Shown here: positions 1-64,000 of the stretch, in pieces
Layout: each line of letters opens with the position of its first letter
Position numbering within the stretch: position 1 is the first letter of the stretch
Source: Chloroflexota bacterium
GTDB taxonomy: Bacteria > Chloroflexota > Dehalococcoidia > Lucifugimonadales > UBA3495
Direction: 5' to 3'
DNA: 64,000 nt
NCBI GenBank assembly: GCA_027623675.1
Contig: JAQBVF010000004.1
Coordinates: 1 to 64,000, forward strand
Made by a program: the position numbers and the translations under genes
Notes under the pieces: generated by a model
The model's database searches: none
Seen by the model: the letters and a program-made list of their open reading frames with translations, nothing else
What the model was told of the DNA's origin: nothing

Positions 1-108
1 TTTTTCCTCCATGAGTCATCCTCCCCACCCCTAAGATGACTCTTATCCTACCATCGCCACCTAGCCTCCATTCAGATGCGATTGCCCTGACTGGGTGCAT
101 GGTTCGTC

Positions 109-138
109 TTGACTGGTGAATCCGGCCCTTGGTACACT
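109..138 (+). promoter_or_regulatory. sigma70-type promoter for tRNA-Val/rplS
   Basis: TTGACT (109-114), N18, TACACT (133-138), about 10 nt upstream of the tRNA. Confidence 0.6.
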
Positions 139-148
139 GCGTGAGTGC

Positions 149-225
149 GGGCGGTTAGCTCAGTTGGTTAGAGTACTTGCTCGACACGCAAGAGGTCAGT
201 GGTTCGAGTCCACTACCGCCCACCA
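149..225 (+). tRNA. tRNA-Val(GAC)
   Basis: Acceptor stem GGGCGGT/ACCGCCC, D-arm TAGCTCAGTTGGTTAGAG, anticodon stem CTTGC/GCAAG around loop TCGACAC, T-loop GGTTCGAGTCC, encoded CCA. Confidence 0.95.
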
Positions 226-371
226 TAAAGGCGTGGCAGCACGCGCCAAAGGGCATCCGCACACGGACCTCCAGGCACACCTTGACCAGTCCCAAAGATA
301 CGGCGGCGGCGACCTGTGACATCGGACACTGGAGCTAGCCCGGTATTGAATCTGCGAGTTAGTGAGACAGG

Positions 372-950
372 ATGGAAGCCGCCCAACTATTTAAGACAAC
401 AGCCAATCCCAGGATTCCCAGGTTCAGCCCCGGCGACACCGTGCAGGTCAACTTCCGGATTCGGGAAGGAGAGCGCGAACGGATTCAGGCCTTCCAGGGC
501 GTGGTTATTCGCCTGATGAACGGCAAGGGCCCCGCCGCCAACTTCACCGTACGGCGCATCACCGCCGGTATCGGCATCGAGCGTGTTTTCCCGCTGCATT
601 CGCCCTTGGTCGAGTCCCTTGAGGTAACCCGGTTCGGCTCGGTACGCCGCGCCAAGCTCTACTATCTGCGCGGGTTGCAGGGCAGGGCGGCCAGGATCAG
701 GGAGCTCAACCCCGTCCAACGCCGGCGTGCCCAAGAAGAGGCTGCCGCGGTGGCAGAGGCGTTGGCCGCGCAGGCGGCCGAGGCCAATGCGGAAGTCGAG
801 GAGTTGACCGTTGATGAGCCGGTAGAGGAACTGGAAGAACAGGCCACCGCCGAATCGGAACAGGACGAGCCGGCTGCTGAAACGGCCGTTGAGGAAGCGG
901 CGCCCGAAGAGCCAGACGGCCCACCGGCCGAAGAGGCGACCAAAGAGTAA
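372..950 (+). CDS. rplS: 50S ribosomal protein L19 with long acidic C-terminal extension
   Basis: Motifs [50 protein letters not shown]. Confidence 0.97.
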
Positions 951-957
951 ACGAACT

Positions 958-992
958 GAAACGGCCCGCACTCAGCGGGCCGTTTCGGTTTT
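958..992 (+). terminator. Rho-independent terminator after rplS
   Basis: Hairpin GAAACGGCCCGC-actca-GCGGGCCGTTTC followed by GGTTTT. Confidence 0.7.
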
Positions 993-1092
993 GCCGAGGA
1001 TCTTTTTCAGGTTCCCACAAAGCTAAACGGACGAACGCCTTCCTGGTGGATAATCGCTGAAAGCTGATTGCTGATGGCTTTTTATGAATAGC

Positions 1093-3552
1093 ATGCGATA
1101 CGCGGAAGTGGCGGTGGACGCAGCGGTGGGCCATTCGCGGACGTTCTCCTATTCCATCCCGCCCCGGTTCACGGTGGAGCCAGGCCAGCTTGTCTGGGTG
1201 CCGTTCGGACGGCGCGTGCTTCAGGGCTTGGTCGTTGAATTGGTGGCCATGCCCAATGTTCCCGAGACCCGCGATATCCTACAGCCGGTGGAGCCATCGC
1301 CCTTGATCAGCCCCCACCATATCCAGTTGGGCCGCTGGATCAGCGCCCACTACCGTTGCTCCCTCTTCACCGCCTTCGCCCCTCTGCTGCCTCCGGGATT
1401 CGAAGCCCACGTCCGCTCGCGCGTCACCGCCGTCCCAGGTCGGGACCCGGCCAATGCCAACCTGAGACCGGAGTCGCTGGCAGCGCTGGCATCACTGCTG
1501 GGCAAGAAGACTGGGATGGAAGAAGCCGACTTCGCCAAGCTTCTGGGGGCGCACAGCGCCAGGGAGATGGCACGGTTGGTGGATCGAGGGTTGGTCCGCC
1601 GCCGCCTGACCATGCCCCGGCCCAGCGTGGCGCCCAAGTACGATGCCTTCTTGATCCCATCGTCACCACCGGAAGCAGAATCAGAAGACGATGAGGCGCC
1701 GGTCCTGCCGCCCCGCCAGGAAGGGCTGTTGGCGGCGGTCCGCGAGGAGCGGGCGCCCTATCCAGCCTCGCTGGCCAACAAGGAGTTCGGCAGCGGTGTT
1801 GCCCAGGCGCTATTCAGCAAGGGGTTGGTGGCCATGGAATGGGTCCGCGCCGACGCCGCAACCGTCGCCAGACCCGGGGCGGTTGAGGGCCGCGTGCAGC
1901 ACACCCTCACATCCCACCAATCACATGCCCTGGCCCAGATTCAAGAGGCGCTGGACGGCCCGGACGGAGATGCCAGGAGTTTCTTGCTCCACGGGATCAC
2001 CGGAAGCGGCAAGACCGAGGTCTATTTGCGCGCCATCGACCGCGTGGTGCGTGAAGGCCGGCAGGCCATATTCTTGGTGCCGGAGATCGCGTTGACCCCA
2101 CAGACCTTGGAGCGGGTGAACGCTTGGTTCCCGGGCCGCGTGGCAGTGATCCACAGCCGCTTGACGCCCCGCCAACAGTTTGACCAGTGGTGGGACATTC
2201 GAGAGGGCAAATATGACGTGGTTGTGGGGCCGCGCAGTTCGTTGTTCGCCCCGGTGGCCCATCTGGGCCTGATCGTGATCGACGAGGAACACGAGTGGAC
2301 GTACAAGCAGATCGAAACACACCCGCTTTACCACACCCGCGCCACCGCGCTGGAACTGGGCCGCATCTCCGGGTTCCCGGTGGTGATGGGCAGCGCCACG
2401 CCCGATGTGGAAACCTACCACGCCGCAACCAGGGGACGGCACACCCTGTTGGAGTTGCCGGAGCGGGTGAGCGCCGGACCGGACCGGGTGTCTCGTTTGG
2501 CCGAGGTCCAGGTCTGCGACATGCGCCGGGAACTTCGGGAAGGCAACCGGAGCATCTTCAGCCGGGCGCTGGCCGAGGGCCTAAAGAACTGCCTGGCTGG
2601 TGCTCATCAGGCGATCCTGTTCCTGAACAGAAGGGGCGCATCGTCCATCGTCCAGTGCCGGGACTGCGGCCACGTGGTCACCTGCCGAAGCTGCTCCATG
2701 TCGTTGACCTGCCACCTAGGGCCGGAAGTGTCCGGTGAATCGCGGCCTGCCCGAGCGCAATTGGTCTGCCACGGCTGCAACCGGCGCACCCGGATGCCGG
2801 CAATCTGCCCCGCCTGCCGTGGCGAGCACATCCGCCAGCTTGGCGCCGGAACGCAGCGGGTGGTGGAAGAGGTCAAGAAGATGTTCCCTCAGGCCAATGT
2901 CGACCGGCTGGACGCCGACGCAACACGCTCCGGCCAGGACATGGAGGACACCATCGCACGGCTGTCCAGTGGCGACACCCAGGTGCTGGTGGGCACCCAG
3001 ATGGTCGCCAAGGGCTTGGACATCCCCAACGTGACCTTAGTTGGAGTGGTGCTGGCCGACATCGGGCTTTATCTGCCCGACTTCCGTGCCGGGGAGCGGG
3101 CCTTTGGCCTGCTTTGCCAGGTGGCGGGCCGGGCGGGCCGGGGGGAGGACATCGGTCAGGTGATAGTCCAGACCTATAACCCGGACCACTATGCCATCAA
3201 GGCCGCCGCCGCCCAAGACTACCAGTCGCTTTACCGGTACGAGATCAATGCCCGGAGGGAGGTGGGCAGCCCGCCCTTTAACCAATTGGTCCACCTGGTA
3301 TTCCAGGACCGAAATGAGAGCCAAGCGGAACGGCAGGCTACGGAAACCGCGAGGACGTTGGCCTTGCGTGCCCAGGCGCAGGGTGTGACCGATGTGGACG
3401 TGGTGGGGCCAGCCCCAGGGGTTCCGTCGCGCGTCCGGGGCCGCTACCGCTGGCATCTGACCATTCGGGGTCAGGGGCTGCTGCGCTTCATCGAGGGTAT
3501 GGAGTTCCCCCCTGGCTGCACCGTAGACGTGGACCCGGTGCATGTTTTGTAG
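1093..3552 (+). CDS. priA: Primosomal protein N' (replication restart helicase)
   Basis: HGITGSGKTE, LVPEIALTPQ, IDEEHE, SATP, four CxxC pairs, LVGTQMVAKGLD, QVAGRAGR; start 1084 or 1093. Confidence 0.96.
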   Translation: MRYAEVAVDAAVGHSRTFSYSIPPRFTVEPGQLVWVPFGRRVLQGLVVELVAMPNVPETRDILQPVEPSPLISPHHIQLGRWISAHYRCSLFTAFAPLLPPGFEAHVRSRVTAVPGRDPANANLRPESLAALASLLGKKTGMEEADFAKLLGAHSAREMARLVDRGLVRRRLTMPRPSVAPKYDAFLIPSSPPEAESEDDEAPVLPPRQEGLLAAVREERAPYPASLANKEFGSGVAQALFSKGLVAMEWVRADAATVARPGAVEGRVQHTLTSHQSHALAQIQEALDGPDGDARSFLLHGITGSGKTEVYLRAIDRVVREGRQAIFLVPEIALTPQTLERVNAWFPGRVAVIHSRLTPRQQFDQWWDIREGKYDVVVGPRSSLFAPVAHLGLIVIDEEHEWTYKQIETHPLYHTRATALELGRISGFPVVMGSATPDVETYHAATRGRHTLLELPERVSAGPDRVSRLAEVQVCDMRRELREGNRSIFSRALAEGLKNCLAGAHQAILFLNRRGASSIVQCRDCGHVVTCRSCSMSLTCHLGPEVSGESRPARAQLVCHGCNRRTRMPAICPACRGEHIRQLGAGTQRVVEEVKKMFPQANVDRLDADATRSGQDMEDTIARLSSGDTQVLVGTQMVAKGLDIPNVTLVGVVLADIGLYLPDFRAGERAFGLLCQVAGRAGRGEDIGQVIVQTYNPDHYAIKAAAAQDYQSLYRYEINARREVGSPPFNQLVHLVFQDRNESQAERQATETARTLALRAQAQGVTDVDVVGPAPGVPSRVRGRYRWHLTIRGQGLLRFIEGMEFPPGCTVDVDPVHVL

Positions 3553-3589
3553 CCCCGGGATTGAGTTAGTCGGAGTTGCCTATCATTCT

Positions 3590-3618
3590 TTGCACTCTTG
3601 TTAGGCGTTGAATATAAT
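3590..3618 (+). promoter_or_regulatory. sigma70-type promoter for def
   Basis: TTGCAC-N17-TATAAT. Confidence 0.7.
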
Positions 3619-3700
3619 ACTAACGACCTTAATCCAGAGAGACTTAAGCCCTTTTGCGGCCCACCGCAAACTGGACTACCACACCTGAGAGGTGCTTTTC

Positions 3701-4270
3701 GTGGCGATTCTCGACATGCGCATCTTGCCTGATCCCATCTTGCGGAAACAGGCTAAAAAAGTGGCCAAAGTCACTCCCCAGATCAAGAAACTGGTCGAGA
3801 ACATGGTGGACACCATGCGCGACCAGCATGGTGTGGGCCTGGCCGCCAATCAGGTTGGTTCACTGCAGAAAGTTGCGGTGATCGAGACGCCCGACATGGA
3901 GGAGCCGCTGGTGCTGATCAACCCCGAAGTTTTGAAAACCGACGGCGAGCGGCAGGTGGAAGAGGGTTGCTTGAGCGTGCCCGGTTACCGCGGTCTGGTC
4001 AACCGCTCTGAGACGGTGCGGGTCAAGGCTATGGGGTTGGACGGTAAGATATACCGTTTGAATGCCGATGAACTTCTGGCCCAGGCCCTGGAGCATGAGA
4101 TAGACCACCTGAACGGCATCCTGTATATCGACCACCTGGTATCCCACGAGAGCCTCTACAAGATCACCTACGAACACGATTACGAAGATGAAGACCACGA
4201 GCACGACGAAGACGATTCGGAAGATTCGGTCGAGTCGGTGACTGCCGAGGCTTCCGCCAGCGAGGACTAA
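3701..4270 (+). CDS. def: Peptide deformylase with acidic/His-containing tail
   Basis: GVGLAANQVG, EGCLSVPG, HEIDHLNG; GTG start after GAGAGG SD. Confidence 0.96.
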   Translation: MAILDMRILPDPILRKQAKKVAKVTPQIKKLVENMVDTMRDQHGVGLAANQVGSLQKVAVIETPDMEEPLVLINPEVLKTDGERQVEEGCLSVPGYRGLVNRSETVRVKAMGLDGKIYRLNADELLAQALEHEIDHLNGILYIDHLVSHESLYKITYEHDYEDEDHEHDEDDSEDSVESVTAEASASED

Positions 4271-4347
4271 GGCGTCTTTCGTTTCTTGGCCGCTGCCGTT
4301 ACGCGAGCCTAACCCCGCCCGATTTACGCCTCGTACATGCCCCTTTT

Positions 4348-5940
4348 ATGATCGAACAATTAGCCGCCCTCTGCGCCTCCCGCGGGACTGAAGCCTACCT
4401 CGTGGGCGGTTTTGTTCGCGATTGGCTGCTGCATTCCAAGCCTGGACACGACATCGATATCGCCGTCGCAGGCGAAGCCGAACCCACGGCTCAGGCGATC
4501 GCCCAGAGATTTGGCGGCACCGTTATCCACCTTAGTCCGGCCCACGGCGTTGTGCGGGTGGCGATCCCCCATGACTCAGCGGCGCGTTTAGAGGAATCGA
4601 CCGCGGACCTTGAACCGTCTTTGGGTGCCGGATACGCGGATTCGGGTGAGAGCGATGCGCCTTGGATCGTTGATCTGGAAGGCTTCAATGGGACGATAGA
4701 AGAAGACTTGGCCAGGCGGGACTTTTCGGTGAACGCCATGGCTGTCCCTCTGGCCGAATGGCCATCCTTGGAAGGGGTGATCGACCCACAGGGTGGCCGC
4801 GAAGACCTGACTAGAAAGACTATTCGCGCTCTGGGCCCGGCGGTTTTTCAAGACGATCCGGGGCGGTTGCTGCGGGCAATTCGCCTGGCCGGCCAGTTGG
4901 GTTTCCGGCTGGAGCCGGGCACCTCCAAGTTGATCGCCGCCAACGCCAAGCTGCTATCGAATGTGTCTCCGGAGCGGGTCCGGGAGGAGTTTCTCAACAT
5001 CCTTTCCCGGGACGGCGCCAAGGGCCAACTCGAGGTGATGGACCACTTTGGGCTTTTCGAGCTGGTGGTGCCGGAGCTGCAGACGGCCAAGGGTGTCGAC
5101 CAGCCCAACATGCATTATTGGGACGTGTGGGGCCATACGATGCACGCGGTGGAAGCGGCGGAGTTGGTGACCAAGGGACATCAAAACTCGCCCATCTTTA
5201 CCTACGTGCCATGGACGCCCGACAGCAAAGCCCACTTCGACCAGCAGGCCACCGACGGCCACACCCGGGGGACTTTGCTGAAACTGGCGGCCCTGTTCCA
5301 TGACATCGCCAAGCCCCAGACCAAGTCCCTAGACGCCACCGGAAGGACGCGCTTCTTCGGGCATTCGGAACAGGGAGCGGAGATAGCCTCCCGGCGGTTG
5401 GGCCAGCTACGACTGAGTTCCAGGGGCATCGAGATGGTGTCCAAGATGGTGGAACAACACCTTAGACCGACCAACATGAAAGACGGCGACGAATGGCCCA
5501 CCAACCGGGCCATTCACCGGTACTTTCGGGATGTTGGCGATGTGGCCATCGACACCTTATACCTATGCTTGGCCGATTATTTGGCGGCAAAAGGCCCCGC
5601 CCTGGTACATGAAGATTGGCGTAACCATGCTAGAATGGTCGCACATATCCTCCACGTAGGCACAAGTGAGCCGGTTTCCCCAGCGACAGCCCGCCTCATA
5701 ACCGGTCACGACCTCATGACTACGTTCGACCTCCAAGCGGGGCCAGAGATTGGCGCCGTGTTGGAGCGCGTCGAAGAGGCACGAGCCGCGGGAGAGATTG
5801 AGACCAAGGAGCAGGCCCTGGAAATGGCTGCAAACGCACTGAAATACCTGGCCGAAAAACTAGCGTCCGATCGACCGGCGGCTGAACGATTAGCGGCTGA
5901 AAAACCGGCGCCAGGCCAACGGCGCAGCGGATCGGACTAG
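4348..5940 (+). CDS. cca: CCA tRNA nucleotidyltransferase with HD domain
   Basis: YLVGGFVRD..DIDI, EDLARRDFSVNAMA, DDPGRLLRAIR, ALFHDIAKP. Confidence 0.88.
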   Translation: MIEQLAALCASRGTEAYLVGGFVRDWLLHSKPGHDIDIAVAGEAEPTAQAIAQRFGGTVIHLSPAHGVVRVAIPHDSAARLEESTADLEPSLGAGYADSGESDAPWIVDLEGFNGTIEEDLARRDFSVNAMAVPLAEWPSLEGVIDPQGGREDLTRKTIRALGPAVFQDDPGRLLRAIRLAGQLGFRLEPGTSKLIAANAKLLSNVSPERVREEFLNILSRDGAKGQLEVMDHFGLFELVVPELQTAKGVDQPNMHYWDVWGHTMHAVEAAELVTKGHQNSPIFTYVPWTPDSKAHFDQQATDGHTRGTLLKLAALFHDIAKPQTKSLDATGRTRFFGHSEQGAEIASRRLGQLRLSSRGIEMVSKMVEQHLRPTNMKDGDEWPTNRAIHRYFRDVGDVAIDTLYLCLADYLAAKGPALVHEDWRNHARMVAHILHVGTSEPVSPATARLITGHDLMTTFDLQAGPEIGAVLERVEEARAAGEIETKEQALEMAANALKYLAEKLASDRPAAERLAAEKPAPGQRRSGSD

Positions 5941-5943
5941 CCG

Positions 5944-7782
5944 ATGCGCTCACGCAGCATACGCCTCTCCATCACAATCATCTTGATCCTGGGCATCGCC
6001 ATCGCCGCGCTGGGATTCAAGACGATCAACATCGACATCCCGGGCTTTCCCCGGCTTGAACGTGACGCCACCGGTCCATTGGGCCTGAAGCTTGGCCTCG
6101 ACCTGCGCGGCGGCGGCCACCTGGTGTACCAGGCCGACACCGGCACCAGATTCGACGTCACGTTTGCCAACGAGATCGATGTATCCAACCTGGTCACCAC
6201 TTTGCAGGGGCTACGGTTCGGCGACAATGAAGCCCAACTGGAAGGGCTACAGGTCGGGCAGATCGGGGCGAACCGGTATCAGATACGCACCGGCATACTG
6301 TCGGAAGACGACCCACGGCGGACCGGCCTGAACGATGCCCTGTCTGAGTCCGTCGGCCCGATCTCGGAGTTTCAGGTTAGCGTGGTCGAGAAGCCGACGT
6401 TGGACCAGATGCAGGGTGTGTTGGACAACATCACCCGGCGCGTGAACCGGTTCGGCACCGAAGAGCCAATCATCCAGATATTCGGCGATGACCGAATCAT
6501 CGTTCAACTTCCGGGCGCCAGCGGATCGGTCACCTTGATCGGTCTCACCGAGCCTCCGGCTGACGTCGATGTGAGGGCCGCCCTGGGAAGAATCCTGGCG
6601 GATTCCGGGTTCGAGGATTTTGAACTCAGCCAGAACAACGACGGCACATACTCGGTGAAATCCAACACGGTGGATGGGGCGGCCCAATCCGCGGCGGTAG
6701 CCGCCATTACAGCGGAACTGGGGGGAGTCTCTCAGTTTCGGGTGAATAGCGGCATCGACGAGGCCAAGGCGCTGATCGGCCAGACGGCGCGGCTGGAATT
6801 CAAAGAGCGGACCTGCGACACGTCGGATTGCCTGAACTTTACCGACGCAGACCTGGGACTCAGCGGTGACGACCTGTCGCGGGCCGAGGCCAGCACCGAC
6901 CCCATCGGGATCGGCTGGGTGGTTAACCTGCAATTCAACAGCCGGGGATCGGAGATCTTCTCCGACCTGACCCGCCGCATATCGACCGAGGAAGCCCAAC
7001 CCACGAAGCGCATCGCCATCATCATGGACGACCAGCAGTTGATTGCTCCGGTGGCCCGCGCTTGGATACGTGACGGCCGTACCCAGATCAACGGCAACTT
7101 CACCAGGGAAGATGCGCGAACCCTGGCGATTCAGCTTGAGTCGGGCCGCCTACCTGTGCCGCTCCGGTTGATACAAGAGAGCGATGTGGACGCCCTTCTG
7201 GGGTCAGAGTCGCTGCAGAACAGCCTAATGGCCGGTCTGGTCGGCTTGGGCTTGGTTCTTATGTTCATGATTGCCTACTACCGCTTGGCGGGGGTGGTGG
7301 CGGCCTTCGCGTTGATCTTCTATGCCGTCATCGTTCTGTCCTTATTCAAGCTCATTCCCATCACGTTAGAGTTGGCCCATATCGGCGGGTTCATCCTCTC
7401 CATCGGTATGGCGGTTGACGCCAATATCCTGATATTTGAGCGTATGAAAGAAGAGGTGCGCATCGGTCGCACGCTGGCATCATCCATGGAAGTCGGGTTC
7501 AGCCGGGCTTGGCCCGCGATTCGGGACAGCAACATATCCACCATGATTACTTGTCTGGTGCTGCTCTGGTTCGGCGACCGGTTGGGTGGCGGCCTGGTGA
7601 CGGGCGTGGCCATCAGCCTGTTCATCGGCGTGGCCGTGAGCATGTTTACCGCCGTGGTGGTGAGCCGGAACCTGCTGCAGTTGATGGCCTGGATCGGTCT
7701 GAGCAAGCGGATCAACCTGTTCACCCCGGAGGCTTTGCAGCGAGGTAACCAAGCCGCCCAAGCCTCGGGAGGACGACGCTAG
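5944..7782 (+). CDS. secD: Protein translocase subunit SecD
   Basis: LGLDLRGG, IGMAVDANILIFERMKEE, AIRDSNISTMI; overlaps the secF start. Confidence 0.96.
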   Translation: MRSRSIRLSITIILILGIAIAALGFKTINIDIPGFPRLERDATGPLGLKLGLDLRGGGHLVYQADTGTRFDVTFANEIDVSNLVTTLQGLRFGDNEAQLEGLQVGQIGANRYQIRTGILSEDDPRRTGLNDALSESVGPISEFQVSVVEKPTLDQMQGVLDNITRRVNRFGTEEPIIQIFGDDRIIVQLPGASGSVTLIGLTEPPADVDVRAALGRILADSGFEDFELSQNNDGTYSVKSNTVDGAAQSAAVAAITAELGGVSQFRVNSGIDEAKALIGQTARLEFKERTCDTSDCLNFTDADLGLSGDDLSRAEASTDPIGIGWVVNLQFNSRGSEIFSDLTRRISTEEAQPTKRIAIIMDDQQLIAPVARAWIRDGRTQINGNFTREDARTLAIQLESGRLPVPLRLIQESDVDALLGSESLQNSLMAGLVGLGLVLMFMIAYYRLAGVVAAFALIFYAVIVLSLFKLIPITLELAHIGGFILSIGMAVDANILIFERMKEEVRIGRTLASSMEVGFSRAWPAIRDSNISTMITCLVLLWFGDRLGGGLVTGVAISLFIGVAVSMFTAVVVSRNLLQLMAWIGLSKRINLFTPEALQRGNQAAQASGGRR

Positions 7783-8765
7783 TGCTGGATGTTGTAGGGA
7801 AACGCGGCTGGTATTTCTTGATATCGGCGTTGATCATCGTGCCGGGGTTGGTTTCGTTGATCATGCCATCCGGCTGGGCGACTGGGGATTCTGGGTTGAA
7901 ACCCGGCATCGACTTCACCAGTGGTTCCGTGATGAACGTTACTTTCCGCCAGCCGGTGACGGAGGACGATATTCGGGAGCGCATGGATGAGAATGGACAC
8001 CCCGAGGCTCTGATTCAGAAGATCGGCGGTACCAACTTCTTCATCCGGACCGAGTTGTTGGAAGAGGCCATCGGCGGGGGGCTTTCCGAGCGCGAGGTGA
8101 TTGAGCGCGACCTGGAGAAATTCCTGGGCCTGGAGCGCGACCGGGTCGAGTTCGATTCAGTCTCTCCCATCGTGGCCCAAGAGACGGTGAAGACGGCCTT
8201 CTACGCCCTGGCCGCCGCGTCGGTCTTCATCATGTTCTACGTTTGGTACGCTTTCCGCCGGGTTCCCAAGGCGCACCGATACGGGGTGAGCGCCCTGTTG
8301 GCTTTGGCCCACGACCTTTTGGTGATTCTGGGTATATTCTCCATCCTGGGCAAGGTCATCAACATGGAAGTGAACTCCATGTTCATCGTGGGGTTGCTGA
8401 TCGTGGCCGGTTACAGCGTTAACGACACCATCGTGGTGTTCGATCGTATCCGCGAGAATGTGTCCCGTCACCCAGACCGAGACCTGGCGCCCATGGTAAA
8501 CCTGAGCATCTTGGAGACCATCGGGCGGTCGCTGAACACCAGTATCACGACTCTTGTAGTGCTCGTGGCCATGCTGCTGATTGGCGGCAACAGCATCCGC
8601 GAACTGCTCTTGGTTCTGGCCATCGGCACGGTGGCTGGCACATACAGTTCCATCTTCATCGCCAGCCAGTATCTGGTCATGTGGGACCGGGGCGAGATCG
8701 GCCGCTTCTTCAGGCGGGGTCCGGCTGCCGCCGCCTCATCGTTGCTGCATCTGATCGGACGTTAA
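7782..8765 (+). CDS. secF: Protein translocase subunit SecF
   Basis: GIDFTSGS, LAHD, GYSVNDTIVVFDRIRE, GTYSSIFIA. Confidence 0.96.
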   Translation: MLDVVGKRGWYFLISALIIVPGLVSLIMPSGWATGDSGLKPGIDFTSGSVMNVTFRQPVTEDDIRERMDENGHPEALIQKIGGTNFFIRTELLEEAIGGGLSEREVIERDLEKFLGLERDRVEFDSVSPIVAQETVKTAFYALAAASVFIMFYVWYAFRRVPKAHRYGVSALLALAHDLLVILGIFSILGKVINMEVNSMFIVGLLIVAGYSVNDTIVVFDRIRENVSRHPDRDLAPMVNLSILETIGRSLNTSITTLVVLVAMLLIGGNSIRELLLVLAIGTVAGTYSSIFIASQYLVMWDRGEIGRFFRRGPAAAASSLLHLIGR

Positions 8766-8786
8766 CGCGCGCGGGCGGCCAACCGG

Positions 8787-9848
8787 CTAGGCACGCCCGG
8801 CGGCGTTGGGCAGCAGGACGATCCGGCCAACGGGTTTGCGTTCCGATACCAGCCGGTAGGCGTCTGATACTTGTTCCAGGGGCAGCTCCAGGTCGATCAC
8901 GGGCCGCAGTTTGCCCTCGGCAACCATCCGGCCAGCCTGCTCCACCATCGCTCTGGACACACCCGACGCGCCAAATATCCTGGCGTCGCGAAAGATGACC
9001 TCCGCCGGGTTCAGGCTGACTCTCCGGCCCATCACCTCACCCAACAAGACCAACCGGCCGTACTGGGCCAGGCATCGCAACGTTGAGGGATATAGGGCCG
9101 ATCCAACCGTGTCAATCACCGCGTCGGCGCCTTCATCCCCGGTCATGGCCATCACCAACTCGTCGAAGCCCAAGCCGGTCTCTTCGGACCCGTTGTTGAT
9201 CAAGACCTCGTCCGCGCCCAGGCGGCGCAGCGCGTTCTCCTTCTCTGGCGACGACGATACGGCCAGTACCCGCGCTCCCAAGGCCGCCGCAGCTTGGACC
9301 GCGTGGGCGCCGAGTCCGCCGCTGGCGCCGGTGATCACCACCGCCTCTCCCGGCTGAACTAGAGCGGTTTCCTGGACCGCCTGAAGGGCAACGCCCATGG
9401 GGCAGGCCAGCAGTGCCGCTCCGATGGGGTCCACGCCCTCGGGAACCCTGACCAGACTGTGTTCGGAGAGCGCCACGTACTCGGCGAACCCGCCGTCCCG
9501 GCCGTGGCCGATTCCCAGCCCATTACGGCAGCGGTGCTCGTGGCCGGCGGCGCAGCGGTCACAGTTGCCGCAGGACTCGGTGAGGATGCTGACAACGCGG
9601 TCGCCGGCACGCAGGCTCGTGACGCCGCTTCCGATCGCTTCCACCAGGCCGGATATCTCGTGGCCCAGGACCACGTTGCCGGCAACCCCGCGCCGGAGCA
9701 GCCCGGCCATCACCGACCGGTCGTGGTGGCAGAACCCGCAGGCAGAAACCCGCACCAGCGCCTGATCGACCCGCGGAGATGGAACCGGGAGGTCGACCAT
9801 TTCCAGTTCTGGAGTCTCTCCGGTCTGTTTAAGTGAGACAGCTTTCAT
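8787..9848 (-). CDS. Zinc-dependent alcohol dehydrogenase (MDR family)
   Basis: CGFCHHD, GHEISG, structural Zn motif CGNCDRCAAGHEHRC, Rossmann GASGGLG. Confidence 0.9.
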   Translation of the reverse strand: MKAVSLKQTGETPELEMVDLPVPSPRVDQALVRVSACGFCHHDRSVMAGLLRRGVAGNVVLGHEISGLVEAIGSGVTSLRAGDRVVSILTESCGNCDRCAAGHEHRCRNGLGIGHGRDGGFAEYVALSEHSLVRVPEGVDPIGAALLACPMGVALQAVQETALVQPGEAVVITGASGGLGAHAVQAAAALGARVLAVSSSPEKENALRRLGADEVLINNGSEETGLGFDELVMAMTGDEGADAVIDTVGSALYPSTLRCLAQYGRLVLLGEVMGRRVSLNPAEVIFRDARIFGASGVSRAMVEQAGRMVAEGKLRPVIDLELPLEQVSDAYRLVSERKPVGRIVLLPNAAGRA

Positions 9849-9974
9849 ATGGGCCGATTATATTCCGGGGGACGTATACCGCCAAGGCGGCGCTGACTTA
9901 TAATTGGCGTTGCGGTTGCGAGGCCTTTAGGCTTGGGCCCGAAGCTAACAAGCACGGGAAACTTGGGGTAAAAG

Positions 9975-10832
9975 ATGAAGATCGGGGCGCATGTATCCAC
10001 CGCCGGGGGGATCGGGAAAGCGGTTGGCCGGGGACAAGAGATCGGCTGCGAAGCGATCCAGATATTCGGCTCGTCGCCCCAGTCCTGGGCCTTCAAGCCC
10101 GTGCCCGGCGAGCAGATAGAGTCTTTCAAGCAGGGGCTGGCCGACGCGGGCATCGGCGCGGTGTTCTTGCATGCCATCTACCTGATCAACCTGGGGACCC
10201 CCAACCCGGAAAGTCTGAAAAAAGGCATCGATTCGCTGATCAAGTACCTGGACCTGGCGGCCAGCCTGGGAGCCCACGGCGTGATATTCCATCCTGGCAG
10301 TCATGGAGGCCGGGGCTACGAGGCGGTGCTGCCCCAGGCGGTGGACGCCATCAAGGAAGTCTTGGATAGCGCGCCCGACGGCCCCTGCCTGGCGGTTGAG
10401 AACATGGCCGGCATGGGGCAGCACATCGGCGCCAAGTTCGACGAACTGGGGGGCATCCTTGAGGCGGTGGACAGTCCTCGCTTGAAGATCTGCCTGGACA
10501 CCCAACATTCCTTCGCCGCCGGGTACGATCTGACCAACCCCGCGGGCATACAGGCGATGCTGGATGAACTGGACGCCGGTCCCGGCAGCGCCAATGTGGC
10601 GGCGGTCCATGCCAACGATTCAAAGCGGGTCTGCGGGTCGGGGGTGGACCGGCATGACAACATAGGCGACGGTTTCATCGGTGGGGCAGGGTTCGCCGCC
10701 ATCATGGCCAACCCGGCCTTCGCCGATGTGCCGTTCCTGCTGGAGGTGCCTGGGTTCGAGGGCAACGGACCCGACCAGCAGAACATAGACATACTGAAAG
10801 AGATACGGCAGCAAGCTGGGCTTTCAGCGTGA
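9975..10832 (+). CDS. nfo: Endonuclease IV (AP endonuclease 2)
   Basis: IGAHVSTAGG, HAIYLINL, FHPGS, ENMAG, CLDTQH, HANDS, DRHDNIGDG. Confidence 0.95.
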   Translation: MKIGAHVSTAGGIGKAVGRGQEIGCEAIQIFGSSPQSWAFKPVPGEQIESFKQGLADAGIGAVFLHAIYLINLGTPNPESLKKGIDSLIKYLDLAASLGAHGVIFHPGSHGGRGYEAVLPQAVDAIKEVLDSAPDGPCLAVENMAGMGQHIGAKFDELGGILEAVDSPRLKICLDTQHSFAAGYDLTNPAGIQAMLDELDAGPGSANVAAVHANDSKRVCGSGVDRHDNIGDGFIGGAGFAAIMANPAFADVPFLLEVPGFEGNGPDQQNIDILKEIRQQAGLSA

Positions 10833-11197
10833 TTAACATGACCAATCGGGAGTTTGTGCGTCTGGTGCGCCAAGCCTACCGGGAGATGCCGCCACACGTG
10901 ATTCAGGCTTTGGAAAACGTCGACGTGGCGGTGGAAGACTGGCCCGGCCCCGATGAAGAAGACCTGCTGAACGATGAAGGCACCCTCTTTGGACTGTACA
11001 CCGGTGTGCCTTTGACCGAGCGCGAGGGCGGAGGCGGTATGCTGCCCGACCGTATCGTCATCTACCGGCAGCCCATCCTGCGGAGTTGCTCCAGCCGCAC
11101 CGAGGCCGAACATGAGATTAAGGTGACTCTGTGGCACGAGATCGGTCATTATCTGGGCATGAGCGAGGACGATCTGCACCGCCTGGGCTACGGTTAA
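10829..11197 (+). CDS. Zincin-like metallopeptidase (DUF1025-like)
   Basis: LFGLYTGVPLTER, PDRIVIYRQPI, HEIGHYLG; start 10829 or 10838. Confidence 0.85.
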   Translation: MINMTNREFVRLVRQAYREMPPHVIQALENVDVAVEDWPGPDEEDLLNDEGTLFGLYTGVPLTEREGGGGMLPDRIVIYRQPILRSCSSRTEAEHEIKVTLWHEIGHYLGMSEDDLHRLGYG

Positions 11198-11658
11198 TGG
11201 CGGTTATCTCGCGGCGGGCCGGCTGGGCGTTGGGCACGGGCCTGGGCCTGGGTTTGGCCCCCATCGCGCCGGCCACGGTGGCCAGCCTGGCGGCGGTGCT
11301 GCTCTACGGCTTCTCCCCATTGAACGAGGACTCGGTTGGGTTCTTTCTGCTCTGCGGAGTGGGTTTCTTGGTCGGGACCTGGGCGTGCCAGACACTCATC
11401 ACCCAAGCCGATCACGACCCCAAGCGGGCGGTCTGGGACGAATTCATCGGCCTATGGGTCACCTGCCTGTTCCTGCCCAAGACACTGCCCTGGCTGGCGG
11501 CGGCGTTCGTGGTGTTCCGTGTGCTGGACATCTGGAAGCCTTGGCCCATCCGCCGCTTTGAACGGCTGCCCGGCGGTCTGGGCATCATGGCCGACGACCT
11601 GGCGGCTGGAGCGGTGGGGGCTGTTGGCTTGAACGCGGTCTACCGGATTCTTAACTAA
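11197..11658 (+). CDS. pgpA: Phosphatidylglycerophosphatase A
   Basis: DHDPKRAVWDEFIG, FRVLDIWKPWPI, GGLGIMADDLAAG; ATG overlaps the upstream TAA. Confidence 0.92.
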   Translation: MAVISRRAGWALGTGLGLGLAPIAPATVASLAAVLLYGFSPLNEDSVGFFLLCGVGFLVGTWACQTLITQADHDPKRAVWDEFIGLWVTCLFLPKTLPWLAAAFVVFRVLDIWKPWPIRRFERLPGGLGIMADDLAAGAVGAVGLNAVYRILN

Positions 11659-11955
11659 TCACTGGGTCATCCCGGCCGGAGATTCGCCTGGCCGATCTCC
11701 GGAACGAGAACGCCAGAACGCGTTGCGTAACCCGGCTTAGCCGGCCGGGTTCGTTGCCCGGTAAATAGCCGCTATGCTATACTCTGACAAGCATCAACCC
11801 GCCCCGTTCTTAGCTTCGATCCAGGCTCAGTCTAGGTCTGGCTATTTCAAGTTATTGTCACGGACGGCGGGGATTTTGCGGGTCACGCCGCACCCTGCGG
11901 TGGACTCTCGGACGTAGCCGGTCTGATTGGCCGGCGAGATGGAAAGGTAAAACCT

Positions 11956-13092
11956 ATGGTAGAGTCTCTCGGAGACATGGCACAGCCGGCCCCTGAAGAA
12001 CCGGTATCGACACCCGCGCCCCGGCAATCCCCAGTGGCCACGGCAACCCCCGAACCACCGCGCGCGCCCGCGCCTCATGCGATTCCCCAGCGCGAACACC
12101 TCACGATGAAGGCACTTCTCGAGGCCGGAGTCCATTTCGGGCATCAGACCCGGCGGTGGAACCCCGCCATGAAGCGGTACATCTTCACCCAGAGGAACGG
12201 CATCCACATCATCGACCTGCAACAGACGTTGGGCATGATCAACAACGTCTATCAAGAGATGGTGGACCTGGTTTCCAAGGGCGGCAAAGTCTTGTTCGTC
12301 GGGACCAAGCGCCAGGCCCAAGAAGTGATCCAGAGCGAGGCCGAGCGTTGCGGCATGCTGTACGTCAACCAACGGTGGTTGGGCGGCACCATGACCAACT
12401 TCCAGACCATTAAGACCCGCATCGCCTACATGTTGGAATTGCAGCAGAAACGAGACCAAGGCTACTTCCGTCTGCTGCCCAAGAAAGAGGGCGTGAAGCT
12501 ACGCGACACACTGAACCGGTTGGAGAAATACTTCACCGGTGTGCGGGACATGACCGAGGTTCCCAAGGCCATCTTCGTCATTGACATCGGCCGGGAAGAC
12601 ATCTGCATCGCCGAAGCCCAGCGGATGGGCGTCGAGGTCTTCGCCATCGTCGACTCCGACTGCGACCCCAACAAGGTTGATCACATCATCCCTGGCAACG
12701 ACGACGCCGTCCGGTCGATTCGCTTGATCACCAACCGCATGGCCTCCGCCGTCCTGGAAGGGCTCGCCCAGCGCGAAGCCCTGTTGCAGGCCCAACTTGA
12801 AGAGGCGGCCAACGCCGACCAGTCGCAGTTCATGACTGCCTACGTTTCGCCCGACGATGACGATGAGGAAGAGGGGCTTCCCGAGATGGAAGGTCTGGAC
12901 ACCACCACCGTCGCCGACGTCCTGCCGTCCGCGCCTGCAGCGCCAGTGACCCAGGCCCCCGAAGCAGTGGTTGCCGAGCCGGTGGCCGAAGCGCCGGCGC
13001 CTGAAGCAGTGGTTGCCGACCCGATAGCGGAAGCGGCCGCTCCTGAAGAACCGGCCGCGGAAGAACCCAGCGAGGGCCAGAAAGACGAATAA
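11956..13092 (+). CDS. rpsB: 30S ribosomal protein S2 with N- and C-terminal low-complexity extensions
   Basis: LLEAGVHFGHQTRRWNP, FVGTKRQA, RWLGGTMTNF, IPGNDDAVRSI. Confidence 0.97.
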   Translation: MVESLGDMAQPAPEEPVSTPAPRQSPVATATPEPPRAPAPHAIPQREHLTMKALLEAGVHFGHQTRRWNPAMKRYIFTQRNGIHIIDLQQTLGMINNVYQEMVDLVSKGGKVLFVGTKRQAQEVIQSEAERCGMLYVNQRWLGGTMTNFQTIKTRIAYMLELQQKRDQGYFRLLPKKEGVKLRDTLNRLEKYFTGVRDMTEVPKAIFVIDIGREDICIAEAQRMGVEVFAIVDSDCDPNKVDHIIPGNDDAVRSIRLITNRMASAVLEGLAQREALLQAQLEEAANADQSQFMTAYVSPDDDDEEEGLPEMEGLDTTTVADVLPSAPAAPVTQAPEAVVAEPVAEAPAPEAVVADPIAEAAAPEEPAAEEPSEGQKDE

Positions 13093-13146
13093 TCTTCCGG
13101 TTTCTTTACTCTACGGCCAGATTTGGCCGGCGTTAGGAGCGATCAA

Positions 13147-13650
13147 TTGGCGGTTAGTGTAGAACTGGTACGGGCCCTGCGCGACCAGACCGGCGCGGGA
13201 ATAATGGAATGTAAAGAAGCCTTGGAGAAGTCCGGCGGCGACTTGGAAAAGGCCATCGGCGCCCTGCGCGAGAAGGGGCTTGCCGGCGTGGCCAAGCGGG
13301 TGGGCCGGGATACCACTGAAGGTGTTATTGAGACCTACTTGCACACCGGCGGACGTGTCGGGGCCATGGTTGAACTCGGCTGTGAGACCGACTTCGTCGC
13401 CCGGACCGAAGAGTTTCAGAAACTGGCCCACGACATCGCGATGCAGGTAGCGGCCATGGGGCCGGAGTATGTGGACAAAGACGATATCAAGGAAGGGGAC
13501 ACCCGCCCTCCCGCCCAAACGTGCCTCATGCTGCAGCCCTATATCAAGAACAGCTCCTCCTCGGTCGGCGAAATGATTAAAGAGCTCGCCGCCAAGGTCG
13601 GAGAGAACGTTCGAGTGGTCCGGTTCACCAGATTAGCAGTCGGCGAATAG
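13147..13650 (+). CDS. tsf: Elongation factor Ts (short form)
   Basis: LRDQTGAGIMECKEAL, ELGCETDFVA, GENVRVVRF; TTG start after AGGAG. Confidence 0.95.
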   Translation: MAVSVELVRALRDQTGAGIMECKEALEKSGGDLEKAIGALREKGLAGVAKRVGRDTTEGVIETYLHTGGRVGAMVELGCETDFVARTEEFQKLAHDIAMQVAAMGPEYVDKDDIKEGDTRPPAQTCLMLQPYIKNSSSSVGEMIKELAAKVGENVRVVRFTRLAVGE

Positions 13651-13664
13651 TTAATACCTAAGGC

Positions 13665-14390
13665 ATGCCAAAACCCAGATACCGCCGCGTAATGCTGAAG
13701 ATCAGTGGCGAATCCCTCAAGGGGGATACGCCGTTCGGCATTGACCCAGGAGCAGTTAGCTATCTCGCTGGCCAGATCGGTGAAGCTGCCAATCTGGGCG
13801 TGGAGATAGCCGTCGTTATGGGCGGAGGCAACATCTGGAGAGGGGAGGCAGCCGAGTCCAGGGGCATGGACCGGGCGACCGCCGACTACGCCGGTATGCT
13901 GGCCACCATCATCAATGCGCTGGCCCTTCAAGACAGCCTGGAGCAGCAGGGTATCGACGTTCGGACCCAGAGCGCCCTGCAGATGCAGGCCGTGGCCGAG
14001 CCTTACATCCGCCGGCGGGCGATTCGTCACTTGGAGAAAGGCCGGGTTGTGCTCTTTGCCGCAGGCACGGGTAATCCATACATGACGACCGACACCGCGT
14101 CGGCGCTCCGGTCCTTGGAGATCAGCGCCGATGTGCTGCTGATGGCCAAGAACAACGTTGACGGCGTGTATGACTCAGATCCAAACCAGAACCCGGACGC
14201 CGTCCGGTACGGCAACCTGGATTATATGGACGCCTTGAGCAAGCGGCTGGCGGTTATGGATTCCACGGCTCTTTCACTGTGCATGGACAACAGATTGCCC
14301 ATAGTGGTCTTCAATGTTTTTGAACCGGGGACCATGGGCAGGATCTTGAAAGGCGAAACTGTAGGGACTTTAATATCCGGGAGGGACTGA
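13665..14390 (+). CDS. pyrH: UMP kinase
   Basis: [41 protein letters not shown]. Confidence 0.97.
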
Positions 14391-14392
14391 CT

Positions 14393-14974
14393 ATGCCTCC
14401 GACAGACGCTGACCTAACCCCTGAAAAGGTTCTGTCCGAAGTTTCCACTAAGATGGACCGCGCCGTGGATGCTTTCAAGCGAGACCTGAACCAGCTTCGC
14501 ACCGGCCGGGCAACGCCGGCGCTGGTGGAGAACATCGAGGTCGACTACTACGGGAACATGACTCCGCTGAAGCAGATTGCCTCGATCTCAGCGCCCGACG
14601 CCAGGGCGGTCATGATTCAGCCCTGGGACAGAGGCTCATTGCGGGAGATCGAAAAGAGTTTGATGGCCTCCGAGATGGGGTTCAACCCTTCCAACGACGG
14701 CTCCACCATCACTGTGCCGATCCCTCCGCTAACCACGGAGCGCCGCCAAGAGATGGTCAAGATGCTCAAGCGAAAGATCGAAGACGGCAAGGTCTCCGTT
14801 AGGAACGTGCGGCGGGACGGACAAGAATCGCTGCGCAAGATGGAAAAGGACAAGGCGATCTCCCAAGACGAGAACCGCCGCGCCCAAGAGCGATTGCAGA
14901 AGACCACCGACGGCCACACCAAGCTGATCGACGAGACTGGTTCCGCCAAAGAGGCGGAGATCATGCAGGTCTAA
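14393..14974 (+). CDS. frr: Ribosome recycling factor
   Basis: LRTGRATP, IQPWD, PPLTTERR, VRNVRRD. Confidence 0.97.
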   Translation: MPPTDADLTPEKVLSEVSTKMDRAVDAFKRDLNQLRTGRATPALVENIEVDYYGNMTPLKQIASISAPDARAVMIQPWDRGSLREIEKSLMASEMGFNPSNDGSTITVPIPPLTTERRQEMVKMLKRKIEDGKVSVRNVRRDGQESLRKMEKDKAISQDENRRAQERLQKTTDGHTKLIDETGSAKEAEIMQV

Positions 14975-14978
14975 CGCG

Positions 14979-15791
14979 GTGCAGGTCGAGTCTCCCCCAC
15001 CCCACCCTGCCGAGAACAACGCCAATATACCGGTCCATGTGGCTTTCATCATGGACGGAAACGGTCGGTGGGCCCAAAAGCAGGGTCTTCCCCGCGTCGC
15101 CGGTCACGAGGTTGGCGTACAGTGTATCCAGGCCGTATTGGAGACCCTGGGGGCAAAGGGCGTGCAGTACGTAACGGTCTACGCCTTCTCCACCGAGAAC
15201 TGGGGCCGCCCCCAAGATGAGGTCGACGGCATCATGGATGTCTTCTCGCAGGCGATCGCCAGCCAGACCGAAGCGCTGCACGAGAAGAATGTACGCATCG
15301 TCCATCTGGGCCGGACCGAGAACATGGCCCAGGACCTGCGCGATGCCGTGGCCGAATCCCAGCGTCTAACCGCCGGCAACACTGGTATCACCTTCAACGT
15401 TGCCTTCGATTACGGCGGCCGAGTCGAGATTTTGGAGGCCGTCCGGCGCATCATCAAAGACGGGCTCAGCCCGGACGCCATCGACGAAGAACTGTTCAGC
15501 CGGTATCTTTTCACCGCCCATTGCCCCGACCCCGACCTGATCATCCGCACCGGCGGGGAGCAACGCATCAGCAATTTCCTCCTCTGGCAGTCGGCTTATA
15601 GCGAGATTTACCATACCCCCACCCTGTGGCCCGACTTGGACACGGAGGAGTTAGAGCGGGTGTTGGAGGCCTTCAGCCGCCGCCGCCGCCGTTACGGCGG
15701 TCTTAATCCCGAAGACCAGCCCGAATACCAGCACGAGGGCCAGCCGGACGACCGACACGAAGACGACAGCCCCCAAGTCCTTCAAGAGTAG
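14979..15791 (+). CDS. uppS: Polyprenyl (undecaprenyl) diphosphate synthase
   Basis: HVAFIMDGNGRWA, YAFSTENWGRP, DLIIRTGGEQRISNFLLWQ. Confidence 0.96.
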   Translation: MQVESPPPHPAENNANIPVHVAFIMDGNGRWAQKQGLPRVAGHEVGVQCIQAVLETLGAKGVQYVTVYAFSTENWGRPQDEVDGIMDVFSQAIASQTEALHEKNVRIVHLGRTENMAQDLRDAVAESQRLTAGNTGITFNVAFDYGGRVEILEAVRRIIKDGLSPDAIDEELFSRYLFTAHCPDPDLIIRTGGEQRISNFLLWQSAYSEIYHTPTLWPDLDTEELERVLEAFSRRRRRYGGLNPEDQPEYQHEGQPDDRHEDDSPQVLQE

Positions 15792-15808
15792 GGAGAAGGA
15801 AAGACTTC

Positions 15809-16672
15809 TTGCTCCAGCGGTCGCTTACGGCGTTGGTTGGGATTCCCGTATTGGCCGCCGCCATCTGGGTTGGCGCGCCGTGGTTGACCGTGATGGTCCT
15901 CGTGGCCGGGTTGATCGGCATCTGGGAACTTTACCGCTTGACCCCAGTCGGTGTCGGTCCATTGCCTTTCATCTTGGGCGCTGCCTGGGTGGCGTCTTTC
16001 GTTCTGGGTGCGCAGGCCGCATCCGGGCGCGATAACTACCTCATCATCTCCGGTGGCGTCGCGGCGGCCGGTTCGTTCGCTGCGCTGCTTTGGTTCACCG
16101 CCTTTTACCGGGGAAATATCCCCGCCGGGTCCTGCTACCTGGTGGGAGGCCCGCTCTACGTTGGCTTTCTCCTGGCCCATGCGTTGATGTTGCGGGAGAT
16201 CACGGGGGGAGGGCCCGAGTCGGGAAGCAGTCCCGATGCGGTGTCGGTGATGTCGTTTCACCTGGGACGCAGTTGGCTCTTGTTCGCTATTTTAGTCACG
16301 TTTGCCACCGACACCGGGGCATACCTGGTGGGGCGCACGGTGGGCCGCCATCCCATGGCCCCGGTAATCAGCCCCAACAAGACCTGGGAGGGCAGCCTGG
16401 GCGGTTTCGCTGCCGCAGTGGGCGCGGCGTTGTTGTTGGGCCTGGTTTTCGACCTGGGCATACCGGCGTGGCAGCAGGTTGTGATCGGCGCCGTGGTGGG
16501 CGTAGTAACCCAACTGGGAGACTTGCTTGAATCTAAACTGAAGCGGATTGCCGCCGTTAAGGACGCTGGTAGTATAATCCCTGGGCACGGCGGACTCCTT
16601 GACCGGCTGGACAGCATATTGTTTGCCATTCCGGCAGTCTATTACCTGGTCGCAATCGTGTTCGTTCCGTGA
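15809..16672 (+). CDS. cdsA: Phosphatidate cytidylyltransferase
   Basis: DTGAYLVG, ISPNKTWEG, GDLLESKLKR, KDAGSIIPGHGGLLDRLDS. Confidence 0.96.
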   Translation: MLQRSLTALVGIPVLAAAIWVGAPWLTVMVLVAGLIGIWELYRLTPVGVGPLPFILGAAWVASFVLGAQAASGRDNYLIISGGVAAAGSFAALLWFTAFYRGNIPAGSCYLVGGPLYVGFLLAHALMLREITGGGPESGSSPDAVSVMSFHLGRSWLLFAILVTFATDTGAYLVGRTVGRHPMAPVISPNKTWEGSLGGFAAAVGAALLLGLVFDLGIPAWQQVVIGAVVGVVTQLGDLLESKLKRIAAVKDAGSIIPGHGGLLDRLDSILFAIPAVYYLVAIVFVP

Positions 16673-16738
16673 GAGAAAGCCTGCCTGCCACCGCGTTGGT
16701 TTTGGGAAGAATTGCTTGCTGGTAACGGTGTTAGTTTC

Positions 16739-17866
16739 GTGAAGAGAATCGTCGTACTCGGGTCTACCGGGTCCATCGGCCGCCAGACCTTGGACATCGT
16801 CCGGGCGTTTCCGGACGAGTTTGAAGTCGTCGGCTTGGCCGCCGGCAACAACATCGAACTGTTCTTAGAGCAAGTCAAAGAGTTCAGCCCCAAACACGTC
16901 TGCTGCATCAATCCTCCTTCCGGGGCCTTCTCCGGCGTCGAATATACCAAGATGGAAGACATGGTGGCCTTGGACAATGTGGACCAGGTGATGGTCGCCC
17001 TGATGGGCAGCGTAGGCCTGGCGCCCACTCTGAACGCCCTCAAGGCCGGCAAGTCGGTGGCGCTCTCCAACAAAGAACCCATCGTGATGGCCGGCGGCCT
17101 GATCAAGGAATATGAATCGCTCTACGGCGGCGAGGTGCTGCCGGTTGACAGCGAGCCCAGCGCCATTTGGCAGTGTTTGCGGGGCGAGGACAACGAGATA
17201 CTGCGTTTGCTGATCACCGCATCCGGCGGGCCGTTCCGGACCACGCCCATCAGCGAGATGGACGCCGTAACCCCGGAACGAGCGCTGCAGCACCCAACTT
17301 GGAAGATGGGCAAGAAGATAACGATAGACTCTGCTACGCTAATGAATAAGGCGTTCGAAGTGATCGAGACGCACTGGTTATTCAGCGTACCCTGGGACAG
17401 GATCGAAGTTGTGGTCCACCCGCAGAGCACGATACATTCCATGGTCGAGTTTGCCGACGGTTCGGTGAAGGCCCAGATGGGTCCGCCCGACATGAGGCTG
17501 CCGATCCAATACGCGCTGTTCTACCCCAAACGCCTGCCCAACGCCATGATTCCCAGGCTGGACACCAAAAAATCGCATGCCCTGACCTTTGACCCGTTGG
17601 AGCCGGCGCGTTACCCCTGCTTCGACATCGCGTTATCGGCGGCGCAGAAAGGCGGCACCTATCCCGCTGTCCTGAGCGCGGCCGACGAGGTGGCGGTACA
17701 GGCATTCTTGGATTCAAAGATCGGGTTCACCGACATAGCCAAGGTCATTGACCGCGTTCTGTCCGAGCACGATTCCATGCCCGGCGCCACGGTGGATGAG
17801 TTTATAGAAGCGGACCGTTGGGCCACGGGGCGGACAGCCGAACTGACCAACGGCCATAGAACCTGA
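16739..17866 (+). CDS. dxr: 1-deoxy-D-xylulose 5-phosphate reductoisomerase
   Basis: LGSTGSIG, NKE, PVDSE, TASGGPF, HPTWKMGKKITIDSATLMNK; probable GTG start. Confidence 0.96.
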   Translation: MKRIVVLGSTGSIGRQTLDIVRAFPDEFEVVGLAAGNNIELFLEQVKEFSPKHVCCINPPSGAFSGVEYTKMEDMVALDNVDQVMVALMGSVGLAPTLNALKAGKSVALSNKEPIVMAGGLIKEYESLYGGEVLPVDSEPSAIWQCLRGEDNEILRLLITASGGPFRTTPISEMDAVTPERALQHPTWKMGKKITIDSATLMNKAFEVIETHWLFSVPWDRIEVVVHPQSTIHSMVEFADGSVKAQMGPPDMRLPIQYALFYPKRLPNAMIPRLDTKKSHALTFDPLEPARYPCFDIALSAAQKGGTYPAVLSAADEVAVQAFLDSKIGFTDIAKVIDRVLSEHDSMPGATVDEFIEADRWATGRTAELTNGHRT

Positions 17867-17914
17867 TTGGTCTTCCCGCCGTAATAGTCATTAGTAACCT
17901 CTAGAAAACACTTC

Positions 17915-19240
17915 ATGCAAACTGCCCTCATAGCCATCGGTTCTTTGGTGCCACTGCTCGTATTGCTGGTGGTCATACACGAATTCGGCCATTTCGCCAC
18001 CGCCCGCGCCATGGGCGTTAAGGTGCTGGAATTTGGCGTTGGCTTCCCTCCCAAGGCCTTCGGTTTCTACACGGGGAACACGCCGGTCCTGGTGAACGGC
18101 GCGACCCGGTTCGTCGGCCTTACCGCGGCTGACTTCTCCCGAGGCCAACAGGTAAAGGTAAGCTCCACGGAAGACGCACGGGGCAACCTGGTGGCCCGGA
18201 TAATCGAGATCAGCCGGAAGAGGGTTAGGGGCGAGCAGGCTGAGGAACCGGAAGAACGACCCGGCGAAGCCGATCTTCTGAAGCACGAGGGCAAGGTGCG
18301 CTCCGTCGGCGCCGACGGGTCGTTCGTTCTGGCCGACATGCTTTACTCGGTGAACTGGGCGCCCATCGGCGGGTTCGTCCGATTGGCCGGCGAGTCCAAC
18401 CCGAACGTACCGCGCAGTCTCGCCAGTAAGGGCACCGGCACCCGCTTCCTGGTCCTGATCGCCGGGCCGTTCATGAACGCCATACTCCCCCTGCTCATCT
18501 TCACAGTGGTGCTGATGATTCCCCAGGAAGTTCTGGTGGGGCGGCTGATGATCTCCGAGGTTGGTGAGAACACGGCGGCCGCGGCGGCGCAGGTACGGCC
18601 GGGTGACATCGTCATTGCGGCCAACGGCGAAGAGATCGAGAACCAACTGGAGTTCACCCGCGAGATCAACCTTAACGGCGGGTCGATGATGGACCTGCTG
18701 GTGGAAAGGGACGGTCAGGAGCTTTTGCTGAACGTCCGGCCCAGGTTCGACACCGAGTCGGCCCGGTGGCTGGTCGGCGTTAGGCCCCAGTTGGTCGACG
18801 CCCAGGTTGTGAAGCGCGCCGACTCCCTGTTCGAGGCCATCCCCAACAGCTTCGTCAACACCTGGGAGATGTTGGTCCTGGTTAAGCAGGCCATTGGCGG
18901 GGCCTTCGGCGAAGGTTCGTCGCCCGAGTTTTCCGGCCCGATCGGCATCGCCCAGGTCACGGGAGAGATCACCCGCGACGGAGGCTGGATCGGTTGGCTG
19001 GGGGTGGCCATCCTGCTCAGCATCAACCTGGCGATCTTGAACGTGCTGCCCATACCCATGCTGGATGGCGGCCGGCTGTTCTTCGTAGTTCTGGAATGGG
19101 CGCGCCGGGGTAAGAAGATTCCGGCTGAGAAAGAGGGCATGGTGCATCTGATCGGTTTCGCCCTGCTGATCGGCGGCATCCTGCTGGTGAGCGTGAACGA
19201 CGTCAGCCGGCTGATCGACGGACGCAGTTTCCTGGGCTGA
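17915..19240 (+). CDS. rseP: Site-2 protease RseP (M50, PDZ) with an extra inserted domain
   Basis: HEFGH, PIGGFVRL, AGPFMN, PDZ region, NVLPIPMLDGG. Confidence 0.92.
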   Translation: MQTALIAIGSLVPLLVLLVVIHEFGHFATARAMGVKVLEFGVGFPPKAFGFYTGNTPVLVNGATRFVGLTAADFSRGQQVKVSSTEDARGNLVARIIEISRKRVRGEQAEEPEERPGEADLLKHEGKVRSVGADGSFVLADMLYSVNWAPIGGFVRLAGESNPNVPRSLASKGTGTRFLVLIAGPFMNAILPLLIFTVVLMIPQEVLVGRLMISEVGENTAAAAAQVRPGDIVIAANGEEIENQLEFTREINLNGGSMMDLLVERDGQELLLNVRPRFDTESARWLVGVRPQLVDAQVVKRADSLFEAIPNSFVNTWEMLVLVKQAIGGAFGEGSSPEFSGPIGIAQVTGEITRDGGWIGWLGVAILLSINLAILNVLPIPMLDGGRLFFVVLEWARRGKKIPAEKEGMVHLIGFALLIGGILLVSVNDVSRLIDGRSFLG

Positions 19241-19438
19241 TCCGCGCCCAAAACACGGCTGCCAACTCCGAGATTCTCCTTCCCCATGCCGCGCCCAGCG
19301 GATGCGTTACACTCTGGCACCTTTTTTCCTATTCGTGTACCATTATGCTGCCTTCGCATCGTATGGCGAGGTATGTATATCCAGGCGTAGAAATGGCAGA
19401 AAAATCACCTGGTGGCCTGATGTTGAGGAAAGAGCGAA

Positions 19439-20578
19439 ATGAGTAAGAGACGCGTAACTAAGCCGGTCTACGTGGGCGGCGTTAAGATAGGCGGCGGAGC
19501 GGACGTGACCGTCCAATCCATGACCAAGACCGACACCCGGGACGTGAAGGCGACGGTCAAACAGATCCACGAATTGGAAGAGGCAGGCTGCGAGTTGATA
19601 CGCAGCGCCGTGCCCGATGCCGAAGCGGCTTTGGCCATGGCCGAGATCAAGAAGCAGATACACATCCCCTTGATCGCCGACATCCACTTCCACTACCAAC
19701 TGGCCCTCACGTGCCTGGAGGGCGGCGTCGATTGCCTGCGGCTGAACCCCGGCAACCTGCGGAACGAGGACCAGGTCCGCGAGGTCGTCCGCGCGGCCAA
19801 AGCACGCAATGTGCCCATTCGCATCGGAGTCAACTTCGGCAGCCTGCCCCCAGTGGGCGGCATCGGCCGGACCAGGGGGTTCTCGCGGCATATGGACCTG
19901 GTCAACCGCCTGCCCAAGGCCGGCGAGGTCGGCGAGGGCGACTACAGCGTGGTGGACCACATGGTTGCCACCGCCCTGTGGGAGATCAGCCTGCTGGAAG
20001 ACCAGGATTTCGATCAGATCAAGATATCCATGAAAGCCTTCGACGTGCCCACCACGGTTGAGGCCTACACCCGCCTGGCCGGGATGGTGCCCTATCCCCT
20101 GCACCTGGGCATAACCGAAGCCGGCACGCCCATGGCCGGCTCCATCCGTACTTCAGTGGGTCTGGGAGTGTTGCTATACAACGGCATCGGCGACACCATC
20201 CGGGTGTCGTTGAGCGGACCTTCCACCGAAGAAGTTACCGCCGGTTACGAGATACTCAAATCCCTTAACATGCGCAAGAAAGGCGCGATCTTGGTGGCCT
20301 GCCCCAGTTGCGGCCGGGCTGACGTCGACGTGGTCAAACTGGCCAATGAGGTGGACGCGCTGCTCAAGAAGGGCAACAAAGAGATAACCGTCGCCGTTAT
20401 GGGCTGCGAGGTCAACGGACCGGGCGAGGCCAAGGATGCCGATGTGGGCATCGCCGCCGGCGCCGGCCGCGCGGTGATCTTCCGCAAGGGCCAGAAGATA
20501 CGCGTGGTCCCGGAGGCTGAGATGCTGTCCGCCTTGATGGAAGAGGTTGATGCCACGCCGGTCGCGTCCGCCGACTAG
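19439..20578 (+). CDS. ispG: 4-hydroxy-3-methylbut-2-en-1-yl diphosphate synthase
   Basis: VQSMT, IADIHF, RLNPGN, HLGITEAG, GIGDTIRVSL, CPSCGR, MGCEVNGPGE. Confidence 0.97.
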   Translation: MSKRRVTKPVYVGGVKIGGGADVTVQSMTKTDTRDVKATVKQIHELEEAGCELIRSAVPDAEAALAMAEIKKQIHIPLIADIHFHYQLALTCLEGGVDCLRLNPGNLRNEDQVREVVRAAKARNVPIRIGVNFGSLPPVGGIGRTRGFSRHMDLVNRLPKAGEVGEGDYSVVDHMVATALWEISLLEDQDFDQIKISMKAFDVPTTVEAYTRLAGMVPYPLHLGITEAGTPMAGSIRTSVGLGVLLYNGIGDTIRVSLSGPSTEEVTAGYEILKSLNMRKKGAILVACPSCGRADVDVVKLANEVDALLKKGNKEITVAVMGCEVNGPGEAKDADVGIAAGAGRAVIFRKGQKIRVVPEAEMLSALMEEVDATPVASAD

Positions 20579-20777
20579 TCTGGCAGGGCTCTCGCGGATG
20601 GCCCGTGGCTAATAGCGGGAGCGGTTGAGGTATGCGGGAATAGCCCGACTTACGGCAGGCGCTCGACCAGAGAGCTATCGGCCAGTCCTCCGGGCGGTGT
20701 CCGGGTCGGTAGTGCCGCAACGATCACCGCAGCCGATGTCACCGGCGACGCTGGTGCGAGTTTGGAAAATGCCATTC

Positions 20778-23270
20778 CTATTTTTGGTGTGATTCCCGCG
20801 TTTTCTGGCCGAACAAGAATCCTCTGACGGCATGACTATACCGTTGGTAAACCAAGCCCATGGCCAACAGCAATCCACCCAGAGCGATGAATGCGACCAC
20901 GCGGTAACCTAATTCCATCAAGAAAACGTCGAAGATGAACAACTTCACCACCGGAAGCGCCAGCAGGGCAATCCCGGCGAGTCGCACGTAGCTAGACCGA
21001 GCGATGATACCCACGGCAATCGTGCCTACCGCGTAAATAGACCAGATCAGTGTCAAAGTTAGTTGCATGGCGCTGGAATAATCGTCGCCTGAATTGAACT
21101 CCAAGTGATTGAAGTAACGGTAGGCTTCAACACTGAGCGCCCATATGGATATAACGTTGGCGGCCACTATGATGGCGATGGAATATAGTGGCCAGACCCT
21201 TGTCATCCCCGGAAAATTGGGAAACTCCCGGCGGTATGCAAACGCGGAGAAGATTAACACGGCCAGTAAGATCAAATAGGCTAGGAAGTAGAAATTGAGG
21301 ACCGGGCTAAAGAGACCTGCCGAAGGCTCCACTTCGAACGTGTCGATCAACAGGAATTTGACCGTTACCACCAGGAGCAAAACGGCGGCGGCCCAGGGAA
21401 GCAGTCCGGAACGTCTGACGGATGCGACTGCCATGAGGCCCATGGCGTAGACCGCCCAGAGCGCGGTGAGGGTGAGAAATTTGTCATGTTCGCCATCGCG
21501 CCACTGGTCCGCGATAGTATGGCTGTCGAAGAACGCGATCGCCTCAGCACTGAGCAGCCACAGAGTGAGGAGGTTGGCCGCGGCCAACAGCACTGGGAAC
21601 ATATGTACTTCGGAAGGCTCGGCGGTCTCAAAGATACTTGAAAAGTCTAGGCGGTCCCGATAGCGGTGGTAAGCATATGCGGCGGCATAGAACGCGGCGA
21701 TGGCCACGACGAAGGGGGGGAAGCGGTTATTCAGGACCGGGTTGAAATCCACCAATTCCACCGGAGAGTCCAAGACCAATAGCCTACCCGCTGAAATTGC
21801 CAATATGCCCAGGCCGAATAGCCGCAATGGAAGCCGTCCGAGTAGGAAGCCCAGCCAAATCAGGACGGCGCCCTCTGCCGCCCAAGCCACGGTGACCCAA
21901 CTGCCGCTCAACTGCAACGGCATCGCGACCGTCAGGAAGATCACTGCTATCGATAGGGAAAACAGGGCTAATTGAGGCGAGTCTGGAGCGCGCTTTGTGA
22001 CGGTGTAGGCCATGGCGCAGTAGAACAACGACAATGAAAGCGAGATGCCGCCGAACCACGATGCGTAGTCTGTCCAAAGCAGTTCAAAGGTCAGACCAAA
22101 GAACGCCGCGGCGTTGATCGTCATTAATGCCAGGTCATATGAACCGGCGTCTCGCCGCCATAACACGTGGAATAAACTCGTGGCACTGACGAACACCAGA
22201 AAAACGCCCACTAGACCTGATTCGCCCAAAATGACGTGGTCGCCTGGATTATCCGAGACCCATATCAGAAACAAGATGTAGGACGCCGACATAGCCACCA
22301 GCGTGAACCAACGCCAGTTTCGGAAGGTTGATAGGGCCAGAACTCCAACGTCGACGACGAGGATGTAGGGCAGCAAGAGGCGTTCGTCCGGCAGGTCCCT
22401 GCCCAGCAGTAAGGGAGCCGTGAACGCTCCCAGGATGCTCAACAGCGCGATGGTTAGAGACTCGTGACGCAAAGCCAAGAGCGTGCCCAGAACCGCCACA
22501 CCGCCTAGAGATAGAAGCGCCGGCAGGGGATCAATAAGGTCGTAACGCCCGAAGCCGGCGTAGATTGAAAGATAGAGTATGGCTAGGCCGGCTGCCGTTA
22601 CGGGCGCGGCCCAAAGAGGGATCTTCCGGTGGGAATACTCGCCGGTTCCTAATAATGCGACGCCAACAGCAACCCCTAGGGCGACCCTGCCGGTGGGACT
22701 GATCCAATCATTGTCGATAGCCAGCTTCAAAAAGAATCCCACGCCAAATGTCAGGGCCACTGCGCCGATGATGGCGAACCAGTTTCGGCCTAGGACCTGT
22801 TCCCAGTCGATCGATGACCAAACCGGGGGTCGGATAGGATACCGGGGGATTTCAGGAGGCGCATTCGCTCCAGTTGGGTATGGCCGGGAGAGTGGTGTAG
22901 CTGGCTGCGTGGAGGCATCCGCCTCAGGTTGCCGGGATTGTGAGCCTGAGGGACCTGCTGGAGGCGTCTGAGCCTGTCTGGCCGGCCGTCCCGCGCTCTC
23001 TAGATTTGCAATTCGGCTCTGGAGCCGCGAAAGTAGGCGTGTAGCCTCACCTAACTCTCGCTTGATCTCTTCTATCTCCGGCGCCCTGGGTTGAGAGTCT
23101 CCGAATTGGGGTTCTGGGTCAGCAGTGTTATCCGGTGGGAGGACCTCTGCGGGGGCATTCGAGGTATTAGAAGGAACCCCGCCTGCTTCCAGCCAGGTTC
23201 CGCAAAAAACACAGAAACGGCTATCCATGGAGTTACCGCGCTGACACTTAGGGCACAAGATCTGCGCCAT
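20778..23270 (-). CDS. DUF2339-family polytopic membrane protein with N-terminal zinc ribbon
   Basis: CPKC..FCVFCG ribbon, coiled coil, WEQVLGRNWFAIIG..GVGFFLK, C-terminal KLFIFDV..YRVVAFIALG; many TM segments. Confidence 0.85.
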   Translation of the reverse strand: MAQILCPKCQRGNSMDSRFCVFCGTWLEAGGVPSNTSNAPAEVLPPDNTADPEPQFGDSQPRAPEIEEIKRELGEATRLLSRLQSRIANLESAGRPARQAQTPPAGPSGSQSRQPEADASTQPATPLSRPYPTGANAPPEIPRYPIRPPVWSSIDWEQVLGRNWFAIIGAVALTFGVGFFLKLAIDNDWISPTGRVALGVAVGVALLGTGEYSHRKIPLWAAPVTAAGLAILYLSIYAGFGRYDLIDPLPALLSLGGVAVLGTLLALRHESLTIALLSILGAFTAPLLLGRDLPDERLLLPYILVVDVGVLALSTFRNWRWFTLVAMSASYILFLIWVSDNPGDHVILGESGLVGVFLVFVSATSLFHVLWRRDAGSYDLALMTINAAAFFGLTFELLWTDYASWFGGISLSLSLFYCAMAYTVTKRAPDSPQLALFSLSIAVIFLTVAMPLQLSGSWVTVAWAAEGAVLIWLGFLLGRLPLRLFGLGILAISAGRLLVLDSPVELVDFNPVLNNRFPPFVVAIAAFYAAAYAYHRYRDRLDFSSIFETAEPSEVHMFPVLLAAANLLTLWLLSAEAIAFFDSHTIADQWRDGEHDKFLTLTALWAVYAMGLMAVASVRRSGLLPWAAAVLLLVVTVKFLLIDTFEVEPSAGLFSPVLNFYFLAYLILLAVLIFSAFAYRREFPNFPGMTRVWPLYSIAIIVAANVISIWALSVEAYRYFNHLEFNSGDDYSSAMQLTLTLIWSIYAVGTIAVGIIARSSYVRLAGIALLALPVVKLFIFDVFLMELGYRVVAFIALGGLLLAMGLVYQRYSHAVRGFLFGQKTRESHQK

Positions 23271-23459
23271 TTCGTTCCAGTCCTATGCACAGCATGGCTA
23301 GATTCCCTCGATTTTACCAGAATGGCTTAAGCGTACCGCTGACCAAGACCGCCCGGCCAATGGCCGACAATTGTCCTACTCCAGTCGCTATAATGATTTG
23401 GCTCCGGGCGACCGGAACCAAACCTGCTTTATCAATTCCCAAGGAGCCCTAGCCCTGAT

Positions 23460-25169
23460 ATGAGATTTTCCCGGATGGTCTCCAAGACTTTACGGTCTGA
23501 CCCTCCCGACGCCGAAACGGCGAGCCACCGGCTGATGATTCGCGCCGGACTGATTCACCAAGTGGCCGCCGGAGTCTATACCTACCTGCCACTGGCGCTG
23601 CGTTCGCTTCGGAAGATAGAGAACATCATCCGGGAAGAGATGGATGCCGTCGGCGGGCAGGAGTTGATGATGCCCGCGCTCCAGCCCCAGGAGTTGTGGG
23701 ACCAAACGGGCCGCCGGGAGGCGTTCGGCGACAATATGTTCTCTCTGGAGGACCGGCGGGGCCGGCCCATGGTGCTGGCGCCCACCCATGAGGAAGTGAT
23801 TACCAACGTGGTCAAGGCCAACGTGCAAAGCTACCGCGACCTGCCGCAGATCCTTTACCAGATACAGACCAAATTCCGCGACGAACCTCGCCCCAGGGCC
23901 GGCCTGATCCGGGTCCGGGAATTCGACATGAAGGACGCTTATAGCTTCAACGCCGACGAGGCCAGCCTGGATGAGAGCTACCAGGCCATGGCCCAAGCGT
24001 ACCGGAACATCTTCCGGCGTTGCGGCCTGCCGGTCATGATGGCCGAGGCTGACAGCGGGGCCATCGGCGGCAAGGATTCACACGAGTTCTTGTTGGCTAC
24101 CGAGTCGGGAGAGGACACGGTAATCACCTGCGCGTCGTGCTCGTATACGGCCAACGCTGAGAAAGCCGAGTCCAAATTCGCCGATGTTCCCGCCGAGCCT
24201 GAGGAAGCCCTGGAAGAGGTCGCTACGCCTGGCATGAAGACGATCGCTGGTCTGGCGGAGTTCCTTGGCGTGCCCGAGTCCAAGACCCTGAAAGCTGTCT
24301 TCTATATGTCGGACGGCGAGCCGGTGTTCGTCACCATTCGAGGGGACCTTGACGTTAACGAGGTCAAACTGCGGAACGTTCTGAAGTCTCATGACCTACG
24401 ATTGGCCGAAGACCACGAGGTGCAAGCCGCCGGACTGGTCGCCGGTTCCGCGTCGGCCGTTGGATTGGAAGGCATCAAGCGGGCGGCCGATGTTTCCATC
24501 ACCAAGGGCAATAACTTCGTGGTGGGGGCCAACAAGCCTGACGTTCATTTCAAGGGCGCCAACTACCCCCGTGACTTCCACGCCGACATCCTGGCCGACA
24601 TCGCCTTGGCCCAGCCGGGGCAACTCTGCGCCCGCTGCGGACATACTCTGGAAGCGACCAAGGGCATTGAAGTGGGGCACATATTCAAGCTGGGGACTTT
24701 CTTCAGTGAGGCCCTGGGCGCGGATTTTCTGGACAGCGAAGGTCAACAGCACCCCATCATCATGGGCTGTTACGGCATCGGCGTGGGCCGGTTGCTGGCG
24801 GCGGCGGTGGAGCAGAACAACGACGAGCACGGCATCATTTTCCCGATGCCGGTGGCTCCGTACCAGGTCCACATGGTGGGTCTGAACCTGTCCAACGAGG
24901 AAGTTGTCGAGGCCGGGGACCGGCTGTACCGAGAGCTTGAGGCTGCCGGGATCGAGGTTCTCTACGATGACCGTGAGGACGCGGCCGCGGGCGTTAAATT
25001 CAACGACGCCGACCTGATGGGGCTTCCGGTGCGGCTGGTGGTCAGCCCCCGTAATCTGAAGAACGGCGCCGTCGAGATCAAGGGCCGCACAGACACCGAG
25101 GCCGGCAGCGCGCCGATCGACGGAGTTGTCGAAGAGATCCGGAAACGCCTGGCGGCCTCGGCGGAGTAA
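23460..25169 (+). CDS. proS: Proline--tRNA ligase with editing domain
   Basis: LAPTHEE, KFRDEPRPRAGLIRVREFDMKDAYSF, GIEVGHIFKLG, MGCYGIGVGR. Confidence 0.98.
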   Translation: MRFSRMVSKTLRSDPPDAETASHRLMIRAGLIHQVAAGVYTYLPLALRSLRKIENIIREEMDAVGGQELMMPALQPQELWDQTGRREAFGDNMFSLEDRRGRPMVLAPTHEEVITNVVKANVQSYRDLPQILYQIQTKFRDEPRPRAGLIRVREFDMKDAYSFNADEASLDESYQAMAQAYRNIFRRCGLPVMMAEADSGAIGGKDSHEFLLATESGEDTVITCASCSYTANAEKAESKFADVPAEPEEALEEVATPGMKTIAGLAEFLGVPESKTLKAVFYMSDGEPVFVTIRGDLDVNEVKLRNVLKSHDLRLAEDHEVQAAGLVAGSASAVGLEGIKRAADVSITKGNNFVVGANKPDVHFKGANYPRDFHADILADIALAQPGQLCARCGHTLEATKGIEVGHIFKLGTFFSEALGADFLDSEGQQHPIIMGCYGIGVGRLLAAAVEQNNDEHGIIFPMPVAPYQVHMVGLNLSNEEVVEAGDRLYRELEAAGIEVLYDDREDAAAGVKFNDADLMGLPVRLVVSPRNLKNGAVEIKGRTDTEAGSAPIDGVVEEIRKRLAASAE

Positions 25170-25205
25170 CCTCCAGCTACCGGCCTCGGGTTCCCATCGT
25201 GCCGA

Positions 25206-25712
25206 TCAGGCGTCCGCCTTTCTGCCCTTGGATCCGGTCCCTGGTTCCATGCACATCGAAAGATACTCCAAGTTCCGGAGCAACATGGGCGCGATCTTGC
25301 CCTTGTGAGAGCTGGACAGCAGAAGCAACAGGCGCAGTTGGGCGGCCAGGTCGGCGGCCAAAGCTTTCTTGGCTTCATCCACCGTTTCGCCCTCCACCGG
25401 CACCCTCACGCCGGCCAACGGCAACTGCAGGCGCGATTCCGCAGCCCAGTACTTGTCCAGGCTGTCTAAGATGACGATGGGTACCTTTCGCTTCAGCACG
25501 AAGTTGGCGTCGGGGGCCGAATCTTCTGGTCCGACCGTGTCGATGAACACCCGGGTGGATTCGGAATGGTTGATGTGAAAGACGGCAGCGTTGGGCTGAC
25601 TGGACGACACGTTTCTCCAGACCCAATCGTCGGGGGTGGACCGGTCCACGCCGGGCTCAATCTTGACGGGATTCGTGAAGTCCTCCGCTAGAGGACGGTC
25701 ATCCTGCGGCAT
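25206..25712 (-). CDS. Hypothetical protein with a HicB-like C-terminal motif
   Basis: ATG at 25712 overlaps the end of the upstream ORF; YWAAES..LPLAGVRVPVEGETVDEAKKAL resembles the HicB N-domain signature. Confidence 0.5.
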   Translation of the reverse strand: MPQDDRPLAEDFTNPVKIEPGVDRSTPDDWVWRNVSSSQPNAAVFHINHSESTRVFIDTVGPEDSAPDANFVLKRKVPIVILDSLDKYWAAESRLQLPLAGVRVPVEGETVDEAKKALAADLAAQLRLLLLLSSSHKGKIAPMLLRNLEYLSMCMEPGTGSKGRKADA

Positions 25713-26109
25713 GACCGTGTTCCCCCATCTCGGCGCCGTCCAGTTCCCAGGCGGCGTACACCTGGTCGGGCAACGTGATCGGCCCGACAGCGTCTTCATA
25801 CTCCTTAACGTGCTTGCTTGTTAGCAGCGCGATGGCCTTGAGCATCTGCGGGCTGACCTTGATGCGGGCCCTGAGGATGGGCTCACGCTCCTCCATCTGC
25901 TCACCGAAGAACAGCACCGCCGAATACAGGCTGCTGAAGATGTGCATGGAGTCGGAATAGAACGTTATGGGGTCGAGAGAGCCCTCTGGGGTGGCGCCCT
26001 GGCTTTCGCCAGAGCTCGGCGTGGGCGCCGCCAGGCCGGGGTTCACGTAAGAGTCTTCTTGAGGGACTTGGTCCTCGGGGGGCACGTAGGGCCGTTGAAT
26101 GATGGGCAT
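25699..26109 (-). CDS. DUF3467-like protein
   Basis: FYSDSMHI..LFFG..ARIKVSPQMLKAIA..VKEYEDAVGPI pattern; GGAGG SD. Confidence 0.65.
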   Translation of the reverse strand: MPIIQRPYVPPEDQVPQEDSYVNPGLAAPTPSSGESQGATPEGSLDPITFYSDSMHIFSSLYSAVLFFGEQMEEREPILRARIKVSPQMLKAIALLTSKHVKEYEDAVGPITLPDQVYAAWELDGAEMGEHGHAAG

Positions 26110-26346
26110 GTGACCTCCACAGTTACCGGTTTCCAGCGGTTGTAGGCCGCTTTGATTATTTTCCCAAGTTCTGCCCGCGGTTTCGAAGTCCGTGGTTTCC
26201 CAGTGGACCTACGGAAAGGTTCCAGGCAGGGCCTTATTATACACGCGGGACAAACGCGGGCGGCCGGCAGGCAGCACGAAAACCGGATATCGAGTCCGGC
26301 TGCACCAGAATCTCCGCCATGGCATCTTAACTAGGGAAGAACAAAG

Positions 26347-26898
26347 ATGCCGGTGGAGCCGCAGAGGACCATGTCAGAGATAGTTGATTTCAGGAAAGCC
26401 AAGGACAGATATTTCGGAGGCGATGAACATTCGCCCCTTACTCCCGAGCAACGGAAGCGGTTCAGCGGACTGCGGTATTTCGCGGAGAACCCCAAGCTGC
26501 AATTTCTGCTTGGGGTGGATGAGTTCCCGAAGGACGGGAAGGATGAGATTCAGATGGCTACCAGTTCCGGGGACACGGTGGCGCATGTGCGGTGGGCCAA
26601 GCTCAACTTTGAGGTCGACGGTGTTGCGGTTGCTTTGACCGTCTACCGCGATCTGGAGAGGAACGAGTATTTCCTGCCGTTCATGGACGCCACCACCGGG
26701 GATGAGTCATATGCGGACGGCCGTTACCTGGACCTGCCTGCCACCGGCGACGGCCGTCTGGTGGTGGATTTCAACTATGCCTACAATCCCTACTGCGCCT
26801 ACAACCCGGATTGGAGTTGCCCCATAGCGCCGTCGGAAAACCGGCTTCCGGTGGCGATCAAGGCCGGTGAGAAGATCTACCCCGATGCCAGCCACTAG
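26347..26898 (+). CDS. DUF1684 family protein
   Basis: KDRYF..HSPL..FSGLRYF, FLPFMDATTGDESYADGRYL, DFNYAYNPYCAYN..CP..ENRL..AGEK. Confidence 0.9.
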   Translation: MPVEPQRTMSEIVDFRKAKDRYFGGDEHSPLTPEQRKRFSGLRYFAENPKLQFLLGVDEFPKDGKDEIQMATSSGDTVAHVRWAKLNFEVDGVAVALTVYRDLERNEYFLPFMDATTGDESYADGRYLDLPATGDGRLVVDFNYAYNPYCAYNPDWSCPIAPSENRLPVAIKAGEKIYPDASH

Positions 26899-26940
26899 GA
26901 ACGGGACAGGCTATCCGCAGCGGATGAAGCGGAGGATAGC

Positions 26941-27477
26941 CTAATCTGCCTCCGGCCACTCGGCTGAAGCCTGGTCCGCTTGGGTTTCCGGTTCGGTGCG
27001 GGTTAGGTGATAGTGGCCCACAGCGATGGCTTCCCATTCGTGGGTCGAGCGCCCCTGGCCGATGAGGCCCAGCAGCAGCATCGTGGCGTAGCCAAGTTGG
27101 TCGCGGGAAGCGTTGGGGTGCCCGGCGATGGCCGTCCGTACCTCCTGGGCGGTGTAGGAGAACTGGGGCAGGCCCCGTTCGCCCGACCACTGGGCCAAAG
27201 ACGACACCAATAGGTCGATGGCGGGCACCGGCCAGTTGATGCCGCTGGGTTGGCAGAGGGCCACGGCTTGGGGACTCCACCGGGCGGCCAGTTCATCCAG
27301 GGCCTCGACCAGGTGGGAGACCCGGACCTGCGGTTCGACCTTGTGCCGGGTTTTGAGTCCGGCGGTCCCGCTTTCGGCCACCTCTCCATCCTGGAACACT
27401 GCCCAGCCGGTCTCTCTCACGCCGGCGTCCAGGGCCAGCAGCGCCGGCACGTGTCGGGCAGCCTGCTGGGCGCTCAC
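26941..27477 (-). CDS. RuvC-like crossover-junction nuclease paralog with substituted active-site residues
   Basis: LLALDAGVRETGWAV, YTAQEVRTAIAGHPNASRDQL, HEWEAIAVG; GTG start overlaps the upstream TGA (GTGA). Confidence 0.8.
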   Translation of the reverse strand: MSAQQAARHVPALLALDAGVRETGWAVFQDGEVAESGTAGLKTRHKVEPQVRVSHLVEALDELAARWSPQAVALCQPSGINWPVPAIDLLVSSLAQWSGERGLPQFSYTAQEVRTAIAGHPNASRDQLGYATMLLLGLIGQGRSTHEWEAIAVGHYHLTRTEPETQADQASAEWPEAD

Positions 27478-27806
27478 AGGGCCGCCGCCACGCCCATTGC
27501 CGCCGCCATGATGGTCGGGGGGGCAGGAAACCTTGGCGCGGGCGAGTGTGGGGCTGCTGCGCTTGAATACGCTTTCTCCGGTTGCGCCGGGCTGTTGGGG
27601 GCCGGGATATCTTGGTCGACCGGCCCGGTTGCCGGCGCCGGCCCCGCCATGTTCGTCAGCGTATCCACCTGCGTATTCAACTGATATAGACCGGTGTAGT
27701 AGTATGTGCCGCATTGCAGGCATAGCCAGTCGCCTTCGTCCGCGGCCAGATCGCCTTGGCATTTGATACAGGTCTTTAGACGGAACCAATTCACGGTTGC
27801 TTCCAT
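27474..27806 (-). CDS. Small zinc-ribbon protein
   Basis: CIKC-x12-CLQCG followed by a Pro/Ala-rich tail; coupled to the RuvC-like gene. Confidence 0.7.
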   Translation of the reverse strand: MEATVNWFRLKTCIKCQGDLAADEGDWLCLQCGTYYYTGLYQLNTQVDTLTNMAGPAPATGPVDQDIPAPNSPAQPEKAYSSAAAPHSPAPRFPAPPTIMAAAMGVAAAL

Positions 27807-27925
27807 TCAGGTCTGTCCATTTAAGTTAACGCCCTGGGACGCGCCCCGGTCGGACGTGCCCACAAAGTGCCCTTGGGTATTCTTGGCGGGCCTGTACTTA
27901 ATGGTTAGCACATAACAACATTATC

Positions 27926-27939
27926 AGAACAATTGTTCT
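27926..27939. promoter_or_regulatory. LexA (SOS) operator, Gram-positive/Chloroflexota type
   Basis: Perfect palindrome AGAACAATTGTTCT (AGAAC-N4-GTTCT) in an AT-rich intergenic region, next to a minus-strand -10-like GATAAT. Confidence 0.8.
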
Positions 27940-28120
27940 ATAACAACACTTGAGTGTCAGAGCACGGTGCGTTCGGAGTGCTTGGGACTGCCTTACTCAG
28001 CGTCAAGGCTTTCGATAATAGGCAGCAGAATTTCATGCACCTTCTCGGGAATTAAGTAGGAACCCCGCCCGAAAAACGGCGTGTTTCGGCCAAGCTGATC
28101 GACTCTTGAGCGTGGCAGCC

Positions 28121-28149
28121 TTGACCCTTGAATTGGCAGTTTCTATAAT
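28121..28149 (+). promoter_or_regulatory. sigma70-type promoter for pheST
   Basis: TTGACC-N17-TATAAT. Confidence 0.75.
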
Positions 28150-28214
28150 TGTTGTTTGTGTGCGTGATTCGCTCGTGCGCCTTTCCCGAAGATGCCCCCG
28201 GAGGAACAACCCGA

Positions 28215-29288
28215 TTGACCGAACCTTCTGCGCAACCCCCCACGGCTGAGGGGATCGATGAGATAACCCGCTCCGCATCGGCCGAGTTGGACACGCTGGC
28301 AGACCTTGAAGCCGTGGACCAATGGCGGGTTTCGTATCTGGGCCGCCGGGGCGCCCTAACCACAGTTCTTCGCGGCTTAGCGACGTTGGAAGTTGAGGAG
28401 CGTCGGACCGTTGGCGCACTGGCCAACAAGGCCAAGACCACTCTGGAAGAGAAGCTGGAAGAGCGGGTGCGCCAGATCAACGAGGCGAACTTGATGCGCT
28501 CCGCCAGCGAAGACCGTCTGGACGTGACGCTGCCCGGCCGTCCCCCGCTCTCGGGCCGGCTGCACCCCACCACCAAGATCGTCCGCGAGATATGCGACGC
28601 CTTTGTGGCCATGGGGTTTGGTGTGGTGGAAGGCCCCGAGGTCGAATGGGACCACTACAACTTTGAGATGCTGAACATCCCCAAGGGTCACCCGGCCCGG
28701 GACATGTGGAACACCCTTTGGGTGGACTACGAAGACCCCAAGGGCGACAGCGCCATGCTGTTGCGGACCCATACATCACCGATGCAGGCGCGGGTCATGG
28801 AGAGCCGGGAGCCGCCGATCAGGGTGGTGGTGCCGGGCAAGTGCTACCGGTACGAGGCCACCGACGCCACCCACGAATGGCATTTCTATCAGGTGGAAGG
28901 CCTGGCGGTTGGCGAGGGCATCACATTTGCCGACCTCAAGGGCACCCTTTACGAATTCGCCCGCCGGATGTTTGGTGAGGACCGGAAGATACGCTTTCGC
29001 TGCGACTACTTTCCCTTCGTGGAGCCCGGTGTGGACATGTCCATCGACTGCTTCGCCTGCGAGGGAAATGGCGACGGATGCCGCATCTGCCGGGACAGCG
29101 GCTGGATCGAGATCATGGGCGCGGGAATGATTCATCCCAAGGTCCTGGAGGGCGTCGGCTACGACCCTGAGAAGTACACCGGGTTTGCCTTTGGCATGGG
29201 CCCGGAGCGCATCGCCATGCTGAAGTACGGCATCGACGACATACGCCATTTCTATAGCAACGACCTCCGGTTCCTGCGGCAATTCTAG
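28215..29288 (+). CDS. pheS: Phenylalanine--tRNA ligase alpha subunit
   Basis: HPARDM, LLRTHTSPMQ, FYQVEGL, FPFVEP, GFAFGMGPER; TTG start after GGAGG. Confidence 0.97.
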   Translation: MTEPSAQPPTAEGIDEITRSASAELDTLADLEAVDQWRVSYLGRRGALTTVLRGLATLEVEERRTVGALANKAKTTLEEKLEERVRQINEANLMRSASEDRLDVTLPGRPPLSGRLHPTTKIVREICDAFVAMGFGVVEGPEVEWDHYNFEMLNIPKGHPARDMWNTLWVDYEDPKGDSAMLLRTHTSPMQARVMESREPPIRVVVPGKCYRYEATDATHEWHFYQVEGLAVGEGITFADLKGTLYEFARRMFGEDRKIRFRCDYFPFVEPGVDMSIDCFACEGNGDGCRICRDSGWIEIMGAGMIHPKVLEGVGYDPEKYTGFAFGMGPERIAMLKYGIDDIRHFYSNDLRFLRQF

Positions 29289-29384
29289 CTGAAGATCCGG
29301 CGCATCCCGAGTTGAGGCCCCCAACGCGGCCCCGGTCCACCGGCGTTTTGGCCGGCGTCTTAGATCGAGAACTGGATTAGATAG

Positions 29385-31790
29385 ATGAGATTGCCCCTTA
29401 GCTGGCTTAAACAATATGTGGATGTCGACCTTCCGGCCCAGGATCTGGCCCACCGGCTGACCATGGCCGGCATCGAGGTTGGCGAGATCGAGGTCATCGG
29501 CGGGTGGAAAGAGGTCTTTGTCGGGCAGGTGACCGATGTCCGTCCCCATCCCAACGCCGATCGCCTGCGCCTCTGCGTGGTGACCACCGGCGCTGAAGAG
29601 ATGGAAGTCGTCTGCGGCGCGCCGAACGTGGCCGCCGGGCAGAAGATCTGTTTCGCCAAGGTGGGCGCCAACATCTACAACACGCACACCCAGCGGCAGG
29701 AAACACTGGAGGCCGCCACGATACGGGGCGTGGAATCACAGGGCATGATCTGTTCCGCCGTGGAGTTGGGTCTGGGCGACGATCACTCGGGGATCATCGA
29801 GCTTCCCGACGACGCTCCCACCGGTACGCTGCTGGATGACTATCTGGGCGATACCGTGCTGGACCTGGAACTTACCCCCAACCGGCTGGACTGCCTGTCG
29901 GTGTTGGGCGTGGCCCACGAGGTCGCCGCTCTCACGGGGAAGAAAGTTAGAGAGCCGGAGGTCAGCTATGAAGAATCGGGCACGCCCATCGCCGACCAGA
30001 TCAAGATCAGCGTGGCCGACCCCGACCTGTGCCGCCGCTACACGGCCAGCCTGCTGCGGGGAGTTAGTATCGGACCCTCGCCCCAGTGGCTGCAAGACCG
30101 GCTGACAAGCGCGGGACTCCGGCCCATCAACAACGTGGTGGACGTGACCAACTTTGTTATGCTGGAGTACAACCAGCCGCTGCACTCCTTCGACCTCGAC
30201 CTGATCAAGGACGCCACGGTCATCGTGCGCCGGGCGAAACCGGGGGAGAAGTTGATCACCCTGGACGGTGAGGAGCGGAAGCTGAGCGCTGATAACCTGG
30301 TCATCGCCGACGCCAATGACCCCATAGGCCTGGGCGGGGTGATGGGCGGCGCCAACAGCGAGATCAGCGTCGCCACCGTGAACGTGTTGTTGGAATCGGC
30401 CACTTTCGACGGTCCCAACAACCGTGAGACCGCCCAGTCCATGGAACTGCGCACCGAGGCCACGCTTCGGTTCGAGAAGGGGTTGCGCCCGGAGCTAGCG
30501 CCCATCGCCCTGCGGCGCGCCACCCAACTGATCCAGGAAGTCGCCGGCGGAACGATCGCACCCGGTATCGTGGACGTGGTGTCCGGCGAGGGCATCGACG
30601 CGCCGGTGGTCCCTCTGACCAGCGCCAAGATCAAGCGGATGCTGGGCATGGCCGTGGGGATGAAGCAAGTAAAAGAGACCCTGGATGGTCTGGGATTCAC
30701 TTGGGAAGCTGCCGGCCGGGACGAACTTAAAGTCACCGTGCCCTACTGGCGGAACGACGTCAACATAGAGGAGGACCTGGTTGAGGAAGTGGTCCGGACC
30801 ATCGGCTACGATTCCGTCCCCACCACCATGCTATCCAGTCCCATCCCCTTCCAGCAGCCGGTGGCGATCATGGGGCTGCGAGACCAGGTGAAGGACCTGT
30901 TGGCGGCCGCCGGGATTCAGGAAGTTATCAACTATCCGTTGGTGACACTGCAGCAATTGGAGCAGGTGGAATCACTGGACAGGGCCTCCCTGCCCCTGCG
31001 GGTGGCCAATCCGATGAGCTCCGACCGCGAATATCTGCGGCCCACATTGCGGGCCAGCCTGTTGGCCAACCTGGAATCCAACCAGGGCCATGGCGCCGGG
31101 CCGTTTCGCATGTTTGAAGCTGGGCGCACCTTCTGGCCCCGTGAGGGCGATCTGCCCGAGGAACGGGAGACGGTCGCGGGCGTGCTTGCAGGTCTTCGCC
31201 ACGAGCCGTCCTGGCTGGAAGATGAAAGCCTTGTGGATTTCTTTGACGCCAAGGGTGTGGTCGAGTGGCTATTGGCGAGGCTCGGCGTGGCCTCCACCTA
31301 TGAGCCGGCTGACGACCCGGCGTTTCATCCGGGGCGATGCGCCCATATCAAGTTCGGCGATGCGCTACTCGGGATAGTCGGAGAAGTGCACCCGGCGGTC
31401 ATGGCCAGGCTGGGCTTGGAACAGCCGCAGGTGGCGGCGTTCGAGCTATATCTGGACCCGGTACTGGCTGCCCTACCCCGGTCGCAGCGGCAGTTCGAGC
31501 CGTTGCCGGTGTTTCCGTCCGCCACCCGCGACCTGGCGCTGACCATGCCCGCCGACGTTCCAGCGGGCCGGGTTTCCCAGTTGATCATGCGGCACCGCGG
31601 CGTCGACCGGGCCGAGTTGTTCGACATCTACACCGGGGACAATCTGGCGAAAGGCACAAAGTCGCTGGCGTTTCACGTATACTTTCAAGCTAGGGACCGG
31701 ACCCTGACCAACGAAGAAGTCAACAAATCGGTGGACGGGTTGCTCCGAAGCTTGGAACGTGAGTTGAACGTCACGTTGCGAAACGCGTAA
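29385..31790 (+). CDS. pheT: Phenylalanine--tRNA ligase beta subunit
   Basis: HPNADRL, VCGAPNV, ESQGMICS, LTPNRLD, RPINNVVDVTN, C-terminal FDX-ACB RTLTNEEV. Confidence 0.97.
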   Translation: MRLPLSWLKQYVDVDLPAQDLAHRLTMAGIEVGEIEVIGGWKEVFVGQVTDVRPHPNADRLRLCVVTTGAEEMEVVCGAPNVAAGQKICFAKVGANIYNTHTQRQETLEAATIRGVESQGMICSAVELGLGDDHSGIIELPDDAPTGTLLDDYLGDTVLDLELTPNRLDCLSVLGVAHEVAALTGKKVREPEVSYEESGTPIADQIKISVADPDLCRRYTASLLRGVSIGPSPQWLQDRLTSAGLRPINNVVDVTNFVMLEYNQPLHSFDLDLIKDATVIVRRAKPGEKLITLDGEERKLSADNLVIADANDPIGLGGVMGGANSEISVATVNVLLESATFDGPNNRETAQSMELRTEATLRFEKGLRPELAPIALRRATQLIQEVAGGTIAPGIVDVVSGEGIDAPVVPLTSAKIKRMLGMAVGMKQVKETLDGLGFTWEAAGRDELKVTVPYWRNDVNIEEDLVEEVVRTIGYDSVPTTMLSSPIPFQQPVAIMGLRDQVKDLLAAAGIQEVINYPLVTLQQLEQVESLDRASLPLRVANPMSSDREYLRPTLRASLLANLESNQGHGAGPFRMFEAGRTFWPREGDLPEERETVAGVLAGLRHEPSWLEDESLVDFFDAKGVVEWLLARLGVASTYEPADDPAFHPGRCAHIKFGDALLGIVGEVHPAVMARLGLEQPQVAAFELYLDPVLAALPRSQRQFEPLPVFPSATRDLALTMPADVPAGRVSQLIMRHRGVDRAELFDIYTGDNLAKGTKSLAFHVYFQARDRTLTNEEVNKSVDGLLRSLERELNVTLRNA

Positions 31791-31812
31791 TCAGCCGCAA
31801 GCGGTAGCAGAT

Positions 31813-33189
31813 ATGACCAGTCACCATAATCAAAGACATCATGACGGCGGGCACTCGGATGCAAACCGGGTGACGGAGAACCCCCATAGCCACGGCCACG
31901 GGCACTCATCTGAGGACATGCTCAGCGTGGAGGAAGCCCTGGAGCGCGTGATGGCCAGCTTCCACACATTGGAGCCCGAGGAAAAACCTCTGCTCGAATG
32001 CATGGGGCAGGTCTTGGCCGAGGACATCAGCTCACCCATCGCGCTGCCGCCGCTGAACAACTCGGGCATGGACGGGTATGCCCTGCTCCACAGCGACATC
32101 TCCGGGGCCTCTAAAGCGAACCCCAAGAACCTGAGCGTGATCGGCGTCGTGGCGGCGGGTCAGATGCCCGACAAGACCGTTACTACCGGCACCGCCATGC
32201 GCATCATGACCGGGGCGCCGGTGCCCGACGGCGCCGACACCGTGGTGCCTTTTGAAGAGACCGACGAGGTGGAGCGCAAACGGGAGGGCAAGCCCTTGGA
32301 CCAGGTGGCCATCTTCGCCGACATGCCTCCGGGCTGCAACGTGCGGCCCGCCGGAGAGGACGTTAGCCGGGGCGCGTTGGTGCTGCAGAAGGGCACGGTG
32401 GTGCGGGCCGCCGAGGTTGGCGTGATCGCGTCGCTGGGGCTGGATAAGGTAAAGGTGGTGCGCCGTCCGGTGGTGGCGATCCTGGCCACGGGGGACGAGC
32501 TTGAGATTACCGGCACCCCGCTGACAGGCGGCAAGATCTACGACTCGAACAGCTTCAGCGTGGCTGCGTCAGTGATAGCCAGCGGCGGCATTCCAAAGAT
32601 ATTGGGCATCGCGCGGGATAACTTGGCTGATCTGAATGCCAGATTGGAAGCGACTGCCGGGGCCGATCTAGTGGTGACATCAGCGGGCGTATCCAAGGGC
32701 GATTATGATATGGTGAAAGATGTGCTTAACCAAAGGGGCGAGATGAACTTCTGGTCCGTGCGGATGCGCCCGGCCAAGCCCCTGGCGTTTGGGCATCTAA
32801 ACGGTCCTGCCGCCACCCACGGAAAGGACATTCCACTCCTGGGACTGCCTGGCAATCCGGTGAGCGCCATGGTGGCCTTCGAGATGTTCGCCAGGCCCGC
32901 GATACGCGCCATGCTCGGCAAGGCTGTGAGGCCTCGGCCCGTCGTTGAAGGCGTGCTTACCAGTGCCATCCGAAATGAGGACGGCCGCCGGGTTTATGCT
33001 AGGGTAGAAGTGGAACTGAAAGACGGAACGTATCAGGCGACCCCCACCGGACCCCAGGGATCCAATATCCTAACCTCCATGTCCAAAGCCAATGGTCTGG
33101 CGATCTGCCCCGAGGACCTGCCGGGTAAGAACGCTGGCGATCGGGTGCAGATTATCATGCTGGACTGGAACGAAGAGGTGCAAGTATGA
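31813..33189 (+). CDS. moeA: Molybdopterin molybdotransferase with His-rich N-terminus
   Basis: NSGMDGYA, RIMTGAPVP.GADTVV, TGDEL, IYDSNS, GVSKGDYD, LPGNPVS. Confidence 0.94.
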   Translation: MTSHHNQRHHDGGHSDANRVTENPHSHGHGHSSEDMLSVEEALERVMASFHTLEPEEKPLLECMGQVLAEDISSPIALPPLNNSGMDGYALLHSDISGASKANPKNLSVIGVVAAGQMPDKTVTTGTAMRIMTGAPVPDGADTVVPFEETDEVERKREGKPLDQVAIFADMPPGCNVRPAGEDVSRGALVLQKGTVVRAAEVGVIASLGLDKVKVVRRPVVAILATGDELEITGTPLTGGKIYDSNSFSVAASVIASGGIPKILGIARDNLADLNARLEATAGADLVVTSAGVSKGDYDMVKDVLNQRGEMNFWSVRMRPAKPLAFGHLNGPAATHGKDIPLLGLPGNPVSAMVAFEMFARPAIRAMLGKAVRPRPVVEGVLTSAIRNEDGRRVYARVEVELKDGTYQATPTGPQGSNILTSMSKANGLAICPEDLPGKNAGDRVQIIMLDWNEEVQV

Positions 33190-33671
33190 CAACAGAAGAC
33201 CCCAACACCGAAGAGATGGCCCCCGAGGCTTCCCCCGAAACTTCCCTAGAGATTTCGCCAGAGACCTCGCCCGAGGAACAGCCGGAACGGGAAAACCCCA
33301 TGTTCCTGATCAGCGTTGAACGCCTGGACAGACTCGAGCGGTCGCCGGTGCATCTGGTTGCCGGGCGGCTGGCGCCGACCAGCCCATCCAAGTCCAAGCC
33401 GATCAGTGAGCTTGGCGATGTGAAGGGCTTGATCCGGGAGATCGCCAAGAATTACAAGAACGACCCCGACTTCATCCGGTCGGACATGCCGGTGCAGGAG
33501 ATCGTCTTCCGGACACTGCTGGCCCGGGGCAACCGCCCCATGTCGCTCTCTGACTTGCATTACGAGCTTACAGAGCGGTGGGCGACGCCGATCCGCCCCA
33601 TAGTGATCACCGAAGAGCGGTTGCTGCGCATCTTGGACAACGACAGCTACTATGGGTTCGCCCGTAAATAG
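33186..33671 (+). CDS. Hypothetical protein, possible winged-helix C-terminus
   Basis: ATGA overlap with moeA; SPET-repeat N-terminus; VFRTLLARGNRPMSLSDLHYEL. Confidence 0.7.
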   Translation: MTTEDPNTEEMAPEASPETSLEISPETSPEEQPERENPMFLISVERLDRLERSPVHLVAGRLAPTSPSKSKPISELGDVKGLIREIAKNYKNDPDFIRSDMPVQEIVFRTLLARGNRPMSLSDLHYELTERWATPIRPIVITEERLLRILDNDSYYGFARK

Positions 33672-33715
33672 CGGTCCCGGGCAAGCCGCTTCCTTAGGCG
33701 ACAAACAAAGGCCAC

Positions 33716-33752
33716 AAAAAAACCGGGGTGTGAGAACACCCCGGTTTTTCTT
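33716..33752. terminator. Bidirectional Rho-independent terminator
   Basis: AAAAAAACCGGGGTGT-gaga-ACACCCCGGTTTTT between convergent genes. Confidence 0.85.
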
Positions 33753-33770
33753 GTTCGCTTTTAAGGCCGT

Positions 33771-34133
33771 TTAAGCGGCGGCCAGCTGCTCGTTGGCCAC
33801 TGCCACCAACTTCTTGAAGGCATCCGGGTCGTGGAAAGCCATGTCGGCCATGATCTTTCGGTCCAGCTCAACCCCGGCCAGCTTCAGGCCGTGCATGAAC
33901 TGGCCGTAGTTGGTCCCGGCTTCGCGGCAGGCCGCATTGATGCGGACGATCCACAGCCGGCGGAACTCGCCCTTGCGCTCACGGCGATGCCGGTAGGCGT
34001 AGGACCAAGCGTGCATGACCGCTTCTTTGGCCCATTTGTAGTTACGGGAAGATGCGCCGCTATAGCCTTTGGCGGCCTTTAATATCTTTTTGTGGCGGGC
34101 GCGTTTAGTGACGCCGCGTTTGACTCTAGACAA
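33771..34133 (-). CDS. rplT: 50S ribosomal protein L20
   Basis: [37 protein letters not shown]. Confidence 0.98.
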
Positions 34134-34159
34134 GGGTTAATCTCCGGTAGGGGTCTGGT

Positions 34160-34357
34160 TCAGCCGTAGGGAAGCATCCGATGCAGGCGCTTGTAGTCCG
34201 CGGGATCTACGGCCAACTTATCGGAAAACTTTCTAGTTACCTTGGTGGGCTTCTTGCGCCTGAGGTGGCTGCTCATGCGTTTGCGGCGCATCAGCTTGCC
34301 GGTGCCGGTTACGTGTATTCGGGCCTTGGCCCCTTTATGTGTTTTAAGTTTTGGCAT
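34160..34357 (-). CDS. rpmI: 50S ribosomal protein L35
   Basis: MPKLKTHKGAKARI..TGTGK..HLRRKK..LPYG. Confidence 0.96.
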   Translation of the reverse strand: MPKLKTHKGAKARIHVTGTGKLMRRKRMSSHLRRKKPTKVTRKFSDKLAVDPADYKRLHRMLPYG

Positions 34358-34928
34358 CTGCCAGTTCTTCTTGTCCCTGATTGGTTTCTTTTGGAGCGCC
34401 ATCCGCCTTCTCACTCTGGGTGAGAGCCGGAATAAGCACCATGGACAGCGCCCGGCCTTCCATGGTCGGGGGGCGTTCCAAACGCACTTCTTCTTTCAGT
34501 TCGTCGGCCACCCGCTTGAGGACTGAGAGCCCCAGTTGCTGATGGGCGGCTTCGCGTCCCCGGAATCGGACGGTGAGCTTGACCTTGGAACCATCGTTGA
34601 TGAACTCGCGAATCTTGCGAGTCTTGGCGTCCAAGTCGTGGGTCCCAATATTGGGCCGGAAACGCACCTCTTTCTGCTCGGTGCTTCGCTGACCCTTCTT
34701 GGATTCGCGTTCCTTCTTGGAGGTGAGGTAAAGGAGTTTGCCGTAGTCCAGCAACCTGCAGACGGGAGGGTCGGAGTTAGGAGCCACCTCGACCAAGTCT
34801 ACTTCAGCGTCGCGCGCGAGTTGAAGTGCTCGTGAGACATCCATCACGCCGAGCTGGGCCCCATTGTCACCGATGACTCGAACCTGGGGGCTGTTTATCC
34901 GCTCGTTGACCCGATACTGTCTAGCTAT
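34344..34928 (-). CDS. infC: Translation initiation factor IF-3 (ATA start)
   Basis: In-frame ATA after GGAGGT SD gives IARQYRVNERI; DLVEVAP, PPVCRLLDYGK, KEVRFRP, RFRGRE. Confidence 0.95.
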   Translation of the reverse strand: MARQYRVNERINSPQVRVIGDNGAQLGVMDVSRALQLARDAEVDLVEVAPNSDPPVCRLLDYGKLLYLTSKKERESKKGQRSTEQKEVRFRPNIGTHDLDAKTRKIREFINDGSKVKLTVRFRGREAAHQQLGLSVLKRVADELKEEVRLERPPTMEGRALSMVLIPALTQSEKADGAPKETNQGQEELADAKT

Positions 34929-35253
34929 GCTCTGTTACCTCCGATATATTCCTCGCCATTAACGTAAACGATAAGTGGAATCACTCTACCATAAGGCCCG
35001 TACAGCGTCAATCAAAATCGGGCGTGGCCACGCCTGCCGGAAGGCCTCTCGTCCATCGCGGCCCAGCGGGCCGGACATGGCACCGCCGCCCAGCTTGAAA
35101 CCGGACCCGCCAAACTCGCCGATGGCGTACCTGTTTCCATCAGATCGGTCTGGGTGGTGTCGATAGCGTACCAACTGCTGGGTTAGTGCCACGGAGTTTG
35201 GGTGCAAGGGAGCGAATGCCAACCACACCGTTTTCCCGGCCTGGATCCTGGGT

Positions 35254-36195
35254 CTATCGCTGGGGAGATTCGTCGTTGGGGTCGTCGTCATCCAGGTCTA
35301 GGTCCTGGTCCGGGTCTATGTTGGTGTCCACGCTGGAGCCCAAGCCCTGGAGGAACTCTTCGACCATCGGGGAGAGGGGCGCGCTGGATGGCCCGCCGCT
35401 TCCGTTCTCGCGGTCGTAACGCTCCTCAAGCCGTTGCAAGAGGCTGGCCACATCCGCGGTGTCGGTGACGATGTTCTGCAGCGATGCGTATTGCTGGCGG
35501 CCACGCTCGGCGTCGGCCAGGCGGCTGGGCAGTCCGTAGATCGTGCAGAGTATCTGCATGAGCCGCGCCGTGCCGGTGAAGTCCTCTTCCACCTGGAAGT
35601 ATTGGGGCAGGTGCACCACGAAGATGCGGGTCTCAACGCCCATCGCCTCGCAGGCATTGGAGATCAGATAGGTGATGGTCGTGGGACCTTCGTAGTCGCT
35701 GGGGCGCACGCCGACCAGCTTGTATTCATCCTGGTTATCGGTGTCCACCGTGCCGCCTGAAACCAGCAGCGGGCGCGTGTGGGGGACCATGTCGTACATG
35801 GCGCCGATCATCGAATATCGCTTGATGCCGAGATGCTTTAGCACCTCGATCACCGAGTCGGTGTAATCTTCGCCGTAGAGATGTGGTTCCAGCAGGTGCA
35901 GCGTGACCAGGTCGGGACCGTTCTCCCGGATGGACACGTTGATGGTGGTCGAGGGGATGTTGTACTCACGCACACCCTGTTTCAAGACGGACCTGGGCCG
36001 GTAGCGGGTGAAGTCGTAATAGCGGCCAGGCTTGACCAGGCGGCCAATCTCCTTGGACTCGAGGTGGCGTTCGATACGCCGCAGGGTCAGCGTTCCCACG
36101 TTTCCCACGTCGATCCATGGCCGTAGGACCGCCAGGACATGCGGGTCTTTCAGCTCGGGAATAGGCTCTGGGAATTCAAAATCACCGATGCGCAT
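35254..36195 (-). CDS. PAC2 (proteasome assembly chaperone-like) family protein
   Basis: PWIDVGNVG, YYDFTRYRP, EPH, MVPHTRP, YEGPT, HLPQY; probable start MRIGDF. Confidence 0.85.
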   Translation of the reverse strand: MRIGDFEFPEPIPELKDPHVLAVLRPWIDVGNVGTLTLRRIERHLESKEIGRLVKPGRYYDFTRYRPRSVLKQGVREYNIPSTTINVSIRENGPDLVTLHLLEPHLYGEDYTDSVIEVLKHLGIKRYSMIGAMYDMVPHTRPLLVSGGTVDTDNQDEYKLVGVRPSDYEGPTTITYLISNACEAMGVETRIFVVHLPQYFQVEEDFTGTARLMQILCTIYGLPSRLADAERGRQQYASLQNIVTDTADVASLLQRLEERYDRENGSGGPSSAPLSPMVEEFLQGLGSSVDTNIDPDQDLDLDDDDPNDESPQR

Positions 36196-36410
36196 CAATC
36201 TAGTTTGACAGTGGAGAATTGGTTTGACAAGGGCAAGACATCCGGCCTGGGGGGATTTCCCGGCTTGGATCAAACCGTGTTTGGGGCGTGTGTCGAAAAC
36301 CGGAACTTTGGTATCATACGTAGCTAGAAACAGAGGGGTTGCCGGTCTGGTTTCAATGCGAACCGGCCCGGGGGAACCGGCTTTAGGTTCACCAGGATCA
36401 AGAAGGGCGG

Positions 36411-37007
36411 ATGCAGGCTAAATACCCGGCAGTTCTGACCATCATCATCGCTATCTTCCTGCTGACGGCCTGCGGCGGTGAAGCAGCCACGCCCAAGGTG
36501 GAAACACCGGGAGACTCGGAATCCGCGCCGGCCTCAGATACCCCGACTGCTATTCCCATCTGGCGTTACGTGAACAGCGGTTGGGTTTCGCCGTTGGACG
36601 CGCCAGACGCCAACGCGTTTTCCAAGGAACTGCGGGCGGTCATCATCACTAGCAACCTGGAGATGGAGCGATTTAACCGCGCAACGCCCAGCAAACGGAC
36701 GTTCGGGACCGGCGCCACCTTGGGCCGGCCGGAATTTCCCGGTTCGGTGGTCTTGGCGGTTTATCTCATGTGGCAGCCGTTCCAGGGGGACCCGCTATCG
36801 GTTGTCGGACTCACGATCGAAGGCAACCGGGCCGTCGTGGATCTGGAACTTGACGAGGACGCCCAGGGCCGGGAGTACCCCTACCTGTTTGCGCCCATGA
36901 CCATGGTCATGGTGGACCGTTCTGAGTTTCCGGAGCAGGGGCCTGTGGAGTTCGAGTTCAGGCTGGATGGCCTGGCGCCGGTTATTGTTTCCGACTCGCT
37001 GGAATAG
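36411..37007 (+). CDS. Putative lipoprotein
   Basis: Signal peptide with lipobox LTAC. Confidence 0.7.
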   Translation: MQAKYPAVLTIIIAIFLLTACGGEAATPKVETPGDSESAPASDTPTAIPIWRYVNSGWVSPLDAPDANAFSKELRAVIITSNLEMERFNRATPSKRTFGTGATLGRPEFPGSVVLAVYLMWQPFQGDPLSVVGLTIEGNRAVVDLELDEDAQGREYPYLFAPMTMVMVDRSEFPEQGPVEFEFRLDGLAPVIVSDSLE

Positions 37008-37065
37008 GTCTTAGCCAAGGCGGGTCACCGGGTCAAAAAATAAGAACCGGAGACACGAAGAATCT

Positions 37066-37101
37066 CTAAGGGGCGTCCCGATCGATCGGGACGCCCCTTA
37101 G
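37066..37101. repeat. Perfect 36-bp palindrome, probably a terminator between convergent genes
   Basis: CTAAGGGGCGTCCCGATC|GATCGGGACGCCCCTTAG. Confidence 0.85.
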
Positions 37102-37162
37102 CATTGGAGCCGCGTTGGAACCCGCAGGGTCCTCTGAAACGCGGCGCTTTGATAGGCGGTGC

Positions 37163-37711
37163 TTACTGGGGTATCTCGGCGACCATGCCTTCGCCCAGTT
37201 CCACGTCCATGGTGCAGAGGACCTGGGCCACCAGCAGGTAGTGCCCGACCAGCACGGCTAGGTGCAGGGTGTCCTGTTCGCCGAACCGGTCCACCAAGCC
37301 CTTGTAGGTGGCGTCCTTCACCTTGTGGTCACGGAGCAGCTCGTGGACATAACTGACCAGTTGGGCCTCGTCGCCCGAGAGTCCGGCTGGCGCGGTTCCG
37401 TCGGCAATGGCCTTGATGGTCTTGTCGGAGACTCCGGCGGCCCGGGCCAATTTTGCGTGGGCCGAGAACTCGTACTGGGAATTCATCTCCTTTGCGGTGG
37501 AGATAATCACGGTCTCTTTCAGGGCCTCGGGGATTCCGAACTCGTAGCGCACGAAAGCGCCGGTGTCGGCCACGCGGGCGGCCAGCTTGGGGCTATGGAG
37601 CAGCACACCGTAGGGGCCGCGGATGCTGCCGCGGGTGCCGACTATGGAGTCGAAATACTCGTGGTCTTCAGGCTTAAGTTGGTCTCTGGTAACGGCGGGA
37701 AGTCTGGCCAT
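37163..37711 (-). CDS. Carboxymuconolactone decarboxylase/AhpD-like protein
   Basis: GPYGVLLHSP, LKETVII..YEFSAHAKLARAAG, LVGHY. Confidence 0.85.
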   Translation of the reverse strand: MARLPAVTRDQLKPEDHEYFDSIVGTRGSIRGPYGVLLHSPKLAARVADTGAFVRYEFGIPEALKETVIISTAKEMNSQYEFSAHAKLARAAGVSDKTIKAIADGTAPAGLSGDEAQLVSYVHELLRDHKVKDATYKGLVDRFGEQDTLHLAVLVGHYLLVAQVLCTMDVELGEGMVAEIPQ

Positions 37712-37826
37712 TTGGGTTTCTCCTTTTGGTTGGTGTTGCGGTTCAGATTTGGCTGGTTGAGGAAGGTGGCCTCACCCGAGCTGTCCATCTCAGTGGAGAA
37801 GGGACTCGTCGTCTCGACTGAGTCCC

Positions 37827-38735
37827 CTATCTCTTTACGGCTGGGACCGGGTTACCGGGGATGTTTACCTGCACCGAGCCCAGGTGGTTGCGGCTGGTGA
37901 AGTACAGGGTTTTCCAGTTGTCTCCGCCGAAGGCCAGGTTGGTGGTGGCCGTGGCGCCGTGGTTGACCCGGCCCAGCTTCTTGCCGGTGGGGTCCATGAT
38001 GTACAGGCCGCCCGAGCCGCCGCAGTAGATGTTGCCTTCGATGTCGACCTTCATGCCGTCAGGAACGCCAGGCTCATCGCCGGTCAGGTCGGCAATCACC
38101 GTGTCGCTCTGCTTGGCCAGTGTCCCGTTGGGCTGGACCTCGAAAGAGCGGATGTGGCCCCTGCGGGAGTCGTTCACATACAGGATGCTCTCGTCTGGGG
38201 AGAACATCAGCCCGTTGGGAACGATGAAATCGTCGATCAACAGGGTGAGCGTGCCCAGGTCGGGGCTGACCCGGTATACGCCGGAGAAGGTCAGGTCCCA
38301 CTGTTCGGCGGGCAGGGGGCTGGTCCAAGGGTCGGTGAAATAGATGCTGCCGTCCGACTTCACGATCACGTCGTTGGGCCGGTTCAGGCGGCGGCCCTGG
38401 AAGCTGGCGGCGATGACCGTGACGCTGCCATCAACCTCTTGGCGGGCGACACGCCGGCTGTCGTGCTCGGCGGAAACCAAGCGGCCCTGTAGGTCGCGGG
38501 TCAGGCCGTTGGCCCGGTTCGTCGGCTCCTGGAAAACGGTAGTGTCTCCGCCGGGGGTGTGCTTCATCCGCCTGTCGTTGTGGATGTCGCTGAATAGCAG
38601 GTAGCCGCCCTCTTTCCACCAGAGGGGTCCTTCGGCTGGGCCCTGGTCTCCGCCGAAGCCGTCGGCCAGGTGCTGGATCGGAGTGTCGGTGGATATGATC
38701 TTGGATAGTTCCGGGGCAAACTGCTCTATCGGCAT
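37827..38735 (-). CDS. SMP-30/gluconolactonase family protein
   Basis: AEGPLW, LLFSDI, RLNRPND, IYFTDP, PNGL.FSPDE, PDGMKVD. Confidence 0.92.
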   Translation of the reverse strand: MPIEQFAPELSKIISTDTPIQHLADGFGGDQGPAEGPLWWKEGGYLLFSDIHNDRRMKHTPGGDTTVFQEPTNRANGLTRDLQGRLVSAEHDSRRVARQEVDGSVTVIAASFQGRRLNRPNDVIVKSDGSIYFTDPWTSPLPAEQWDLTFSGVYRVSPDLGTLTLLIDDFIVPNGLMFSPDESILYVNDSRRGHIRSFEVQPNGTLAKQSDTVIADLTGDEPGVPDGMKVDIEGNIYCGGSGGLYIMDPTGKKLGRVNHGATATTNLAFGGDNWKTLYFTSRNHLGSVQVNIPGNPVPAVKR

Positions 38736-38941
38736 GGTCGCCTCCTTTATCGGTGATTCCAGATGATTTCTAGCCTGGGGTCTGAAATTACTGAGGCATT
38801 ATAATACGAAACCCGTGGGTGCGCGCCGGGCATGGGCCACATCTGTTCCGGCCAGCTTGACTAGGCTCGGCTGGGGGGCTATTCTGCCCCTAATCCGGCG
38901 GAGGCCATATCCTGCATCGCAATCAATTATGGAGGCGCACC

Positions 38942-39298
38942 ATGGCACTGAGTCTCAACCACGTTCATCTCAAGACAACCGATCCCCAGGCAACCGCCCA
39001 GTTCTACATCGACACGTTGGGCGCAACCAAGGTCGCCGATGTGGGGGACATCGGAGTGCGTCTGGACCTGCATGGACTGACCCTGAATGTGACCAAGCAT
39101 ATCGACACCCAGACCAGGGACCAGAAATACGGCATCGAGCATATCGCCATCGACGCTGACGACATTCAGGGCATGATCGACAGCCTGAAGGCCAACGGCG
39201 CCAAAATCTTGGAAGAGACTTCCATTTCGGGCGGCCGGCGGGTGGTCTTCTTCGAGGGCCCCGACGGTGTGCAGCTCGAGTTCATCGAAAACAAGTGA
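38942..39298 (+). CDS. VOC/glyoxalase family protein
   Basis: LNHVHL..FY..LG, GIEHIAI, FFEGPDGVQLEFIE. Confidence 0.88.
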   Translation: MALSLNHVHLKTTDPQATAQFYIDTLGATKVADVGDIGVRLDLHGLTLNVTKHIDTQTRDQKYGIEHIAIDADDIQGMIDSLKANGAKILEETSISGGRRVVFFEGPDGVQLEFIENK

Positions 39299-39380
39299 TC
39301 CATCAAGCATTCTAGGCAGTGGTCCACGCAACGATCCACGCAACAATCCAGGAACAATCTACGAGGGTAGGAGCGCCGAC

Positions 39381-40034
39381 ATGATCTACGAACAACGGAT
39401 ATACAAAGCTGTGCCCGGCAAATTGCCGGCCATCAACGCCCGTTTCGCCAACCACACCATCGGCTTCTTTGAGGAGTTCGGCATCGGAGTGGTCGGTTTC
39501 TGGAACGACGAGATCGGGGAGAGCAACCAGCTCACCTATATCACCAGCTTTGAGAACATGGCCGACCGGGAAGAGAAATGGAACGCCTTCCAGTCGCACA
39601 AACCCTGGCATGAAGTCCGGGCCGAGACCGAGGCCAATGGGCCTCTGGTTAGCCAGGTGATCAACTCCTTCATGAGCCTGACGCCCTACTCGCCCCAGCC
39701 TGCCTTCAAGACCAATCTGCAGGAGAAGCGGGTTTACGACACCATGCCCGGCAAACTGCCCAATCTCCATGCCCGTTTCAAGGACCATACCATGGGCCTG
39801 TTCGAGAAGCACGGCATCCAGAACGTGGCCTACTGGACCGAGGATATCGGAACCAGCAACCGCTTGGTCTACATGGTGGGTTACCCCGACCTGGACGCCA
39901 GGGAAAAGGGCTGGGCCGGTATGAACGCTGACCCGGAATGGCAGAAAGCCAGAGCGGCATCTGAGGTTGATGGGGCGTTGGTGCGGGTGTCCAAGCATTC
40001 GATTCTCCGTTTGACCGACTATTCGCCCAGGTAA
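39381..40034 (+). CDS. Tandem-domain NIPSNAP family protein
   Basis: Two repeats of E.R.Y...PGKLP....RF..HT...F...GI..V..W; ATG after AGGAG. Confidence 0.9.
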   Translation: MIYEQRIYKAVPGKLPAINARFANHTIGFFEEFGIGVVGFWNDEIGESNQLTYITSFENMADREEKWNAFQSHKPWHEVRAETEANGPLVSQVINSFMSLTPYSPQPAFKTNLQEKRVYDTMPGKLPNLHARFKDHTMGLFEKHGIQNVAYWTEDIGTSNRLVYMVGYPDLDAREKGWAGMNADPEWQKARAASEVDGALVRVSKHSILRLTDYSPR

Positions 40035-40133
40035 GTACCCTGCTCTGAAGCAGGTTTTCGTACATCGGCCTGGACCAGATGCGGTCCGGGCCGATGTGAT
40101 TCTTGGCCCATCCGGATTTAAGGACTGACGGAC

Positions 40134-41294
40134 ATGGATGTAGCAAAGATCAGAAGCCAGATACCCGTTCTGGCGCATACCGCCTACATGAACACCGGTT
40201 GGTCAGGGCCATCGCCCAGACAGGTCGCCCAGGCCATGAAGGACCGGATAGACCTGGAACTGGAGCAGGGGTCGACCACATCGGGGGTCTACGAAGCTGG
40301 AAAAGAGATTCAAGCCCGGGCCCGCGAGGCGGCGGCGCGGATATTCAACGCGTCGGTGGACGAGGTGCTGGTAACCCGCAACACCACGGAGGGGATCAAC
40401 ATCGTCATGAGCGGCCTGGACTGGCGCCAGGGCGACGAGATCATCACCTGCAATCTGGAGCACGGCTCGGTGGTGGTGCCCAGTCAGATGGTTGGACTGC
40501 GCTACGGCGTCGCGGTGAAGGTGGTGGACCTGGACCCGCACGACCCCCGCGAGACCATCCTGGCCAAGATCGAGGCGGCATTCACCCCCAAGACTCGCAT
40601 GGTCTTCATCAGCCACATCGAATATTCCACCGGCCTGCGCATGCCGGCGGAGGAGATCAGGAAGTTGACCAAAGACCGGGGGATCCTGTTCATGTTGGAC
40701 GGGGCGCAGACCGGCGGTCACATCGCCCTGGACATGGCCCGATCCGAGTTCGATTTCTATTCCATCCCCGGCCAGAAATGGCTGCTGGGCTACGAGGGCA
40801 CCGGCGCCTTGTTCATCCGCCAAGAGCACCTCGAGCGGATACACCCGGCCCACACCGGCGGCAGGGCGGTGGCGTCACCCATGGACGTGCATAACTTCCA
40901 GCCCAATCCACACACCATGGAGAAGTTCTTGGGCGGGTCGGCTAGCGTGCCTCTACAGGCGGCGTTCTTGGAGGCCACCAAGTTCATTGAAGAGGCCGGT
41001 ATCCAGAACATCGAGGCCAGGAACCTGGACCTGGCGGAGTCGGCCAAGGCCAAGCTGTCGGAGATTCCCGGTGTGACGGTGATATCGCCTTCGGAACGGC
41101 GTGATTCGTCGGGTCTGGTCAGCTTCTCGGTTGAGGGCCAGACACCAGTGTCGGTGGTCAGCCGATTGTGGGAGAACCATCAGGTGGTGGTCCGCCAAGT
41201 AGCGTATCCCGCAGGCGTCCGCGCCTCTCTCCATTTCTTCAATACCGAGGAGGAAGTGGAATTGTTGGCCGGTGGGGTCCGCGAATTGGCGTAA
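40134..41294 (+). CDS. Class V PLP aminotransferase (cysteine desulfurase/lyase-like)
   Basis: YMNTG, NTTEGIN, LEH, LDGAQ, PGQKWLLG, RASLHFFN. Confidence 0.88.
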   Translation: MDVAKIRSQIPVLAHTAYMNTGWSGPSPRQVAQAMKDRIDLELEQGSTTSGVYEAGKEIQARAREAAARIFNASVDEVLVTRNTTEGINIVMSGLDWRQGDEIITCNLEHGSVVVPSQMVGLRYGVAVKVVDLDPHDPRETILAKIEAAFTPKTRMVFISHIEYSTGLRMPAEEIRKLTKDRGILFMLDGAQTGGHIALDMARSEFDFYSIPGQKWLLGYEGTGALFIRQEHLERIHPAHTGGRAVASPMDVHNFQPNPHTMEKFLGGSASVPLQAAFLEATKFIEEAGIQNIEARNLDLAESAKAKLSEIPGVTVISPSERRDSSGLVSFSVEGQTPVSVVSRLWENHQVVVRQVAYPAGVRASLHFFNTEEEVELLAGGVRELA

Positions 41295-41531
41295 TACCAC
41301 GCTCCGACCGTTGCCAAAGGACGATGCCAAACATGCCGGAGCGCCTCCCGCTCCGGCTTTTAATTTCCATTTTAATTTCTGTCGAGCATTGCCAGAATCC
41401 GGGAGAAATTTGCTTTTAAGATGCCGCTAGCGGCGGCCGGTTGGATGGGTATTTGGGTACATTCGGCCCTATTGTGAAATTGCGCGATGCGAGACCATGT
41501 TGCTGGAAAACCTGGGAGGAGGAAATCCAAA

Positions 41532-42449
41532 ATGTACGAGAAGATTCTAGTTCCCTTAGATGGGTCCAAGACTGCTGAAACGATCTTGCCCAACGTTGTG
41601 AGACTGGCCCTCGAGTCCAGAGCCAAGGTCGTTCTGTTAACGGTGGATGTCCCCCATGCGGCCTCAGGCAGGGCTGGTTTTGGTTGGAGTGAATTTGGCA
41701 ACGCGATGGCCACGCTGGAAAAACCGGGGGCCCAAATGAAGGCGTATCTGGACAGCGCGGCCAGCATGCTGGAGGGGATGGAGGTTTATGCCACGACTGC
41801 CACGGCCGCTGGGAACGCGGCTGAGGAGATACTGGCTTACGCGACGACGCACGGATGCGACCTGATTGCCATGTCCACCAGGGGCCGCTCCGCTCTGCGC
41901 CGAGGTCTGATGGGCAGCGTAACCGACGCCGTGATGCGGGCATCGACTGTGCCGGTCCTGGCAGTTGGCCCGAATAGGGTCGACGGAAAGGATTTGGACG
42001 GCTCCATCCGCACCATTGCCGTTCCTCTGGACGGCTCGGAGACAGCGGAAGCGGTGCTTCCTCATGTGGAAACATTGGCTGGCCTTCTGTCACTGGAGGT
42101 CGTCCTGCTGCGGGTGGTGCGTCTGATGCCTTGGGCCTATGGCGCCCATGACGGGATTCCGTTGGACACGACCGACATAGAGCATGCCTTGAAGTCTGAG
42201 GCCAAGGCGTACTTGGCCAAGATCGAGGCGAGGTTCACGGCGAAGGGCATTGCATGCCGCAGTGAGGTGCTGCACGGGGTGCCATGGGACAAGATCGTGG
42301 CCTACGTTGGTAAGTTTGACGACATGATGGTTGCCCTATCCACCCACGGCCGTTCCGGGTTGCCGCGTTTGGTTTTGGGCAGCGTTGCCGACATGCTCAT
42401 CAGGTCACTGGAAACGCCTACTCTCGTCGTAAGACCGAGCCGGCCGTAG
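41532..42449 (+). CDS. Tandem universal stress protein
   Basis: Two USP domains: ILVPLDGS..MSTRGRS..GSV and VPLDGS..STHGRSG..LGSV. Confidence 0.92.
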   Translation: MYEKILVPLDGSKTAETILPNVVRLALESRAKVVLLTVDVPHAASGRAGFGWSEFGNAMATLEKPGAQMKAYLDSAASMLEGMEVYATTATAAGNAAEEILAYATTHGCDLIAMSTRGRSALRRGLMGSVTDAVMRASTVPVLAVGPNRVDGKDLDGSIRTIAVPLDGSETAEAVLPHVETLAGLLSLEVVLLRVVRLMPWAYGAHDGIPLDTTDIEHALKSEAKAYLAKIEARFTAKGIACRSEVLHGVPWDKIVAYVGKFDDMMVALSTHGRSGLPRLVLGSVADMLIRSLETPTLVVRPSRP

Positions 42450-42698
42450 TCTGTAAAAAGAGCACGTCCGGTCCGACTCCCGAGACCGGGTTGGGAGGTC
42501 GTGAGATGGCGCACATAACGGGAGCTGGCCGACCCGAAAAAGGCGTGTCGGCTGTGGTTGAAATCACCGCAAATCTTGGTATTTGGGCTTGGGCGCCATT
42601 TCGGGACTCGCGTGGTTCCGCAATCGGCGCGTGGTCGCGGCGCGGTTTCCGAATCGTCCTTCCTCCCAAGGACTGAGTCGAGAGACACGCTGAAGGAT

Positions 42699-42744
42699 GG
42701 AGGCCTCACCGGCGCACCGTTGGTGGGGCCTCTAGTCTTTTATT
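42699..42744 (+). terminator. Hairpin terminator
   Basis: GAGGCCTCACCGGCG..CGTTGGTGGGGCCTC followed by TAGTCTTTTATT. Confidence 0.5.
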
Positions 42745-42779
42745 GGGTTGGTGCGTTCGGGGTCCGCGGAACGGCGGAC

Positions 42780-43688
42780 CTATAGCGCGCCGGGCGGGTA
42801 GTGTTCCAGCCACCAGCGGGCTATCTCGTCCCGGCGGGCGAACCAAACGTTGGAGAAGTTTTTGGTGTAGCGGAGAAATTTCTCCACGGCGCGGGAGCGT
42901 GCCGGGCGACCGGCTATGCGGCAGTGAAGGCCCACCGACATCATCTTGGGATGACTGGCCCCCTCTTCATACAGGCAATCGAAGGTCTCTTTCAGGTATT
43001 CGTAGAAATCGTTGATGCTGACCAGGCCGCCGCGCCAGAACCGGGCGTCGTTGGTCTCCATGCTGTACGGCACCACCAGCCAGGGCTTGGCCGTCCCCTC
43101 ATTTTCCACTTCCACGTAATAAGGCAGGTCGTCGTTCAGACCGGCGCTGTCGTAGATGAACCCGCCCTCGTCAGCCACCAGGCCTCTGGTGTTCAGGCTG
43201 GGGCCGTAGCGGGTGAACCAACCCACCGGGCGCTCTCCGGTGCTCCGCTCCAACGAAGCCACGGCCTTGGCGATTGCCTCGCGCTCGGCACCAATGTCTT
43301 GCAGGTGGTACTCCTCCCATCGGTAGCCGTGGCCGCAGACCTCATGGCCCTGGGCGGTGATCTCCTTGGCCACCGCCGGGTTGCGCTCCAGAGCCAGGGC
43401 ACAGGAGAAGAATGTGGACTTGACGCCGTGGCGTTGGAACATGTCCATCAGCCGCCACACGCCCACCCGGCTTCCGTATTCGAAGAAAGACTCATTGTTC
43501 AGGTCGCGGTCCTGGGGTGGCACGGGAGACGGCACCTCGCCGTTGGTCTCGTGGTGGGAGTCGCCGTCCAGCGTTGAATATTCCGAACCCTCTTCATAAT
43601 TGACCACCAGGGACACGGCGATGCGCGCGCCTCCGGGCCACTCTATCTGGGGAACGTCCTTTCCGTAGCCGATCAGGTCTCGCTGCAT
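42780..43688 (-). CDS. PuuE-type allantoinase / polysaccharide deacetylase family
   Basis: RDLIGYG, WPGGARIAVSLVVNYEEG, FEYGSRVGVWR, HGYRW, MMSVGLHCRIAGRPAR. Confidence 0.85.
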   Translation of the reverse strand: MQRDLIGYGKDVPQIEWPGGARIAVSLVVNYEEGSEYSTLDGDSHHETNGEVPSPVPPQDRDLNNESFFEYGSRVGVWRLMDMFQRHGVKSTFFSCALALERNPAVAKEITAQGHEVCGHGYRWEEYHLQDIGAEREAIAKAVASLERSTGERPVGWFTRYGPSLNTRGLVADEGGFIYDSAGLNDDLPYYVEVENEGTAKPWLVVPYSMETNDARFWRGGLVSINDFYEYLKETFDCLYEEGASHPKMMSVGLHCRIAGRPARSRAVEKFLRYTKNFSNVWFARRDEIARWWLEHYPPGAL

Positions 43689-43794
43689 CGGGTGTCCTCC
43701 TAGCCTCGTAAGTAGGGGCCATTATATCGCCGGGCCCGGTTGTCGCCATGATAAAATCGGTCACGCTTAAGACGAGCCTCACCGAAGGTGCGCC

Positions 43795-45756
43795 ATGACT
43801 AAGTCCATCACCCCTGACCTGGTTTACCGCCTAAGAACGGTTGGTGACCCAGCCCTGTCTCCCGACGGCACGCTGCTGGCCTATACGTTGGGCTGGGTCG
43901 ACAGCGATAGCCTGGGGAGCCGTTCCCGGATAACCCTGGTGGACCTGGGAGACGGCTCGAGCAGGGAATTGACCCAAGGCGAGAAAGACGCAGCGGCCAA
44001 GTTCTCGCCCGACGGCCGCCAGGTTGCCTTCCTGCGTTCCGTCGGCGGCGCGCCTTCTCAGGTGTGGGCCGTGGGGACCGACGGCGAGAGCGAACAGCAA
44101 TTGACCCATCTGAAAAAGGGCGTGTTCGACTACCAATGGTCGCCCGATGGGCAGAAAATTGTGGTCTGTGCCGATGTCGACCCTGCGCCCGACGGTCCGG
44201 CAGAAGGTTCGGAAGGTGTTTTGGAAGGCATTCCTCAGGTGACAGTGGTCCAACGGATACGCTACCGGTACGACACCCTTGGCTGGCGGGGCGATTCCCA
44301 CTTCCACCTGTTCGTATTGGACCTGGAGAGTGGGGAGGTCCGGCAGATCACGGACGGAGATTGGGACGACACGGCCCCGGTCTGGTCACCCGACGGCTCG
44401 CAGATCGCCTTCATGTCGGGACGCCGCGACGACCGAGATTTCCTCGCCCTGAGCGAGGTTTACAGCGTGCCGGCGACCGGAGGCGAGGCTAGATTGCGGT
44501 CCGAGGGTTTGTTCAGCGTCGGCGCGCTAACCTGGTCGCCTGACGGGCAGCGTCTGGCGGTGGTCGGGTCGGACGCCCCCGAGGGCATGGTGCTGTGGCA
44601 GGGTTGGCTATACGTGCTTGAGGAAGGTAGGGTGCCGAGAAAGCTGACCGACGACACGGTCAGACCCTACCTAGGGTTTCCACCGGTGACGCGGCCGGCC
44701 ACCCTAAATTGGACCGGTGATGGCCGCATCGTCTACTTGGGGGAGCGTAAGGGGGAATCGTTCCTTTTCCGGACGCCCTGTGAAGGCGGGAGCCGCGAGG
44801 TGATCTGGGGCGGTTCCTGCTTGGCCACGGGGTTGTCGATGGACCAGCAAGCCGGCACGGCTGTCGTCGTGGCCACGTCTCCCGCATCCCCCGGTGACAT
44901 CCACCGGGTCGATCTAGCCACGGGCCAGGCGCGGCAGGTATCGGACCATAACCGCGCCTACATGCAGGAGCATCCGGCGGCGCGCCTGGAGAAATTCTTT
45001 ATCCAACGGGCCGGATACGAGATTGAGTGCCGGCTGTTGCTTCCGCCCGGATTCGACGCCGCCAACACCTACCCCTTGGTCTTGGATATACACGGCGGTC
45101 CAAACGGGGCGTTCTATGACGCTTTTGTCCCGGCCCAACAGGTCTTGGCCACGGCGGGATACCTGGTGTTGGCGGTGAACCCCAGGGGCTCGTCCACCTA
45201 CGGCGAGGATTTCATGATGGCTGTGCTCGGCGATTGGGGCGGCGAGGATTACCAGGACCTGATGGCTGCGGTTGACGAGGTCTGCCGGCGGCCCTATGTG
45301 GACTCAGCCAGACTGGGCGTTCACGGCTATAGCTACGGTGGTTATATGACCAGCTGGACCGTGGGGCATACCAACCGGTTCAAGGCTGCGGTGGTGGGCG
45401 CGCCCTGCATCAACCTTCACAGCATGTACGGAACATCTGACATCGGAATCAGCTTCGGGGAGGCACAATGGGGCGGGTCCGTGGCCGACGCGGTGGACAA
45501 GATGTTGGAGCGTTCGCCGATCTCGTATGCGTCCAGGGTTGAAACGCCGGTCCTGCTGCTGCACGGAGACGCCGACGCCCGGTGTCCCATCGGTCAGAGC
45601 GAGGAGTATTTCACGGCGTTGAAACGGCTGGGCAAAGAGGTTGAGTTCGTTAGGTTCCCCGGCTGCTCCCATCTGTTCCCCCGGATGGGTCACGCCAAGA
45701 TGCGTGAGGAATACCTGACTCGGACCCTGGGCTGGTTCAACCGGTTCATAACGTAG
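43795..45756 (+). CDS. S9 family acylaminoacyl peptidase
   Basis: PD40 repeats (WSPDG), IHGGP, GYSYGG, HGDADARC, catalytic His region FPGCSH. Confidence 0.93.
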   Translation: MTKSITPDLVYRLRTVGDPALSPDGTLLAYTLGWVDSDSLGSRSRITLVDLGDGSSRELTQGEKDAAAKFSPDGRQVAFLRSVGGAPSQVWAVGTDGESEQQLTHLKKGVFDYQWSPDGQKIVVCADVDPAPDGPAEGSEGVLEGIPQVTVVQRIRYRYDTLGWRGDSHFHLFVLDLESGEVRQITDGDWDDTAPVWSPDGSQIAFMSGRRDDRDFLALSEVYSVPATGGEARLRSEGLFSVGALTWSPDGQRLAVVGSDAPEGMVLWQGWLYVLEEGRVPRKLTDDTVRPYLGFPPVTRPATLNWTGDGRIVYLGERKGESFLFRTPCEGGSREVIWGGSCLATGLSMDQQAGTAVVVATSPASPGDIHRVDLATGQARQVSDHNRAYMQEHPAARLEKFFIQRAGYEIECRLLLPPGFDAANTYPLVLDIHGGPNGAFYDAFVPAQQVLATAGYLVLAVNPRGSSTYGEDFMMAVLGDWGGEDYQDLMAAVDEVCRRPYVDSARLGVHGYSYGGYMTSWTVGHTNRFKAAVVGAPCINLHSMYGTSDIGISFGEAQWGGSVADAVDKMLERSPISYASRVETPVLLLHGDADARCPIGQSEEYFTALKRLGKEVEFVRFPGCSHLFPRMGHAKMREEYLTRTLGWFNRFIT

Positions 45757-45843
45757 CTGCGGCCCGGCCAGATGGACGGACCGTGAGGAACCGGGACCCG
45801 GGCGAGTTGGTTTCGGGAATCGCGCCGGGGGTAACCGGCGGTC

Positions 45844-48582
45844 CTATGCCTGGTCGCCCGGTATGGTTCTTACCACGTCAGAGCGTGGATCGATGACAGC
45901 TTCGTCTCTATTGGAGATGGCCGCGACCAACTGCTCTAGCTTGCGAATGTCGAAAGGTTTCGACACGACCGGGTTGGCGATGTTGTCGAGAAACGCCCTG
46001 GTTGCAGTACCGACGGTGTCTCCGGTGACGAAAATGATGCGGTCCACGAGTTCGGGGTATGCCGCATTGACCTTCTCGTATAACCCCTGCCCGCCCATGC
46101 CGGGCATCCTTAGGTCCAGCAGGATGCAGTCGTATCTCAGGCACTCAAGTTTGCGCCAAGCTTCTTCACCGTCGCCTGCCTGGTCCACGTTGTACCGCCG
46201 CAGCTCAAGCTGTTTCGCCAGGACCGAGCGTAGGTCTGGTTCGTCGTCCACCACCAAGATATGCCTGGCGGGCTTGGATCCGGCGCCGAAATCTGGTGAG
46301 TTAGAGCTGTCGTCCAAGGCGGGAGCCTCCAAGTTGGCGGTCACCGGCAATCGGATGTAGAAAGTGGCGCCTTCATCAACCTTGCTTGCCGCCCAGATCG
46401 CCGCTTCGTGTTGGGCTAGGATTCCGAGACAAACGCTCAGTCCCAGCCCCGCGCCGGACCCAACCTCTTTGGTGGTGTAGAAGGGCTCGAATACCCTGCT
46501 GAGAATGTCTGAAGGGATCCCAGGTCCGTCGTCTTTGATGCTGATGGTCACGCTGTTTTCCCCAGCGGTGGCCGAGACAGTTATCTGGCCCCTGCCGTGG
46601 GCCGATGAACATGCCTGTTCGGCGTTGGACAGGATGTTTAACAAGACCTGAATCATCAAGTGCTCGTCCATCATGATCAGAGGCAGGTCGCTCGGGACGT
46701 CCTCTACGAGGGTGATATTGTTGATGCGGAACTCGTGAGACTTCATCTCAACGGCTCGGCTTATCAGGCCCGAGATGCCCAATGGCCGCCGGTCCGGAGT
46801 GGATTTTTTGGCAAATTGCAGAAGGTTTCTCACGATATTGGCAGCCCGGTAGGCTTGGGCTGAAACCACCTGAAGGTCGCTGCGGATGCCATCGGGCAGG
46901 TCTTCGTCGAGAATCATCTGGGAATAGAGAACGATCGAGGTCAACGGGTTGTTGATCTCATGGGCGACGCCGGCGGAGAGTTCACCGATCGACGCCATGT
47001 GCTTGGCTTCAGCCAGTCTGCGGTCGGTTTCTTTGCGCTCCGTGATGTCTTCGACAAACCCTCCGATGCGGTAGACGTCGCCGGATTCTTCTTTGACGGG
47101 GAACCCGCGGCTAGAGATCCAGAGCTGCCGCCCGTCGGCGCGCATGATGCGGAATTCCTCGTACAGCTCTCCGGTGATAAGTGCCGTTGCAGCAGCCTTG
47201 TTGACGCGCTCGCGGTCTTCCGGATGCACCAGGTCCAGCCAGGAAAAAGATTTTTCATAAAGTATGCCGGCGGGGATACCCCATATCCGCTCGACGCTGG
47301 GACTGACGTAGACCACCTTGTGCGGCCTCAAGTCGGATAGCCAGAAGCCGCCGTGGACGTTGTCGGCGATCTGACGGAAACGGGCCTCGTTCTCTTGGGC
47401 TTCGACGATCGCCCTCTTCCTCTTTTCGTTAAGGTCGTGATTGACCATTGCGCCGCCCAGCAGGGGGCCGACACGCTCGGCCAAACTCAGGTCAGCTCCC
47501 GCGAATGGATCACCCGACCTGGCCAGGATGAGGACTCCAACCACAGCTTCACCCAACTTGAGAGGCATAACCAGGATCGAGTCATGTCCTGCGTCCCAGA
47601 ACGTTTGCGTTTGCAGAAAACCTTCTGGCGTGCCACCCGGACTGTCGCGGTTGATCACCGCGCTTTCCGCCGACCGGGCGGTATCGAGCGCCACACCGCC
47701 CAAAGCTGCTCGGACGGCGGCTCCGTGATCTGGAGCGGTGTTTTCTCCAAGCACGAATGGCGTGCTGACGGTCTGCTGCTCCACGTCGACCGAATCGATC
47801 GAGATGTGCTGGTACGTGATTAACTTGCCCAACTCGGTGGCGAAATTGGAGAATTTATCCTCGATTCCCTGGGGAGAGCTAACGATGCGGCCGATGTTCG
47901 CCTCTACTTCCCTCTCTTGGATCTCCCTGTTGCGGTGTAGGTCCAACTCGTGATTCGCGAACGCACCGCTACGCAGATCGCTGCCCCGTTCTTCCTGCAG
48001 GCCGACATTCTCTATCAGCGCCCCAAGCATGCCGGTGACGGCGGTTACGAGTTGGACGGTATCCGGATGGAAATGGTCGACTTCGGTTGAGGAGAACGCC
48101 AGCATTCCCACCAGGTTTTCATCGGCCTGGACCGGGCAGATGAGGAAGGAACGGTAAAGAGGCGAATAATACTGCGGCATGGGCTCTTTGAGCTTGGCGG
48201 TATCGCTGATCACCAATGTGGTGCGCTCCCTGAAGGCGCGCGCTATCGGGCAGCAGCGGTGGTTGGATAGAGGCAGGTCAAAATCTCTATCCTTCATGGT
48301 GGACTTCTCGGTGGGAGAGTAGGCCGCAACCAAACGGAGTCCGCTGCCGGAATCGTTCAGGGTCCTTAGACTGGCCACGGCAGAGTTGGCGGTACGGGCT
48401 AACACCGCCAGCATCATTTCAGATTTTAGGCTGTGGTCCATCGGCCTAGTCAGAATCGCGGCGATCTCCGCCAAGGCGTCGAGCTCTCGCCGCCATTGCC
48501 GGCCAGTCTCCGATAGAGTGACTTCGGTGGGCTGCCGGCCGCGCCTATTTAAAGAACCTAGAATATCGCGGATAATCGTCAA
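45844..48582 (-). CDS. Hybrid sensor histidine kinase (GAF-GAF-PAS-HisKA-HATPase-REC)
   Basis: VHPEDRE, EDITERK, GVAHEINNPL, NILSNA, DDGPGI, GLGLS, ILVVDDE, LDLRMPG; start codon uncertain. Confidence 0.92.
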   Translation of the reverse strand: MTIIRDILGSLNRRGRQPTEVTLSETGRQWRRELDALAEIAAILTRPMDHSLKSEMMLAVLARTANSAVASLRTLNDSGSGLRLVAAYSPTEKSTMKDRDFDLPLSNHRCCPIARAFRERTTLVISDTAKLKEPMPQYYSPLYRSFLICPVQADENLVGMLAFSSTEVDHFHPDTVQLVTAVTGMLGALIENVGLQEERGSDLRSGAFANHELDLHRNREIQEREVEANIGRIVSSPQGIEDKFSNFATELGKLITYQHISIDSVDVEQQTVSTPFVLGENTAPDHGAAVRAALGGVALDTARSAESAVINRDSPGGTPEGFLQTQTFWDAGHDSILVMPLKLGEAVVGVLILARSGDPFAGADLSLAERVGPLLGGAMVNHDLNEKRKRAIVEAQENEARFRQIADNVHGGFWLSDLRPHKVVYVSPSVERIWGIPAGILYEKSFSWLDLVHPEDRERVNKAAATALITGELYEEFRIMRADGRQLWISSRGFPVKEESGDVYRIGGFVEDITERKETDRRLAEAKHMASIGELSAGVAHEINNPLTSIVLYSQMILDEDLPDGIRSDLQVVSAQAYRAANIVRNLLQFAKKSTPDRRPLGISGLISRAVEMKSHEFRINNITLVEDVPSDLPLIMMDEHLMIQVLLNILSNAEQACSSAHGRGQITVSATAGENSVTISIKDDGPGIPSDILSRVFEPFYTTKEVGSGAGLGLSVCLGILAQHEAAIWAASKVDEGATFYIRLPVTANLEAPALDDSSNSPDFGAGSKPARHILVVDDEPDLRSVLAKQLELRRYNVDQAGDGEEAWRKLECLRYDCILLDLRMPGMGGQGLYEKVNAAYPELVDRIIFVTGDTVGTATRAFLDNIANPVVSKPFDIRKLEQLVAAISNRDEAVIDPRSDVVRTIPGDQA

Positions 48583-48767
48583 TCTAACTGAATCCTTGGT
48601 CTAAAAACGGCACGGTGAATTTCGTGTAGGTTCAAACCGTGGCGATACCGTGGTTGTACAAGGACAGGCGAATACGCCCCCAACCTGAGATTACAATTTG
48701 TTTGTATGGCCGGAATATCAGTTGGGTAATAATTTTGTGAGAGAGCACTGAGGTCGATTGTTGCTCA

Positions 48768-50123
48768 TCATATTGATTTCGGCGCCTTGGCCCAGCCGTC
48801 GCCCCAGGGAACATCGGCAAGGTTCCTGGAGCGGCGCACTTCGTTGATGGTGAGGACGCCCCGGTCCAAAAGCTGCGCCTCACGCGAAACCCGGACGGAC
48901 TCGTCTTCGCTCAAACCCTCGATTGCGGAGAGGTCGAATTCAAGCTCCAGACCGGGGTACCCCAGGGCCGGAAAAAGGTTGCGTGTGACCTGGTCAGCGA
49001 TGAAGCGCATCTCAGGGACCATGGTATTGCGCCAGAAGAAACGCTCGGCGGCGTTCACGTTGGAGAATGTGGCCCGTTCCAGGTCCGACAGGAGCGGCTT
49101 GGGGACACCGTAGGTCCGGCTGACCTCCTCCAGGCTCCAACGCAGGCCCTGGATGAAGTCCATCTCGCGGTGGCTGATGCCCAGGGTTTTGATGTCCCGG
49201 ACAAAGCTGGCCACGGCGGGCCGGTGCGCTTGCGAGGGGCCGCGAAACCGGGCTTCCCAACGCCGGTAGAACTCCTCCATCTCGTTGTCGGTCATAGTCT
49301 CGTTGGTCAGCAAGACAAAGTCGGGTTGGGCGGAGTTGCGTAGGAAATTACGGTTGAATCGTAGGCTGTCCTTCCCCATGTCGGCCGACATGCGCAGCGG
49401 GGCGATGGGCGACAGGCCGGCGTAGTCTTCCAGCGGGTTGAAGTACCGGAACCAGACCATCTCGTCGGGCGTGTAGGCCACGCGCCCGTCCCGCCCGTTG
49501 TAGACGAATCCTCGGATGTGCTGGCCGCGGTCCGGTACGATGCTAACCCGGTCGGGCCGCAGGGGCCACAACTCTGGTTGCCCCTTCTCGTTGCGCTCGA
49601 TCGACCAGAAGGCAGACCCCCATAGGTTCAGGTAGATCTCCGTGGCCCGCCAGAGGTCGCTGCCGTTATACCAGCGGTTGGCGTGTTCCAAGATTCGTTG
49701 GGCCGGGTGGCCGCGTTCCACGGGCACCCGGCTCCCGGATTCAGTGGTGCGGTATACGACCGCCGGAGCGCGGCTCAGGGCGTCGGACCGCAACCGGATG
49801 GCTGCGTATACCGGCACCGAGGTGGCGTAATATTCGCCGTACTCGGTGCGTGCCCAACCGCCGTTGCTTCCGGCGAACCCTGGGAACCCGTCGACGTCCA
49901 CGGTTGACGCGCGGTTGGCCCGTTGGACGGTGTCCAAGTCTCGGGCTGAGTGTCTTGAAAACCCAGGCAGAAAACCTGGCGCCAGATCCAAAGCCTGTGC
50001 TATCAATCTGGATGCGGCCTGTTTAATCAGACCGTAGACTTGTCCCGTCGTCTGCCGCACGGCTGATTGCTCCGTCCTGGCCGTCTGGTTCGACGGCAGC
50101 GTGGATCTTTGCCTTTCTGTCAT
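48768..50123 (-). CDS. Phage portal protein, HK97 family
   Basis: VYAAIRLRSDALSRAP, LNLWGSAFW, LWPLRPDRV, GLSPI, MDF..VSRTYGVP..ATFSNV, GVLTINEVR; ATG overlaps the terminase stop (ATGA). Confidence 0.92.
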   Translation of the reverse strand: MTERQRSTLPSNQTARTEQSAVRQTTGQVYGLIKQAASRLIAQALDLAPGFLPGFSRHSARDLDTVQRANRASTVDVDGFPGFAGSNGGWARTEYGEYYATSVPVYAAIRLRSDALSRAPAVVYRTTESGSRVPVERGHPAQRILEHANRWYNGSDLWRATEIYLNLWGSAFWSIERNEKGQPELWPLRPDRVSIVPDRGQHIRGFVYNGRDGRVAYTPDEMVWFRYFNPLEDYAGLSPIAPLRMSADMGKDSLRFNRNFLRNSAQPDFVLLTNETMTDNEMEEFYRRWEARFRGPSQAHRPAVASFVRDIKTLGISHREMDFIQGLRWSLEEVSRTYGVPKPLLSDLERATFSNVNAAERFFWRNTMVPEMRFIADQVTRNLFPALGYPGLELEFDLSAIEGLSEDESVRVSREAQLLDRGVLTINEVRRSRNLADVPWGDGWAKAPKSI

Positions 50124-51469
50124 ACCCACAACCTCGTTTTGTTGGCTGATTCCAAGAAGGCCAGCATCAGAGCGTCGGCTTTATCTGGGGATGGGAGTCC
50201 CCGTTGGCGCATGCCTTCTTTGCTTTCCATCTGGATCCGGCCTTGGCTGTCGTAGCTGTAGCGCAGGGCGGCCAATTCGCCCATCAACTGGTGGTCGTTG
50301 GGAATGGCGATCTCGCAGGCCGCGAATAGTTCCCTGAGCCGCCAGTAGCCTTCGGCGCGCAGGTTGGCGAATAGACCATCCTGGCCGGCACGGCGGGCCA
50401 CGTTGATGCCTTTTACCGGGTGACCCTGTTCCTTGAGGCGGTCGACCACGCCTGCTCCCACTCCGATCTCGTCGATACACACCCTTTCGGGAGAGGTGTC
50501 CCGGATGGCCGCGGCCACCCACCCGGCCAATCGCATGGTGTCCATGTTCCGGAAGGTCTGAATCTCCATCACCCGCCCGCCCTGCCTGCGGAGGATGACG
50601 CTGCGGTCGGAGCCGAACCGGGCCACGTCCACCGCCAGGATGACGTCTTCGCCGCTTTCATTGGCGCCGCTGGGTACAACAGCGGTCCAGCGGCACGCGG
50701 CCTCTTCCACGTCGGTCAGGCCGATCAAGGTGTCTTCGGCCTGGTCTGGGAATTCGCCCAGCACCCTGGCCCGATATATGGGGTTGTCCTCGCCCCAGGT
50801 CTCCCGGCGTTCCTCCACCCACCGGGCTGAGGTGAGCCCCGGCACCACCGATCTCCCTGCCTTGACGTTTGGGCTGTCCAAGGCGGAGATGGTGATGTTG
50901 TGGTAGAGGTGCCGTTCCTGGTAGAAGGCCCGGCGAAAGGCGCCGGTCACCGTGGTGGGATTGCCGATCAGCAGCAACAACGGATCGGCGGAGGTCATCA
51001 CGGCTTCGATGGCCTCGTAGATCTCGTCGCTAACGCCTTCCGCCTCGTCGACGACTATCAGCATGTTGGGGCTGTGAAACCCCTGGAACTGGTCGGCGTT
51101 CTCCGCGGACAGGCCCATGGCGTAGCGGTCGTCGGCGATCTCCCAGCGGGTGTCCAGCATCTTGCCGCCCAACAGCTCGGCGTGGGGCCGGAAAAGACGG
51201 TGGACCTGCCGCCAGAGGATGTGCCGCACCTGGCGGAATGTAGGGGCGGTGCTAAGGGCGATGGCGGCGTCTCGGTGCGTGTGCAAGAACCACAACAGGG
51301 TTACGGCGGCGCAGAAACCCTTGCCCAGGCCATTGCCCGATTTGACCGCAACCCGGCGGTGCCGCACCAATGAGTCGAGGACCTCTCGTTGTTTGTCCCA
51401 AAGATTGACGCCCAGTATGTCGGTGGCGAACTCAACTGGAGTCGGGGCGGTGCCCGAAGGTCCCGGCAT
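50120..51469 (-). CDS. terL: Phage terminase large subunit
   Basis: Q-motif LWDKQ, Walker A-like VKSGNGLGKG, Walker B IVVDEAE, motif III IGNP, RVLGEFP, nuclease LAVDVARFGSD / IDEIGVGAGV / SPDKADAL; probable start MPGPS, 5 nt after the upstream stop. Confidence 0.92.
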   Translation of the reverse strand: MPGPSGTAPTPVEFATDILGVNLWDKQREVLDSLVRHRRVAVKSGNGLGKGFCAAVTLLWFLHTHRDAAIALSTAPTFRQVRHILWRQVHRLFRPHAELLGGKMLDTRWEIADDRYAMGLSAENADQFQGFHSPNMLIVVDEAEGVSDEIYEAIEAVMTSADPLLLLIGNPTTVTGAFRRAFYQERHLYHNITISALDSPNVKAGRSVVPGLTSARWVEERRETWGEDNPIYRARVLGEFPDQAEDTLIGLTDVEEAACRWTAVVPSGANESGEDVILAVDVARFGSDRSVILRRQGGRVMEIQTFRNMDTMRLAGWVAAAIRDTSPERVCIDEIGVGAGVVDRLKEQGHPVKGINVARRAGQDGLFANLRAEGYWRLRELFAACEIAIPNDHQLMGELAALRYSYDSQGRIQMESKEGMRQRGLPSPDKADALMLAFLESANKTRLWV

Positions 51470-51474
51470 CCGGC

Positions 51475-51684
51475 CTAACTTTGGGCCGGATAGCCCGACT
51501 CTAATGCAGTGGTTCGCGGGCCGTGCTCTTGTTCGTGGGCGGCCTGGGAGGCGGGGCTGGCCGGCGGACTGGTTGGTGGGCTGAATAGGTAACCGCATTC
51601 CTGGCAGCGGAATACGTCGTTATCTTCTTGGGCTCGTTTTTCCAGGGGGATCAGTCGGGGAGACTGGCAACGTCGGCAATGCAA
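51475..51684 (-). CDS. Small zinc-ribbon protein
   Basis: TTG start after AGGAGGT SD; CRRC-x20-CQECG. Confidence 0.72.
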   Translation of the reverse strand: MHCRRCQSPRLIPLEKRAQEDNDVFRCQECGYLFSPPTSPPASPASQAAHEQEHGPRTTALESGYPAQS

Positions 51685-51722
51685 AGCGTGTTACCTCCTG
51701 ATGGCGGTCAGATGTGGAAGCC

Positions 51723-51759
51723 AAAAAAAAGAACGGACCCTTCTTAGAGGGTCCGTCCC
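51723..51759 (-). terminator. Intrinsic terminator in the leader of the Zn-ribbon/terL/portal operon
   Basis: Minus strand GGGACGGACCCT-ctaaga-AGGGTCCGTTC followed by T8. Confidence 0.88.
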
Positions 51760-51769
51760 TGTTGGTAAC

Positions 51770-51799
51770 ACGCTAGGGTTCTGCAATCCAGGGTGTCAA
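51770..51799 (-). promoter_or_regulatory. Putative sigma70-type promoter just upstream of the terminator
   Basis: TTGACA-N18-TAGCGT; the same 18-nt spacing is seen at the tRNA and queF promoters in this window. Confidence 0.55.
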
Positions 51800-51870
51800 T
51801 CGCCGGCCCGTCATCTCGGGACCGCCGTCTTGGCGTTGCATCACCCCTTACTCGGGGAGATTGGCCGGGA

Positions 51871-52056
51871 TTACGCGGGGTTGTGCTTGTTCAGGACCTC
51901 AGCGACACGAGGGTCGATGCTGCCCAGTTCGACTCCGCCGTCCGCCCTGGCAATGCCGAGGTGGGCGTCGCGCTGAATCTCTTCCCAGTCGGGCTCCAGT
52001 TCGTAGTTGTCCCGAAGCTCGTCAAACATGGCATCAAGGGATTTTTTGTCAAACAT
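51871..52056 (-). CDS. Small acidic hypothetical protein (61 aa)
   Basis: GGAGGA SD; MFDKKSLDAMFDELRDNYELEPDWEEIQRDAHLG. Confidence 0.65.
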   Translation of the reverse strand: MFDKKSLDAMFDELRDNYELEPDWEEIQRDAHLGIARADGGVELGSIDPRVAEVLNKHNPA

Positions 52057-52315
52057 GATTTTCGGTGTCCTCCACTTGGTTTGTCGGCCGGTCATGGTCT
52101 GTACTTTAACTCGAGCAGACCCTCCAACAGCGGGCAAGTCCGACGTACAGTCTCTTTAGGGCCATATTGTGGCTGTTTCCAGCATAAACCATGCAGGCTG
52201 CAGCGAGGCCTAGTCTACAATTTTTCAATCAGCCTGGCAAGTGTCGATTCAGCCTCAATGAAACCGGGAATAGTCACGGTGGAACCGGGCTTGCCGGTCC
52301 GTGTGTCGATCAGGT

Positions 52316-52564
52316 CTATGGAACACGTTTTTCCGGTTTGACCTGGCCGCTGGTTGCGGCCTCCTCCGAGCGTCTCTTGCCCTGCAGCAAGTAGGCCGCG
52401 ACTATGAATAGGGGGATCGCAATGATGACCAGCCCCATCAGGGCGACCACAACCCACGGTCCTGTCCCAAAGAGCGAGTCCAACTTGGTTTTGATCCAGT
52501 GGACCAATTCCGGGTCGGCGGCGTCGCCTTGGTGGGCCAGGATAAAGGTGAAGAAGTGGACCAT
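52316..52564 (-). CDS. Small single-pass membrane protein
   Basis: One long hydrophobic segment, WVVVALMGLVIIAIPLFIVAAYLL. Confidence 0.55.
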   Translation of the reverse strand: MVHFFTFILAHQGDAADPELVHWIKTKLDSLFGTGPWVVVALMGLVIIAIPLFIVAAYLLQGKRRSEEAATSGQVKPEKRVP

Positions 52565-52599
52565 CAGGACAAGACCATCACAGAGAAGGCATGAGGGGG

Positions 52600-53907
52600 T
52601 TAGTCCCCGGCAGCGGGCGCGGCTTCGACCGGTTTCTGGTAGCGTGCCGAGTATTTACGCTCTTTGATGGTGAACGCCGACAAGGCGGCCGGGAACAGGA
52701 GCGCCCCGACGATGGCGAAAGGCAGGGTATAGGAGCCAGTGACGTCGAAGAGCAGTCCGGCTAGCAGCACGCTGCTGAATCCGCCGATCTGGTGAAACAT
52801 GAACGTGATCCCGGAGATGGTCCCCAGGGCCTTGAGTCCGTACACGTCTGCCGTGAGAGAGGAGGTTAAGGGCAGGGTGGCGACCCAAGAGAATCCGGCC
52901 ACGCTGGCAAAGATCCACAGTCCGATGACTGAATCGATGGTCAAAAGCAGGATATAGGCCGTGCCCCGCATGAGATAGACCAAAGCCAACCAGTTCTTGG
53001 TGCCGCCGATCTTGTCGGCGAGCAAGCCGGCGCCCAGGGCTCCGATGATATTAAGGCCCATCATGTAGCCGAATATGGTGGCCGCGGTGCTCCCGGAGAT
53101 TCCCCGGTCTTCCATTGCGAAGGGTATGAAATGCACCGATAACACGAAAGTGGTGGTACCACAGACGAAATACGAGCCGGCCATCTGCCAGATGGGAGCA
53201 GACTTGAAGGACTGACGCCAATTCTCCACTTCCAGCGGTCCGGTGACTTCGCGGCGGGGCGCGCCCGCGGCGTCGGTCGGCGGCTCCGGGTCGCCGTCCG
53301 GGTAGAGTCCTTTCTTCGACGGCCGTTCGTGGATGAATAGATAGGCCAGGGGCAAGGAGAGCAGCACCACGATGCCCAAGCCAACCCATGCCGTGCGCCA
53401 GTTGGTGGCCTGGAGTAGGTACATGGAGAAGGGCACCATGATCATGCCACCCAAAGAGAGGGCAGCGGAGTTGATGCTGATGGCGGTGGCGCGCCGGCGC
53501 TTGAACCACCGCGACATCAACGCGGCGGTGTTGGACAGCGCCGGGCCGCTCTGCGCCATGGAGGCGACCACGCCGAACATGAATGCCAGGAACAAGATGT
53601 GGAAGGTCAAGGCCAGCATGGCAGTGGCGCCGCCCAGGACCATCAGGCTGATCAGGATCAGCTTGCGGCCACCGGTGCGGTCGAATATCTGGCCCATGAA
53701 AGGCTGGCTGAGGCCGTTGACCAGCACACCCAGAGCAGCGGCGATGGAGATGGTGAAGCGGTTCCAGCCGAATTCGTCGCTCATGGGTACCACGAAAACG
53801 CCGAAACTGTTGCGCGCTCCGATGGCCACAAACCCGATGAATACCGTGGCGGCGCAAACGTACCAGCCGTAGTAGGTGGGTTTCTTAGTTTTTTCGGTGT
53901 GTTGCAT
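52600..53907 (-). CDS. MFS transporter (OFA/MCT-like)
   Basis: YYGW, FGVFVVPM..EFGW, GQIFDRTGGR, WFKRRRA, about 12 TM segments. Confidence 0.92.
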   Translation of the reverse strand: MQHTEKTKKPTYYGWYVCAATVFIGFVAIGARNSFGVFVVPMSDEFGWNRFTISIAAALGVLVNGLSQPFMGQIFDRTGGRKLILISLMVLGGATAMLALTFHILFLAFMFGVVASMAQSGPALSNTAALMSRWFKRRRATAISINSAALSLGGMIMVPFSMYLLQATNWRTAWVGLGIVVLLSLPLAYLFIHERPSKKGLYPDGDPEPPTDAAGAPRREVTGPLEVENWRQSFKSAPIWQMAGSYFVCGTTTFVLSVHFIPFAMEDRGISGSTAATIFGYMMGLNIIGALGAGLLADKIGGTKNWLALVYLMRGTAYILLLTIDSVIGLWIFASVAGFSWVATLPLTSSLTADVYGLKALGTISGITFMFHQIGGFSSVLLAGLLFDVTGSYTLPFAIVGALLFPAALSAFTIKERKYSARYQKPVEAAPAAGD

Positions 53908-54051
53908 CAGATATCAGACGTATTACGCCCCGAATCTGGCTAAGTCCTGGGTCAATCGCACGATGACCATCCAATGATATCACCATACCGGCGATGAATA
54001 GCAATGAAATTCGCGAATCTTGGATGCCGGGGAGAAGGGAGTGCTTGCCGG

Positions 54052-54888
54052 TCAGGTGGTCAGCCAATCACAGAACGCGTCAGCCGTGCCGGTCCCGCTG
54101 ATGGCCCTTAGCCGGCCATCGGCCAATAACTGCGCTGGTTTGAGCCGTCCCCAGACCAGGAGTGCCAGCGCTTCAGCGTCGCAAGCGAGGGTCGCAGTTG
54201 GTTCGCCCTGGGCTTCCTCAACCCTGGTCTCCTCTCGCCCCGCGGTAACGTCCCGCTGGAGATCGGCGGCGCCGGTGGTCTTGATCCGGTATCGGGCGGG
54301 CGTCGTTGCGGGCCGGAACCCGGCCAGGCCCAGGCTGTTTAGCCACACCGGCAGCCGGTCCAGTACCGGGGCCACGCAATCAGGCGTAAGGCCGGCTTTG
54401 GGGTCGGATGGGAAGCGGATGTCCCAGGAGTGAATCACCACTTCGCTGATGCGGGTCGTCACGTAGGCCGAGGCCGGCTGGAGTTGTCTCAGGCCCCAGC
54501 ATTCCTTGCGCCAGTCGGAATCCTCCATGATGGAAAATATGCCTTCCAGACGGTCGACGCTTGAATAAAATGCGTCTACCAGGTCGCTGTCAGCGGCGCT
54601 GCTGTATCCCTTGGCCACGCGGGCGATGAAATCTGGCAGCACGGTCAGGGGCATGGACCCGATCTCCGGCAAGCCCTCGGGGGCGGAGGTGACGCCGGCC
54701 CGGCCTTGGGCGATTGCGTCGGCGAAGAACTCGGCGGCCCAGCCCAGGTGGCCGATAACATCGCCAACGGTCCAACCTTCGCAGGGGCTGGCCAAGCCCC
54801 ATTCGTTCGAGGTGGTTCCCTGGAGGTATTCCTTGAGACGGCCGGTCTCGGCCGCAATGAGTTTTACCCCTTCCGCGGTCGAGACCAT
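54052..54888 (-). CDS. MDMPI (maleylpyruvate isomerase/DinB-like) family protein
   Basis: SPCEGWTVGDVIGHL, EVVIHSWDI, SCP2-like C-terminus LLVWGR. Confidence 0.85.
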   Translation of the reverse strand: MVSTAEGVKLIAAETGRLKEYLQGTTSNEWGLASPCEGWTVGDVIGHLGWAAEFFADAIAQGRAGVTSAPEGLPEIGSMPLTVLPDFIARVAKGYSSAADSDLVDAFYSSVDRLEGIFSIMEDSDWRKECWGLRQLQPASAYVTTRISEVVIHSWDIRFPSDPKAGLTPDCVAPVLDRLPVWLNSLGLAGFRPATTPARYRIKTTGAADLQRDVTAGREETRVEEAQGEPTATLACDAEALALLVWGRLKPAQLLADGRLRAISGTGTADAFCDWLTT

Positions 54889-55074
54889 ATCACTCCTATC
54901 TGGCCATCGGCTGGATACAACTTAGCTGCCTAGCGAACAATCATGGTGAGCGTGTTGCATGACCTTTCCGCAGAATCGGTGCCTCGACAGGTCCACCATG
55001 AGCGGGGCGGACAGCAGTCACCATGACTGGTTGCGCAGCTAGGCGTCAGGAAGCTATGTCGGGCTAAGCCCCGG

Positions 55075-56571
55075 CTAAGCCCCCCGCAGCGCCTTGGCGT
55101 CCTGTCCGGCGCTCGTGCCCGACAGCTTGCCGAAGACCATGCCGGCCGACAGTCCGGAGCCGCCGGGGTAATTGTGATAGAACAGGCCGCCGACCATCTC
55201 ACCGGCGGCGTAGAGGCCGGGGATGGGCTCCTGGCTGTTGGTAACGACGCGGCCACGGTTGTCGATCTTGACGCCGCCGAACGTAAAGCTGATGCCGCAA
55301 GTTACGGCGTAGCCGGTGTAGGGCGGGGTGTCGATGAGCTCGGCCCAATTGCTCTTCGGCGGGGTGATGCCCACCGTGTTCCGGCCGTCTTTGATGGTCG
55401 GGTTATAGGGGATATCCGTTTGCACCGCTGCGTTGTACTCCTCGATGGTCTTCACGAATCCGGCTGGGTCGATGTCCAGCCGCTCGGCCAGTTCCTCCAG
55501 GGTATCGGCCCTGGCCATGGTCACCTGGTCGATGTGGTATTCGTCGCGCAGCAGGTGCTTAACCTTGTCGTCAAAGATGTGGAAGCCCAGGCCTTGGGGC
55601 TGGGTAAGGTAGGCCCGGCCAAATTTTACGTAGGTGTAGTTGCGGAAGTCCTCGCCCTCGTCCAGGAAGCGCTCGCCGTTGATGTTCACGATCAGGCCGA
55701 AGGGGTAGGAATGCTTCTGGTAAAGCTCGGTGATGGTGCGGTCGCCGAACGCCGGGGCGTTCATGTCCCAGGCCACGGCGTGGCAGCTACTGTAATGGCC
55801 GTGGGACTGGGCGCCAATGTCCAGCGCCATCTTTATTCCGTCGCCGGTGTTGTAGGGGATACCCCGGACCTTCACGTTCTCCCAGCCGGGGCCAAGGTAA
55901 CGGCAGCGCATCTCCGCGTTGGCCTCGAAGCCGCCGGCAGCCAGTACCACCGCGCCCGCGGAGATATCCTCAAATCCGTCCGGCCCCAGGACCGTCAACC
56001 CGCTGACCCGGCCCTTTTGGTCCTGAATCAATTTCTTGGCTTCGGTGGAGTAGCGCACGTCGATGCCCATCTCGGCGCAGACGTCGAACTGTTGGTCGGA
56101 CAGGCCCTTGCCGGCTCCGACAGCCTCGACCAGGAGACCGCCCCAGAATCGGTACTTGTCGCCGTCTTTGAATGCCTGCCGTCCGTAGGCCAGGACGAAC
56201 CGGACTCCCTTGGACTGCAGCCACTGCATGGTTGGCAGCGACTGGCTGACCAGTATCTGGGCCAGCTCGGGGTCGGTGAGCCCCTGGGTTACGCGCATCA
56301 TGTCGTCGTAGAACTGGTTCTCGGTGTAGCTGCCAACTTCGATCTGGTTGACCTCGGTCTCCGACATGTCGGGAATGACCGTTCGGATGTCGTCCAGACC
56401 CTCAAAGGCGAAGCGGATGATCCCGCCGGTGAAGTAGGTGTTGCCGCCCCGGAAATATTCTGGAGCTTTCTCCACGACCAGGACCCGGTCGGTGTTCTCC
56501 TTAGCGGCGATGGCCGCGGACAGGGCCGCGTTTCCGGCGCCGACTACAATCACGTCATAATGTTCTGCCAC
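55075..56571 (-). CDS. FAD-dependent tricarballylate dehydrogenase TcuA-like oxidoreductase
   Basis: VVGAGNAA, GGNTYFT, GGFEANAEMR, NTGDG, HSYPFG, SFTFGG, AGEMVGGLFYHNYPGGSGL. Confidence 0.85.
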   Translation of the reverse strand: MAEHYDVIVVGAGNAALSAAIAAKENTDRVLVVEKAPEYFRGGNTYFTGGIIRFAFEGLDDIRTVIPDMSETEVNQIEVGSYTENQFYDDMMRVTQGLTDPELAQILVSQSLPTMQWLQSKGVRFVLAYGRQAFKDGDKYRFWGGLLVEAVGAGKGLSDQQFDVCAEMGIDVRYSTEAKKLIQDQKGRVSGLTVLGPDGFEDISAGAVVLAAGGFEANAEMRCRYLGPGWENVKVRGIPYNTGDGIKMALDIGAQSHGHYSSCHAVAWDMNAPAFGDRTITELYQKHSYPFGLIVNINGERFLDEGEDFRNYTYVKFGRAYLTQPQGLGFHIFDDKVKHLLRDEYHIDQVTMARADTLEELAERLDIDPAGFVKTIEEYNAAVQTDIPYNPTIKDGRNTVGITPPKSNWAELIDTPPYTGYAVTCGISFTFGGVKIDNRGRVVTNSQEPIPGLYAAGEMVGGLFYHNYPGGSGLSAGMVFGKLSGTSAGQDAKALRGA

Positions 56572-56711
56572 TGGGGACCTCCTAGGGGGTTCGATAATCG
56601 GGTAATTGGGTTTGATAAAGGGATTTTTCGATATTGGGTTTCAGCCTTTTTAGCGTGCACTATAATAGTCTGTCGAACATAAAGTCACAAGATATCGAGG
56701 GGAGAACGGTC

Positions 56712-57266
56712 ATGGACCGGTGCGCTTGGGCAGACAACGAGCTGATGACTGCTTACCACGACCAAGAGTGGGGAGTGCCGCTGCACGACGACCGTAAGTT
56801 GTTCGAGTTCCTAATCTTGGAGGGCGCTCAGGCGGGTCTCAGTTGGAACACCATCTTGCAGAAGCGGGAGACCTACCGGGCCGCCTTCGATAACTTTGAA
56901 CCCAAGATTATCGCCGGGTACGGAGACGCCAAAGTGCAGGAGTTGTTGGCCGACCCGGGCATCGTCCGCAACCGGCTCAAGATCGCCTCGGCCATCGGCA
57001 ACGCCAAGGCCTATCTGGCGGTGGTTGGGGAATTCGGCAGCTTCGATGCTTATGTGTGGGGATTCGTCGGAGGCCAGCCAAAAGCCGACGACCGGGTATC
57101 CATGTCAGAAGTCCCAGCCAAGACCGCCGATTCCGACGCCATGAGCAGGGATATGAAGGGCCGCGGGTTCAAGTTCGTCGGCTCTACCATCTGTTACGCC
57201 TTCATGCAGGCCACCGGCATGGTAAACGACCATACCGTTGATTGCTTCAGGCGTGGGCAAGTGTAG
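56712..57266 (+). CDS. tag: DNA-3-methyladenine glycosylase I
   Basis: RCAW, YHDQEWG, LEGAQAGLSW, IVRNRLKI, FKFVGSTICYAFMQATGMVNDH..C. Confidence 0.96.
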   Translation: MDRCAWADNELMTAYHDQEWGVPLHDDRKLFEFLILEGAQAGLSWNTILQKRETYRAAFDNFEPKIIAGYGDAKVQELLADPGIVRNRLKIASAIGNAKAYLAVVGEFGSFDAYVWGFVGGQPKADDRVSMSEVPAKTADSDAMSRDMKGRGFKFVGSTICYAFMQATGMVNDHTVDCFRRGQV

Positions 57267-57367
57267 GTTGCCGCCGCAGTGCGCCCGGTTTAAGATACAC
57301 GCGGCCCAAGAGTTAACCGTTAACTTAACGGCCAACTTACGACCACATAATAGGGGGATTCGCCAGC

Positions 57368-58339
57368 ATGAGAGCTGCGAGACTTGTCGGACCCAAACTC
57401 TTTGAATTCGTGGATGCCGAAACGCCGGTGGCCAACGACGGCCAGGTCCTGATCAAACTGGAGCGCGTGTCGGTCTGCGGCAGCGACTGCCGTCACGGGT
57501 TCAATATCCATCCCGAAGAAGAATATCCCATGGACGTCGGCCGGCCCTGCCACGAACTGGCCGGGGTTATCGTCGAGAGCCGTACCGATGAATACCAAGA
57601 GGGTCAACGGGTGATTGCCATCCCGGAGCGGGGCTCCGGCGGGCTGGTGGAATACATGACGTCCGACCCCAGCCGGATGATTCTGCTGCCCGATGAAGGG
57701 CCATTGGACGAATGGGTGATGTGCCAGCCCTCGGGCACGGTACTCTACTCCTGCCAGCAGATGCCGAACATTCTGGGCAAGAACGTTTTGATCCTGGGAC
57801 AGGGGAGCATCGGACTCAGCTTCTCAATGATCACCTCGCGGATGGGGGCCTCCAGCGTCACCGTGGTCGACCCGCTGGACTACCGGCTCAACAAGTCCCG
57901 GGACCTGTTCGGGTCTACCCACCAGATCAACCCCAACAAAGAGAACCTGGATGAAGCCGTTCTGGAGATCACCGGCGGGGTCGGCCCCGACGTGGTGGTT
58001 GAGGCCGCCGGCTATCCCAACACGTTCAACGATTGCTTCCGGCTGGTGCGTCAATTCGGCACCATCATCATATTCGGCGTCCAGGCCGACGACTTCGTGC
58101 CCATCGAGCATAGCTGGATCATGGACAAGCAACCCCGCATGATCGGCACCACCGGCGCCCGCAGCGGAGACCCCACCTCCCAGATCAAACACATGGTGGC
58201 CCTCAGGCAGCGGGGCTGGTGCGACCCTGCCAATCTGATCACTCACCGCATGGGCTTTACAGACGTTCAAAAAGCCTACGACATGTATGATCAACAGCAG
58301 GACGAAATCGTTAAAGTGGTGATAAACATCAACGAATAG
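57368..58339 (+). CDS. Zinc-binding dehydrogenase (MDR family, no structural Zn loop)
   Basis: VCGSD, CHELAG, LGQGSIG, VVEAAG, LITH. Confidence 0.88.
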   Translation: MRAARLVGPKLFEFVDAETPVANDGQVLIKLERVSVCGSDCRHGFNIHPEEEYPMDVGRPCHELAGVIVESRTDEYQEGQRVIAIPERGSGGLVEYMTSDPSRMILLPDEGPLDEWVMCQPSGTVLYSCQQMPNILGKNVLILGQGSIGLSFSMITSRMGASSVTVVDPLDYRLNKSRDLFGSTHQINPNKENLDEAVLEITGGVGPDVVVEAAGYPNTFNDCFRLVRQFGTIIIFGVQADDFVPIEHSWIMDKQPRMIGTTGARSGDPTSQIKHMVALRQRGWCDPANLITHRMGFTDVQKAYDMYDQQQDEIVKVVININE

Positions 58340-58429
58340 TCTATCGCCCGGCTCCCCCGGTGTTATTTGGCGGTACGACCGGGTAGCGTGGGCCAGAAAA
58401 GTGGGCCAGAAGTGTAGTGAAGAGGTGTT

Positions 58430-59452
58430 GTGATGGTGAAGCCGGCTTTCGAGATAAAGATGGTCAGGGAGAATCTGGACCTGTCCATGGCCCTGTTGCA
58501 GGCGGTCGGAGAAGAAAAGGTGACCGCCAAACAGCTATTTAGGAACGGCCCTGATGATATGTTCGTCGCTTTCGCGGTGGATAATCAGGGGCCCAGCCAG
58601 ATCGAATTGACGCGGCGCGCAGCCAATCAGACTCGCGCCGCGTTTGCGTTAGCCGTGATACAGACCCAACGCAGTTTGGACCGGGTCTTCAAAACCCCAC
58701 CCATCCCTGAAAATTCCTCTGGAAAAACCTTCGAAGACCACCCCGAAGTGAACCCCGACCTACAGGCGGCGCGGTGTGTGATGTTCCTACTGAACAACAC
58801 TGTGGCGCCCAACCTGTTCAGCCCGGTCTGGAACTGCCCGCCCCAGTACCGGCGTCAGTTCGAGGTGCGGCCAATCAGCCTGCTGTTGGACGCCGAACTG
58901 CTCCACGGCAAGGCGCTCAGTTGGGACCATGTGGGAGGCTTGCACCAATTCCTCGATCTGCTGGTGTATTTCGCCAACTGTATCGAAGACCTGCCTGAGC
59001 TCGAGAAACCGGCCGGCGCGGCGTCACCCACACCGGCCAGAAATATCGAAGAGGCGGTCATCGAGCGACGGGATGGTTCCGTCGGCCCAGCTTCAGATTC
59101 AGAGCGGCAGCAAGAGACACTGGCCACGCCACCGCCTGCCGCCGCCGTCGACGCCGCCGTGGCGCGATTCGTTGCCGAGCGGTGCAAGTTGGGCAGCCAG
59201 AATCTGGTCATCGCCAAAGACCTGTACGCCGATTTCCAGGAGTGGTGCCGGGGATCCGGATTGGACGACGTTTCGCAACGCAGCTTTGGTATGCAACTCA
59301 CGGCGATGGGCTTGCAGCGCCGCCGCCGTGGCCGGGGCAAGCACTGGTGGGACGGCATCCGGCTGTCCGGCCAGGTGAAGCCGGAACTTGAGGAAGAGCT
59401 TGAAACGGCGAACGGCCGCTACGGTGGTTTTCAGCCTGAATTGACCACCTAG
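58430..59452 (+). CDS. Hypothetical protein with a C-terminal phage/plasmid primase (P4/D5)-type winged-helix domain
   Basis: VARFVAERC..AKDLYADFQEWC..VSQRSFGMQL..G..RRR..WDGIRL. Confidence 0.7.
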   Translation: MMVKPAFEIKMVRENLDLSMALLQAVGEEKVTAKQLFRNGPDDMFVAFAVDNQGPSQIELTRRAANQTRAAFALAVIQTQRSLDRVFKTPPIPENSSGKTFEDHPEVNPDLQAARCVMFLLNNTVAPNLFSPVWNCPPQYRRQFEVRPISLLLDAELLHGKALSWDHVGGLHQFLDLLVYFANCIEDLPELEKPAGAASPTPARNIEEAVIERRDGSVGPASDSERQQETLATPPPAAAVDAAVARFVAERCKLGSQNLVIAKDLYADFQEWCRGSGLDDVSQRSFGMQLTAMGLQRRRRGRGKHWWDGIRLSGQVKPELEEELETANGRYGGFQPELTT

Positions 59453-59735
59453 GTCTCGGAAAAACACCGAAACACCGAAACGCCCGCTAGCCTTGGGAAC
59501 TCCGAGGCTGGCTTTCGCCCAGTCAACAGCCCGGTTGGCCGAGATTGCCGCAGCAGCCCTTCCGGGTCCGAAGTTTGGTGAAGGTGTTGGCCACAACCAG
59601 CCGCAGCTTTCGCCAGATAGGCATGGGCTGCTTAAAGTTATCCCAGGGTTGAAAGGTCCGTTGGTCTCGACCGCACATGATTGCCGGATTATGACAGTCG
59701 GGTAGAATACGGGCAACCTGGACCAGGAGCCTGCC

Positions 59736-61106
59736 ATGCCTAACACCCCCGCTATTCCCGATTACCTCAACCGTCTCTCCCGGTTCGTTTGCGAGACCCG
59801 CTTGGAAGACCTCGAGCCATCCACCGTATCCGCCGCCAAGTCGGTGGTGCTGGACACATTGGGCGCGATGCTGGCCGGAAGCCGCCTACCCGAGAACCGC
59901 AAACTGGCTCAGTTGGCCGCCAAGACCGGTGGGCCAGGACCAGCCACTCTCCTGGGGCAGCCCGGTTCAACCTCGGCTGTTTTCGCGGCCCTTTCCAACG
60001 CCACGGCCGGCGTCGCCCTGGAGATGGACGAGGGCAACCGCCAAGGGGGAGGGCACGCGGCCATCCATGTCGTACCGGCGGCGTTGGCCGTGGCTGAAGA
60101 AAGGGGCGCCAGCGGCAAGGAATTTTTGGAGAGCGTCATCGCCGGTTATGAGGTTACCTCACGCATCGGCTCGGGCACCCAGGTTAAGAAGGCCGTCCAT
60201 TCCCACGGCACCTGGGGGACCTTCGGTTCGGCGGTCGCCACTGCCAAACTGATGGGATTTGACGAAGGGCAGATGGTCCAGGCCATCAACATCGCCGCCT
60301 CCATGAGTCCGGCCAACACCTGGACGCCGTGTTTGGAGGGCGCCACCGTCCGAAACCTCTATCCCGGCCGCTCGGGCTTCCAAGGAATCATGGCGGCCCA
60401 AATTACCCTGTGCGGTTTCACCGGGCTGGCCGACGGCCCGGCTGACATCTACACGTCGCTGCTGGGCGACGGCTTTGACCCGGACGCCGTGGTGAAAGAC
60501 CTGGGCGTTCCCGGCGCCTACCGCATCCAGCAGAACTACTTCAAACTCCACGCCTGCTGCCTCTACAACCACCCGGTACTGGATGGGGTGCAGACCCTTT
60601 TGGGCCGGGAGGGGTTCGCCGCTGAGGAAGTGGAACGTATCGATGTCCAGGCGCCGGCCCTGGCGATGATTATGACTGACCCGGAGCCAGCGAACATGCT
60701 GGCCGCCAAGTTCTCGCTTCCCTACGCGGTGGCGACTGCGGTGGTGCACAAGACCACCGGTATCACGGCGTTCTATCCGGAGCGGGTGAATGACCCGGAG
60801 ACCCTGGCCCTGGCTCGGCGGGTGGCCATATCGGCTGACCCGGCGATGGACCTGCGCCGTTATGACTACCCGGCAGCCAAGGTGTCCATCGCGCTCAAGG
60901 ACGGCCGCACATTGAGCGAGGACGTCGTCGCCCACCACGGCGACGCCCGTAATCCGGCGTCACGCGAGGAATTGGAGGGGAAGTTCAATCTCTTGACCCA
61001 AGACGTTCTGGGCGAAGACGGAGCGGCCAGGGTCATTGAGACGGCGGGTCATCTGGACGCCTTGGGGAACATCCGGGACCTGACAAGATTGTTGAGACCC
61101 AGCTAG
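59736..61106 (+). CDS. MmgE/PrpD family protein
   Basis: LDTLGAMLAG, LEMDE, GGH..VVPAALA, GYEV, FKLHACC, AKFSLPY. Confidence 0.92.
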   Translation: MPNTPAIPDYLNRLSRFVCETRLEDLEPSTVSAAKSVVLDTLGAMLAGSRLPENRKLAQLAAKTGGPGPATLLGQPGSTSAVFAALSNATAGVALEMDEGNRQGGGHAAIHVVPAALAVAEERGASGKEFLESVIAGYEVTSRIGSGTQVKKAVHSHGTWGTFGSAVATAKLMGFDEGQMVQAINIAASMSPANTWTPCLEGATVRNLYPGRSGFQGIMAAQITLCGFTGLADGPADIYTSLLGDGFDPDAVVKDLGVPGAYRIQQNYFKLHACCLYNHPVLDGVQTLLGREGFAAEEVERIDVQAPALAMIMTDPEPANMLAAKFSLPYAVATAVVHKTTGITAFYPERVNDPETLALARRVAISADPAMDLRRYDYPAAKVSIALKDGRTLSEDVVAHHGDARNPASREELEGKFNLLTQDVLGEDGAARVIETAGHLDALGNIRDLTRLLRPS

Positions 61107-61128
61107 GGGCAGCGGGGCGGTCCTGGGA

Positions 61129-61848
61129 TCACCGGCCGCGCCCGTCGCCCCACAGAATGATGTGCAGCCGGGTGGTGAATCGGAACCCGTGCTTTGCGCA
61201 CACGTCAGGCAGCCACGAACTGTTCCTCGCCAAGGCGGCTGGCGTCCGGCCCTCGGGCATCAGGAGGACCCGCTCCGACGGCAGTCCGTATTTCTCCTGC
61301 AGCGCGCACACCTCGGTAACATCCTGCTCCCCGGTCACGACAAATTTGAAGTAGGCCGTCGGCAGTTGGGCGAACGCCTCCAGGGCTTGGGGAATCTCCC
61401 GCGCCTCGGGTGAATTGCTCGAAGTGCGCAGCTTGGGGGACACGTTCCATTGGCTGATGTGCCTCAGCATCCCCGGCAGTGGCGCGATGGTCCCGTTGGT
61501 CTCGACTTCGAAGGTATAACCGGCCGCGGCCAGCGATTCGGTCAATGGCTCCAACTCCGCTTGTTGCAGCAAGGGCTCGCCGCCGGTTATCACCACGTGA
61601 GAGCAGTCGAACGCCCGGATGCGCCGCTCTAGATCGGCCGCGGTCAGCTCCATCACCTCGGTCTGATAATCGAAGTTTTGCCAGTCCCAGGTGTATTTGG
61701 TGTCGCACCAGGCGCAGGCCAGATTGCAAGTGGCCAGGCGCAAGAACACCGAGGGGACGCCCATGGAGACACCCTCGCCCTGAATGGAGTGGAATATCTC
61801 GGGTTTGCCTCCTGAGCGTCGGCTTACTTTTAGCATCAACGGCGGCAT
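61129..61848 (-). CDS. queE: 7-carboxy-7-deazaguanine synthase
   Basis: EIFHSIQGEG, FLRLATCNLACAWCDT, TGGEPL, ETNG, VSPK. Confidence 0.95.
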   Translation of the reverse strand: MPPLMLKVSRRSGGKPEIFHSIQGEGVSMGVPSVFLRLATCNLACAWCDTKYTWDWQNFDYQTEVMELTAADLERRIRAFDCSHVVITGGEPLLQQAELEPLTESLAAAGYTFEVETNGTIAPLPGMLRHISQWNVSPKLRTSSNSPEAREIPQALEAFAQLPTAYFKFVVTGEQDVTEVCALQEKYGLPSERVLLMPEGRTPAALARNSSWLPDVCAKHGFRFTTRLHIILWGDGRGR

Positions 61849-61851
61849 CCC

Positions 61852-62583
61852 CTAGTTGGGCAGGGCCGGGTCGAGATAACCGGCGTCCCTGAAGCCGTTG
61901 GCCCTCAAAATGCAGCTATCGCACCGCCCGCAGGGGACCTCCTCCCCTTGGTAGCAACTCCAGGTGAGCTCCAGAGGAGCGCGGAGTTCAATGCCCAGCC
62001 GCACGATATCGGCCTTGGACATCGCGATTATCGGCGTTTCGATCTGCAATGGGACCTGGTACTCGGTCCAGAGCTTGCTGCCGTAGCCCAGGGACTCGCC
62101 CATCTTCTCGAAGAATTCGGGACGGCAGTCGGGGTAGCCGCTGTAATCGACGGCGTTGGGGGCCATGTAGAGCATGGCTTGGACGTCGGCCGGAGAGACG
62201 CCTTCGATCTCGATTGCGTGCAGCGCCTGGCTCTCCAGGTAGGCGGCGGCCAGGGCCAGGAAGATGGTGTTGCGCAGGGGCACATAGGTGATGGGGATGC
62301 TGTTGCCCATCTGGGCAGCGTCGCGGTCTTCGGGCATGGGGAAGCGGCCGGGGTTGGTGAGGGCCGAGTACCACGCCACCTTGCCCAAGAAAGAGATGTC
62401 CATCAATTCCTGGGGAATGGCCAAAGAGCGGGCAACCGCCTCGGCGCAATACACCTCTTTGCTGTGGACCTGGCCGTAGTGAAAAGTTAGGGCCGACAAG
62501 TGGTCGGTCCTGTCCTTGGCGAAGGCCGTAACGGTGGTGGAGTCCAGCCCTCCGGACAGCAGGCTGATGCCGTAGCTGGGCAT
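61852..62583 (-). CDS. queC: 7-cyano-7-deazaguanine synthase
   Basis: SGGLDS, TYVPLRN, DYSGYPDCR, TWSCY..CGRCDSC..R. Confidence 0.97.
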   Translation of the reverse strand: MPSYGISLLSGGLDSTTVTAFAKDRTDHLSALTFHYGQVHSKEVYCAEAVARSLAIPQELMDISFLGKVAWYSALTNPGRFPMPEDRDAAQMGNSIPITYVPLRNTIFLALAAAYLESQALHAIEIEGVSPADVQAMLYMAPNAVDYSGYPDCRPEFFEKMGESLGYGSKLWTEYQVPLQIETPIIAMSKADIVRLGIELRAPLELTWSCYQGEEVPCGRCDSCILRANGFRDAGYLDPALPN

Positions 62584-62587
62584 GGAC

Positions 62588-63007
62588 TTAGCTGCCCCCG
62601 TGGTATTCGGCGTATTGGTTCACCGACTCCCAGAGCCGGACCTTGGCCGGAGTGATGCCGCATAGTTCCACCGTCTTCTCGTACAACTCCCGGCTCATTA
62701 CCTCGCAAGACGGGTTCTGGTCTTGGAACTGGTAAAGCCGCACCAGGCTCGTGTTGGCGAGCCCGGCGATGAGTTCGCTGTCTCTGCTATTCACCAAGAA
62801 GGCGTGGTCCCAATTCTCGTCCACCCACGATTTGACCCGGTCCTTGAGGCTGGTGAAATCGTAGACCAGGCCCAGGCTGTTCAAGACCGGCGACTCCAAG
62901 AAGACTTCGGCCCGGTAGGTGTGGCCGTGGGGGTAGGCGCATTTGCCTTGATAGTCCAACAGGCGGTGGCCGCTGTCAAAGGTGAATTCGATTCGTATCT
63001 GGTACAT
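62588..63007 (-). CDS. queD: 6-carboxy-5,6,7,8-tetrahydropterin synthase
   Basis: FDSGHRL, C..PHGHTY, DF..LK, WDH, NPSCE, LWES; start 63007 or 63028. Confidence 0.92.
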   Translation of the reverse strand: MYQIRIEFTFDSGHRLLDYQGKCAYPHGHTYRAEVFLESPVLNSLGLVYDFTSLKDRVKSWVDENWDHAFLVNSRDSELIAGLANTSLVRLYQFQDQNPSCEVMSRELYEKTVELCGITPAKVRLWESVNQYAEYHGGS

Positions 63008-63037
63008 AGATCGGGGGTGGGGTCTCAACCGCGAGGG

Positions 63038-63472
63038 TTATTTGCTGTCTTTGGCGCGGTTATATTCCACGGTCACCGCGGTATGCAATCCGCCACGGAC
63101 CTTGTAGTCCAGGGTGATCTTCATGGATTGGGGCTGGCAGACGGCCACCAGGTCGTTGAGTATGCGGTTGGCGGCATGCTCCTGGACGATGCCCACGTCC
63201 CGGTAGGACAGCAGGTAGAACTTCAGCGATTTCAGCTCGATGCAGGAATCGCTGGGGACGTAGAAGATGCGCAGGTCACCGTAGTCGGGCAGTCCGGTCC
63301 ACGGGCATACGGCGGTGAATTCGTCGGTGTCTATCTCAACCTGGGACTGCTGGTCGGGGTATTCGTACCGGAAGGTGAGCAGGCATTCGGGGTTGATCGC
63401 CTCCTCCCCCTTGGCCGGCAGCTCCTGGTCCAAGCCTTGGTACTGTTCTTTCAAATCTCTGATGGTTGCCAT
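63038..63472 (-). CDS. queF: preQ1 synthase (single-domain type)
   Basis: EFTAVCPWTGLPDYG, IELKSLKFYL, RGG; ATG after GGAGG. Confidence 0.94.
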   Translation of the reverse strand: MATIRDLKEQYQGLDQELPAKGEEAINPECLLTFRYEYPDQQSQVEIDTDEFTAVCPWTGLPDYGDLRIFYVPSDSCIELKSLKFYLLSYRDVGIVQEHAANRILNDLVAVCQPQSMKITLDYKVRGGLHTAVTVEYNRAKDSK

Positions 63473-63537
63473 GCGCGCCTCCGTGGTGCCGTCCCGTTGG
63501 GTATCGTTCGCTTGATGTTCGCCGGGGCCTGGCAATA

Positions 63538-63567
63538 ATGATAGGTGGCTAGGCTGAGGGGTGTCAA
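63538..63567 (-). promoter_or_regulatory. sigma70-type promoter for the que operon
   Basis: TTGACA-N18-TATCAT. Confidence 0.7.
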
Positions 63568-63692
63568 AGCGTGTTGCGCGGTCCGGTGGCCGGAGATAAG
63601 ATACGGGCACCCTGGTTGGAGTCCGGTTGGGAGAGCATATCGCCATGGCTCAAGCAGGCCTCGAAGCCCATTCGTTGAAAGGTTTGGACGCC

Positions 63693-64000
63693 ATGTCCAT
63701 AGAGCAGGCACAGACGCTGTCTTTCCAAGAACGAGATGCACTGCTGGACCTGATCATCGCCGATGGCCGCCACGACGCCACCGGGGCGGTCTCCTACCGC
63801 TCGGGCATGTACACCGATTACTTCGAGGAAGACCTGACCCGGATGCTCAAGGTGAAGGCGGTCAAGGTCTACGTGCGGGGCACCACCTCCTCTAACTTCG
63901 ACGGACAGGTGGTCGGCGTGACCTTCATGGAGCAGTACCGGGCCTGTTTCCGGCACGTGGAGACCACGCTTGCGGCGGCCAGGACCAACTTTAGCCGCGT
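63693..64000 (+). CDS. RidA/YjgF-like protein, cut by the window edge
   Basis: Open frame MSIEQAQ..VYVRGTTSSNFDGQVVGVTFMEQYRACFRHVETTLAAA resembles the Rid core; not in the ORF track because it has no stop. Confidence 0.55.
   Translation, partial: MSIEQAQTLSFQERDALLDLIIADGRHDATGAVSYRSGMYTDYFEEDLTRMLKVKAVKVYVRGTTSSNFDGQVVGVTFMEQYRACFRHVETTLAAARTNFSR

What the first reader, a model, noticed from the sequence alone, without database searches (positions are those of the whole stretch)
48768..51684. Headless phage packaging motor: Zn-ribbon + terminase large subunit + portal operon among host genes
Seen: three intact, closely coupled minus-strand ORFs. The Zn-ribbon stop is 5 nt before the probable TerL start, and the TerL stop overlaps the portal start (ATGA). 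TerL keeps its Q-motif, Walker B, motif III and nuclease aspartates, and the portal is full length. There are no frameshifts and base composition looks host-like. The neighbours are a histidine kinase and MFS/metabolic genes. No prohead protease, capsid, tail, recognisable small terminase, integrase or lysis gene was found in the 64 kb. Established: in HK97-like phages and RcGTA, terL-portal is followed by protease and capsid genes, and decaying prophages usually leave pseudogene debris. Inference: this is a domesticated module. It could be one locus of a split gene transfer agent, a capsid-hijacking or phage-interfering module, or a motor repurposed for capsid-independent DNA translocation.
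Basis: partly seen in the sequence, partly recalled or inferred. Interest (0 to 1): 0.88.

Follow-up and report, generated by a model that had tools for sequence, protein, structure and literature searches.

The report
Orphaned packaging locus of inherited phage-particle genes
These three intact phage DNA-packaging genes are one piece of an old phage-derived particle gene set that this bacterial family inherits in scattered pieces like a gene transfer agent, but here the matching capsid gene, just outside the window, is broken.

Summary
A Zn-ribbon ORF, a large terminase (TerL) and a portal form an intact, tightly coupled minus-strand operon among housekeeping genes. "Headless" is true only of the window. 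A prohead protease and an HK97-type capsid gene lie 18-20 kb away on the same contig.

The locus is syntenic across the genus and in other genera of the family. TerL was found in 47 of 61 family genomes (25 of 27 genera) and the capsid in 41 of 61. dN/dS is 0.05-0.18, like the flanking host genes, and dS is also like theirs. The TerL tree nests genus inside family inside order. The nearest viral TerLs are only 34-41% identical.

Both loci are preceded by the same unusual terminator hairpin, found nowhere else in the genome, so expression probably needs antitermination.

In this genome the set is eroded. The capsid lacks its last ~100 residues, six downstream genes including the head-tail adaptor are gone, and no tail genes were found in the genus.

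My reading is an orphaned packaging locus of a family-wide, undescribed GTA-like system. This scan has noted the system before on other DNA (e1-7688935, e1-7122421).

The parts
51770..51799 (-). Promoter-like element: TTGACA (51799-51794), an 18-nt spacer, then TAGCGT (51775-51770)
   Evidence: Read. It is nearly invariant across genus orthologs. The consensus scan did not call it, because the -10 matches only 3 of 6 positions, so promoter function is inferred.
51723..51760 (-). Leader terminator hairpin GGGACGGACCCT-loop-AGGGTCCGTTC followed by T8, ending 47 nt before the Zn-ribbon start
   Evidence: Terminator scan: 13 pairs. Fold energy is -23.7 kcal/mol, z = -4.1. A sister hairpin lies before the protease gene at C10:69925-69958. 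These are the only two such sites in the 3.07 Mb genome. The hairpin is conserved with a compensatory pair across 17 leaders.
51475..51684 (-). Zn-ribbon ORF of 69 aa with a TTG start behind AGGAGG; role unknown, sits in the small-terminase position
   Evidence: C3, C6, C27 and C30 are invariant in 14 orthologs. A homolog lies immediately upstream of TerL in all 12 other TerL loci where I aligned one, out to order level, and G002 carries a disrupted copy. No Pfam or PHROG family matched. dN/dS is 0.12-0.18.
50120..51469 (-). Large terminase (TerL), ATPase plus RNase-H-like nuclease, 449 aa
   Evidence: phrog_2 at E=7e-40. Catalytic motifs are invariant. Nuclease motifs align to Sf6 gp2. dN/dS is 0.09-0.15 within the genus.
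48768..50129 (-). Portal protein of 451-453 aa (start ATG 50125 or GTG 50129)
   Evidence: PF04860 at E=6.6e-70, full profile length. phrog_2662 at E=1.5e-72. It is the only portal match in the genome. dN/dS is 0.07-0.13.

Best explanation
The operon is the DNA-packaging locus of an old siphovirus-derived particle gene set. It encodes a Zn-ribbon protein in the small-terminase position, the TerL motor-nuclease and the portal. This bacterial family inherits the set vertically and keeps it split over two to three chromosomal loci.

The loci are: (1) packaging; (2) protease, capsid, head accessory genes and the head-tail adaptor; (3) a 90-aa virion-associated gene. Some genera also carry a tail terminator, a tube protein and a 707-aa tail protein.

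Shown: homology, synteny, single copy, purifying selection, a gene tree that follows taxonomy, and a shared module-specific terminator hairpin ahead of both main loci.

Inferred: transcription starting upstream stops at this hairpin unless an unidentified antiterminator lets it through. The loci would then be silent by default and switched on together. In relatives with complete sets the products would build DNA-filled particles in the manner of a gene transfer agent.

In this genome the partner locus has been crippled. The capsid is cut at about residue 345 of 445, six downstream genes are deleted, and no tail genes are detectable. The intact motor therefore most likely cannot build or fill its own heads here. 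It is a recently orphaned relic, or it is retained for a still unknown residual role.
For: Partner locus. PF05065 gives one match in the genome, at C10:71343-71714. Pfam and PHROGs identify a protease at C10:70011-70838 and a capsid at C10:70959-72014, between host genes for GGT, Fe-S assembly, enoyl-CoA hydratase and FtsJ.

Synteny. The flanking genes (S9 peptidase, MFS transporter, the 61-aa p61 gene) recur around TerL-portal in G002, G003, G005, G008 and G016, and in part in G022 and G024.

Distribution.
- TerL: 22 of 41 relatives, including 13 of 19 in the genus; 47 of 61 family genomes, 25 of 27 genera.
- Capsid: 41 of 61 family genomes, 23 of 27 genera, nearly all full length.
- Portal: 16 of 41 relatives.

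Selection (NG86 dN/dS). TerL 0.09-0.15, portal 0.07-0.13, Zn-ribbon 0.12-0.18, capsid 0.05-0.06, protease 0.09-0.17. Host flanks give 0.03-0.20 with similar dS (0.6-2.1).

Tree. The genus is monophyletic (100/99) and nests within family and then order rows (99/98 for an 11-row clade). The 12 viral rows lie outside.

Viral relatives. The best phage-database hits are 37-40% identical, and all 590 matching records are below 60%. IMG/VR gave 11 loci at 34-41%.

Shared hairpin. It occurs at only 2 sites in the genome. A strict pattern found one palindromic site before the protease gene in each of 5 genomes, plus one extra site, with 0 control hits. It folds and covaries. At the protease locus no co-oriented gene lies upstream, so the hairpin cannot be an ordinary gene-end terminator there.

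Erosion in this genome.
- The capsid ends at ...GPQATLAIRQPSKR*, where relatives continue for about 100 aa.
- The G003 genes of 154, 160, 90, 130, 131 and 274 aa (the last is the adaptor, phrog_442) have no homolog here.
- Tail proteins of G025, G024 and G020 gave no tblastn hit.
- A tube-protein profile matched 0 of 20 genus genomes.
- One per-run contig bridges the truncation junction.
Against: TerL, the portal, the Zn-ribbon and the protease are all intact in this genome. The long branch leading to it shows no relaxation (omega 0.13-0.15), though that script produced no host-gene control. A residual function therefore cannot be excluded.

Decay is common in the genus. Only 3 of 20 genomes (G003, G015, G016) keep TerL, portal, capsid and adaptor all intact. 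G009, G010 and G013 have deleted the locus. This weakens any claim of strong current selection.

No particle, packaging or expression data exist. No antiterminator has been identified. The promoter call is weak. At the TerL locus the hairpin could also simply terminate the upstream host gene p61, because G013 keeps a compensated hairpin after losing the module.

dS is near saturation, so the NG86 values are rough. The absence of tail genes rests on sequence searches in genomes that are 62-92% complete.
Confidence: 0.6

Rival explanations
1. Ordinary decaying prophage remnant. A phage integrated once, or repeatedly at a favoured site, and is eroding. The intact ORFs are chance survivors with no host function.
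For: Decay is patchy in the genus: portal frameshifts or loss in G002, G005 and G008, TerL fragments or stops in G001, G006, G012 and G014, and clean deletions in G009, G010 and G013. The capsid is truncated here. G025 carries a contiguous, more phage-like head-tail cluster containing an IS element.
Against: dN/dS is 0.05-0.18 at dS 0.6-2.1, the same as host genes. TerL is present in 25 of 27 genera and the capsid in 23 of 27, mostly as a single copy with frames mostly intact. The tree follows taxonomy. No viral relative exceeds 41% identity. No integrase was found in the window. The split architecture of about 20 kb recurs in at least 8 genera.
Confidence: 0.12
2. A working locus of a split gene transfer agent in this very genome. 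The three genes would act with head and tail genes elsewhere to package host DNA.
For: The packaging genes, the protease and the 90-aa gene at C13:112944-113213 are intact. The leader hairpins are shared. Inheritance is family-wide.
Against: The only HK97 capsid match in the genome is truncated by about 100 of 445 residues, and the missing part is not elsewhere. No adaptor, tail terminator, tube or 707-aa tail protein was found. The genome is 91% complete, so a second copy on unassembled DNA is not excluded.
Confidence: 0.08
3. The motor, or the head genes in tail-less genera, has been exapted for another job. Candidates are interference with infecting phages, use of a helper phage's capsids or tails in the manner of cf-PICI, or capsid-independent DNA handling.
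For: Head and packaging genes stay under purifying selection in a genus where no tube gene was found in 0 of 20 genomes. The family sample has 47 TerL-bearing genomes and 20 with the 707-aa tail protein. By my tally of the two tables, 19 genomes have both, so 28 TerL-bearing genomes lack the tail protein. The adaptor is retained in 12 of 19 genus genomes. TerL and the portal are intact here even though the capsid is broken.
Against: There is no direct evidence. No defence-system context was found in the window. Tail genes may be too divergent to detect. A recent capsid truncation explains the intact motor equally well.
Confidence: 0.15

Closest known systems
RcGTA-type gene transfer agents (Rhodogtaviriformidae) of Alphaproteobacteria
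   Same: Phage-derived head and tail genes held in the chromosome, scattered over several loci, inherited vertically and lacking replication or integration genes. Passages I read in PMC9662315 say that RcGTA genes lie in five loci totalling about 20 kb.
   Different: A different phylum and an independent origin: TerL is closest to siphophage TerLs at 37-40% identity. A Zn-ribbon gene replaces a recognisable TerS. Shared leader terminator hairpins are present. The tail module is absent from many genera. No particle or transfer data exist. Homology to RcGTA genes was not tested.
Capsid-forming PICIs (cf-PICIs)
   Same: They encode terminase, portal, protease, capsid and adaptor-type head genes but no tails. 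I saw the abstract of 10.1101/2025.02.11.637232; the gene content is partly recalled.
   Different: cf-PICIs are contiguous, mobile, horizontally spread islands (the integrase and replication modules are recalled). This set is split by host genes, syntenic across genera, and follows taxonomy. No integrase was found in the window.
HK97-like siphophage head modules, for example Arthrobacter phage Amigo
   Same: The order small ORF, TerL, portal, protease, capsid. The families are PF04860, PF04586 and PF05065.
   Different: TerL identity is only 37%. The Amigo small ORF upstream of TerL is not a Zn-ribbon. Here the module is interrupted by 18 kb of host genes and has no phage backbone.
Lambdoid Q-dependent late-gene antitermination (recalled)
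   Same: A promoter-proximal intrinsic terminator stands ahead of the structural genes, so they are read only after antitermination.
   Different: No Q-like gene has been identified. The hairpin stem sequence itself is conserved, and it is duplicated at two separated loci. The mechanism is untested.

Membership tests
Gene transfer agent / viriform | Caudovirus-derived structural genes in the host chromosome without integration or replication modules | tested here: met
   Portal, TerL, protease and capsid were identified. The 37 of 49 other window ORFs that matched a Pfam family are all cellular, and none is an integrase. Only the window and the 56-76 kb stretch of the contig were scanned.
Gene transfer agent / viriform | Vertical inheritance with the host, under purifying selection | tested here: met
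   Synteny; 25 of 27 genera; dN/dS 0.05-0.18 with host-like dS; the tree nests by taxonomy. No species tree was built; ranks were used as a proxy.
Gene transfer agent / viriform | A complete particle gene set (head, connector, tail) in the producing genome | tested here: not met
   The capsid is truncated. The adaptor and five other head genes are absent. No tail genes were found. Some other genera (G024, G020) do carry capsid, adaptor, terminator, tube and the 707-aa protein.
Gene transfer agent / viriform | Particles package random host DNA shorter than the coding loci, and production is controlled by the host | not testable with these tools
   No RNA run was listed. No virome data were available. 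Only the shared leader hairpin hints at joint control.
Rhodogtaviriformidae (RcGTA-like) | Homology of head-tail cluster genes to RcGTA g1-g15 | not tested
   No RcGTA sequence or profile was compared. The nearest named TerLs are from siphophages.
cf-PICI / phage satellite | A contiguous mobile island with integrase and replication genes, spread horizontally | tested here: not met
   The loci are separated by 18 kb of host genes. No integrase was found in the window. The position is syntenic across genera.
Terminase large subunit | ATPase motifs (Q, Walker A, Walker B, coupling motif) plus three acidic residues of the RNase-H-like nuclease | tested here: met
   All are invariant in the 10-row alignment. 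The nuclease motifs align to Sf6 gp2 chains 5c10 and 4idh. phrog_2 matches at E=7e-40. No Pfam terminase model matched.
Phage portal (PF04860) | A full-length match above the curated cut-off | tested here: met
   236 bits against a cut-off of 39.1, over profile positions 3-320 of 321.
Small terminase (for the Zn-ribbon ORF) | Homology to a TerS family, or binding to TerL | tested here: inconclusive
   No Pfam or PHROG match. Only the position and the conserved linkage to TerL point to this role. Binding was not established.

The most novel reading that the evidence does not exclude
A whole family of uncultured marine or groundwater Chloroflexota (SAR202 according to earlier notes of this scan) maintains an undescribed viriform. 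It would be a split, antitermination-gated phage head and packaging system with a very conserved capsid (65-91% identity across genera). The tail is optional: many genera, including this one, keep heads, adaptor and motor under purifying selection without any detectable tail. That implies either tail piracy from infecting phages or release of tail-less DNA-filled capsids as a new route of gene exchange. The conserved GGGAC-N-GACC leader hairpin would be the recognition site of a dedicated antiterminator.
Probability: 0.22. Interest if true: 0.85.

Novelty: new variant of a known kind. Interest (0 to 1): 0.62.

Why it matters
If the family-wide set is a working particle system, it would be the first GTA-like viriform in Chloroflexota, in an abundant and uncultured aquatic clade. 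Three full-text searches found no paper that links GTAs or prophage terminases with Chloroflexi or SAR202 in a relevant way. I read passages of one hit, and the viriform classification paper does not mention Chloroflexi.

The shared leader terminator gives a concrete, testable regulatory handle. The mosaic of intact, tail-less and eroded copies offers a natural series for asking which parts of a domesticated virus a host keeps, and why.

For this genome the practical message is more modest. The motor is real, but its capsid partner is broken.

Tried and rejected
- RNA evidence: no RNA holder was listed for the operon.
- Binding of the Zn-ribbon protein to TerL: the complex prediction gave no verdict.
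- ESM Atlas for the Zn-ribbon: the nearest clusters are EcdD/BsdD small Zn-ribbon subunits, score 0.93 but only 139-149 shared features. I treat this as generic and a lead only.
- A shared extended -35 motif (TTGAC-N3-YTGGA) as a regulon signal: rejected, because 17-19 sites occur genome-wide, many inside genes.
- The 61-aa gene at 51871-52056 as a fourth module gene: rejected. It occurs in 24 of 24 family genomes whether or not TerL is present, so it is a host core gene.
- The histidine kinase downstream of the portal as a module regulator: not supported. Among the loci compared it matched only G016, G003 (two pieces) and G017 (a fragment), all in this genus.
- PHROG scan of six unannotated ORFs at C10 62-67 kb: no hits.
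- The Amigo and vir525 ORFs upstream of TerL as Zn-ribbon homologs: no.
- Branch decomposition for relaxed selection on this genome's lineage: no sign of relaxation, but no host-gene control could be computed, because 5 of 10 genes lacked a G015 ortholog in the loci I held.
- Read laying: in run X1 the contigs break at the truncation junction, and only the X2 contig bridges it. Both runs may be the source sample.
Full report
WHAT IS THERE. The window is G000:C10:1-64000, part of a 151-kb contig in a 3.07-Mb, 48-contig genome that is 91% complete. Three minus-strand ORFs occupy 48768-51684.
- The first is a 69-aa Zn-ribbon protein with a TTG start behind AGGAGG.
- The second is a 449-aa large terminase starting at ATG 51469, 5 nt after the Zn-ribbon stop.
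- The third is a portal of 451-453 aa whose ATG overlaps the TerL stop as ATGA.

The portal matches PF04860 at E=6.6e-70 over the whole profile. TerL matches phrog_2 at E=7e-40. A 10-row ortholog alignment keeps the Q motif, Walker A, Walker B, GNPT and three nuclease acidic motifs invariant, and the nuclease motifs align to Sf6 gp2.

The rest of the window is housekeeping. Of 49 further ORFs, 37 match cellular Pfam families and none is an integrase, capsid or tail gene; 12 match nothing.

NOT HEADLESS. A whole-genome search with the HK97 capsid family gave one match, at C10:71343-71714. Pfam and PHROGs identify a prohead protease (C10:70011-70838) and a capsid (C10:70959-72014). They sit between host genes for gamma-glutamyltranspeptidase, Fe-S assembly, enoyl-CoA hydratase and FtsJ. 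The head genes therefore start 6 kb beyond the window end, and about 18 kb of host genes separates them from the packaging operon.

INHERITED, NOT RECENTLY ACQUIRED. The packaging operon lies in the same gene neighbourhood in G002, G003, G005, G008 and G016, with S9 peptidase on one side and the 61-aa p61 gene, a small membrane protein and an MFS transporter on the other. Parts of that neighbourhood recur in other genera (G022, G024).

Distribution of the genes:
- TerL: 22 of 41 relatives, including 13 of 19 in the genus; 47 of 61 sampled family genomes, 25 of 27 genera.
- Portal: 16 of 41 relatives.
- Capsid: 19 of 41 relatives; 41 of 61 family genomes, 23 of 27 genera, almost always one full-length copy at 65-91% identity.

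TerL and capsid lie 16-35 kb apart in at least eight genera and up to more than 1 Mb apart in others. The split is therefore old and stable.

Pairwise NG86 dN/dS values are 0.09-0.15 (TerL), 0.07-0.13 (portal), 0.12-0.18 (Zn-ribbon), 0.05-0.06 (capsid) and 0.09-0.17 (protease). Flanking host genes give 0.03-0.20 with a similar dS of 0.6-2.1. dS is near saturation, so these values are rough.

A TerL tree places the genus as a clade (100/99) inside family rows, and those inside an 11-row chromosomal clade (99/98). All 12 viral rows fall outside. G025 and G035 sit on a separate long branch.

The nearest TerLs in 50,697 phage records are 37-40% identical, and all 590 matching records are below 60%. 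The 11 IMG/VR loci found are 34-41% identical.

THE WIDER SET. In genus relatives with an intact capsid (G003, G016) the head locus runs protease, capsid (445 aa), then genes of 154-181, 160, 90, 130 and 131 aa, then a 274-aa head-tail adaptor (phrog_442), and then host genes.

A 90-aa protein follows the capsid in G022, G025 and G028. In this genus it sits at a third locus (here C13:112944-113213). It is 84-97% identical in genomes that keep the other genes and 62-75% identical or truncated in those that lost them.

Other genera of the family (G024, G020) continue after the adaptor with a tail terminator (phrog_17840), a major tail protein (phrog_10528) and a 707-aa protein. That 707-aa protein occurs in 20 of 61 family genomes, 10 of 27 genera.

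G025, in another family of the order, has one contiguous cluster from TerL to the tail, interrupted by a transposase.

In this genus the tube protein was not found. A single-sequence query matched 0 of 19 genomes while matching G020, G024, G025 and G035. A three-row profile matched 0 of 20.

A SHARED CONTROL ELEMENT. A 13-pair hairpin followed by T8 ends 47 nt upstream of the Zn-ribbon start: GGGACGGACCCT-loop-AGGGTCCGTTC at 51760-51723 (-23.7 kcal/mol, z = -4.1). A sister hairpin, GGGGACCGACCC-TTAA-GGGTCGGTCCCC followed by T7 (-32.3 kcal/mol, z = -6.0), ends 62 nt upstream of the protease start.

A pattern that captures both occurs nowhere else in the 3.07-Mb genome. A strict version found the palindromic site before the protease gene in each of 5 genomes, plus one extra site in G016, with no control hits.

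My regex recovered the hairpin in 11 of 13 Zn-ribbon leaders and 6 of 6 protease leaders, 33-85 nt before the start codon. G037 has an interrupted version. G028 was missed by the regex but is visible by eye.

In the 17-row alignment the stem is conserved, and one pair switches among G-C (9 rows), A-U (5) and C-G (2).

At the protease locus no co-oriented gene lies upstream, so the hairpin cannot be a gene-end terminator there. At the packaging locus only about 30 nt separate it from the ribosome-binding site, so transcription must come through it.

A conserved TTGACA-N18-TAGCGT element lies just upstream, but it fails the consensus scan.

I infer that both loci are gated by terminator read-through. 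The factor responsible is unknown.

One caution applies. After losing the module, G013 keeps a compensated hairpin behind the host gene p61. At this locus the hairpin may therefore also serve as that gene's terminator.

THIS GENOME'S COPY IS ERODED. The capsid frame ends at ...GPQATLAIRQPSKR*, where relatives continue for about 100 residues, and no other frame carries the rest. In the family search it is the only C-terminally truncated match, covering residues 2-347 of 445.

The six genes that follow the capsid in G003 have no homolog anywhere in this genome. The tail proteins of G025, G024 and G020 gave no tblastn hit either.

One per-run contig (X2) bridges the truncation junction without differences. 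In X1 the contigs break there. Both runs may be the source sample.

Erosion is common in the genus.
- Only G003, G015 and G016 (3 of 20 genomes) keep TerL, portal, capsid and adaptor all intact.
- G008 lacks the portal, and G002 has a split portal and a disrupted Zn-ribbon gene.
- G012 and G014 carry broken TerL.
- G009, G010 and G013 have deleted the locus, leaving the leader and a 5' remnant of the Zn-ribbon gene in G009 and G010. G017 keeps only the Zn-ribbon gene.

A three-taxon decomposition shows no relaxation on the long branch to this genome (omega 0.13-0.15), but without a host-gene control.

HOW IT MOST LIKELY WORKS. Shown: the identities of the genes, their coupling, the inheritance pattern and the cis-element. 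Inferred: the rest of this paragraph. In members with a full set, read-through of the two hairpins would switch on the packaging and head loci together. Protease and capsid would assemble on the portal. TerL, perhaps with the Zn-ribbon protein in the role of small terminase, would fill the heads with DNA. The adaptor, and a tail where one is present, would complete the particle. This is the logic of a gene transfer agent.

In this genome the truncated capsid and the missing connectors make self-sufficient particle production unlikely. The motor is then either a recently orphaned relic or is kept for another role.

COMPARISON WITH WHAT IS KNOWN. The closest concept is the GTA, or viriform. Passages I read in PMC9662315 describe RcGTA genes scattered over five loci, and that paper contains no occurrence of 'Chloroflex'. 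I saw only the abstracts of PMC11841831 and of the cf-PICI preprint 10.1101/2025.02.11.637232.

Full-text searches for 'gene transfer agent' with Chloroflexi (36 papers, 15 listed), for SAR202 with 'gene transfer agent' (2 papers) and for SAR202 with prophage and terminase (4 papers) showed no description of such a system. I checked the passages of only one of these papers. I did not look at any supplementary files.

This scan has reported the same system before. It was noted from the capsid side of this genome (e1-7688935), whose claims of truncation, dispersal and a shared signal I re-tested and confirm. It was also noted in another SAR202 genome (e1-7122421). Similar notes exist for other Chloroflexota. 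These are unchecked AI notes and not independent evidence.

VERDICT. This is a new variant of a known kind, a GTA-like viriform candidate. It is of moderate to high interest as a window onto a family-wide system, although the copy in this genome is incomplete.

Noticed in passing
window 45844-48582 (-): A 912-aa hybrid histidine kinase (GAF-PAS-HisKA-HATPase-REC) starts 185 nt after the portal stop, and no terminator was called between them. Matches were found in G016, in G003 as two pieces that skip residues 563-702, and in G017 as a REC-domain fragment.
   Followed up: partly
window 51871-52056 (-): A 61-aa acidic protein (MFDKKSLDAMFDELRD...) of unknown function is present in 24 of 24 family genomes and several other families of the order, at 84-93% identity within the genus. 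It is a host core gene that marks the TerL site.
   Followed up: partly
L028:5741-6991 (G028:C1, between the head and packaging loci): A CAP12/Pycsar-type TIR effector gene (PF10137, E=6e-28) lies inside the phage-derived cluster of G028. That genome also gave 7 separate TerL matches.
   Followed up: no
L017:11656-14408 (G002:C7): The Zn-ribbon gene of G002 is split by about 2.7 kb of inserted DNA and carries an in-frame stop. The portal in the same genome is in two pieces.
   Followed up: no
L025:5034-6599 (G025:C1): A DDE transposase (PF13701) sits between the portal and the protease in the otherwise contiguous head-tail cluster of G025.
   Followed up: no
L043:17272-17547 (G024:C1): A RelE-like toxin gene (phrog_1213) lies at the end of the tail block. 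It is directly followed by the ortholog of the window's FAD-binding oxidoreductase gene (55075-56571), which hints at an older adjacency of the tail block and the packaging neighbourhood.
   Followed up: no
L003:15790 and 16298 (C10:71789, 72297): In run X2, single contigs diverge from the reference inside the capsid gene and inside the enoyl-CoA hydratase gene. These may be co-occurring strain variants.
   Followed up: no
G000:C35:69138-69359 (-): A 73-residue stretch similar to the C-terminal beta-rich domain of the head-tail adaptor (47% identity) lies inside a 289-aa frame. Similar matches to the same part of the adaptor turn up in G003, G002, G022 and G021. It is probably a host protein that shares a domain, not an adaptor remnant.
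   Followed up: no
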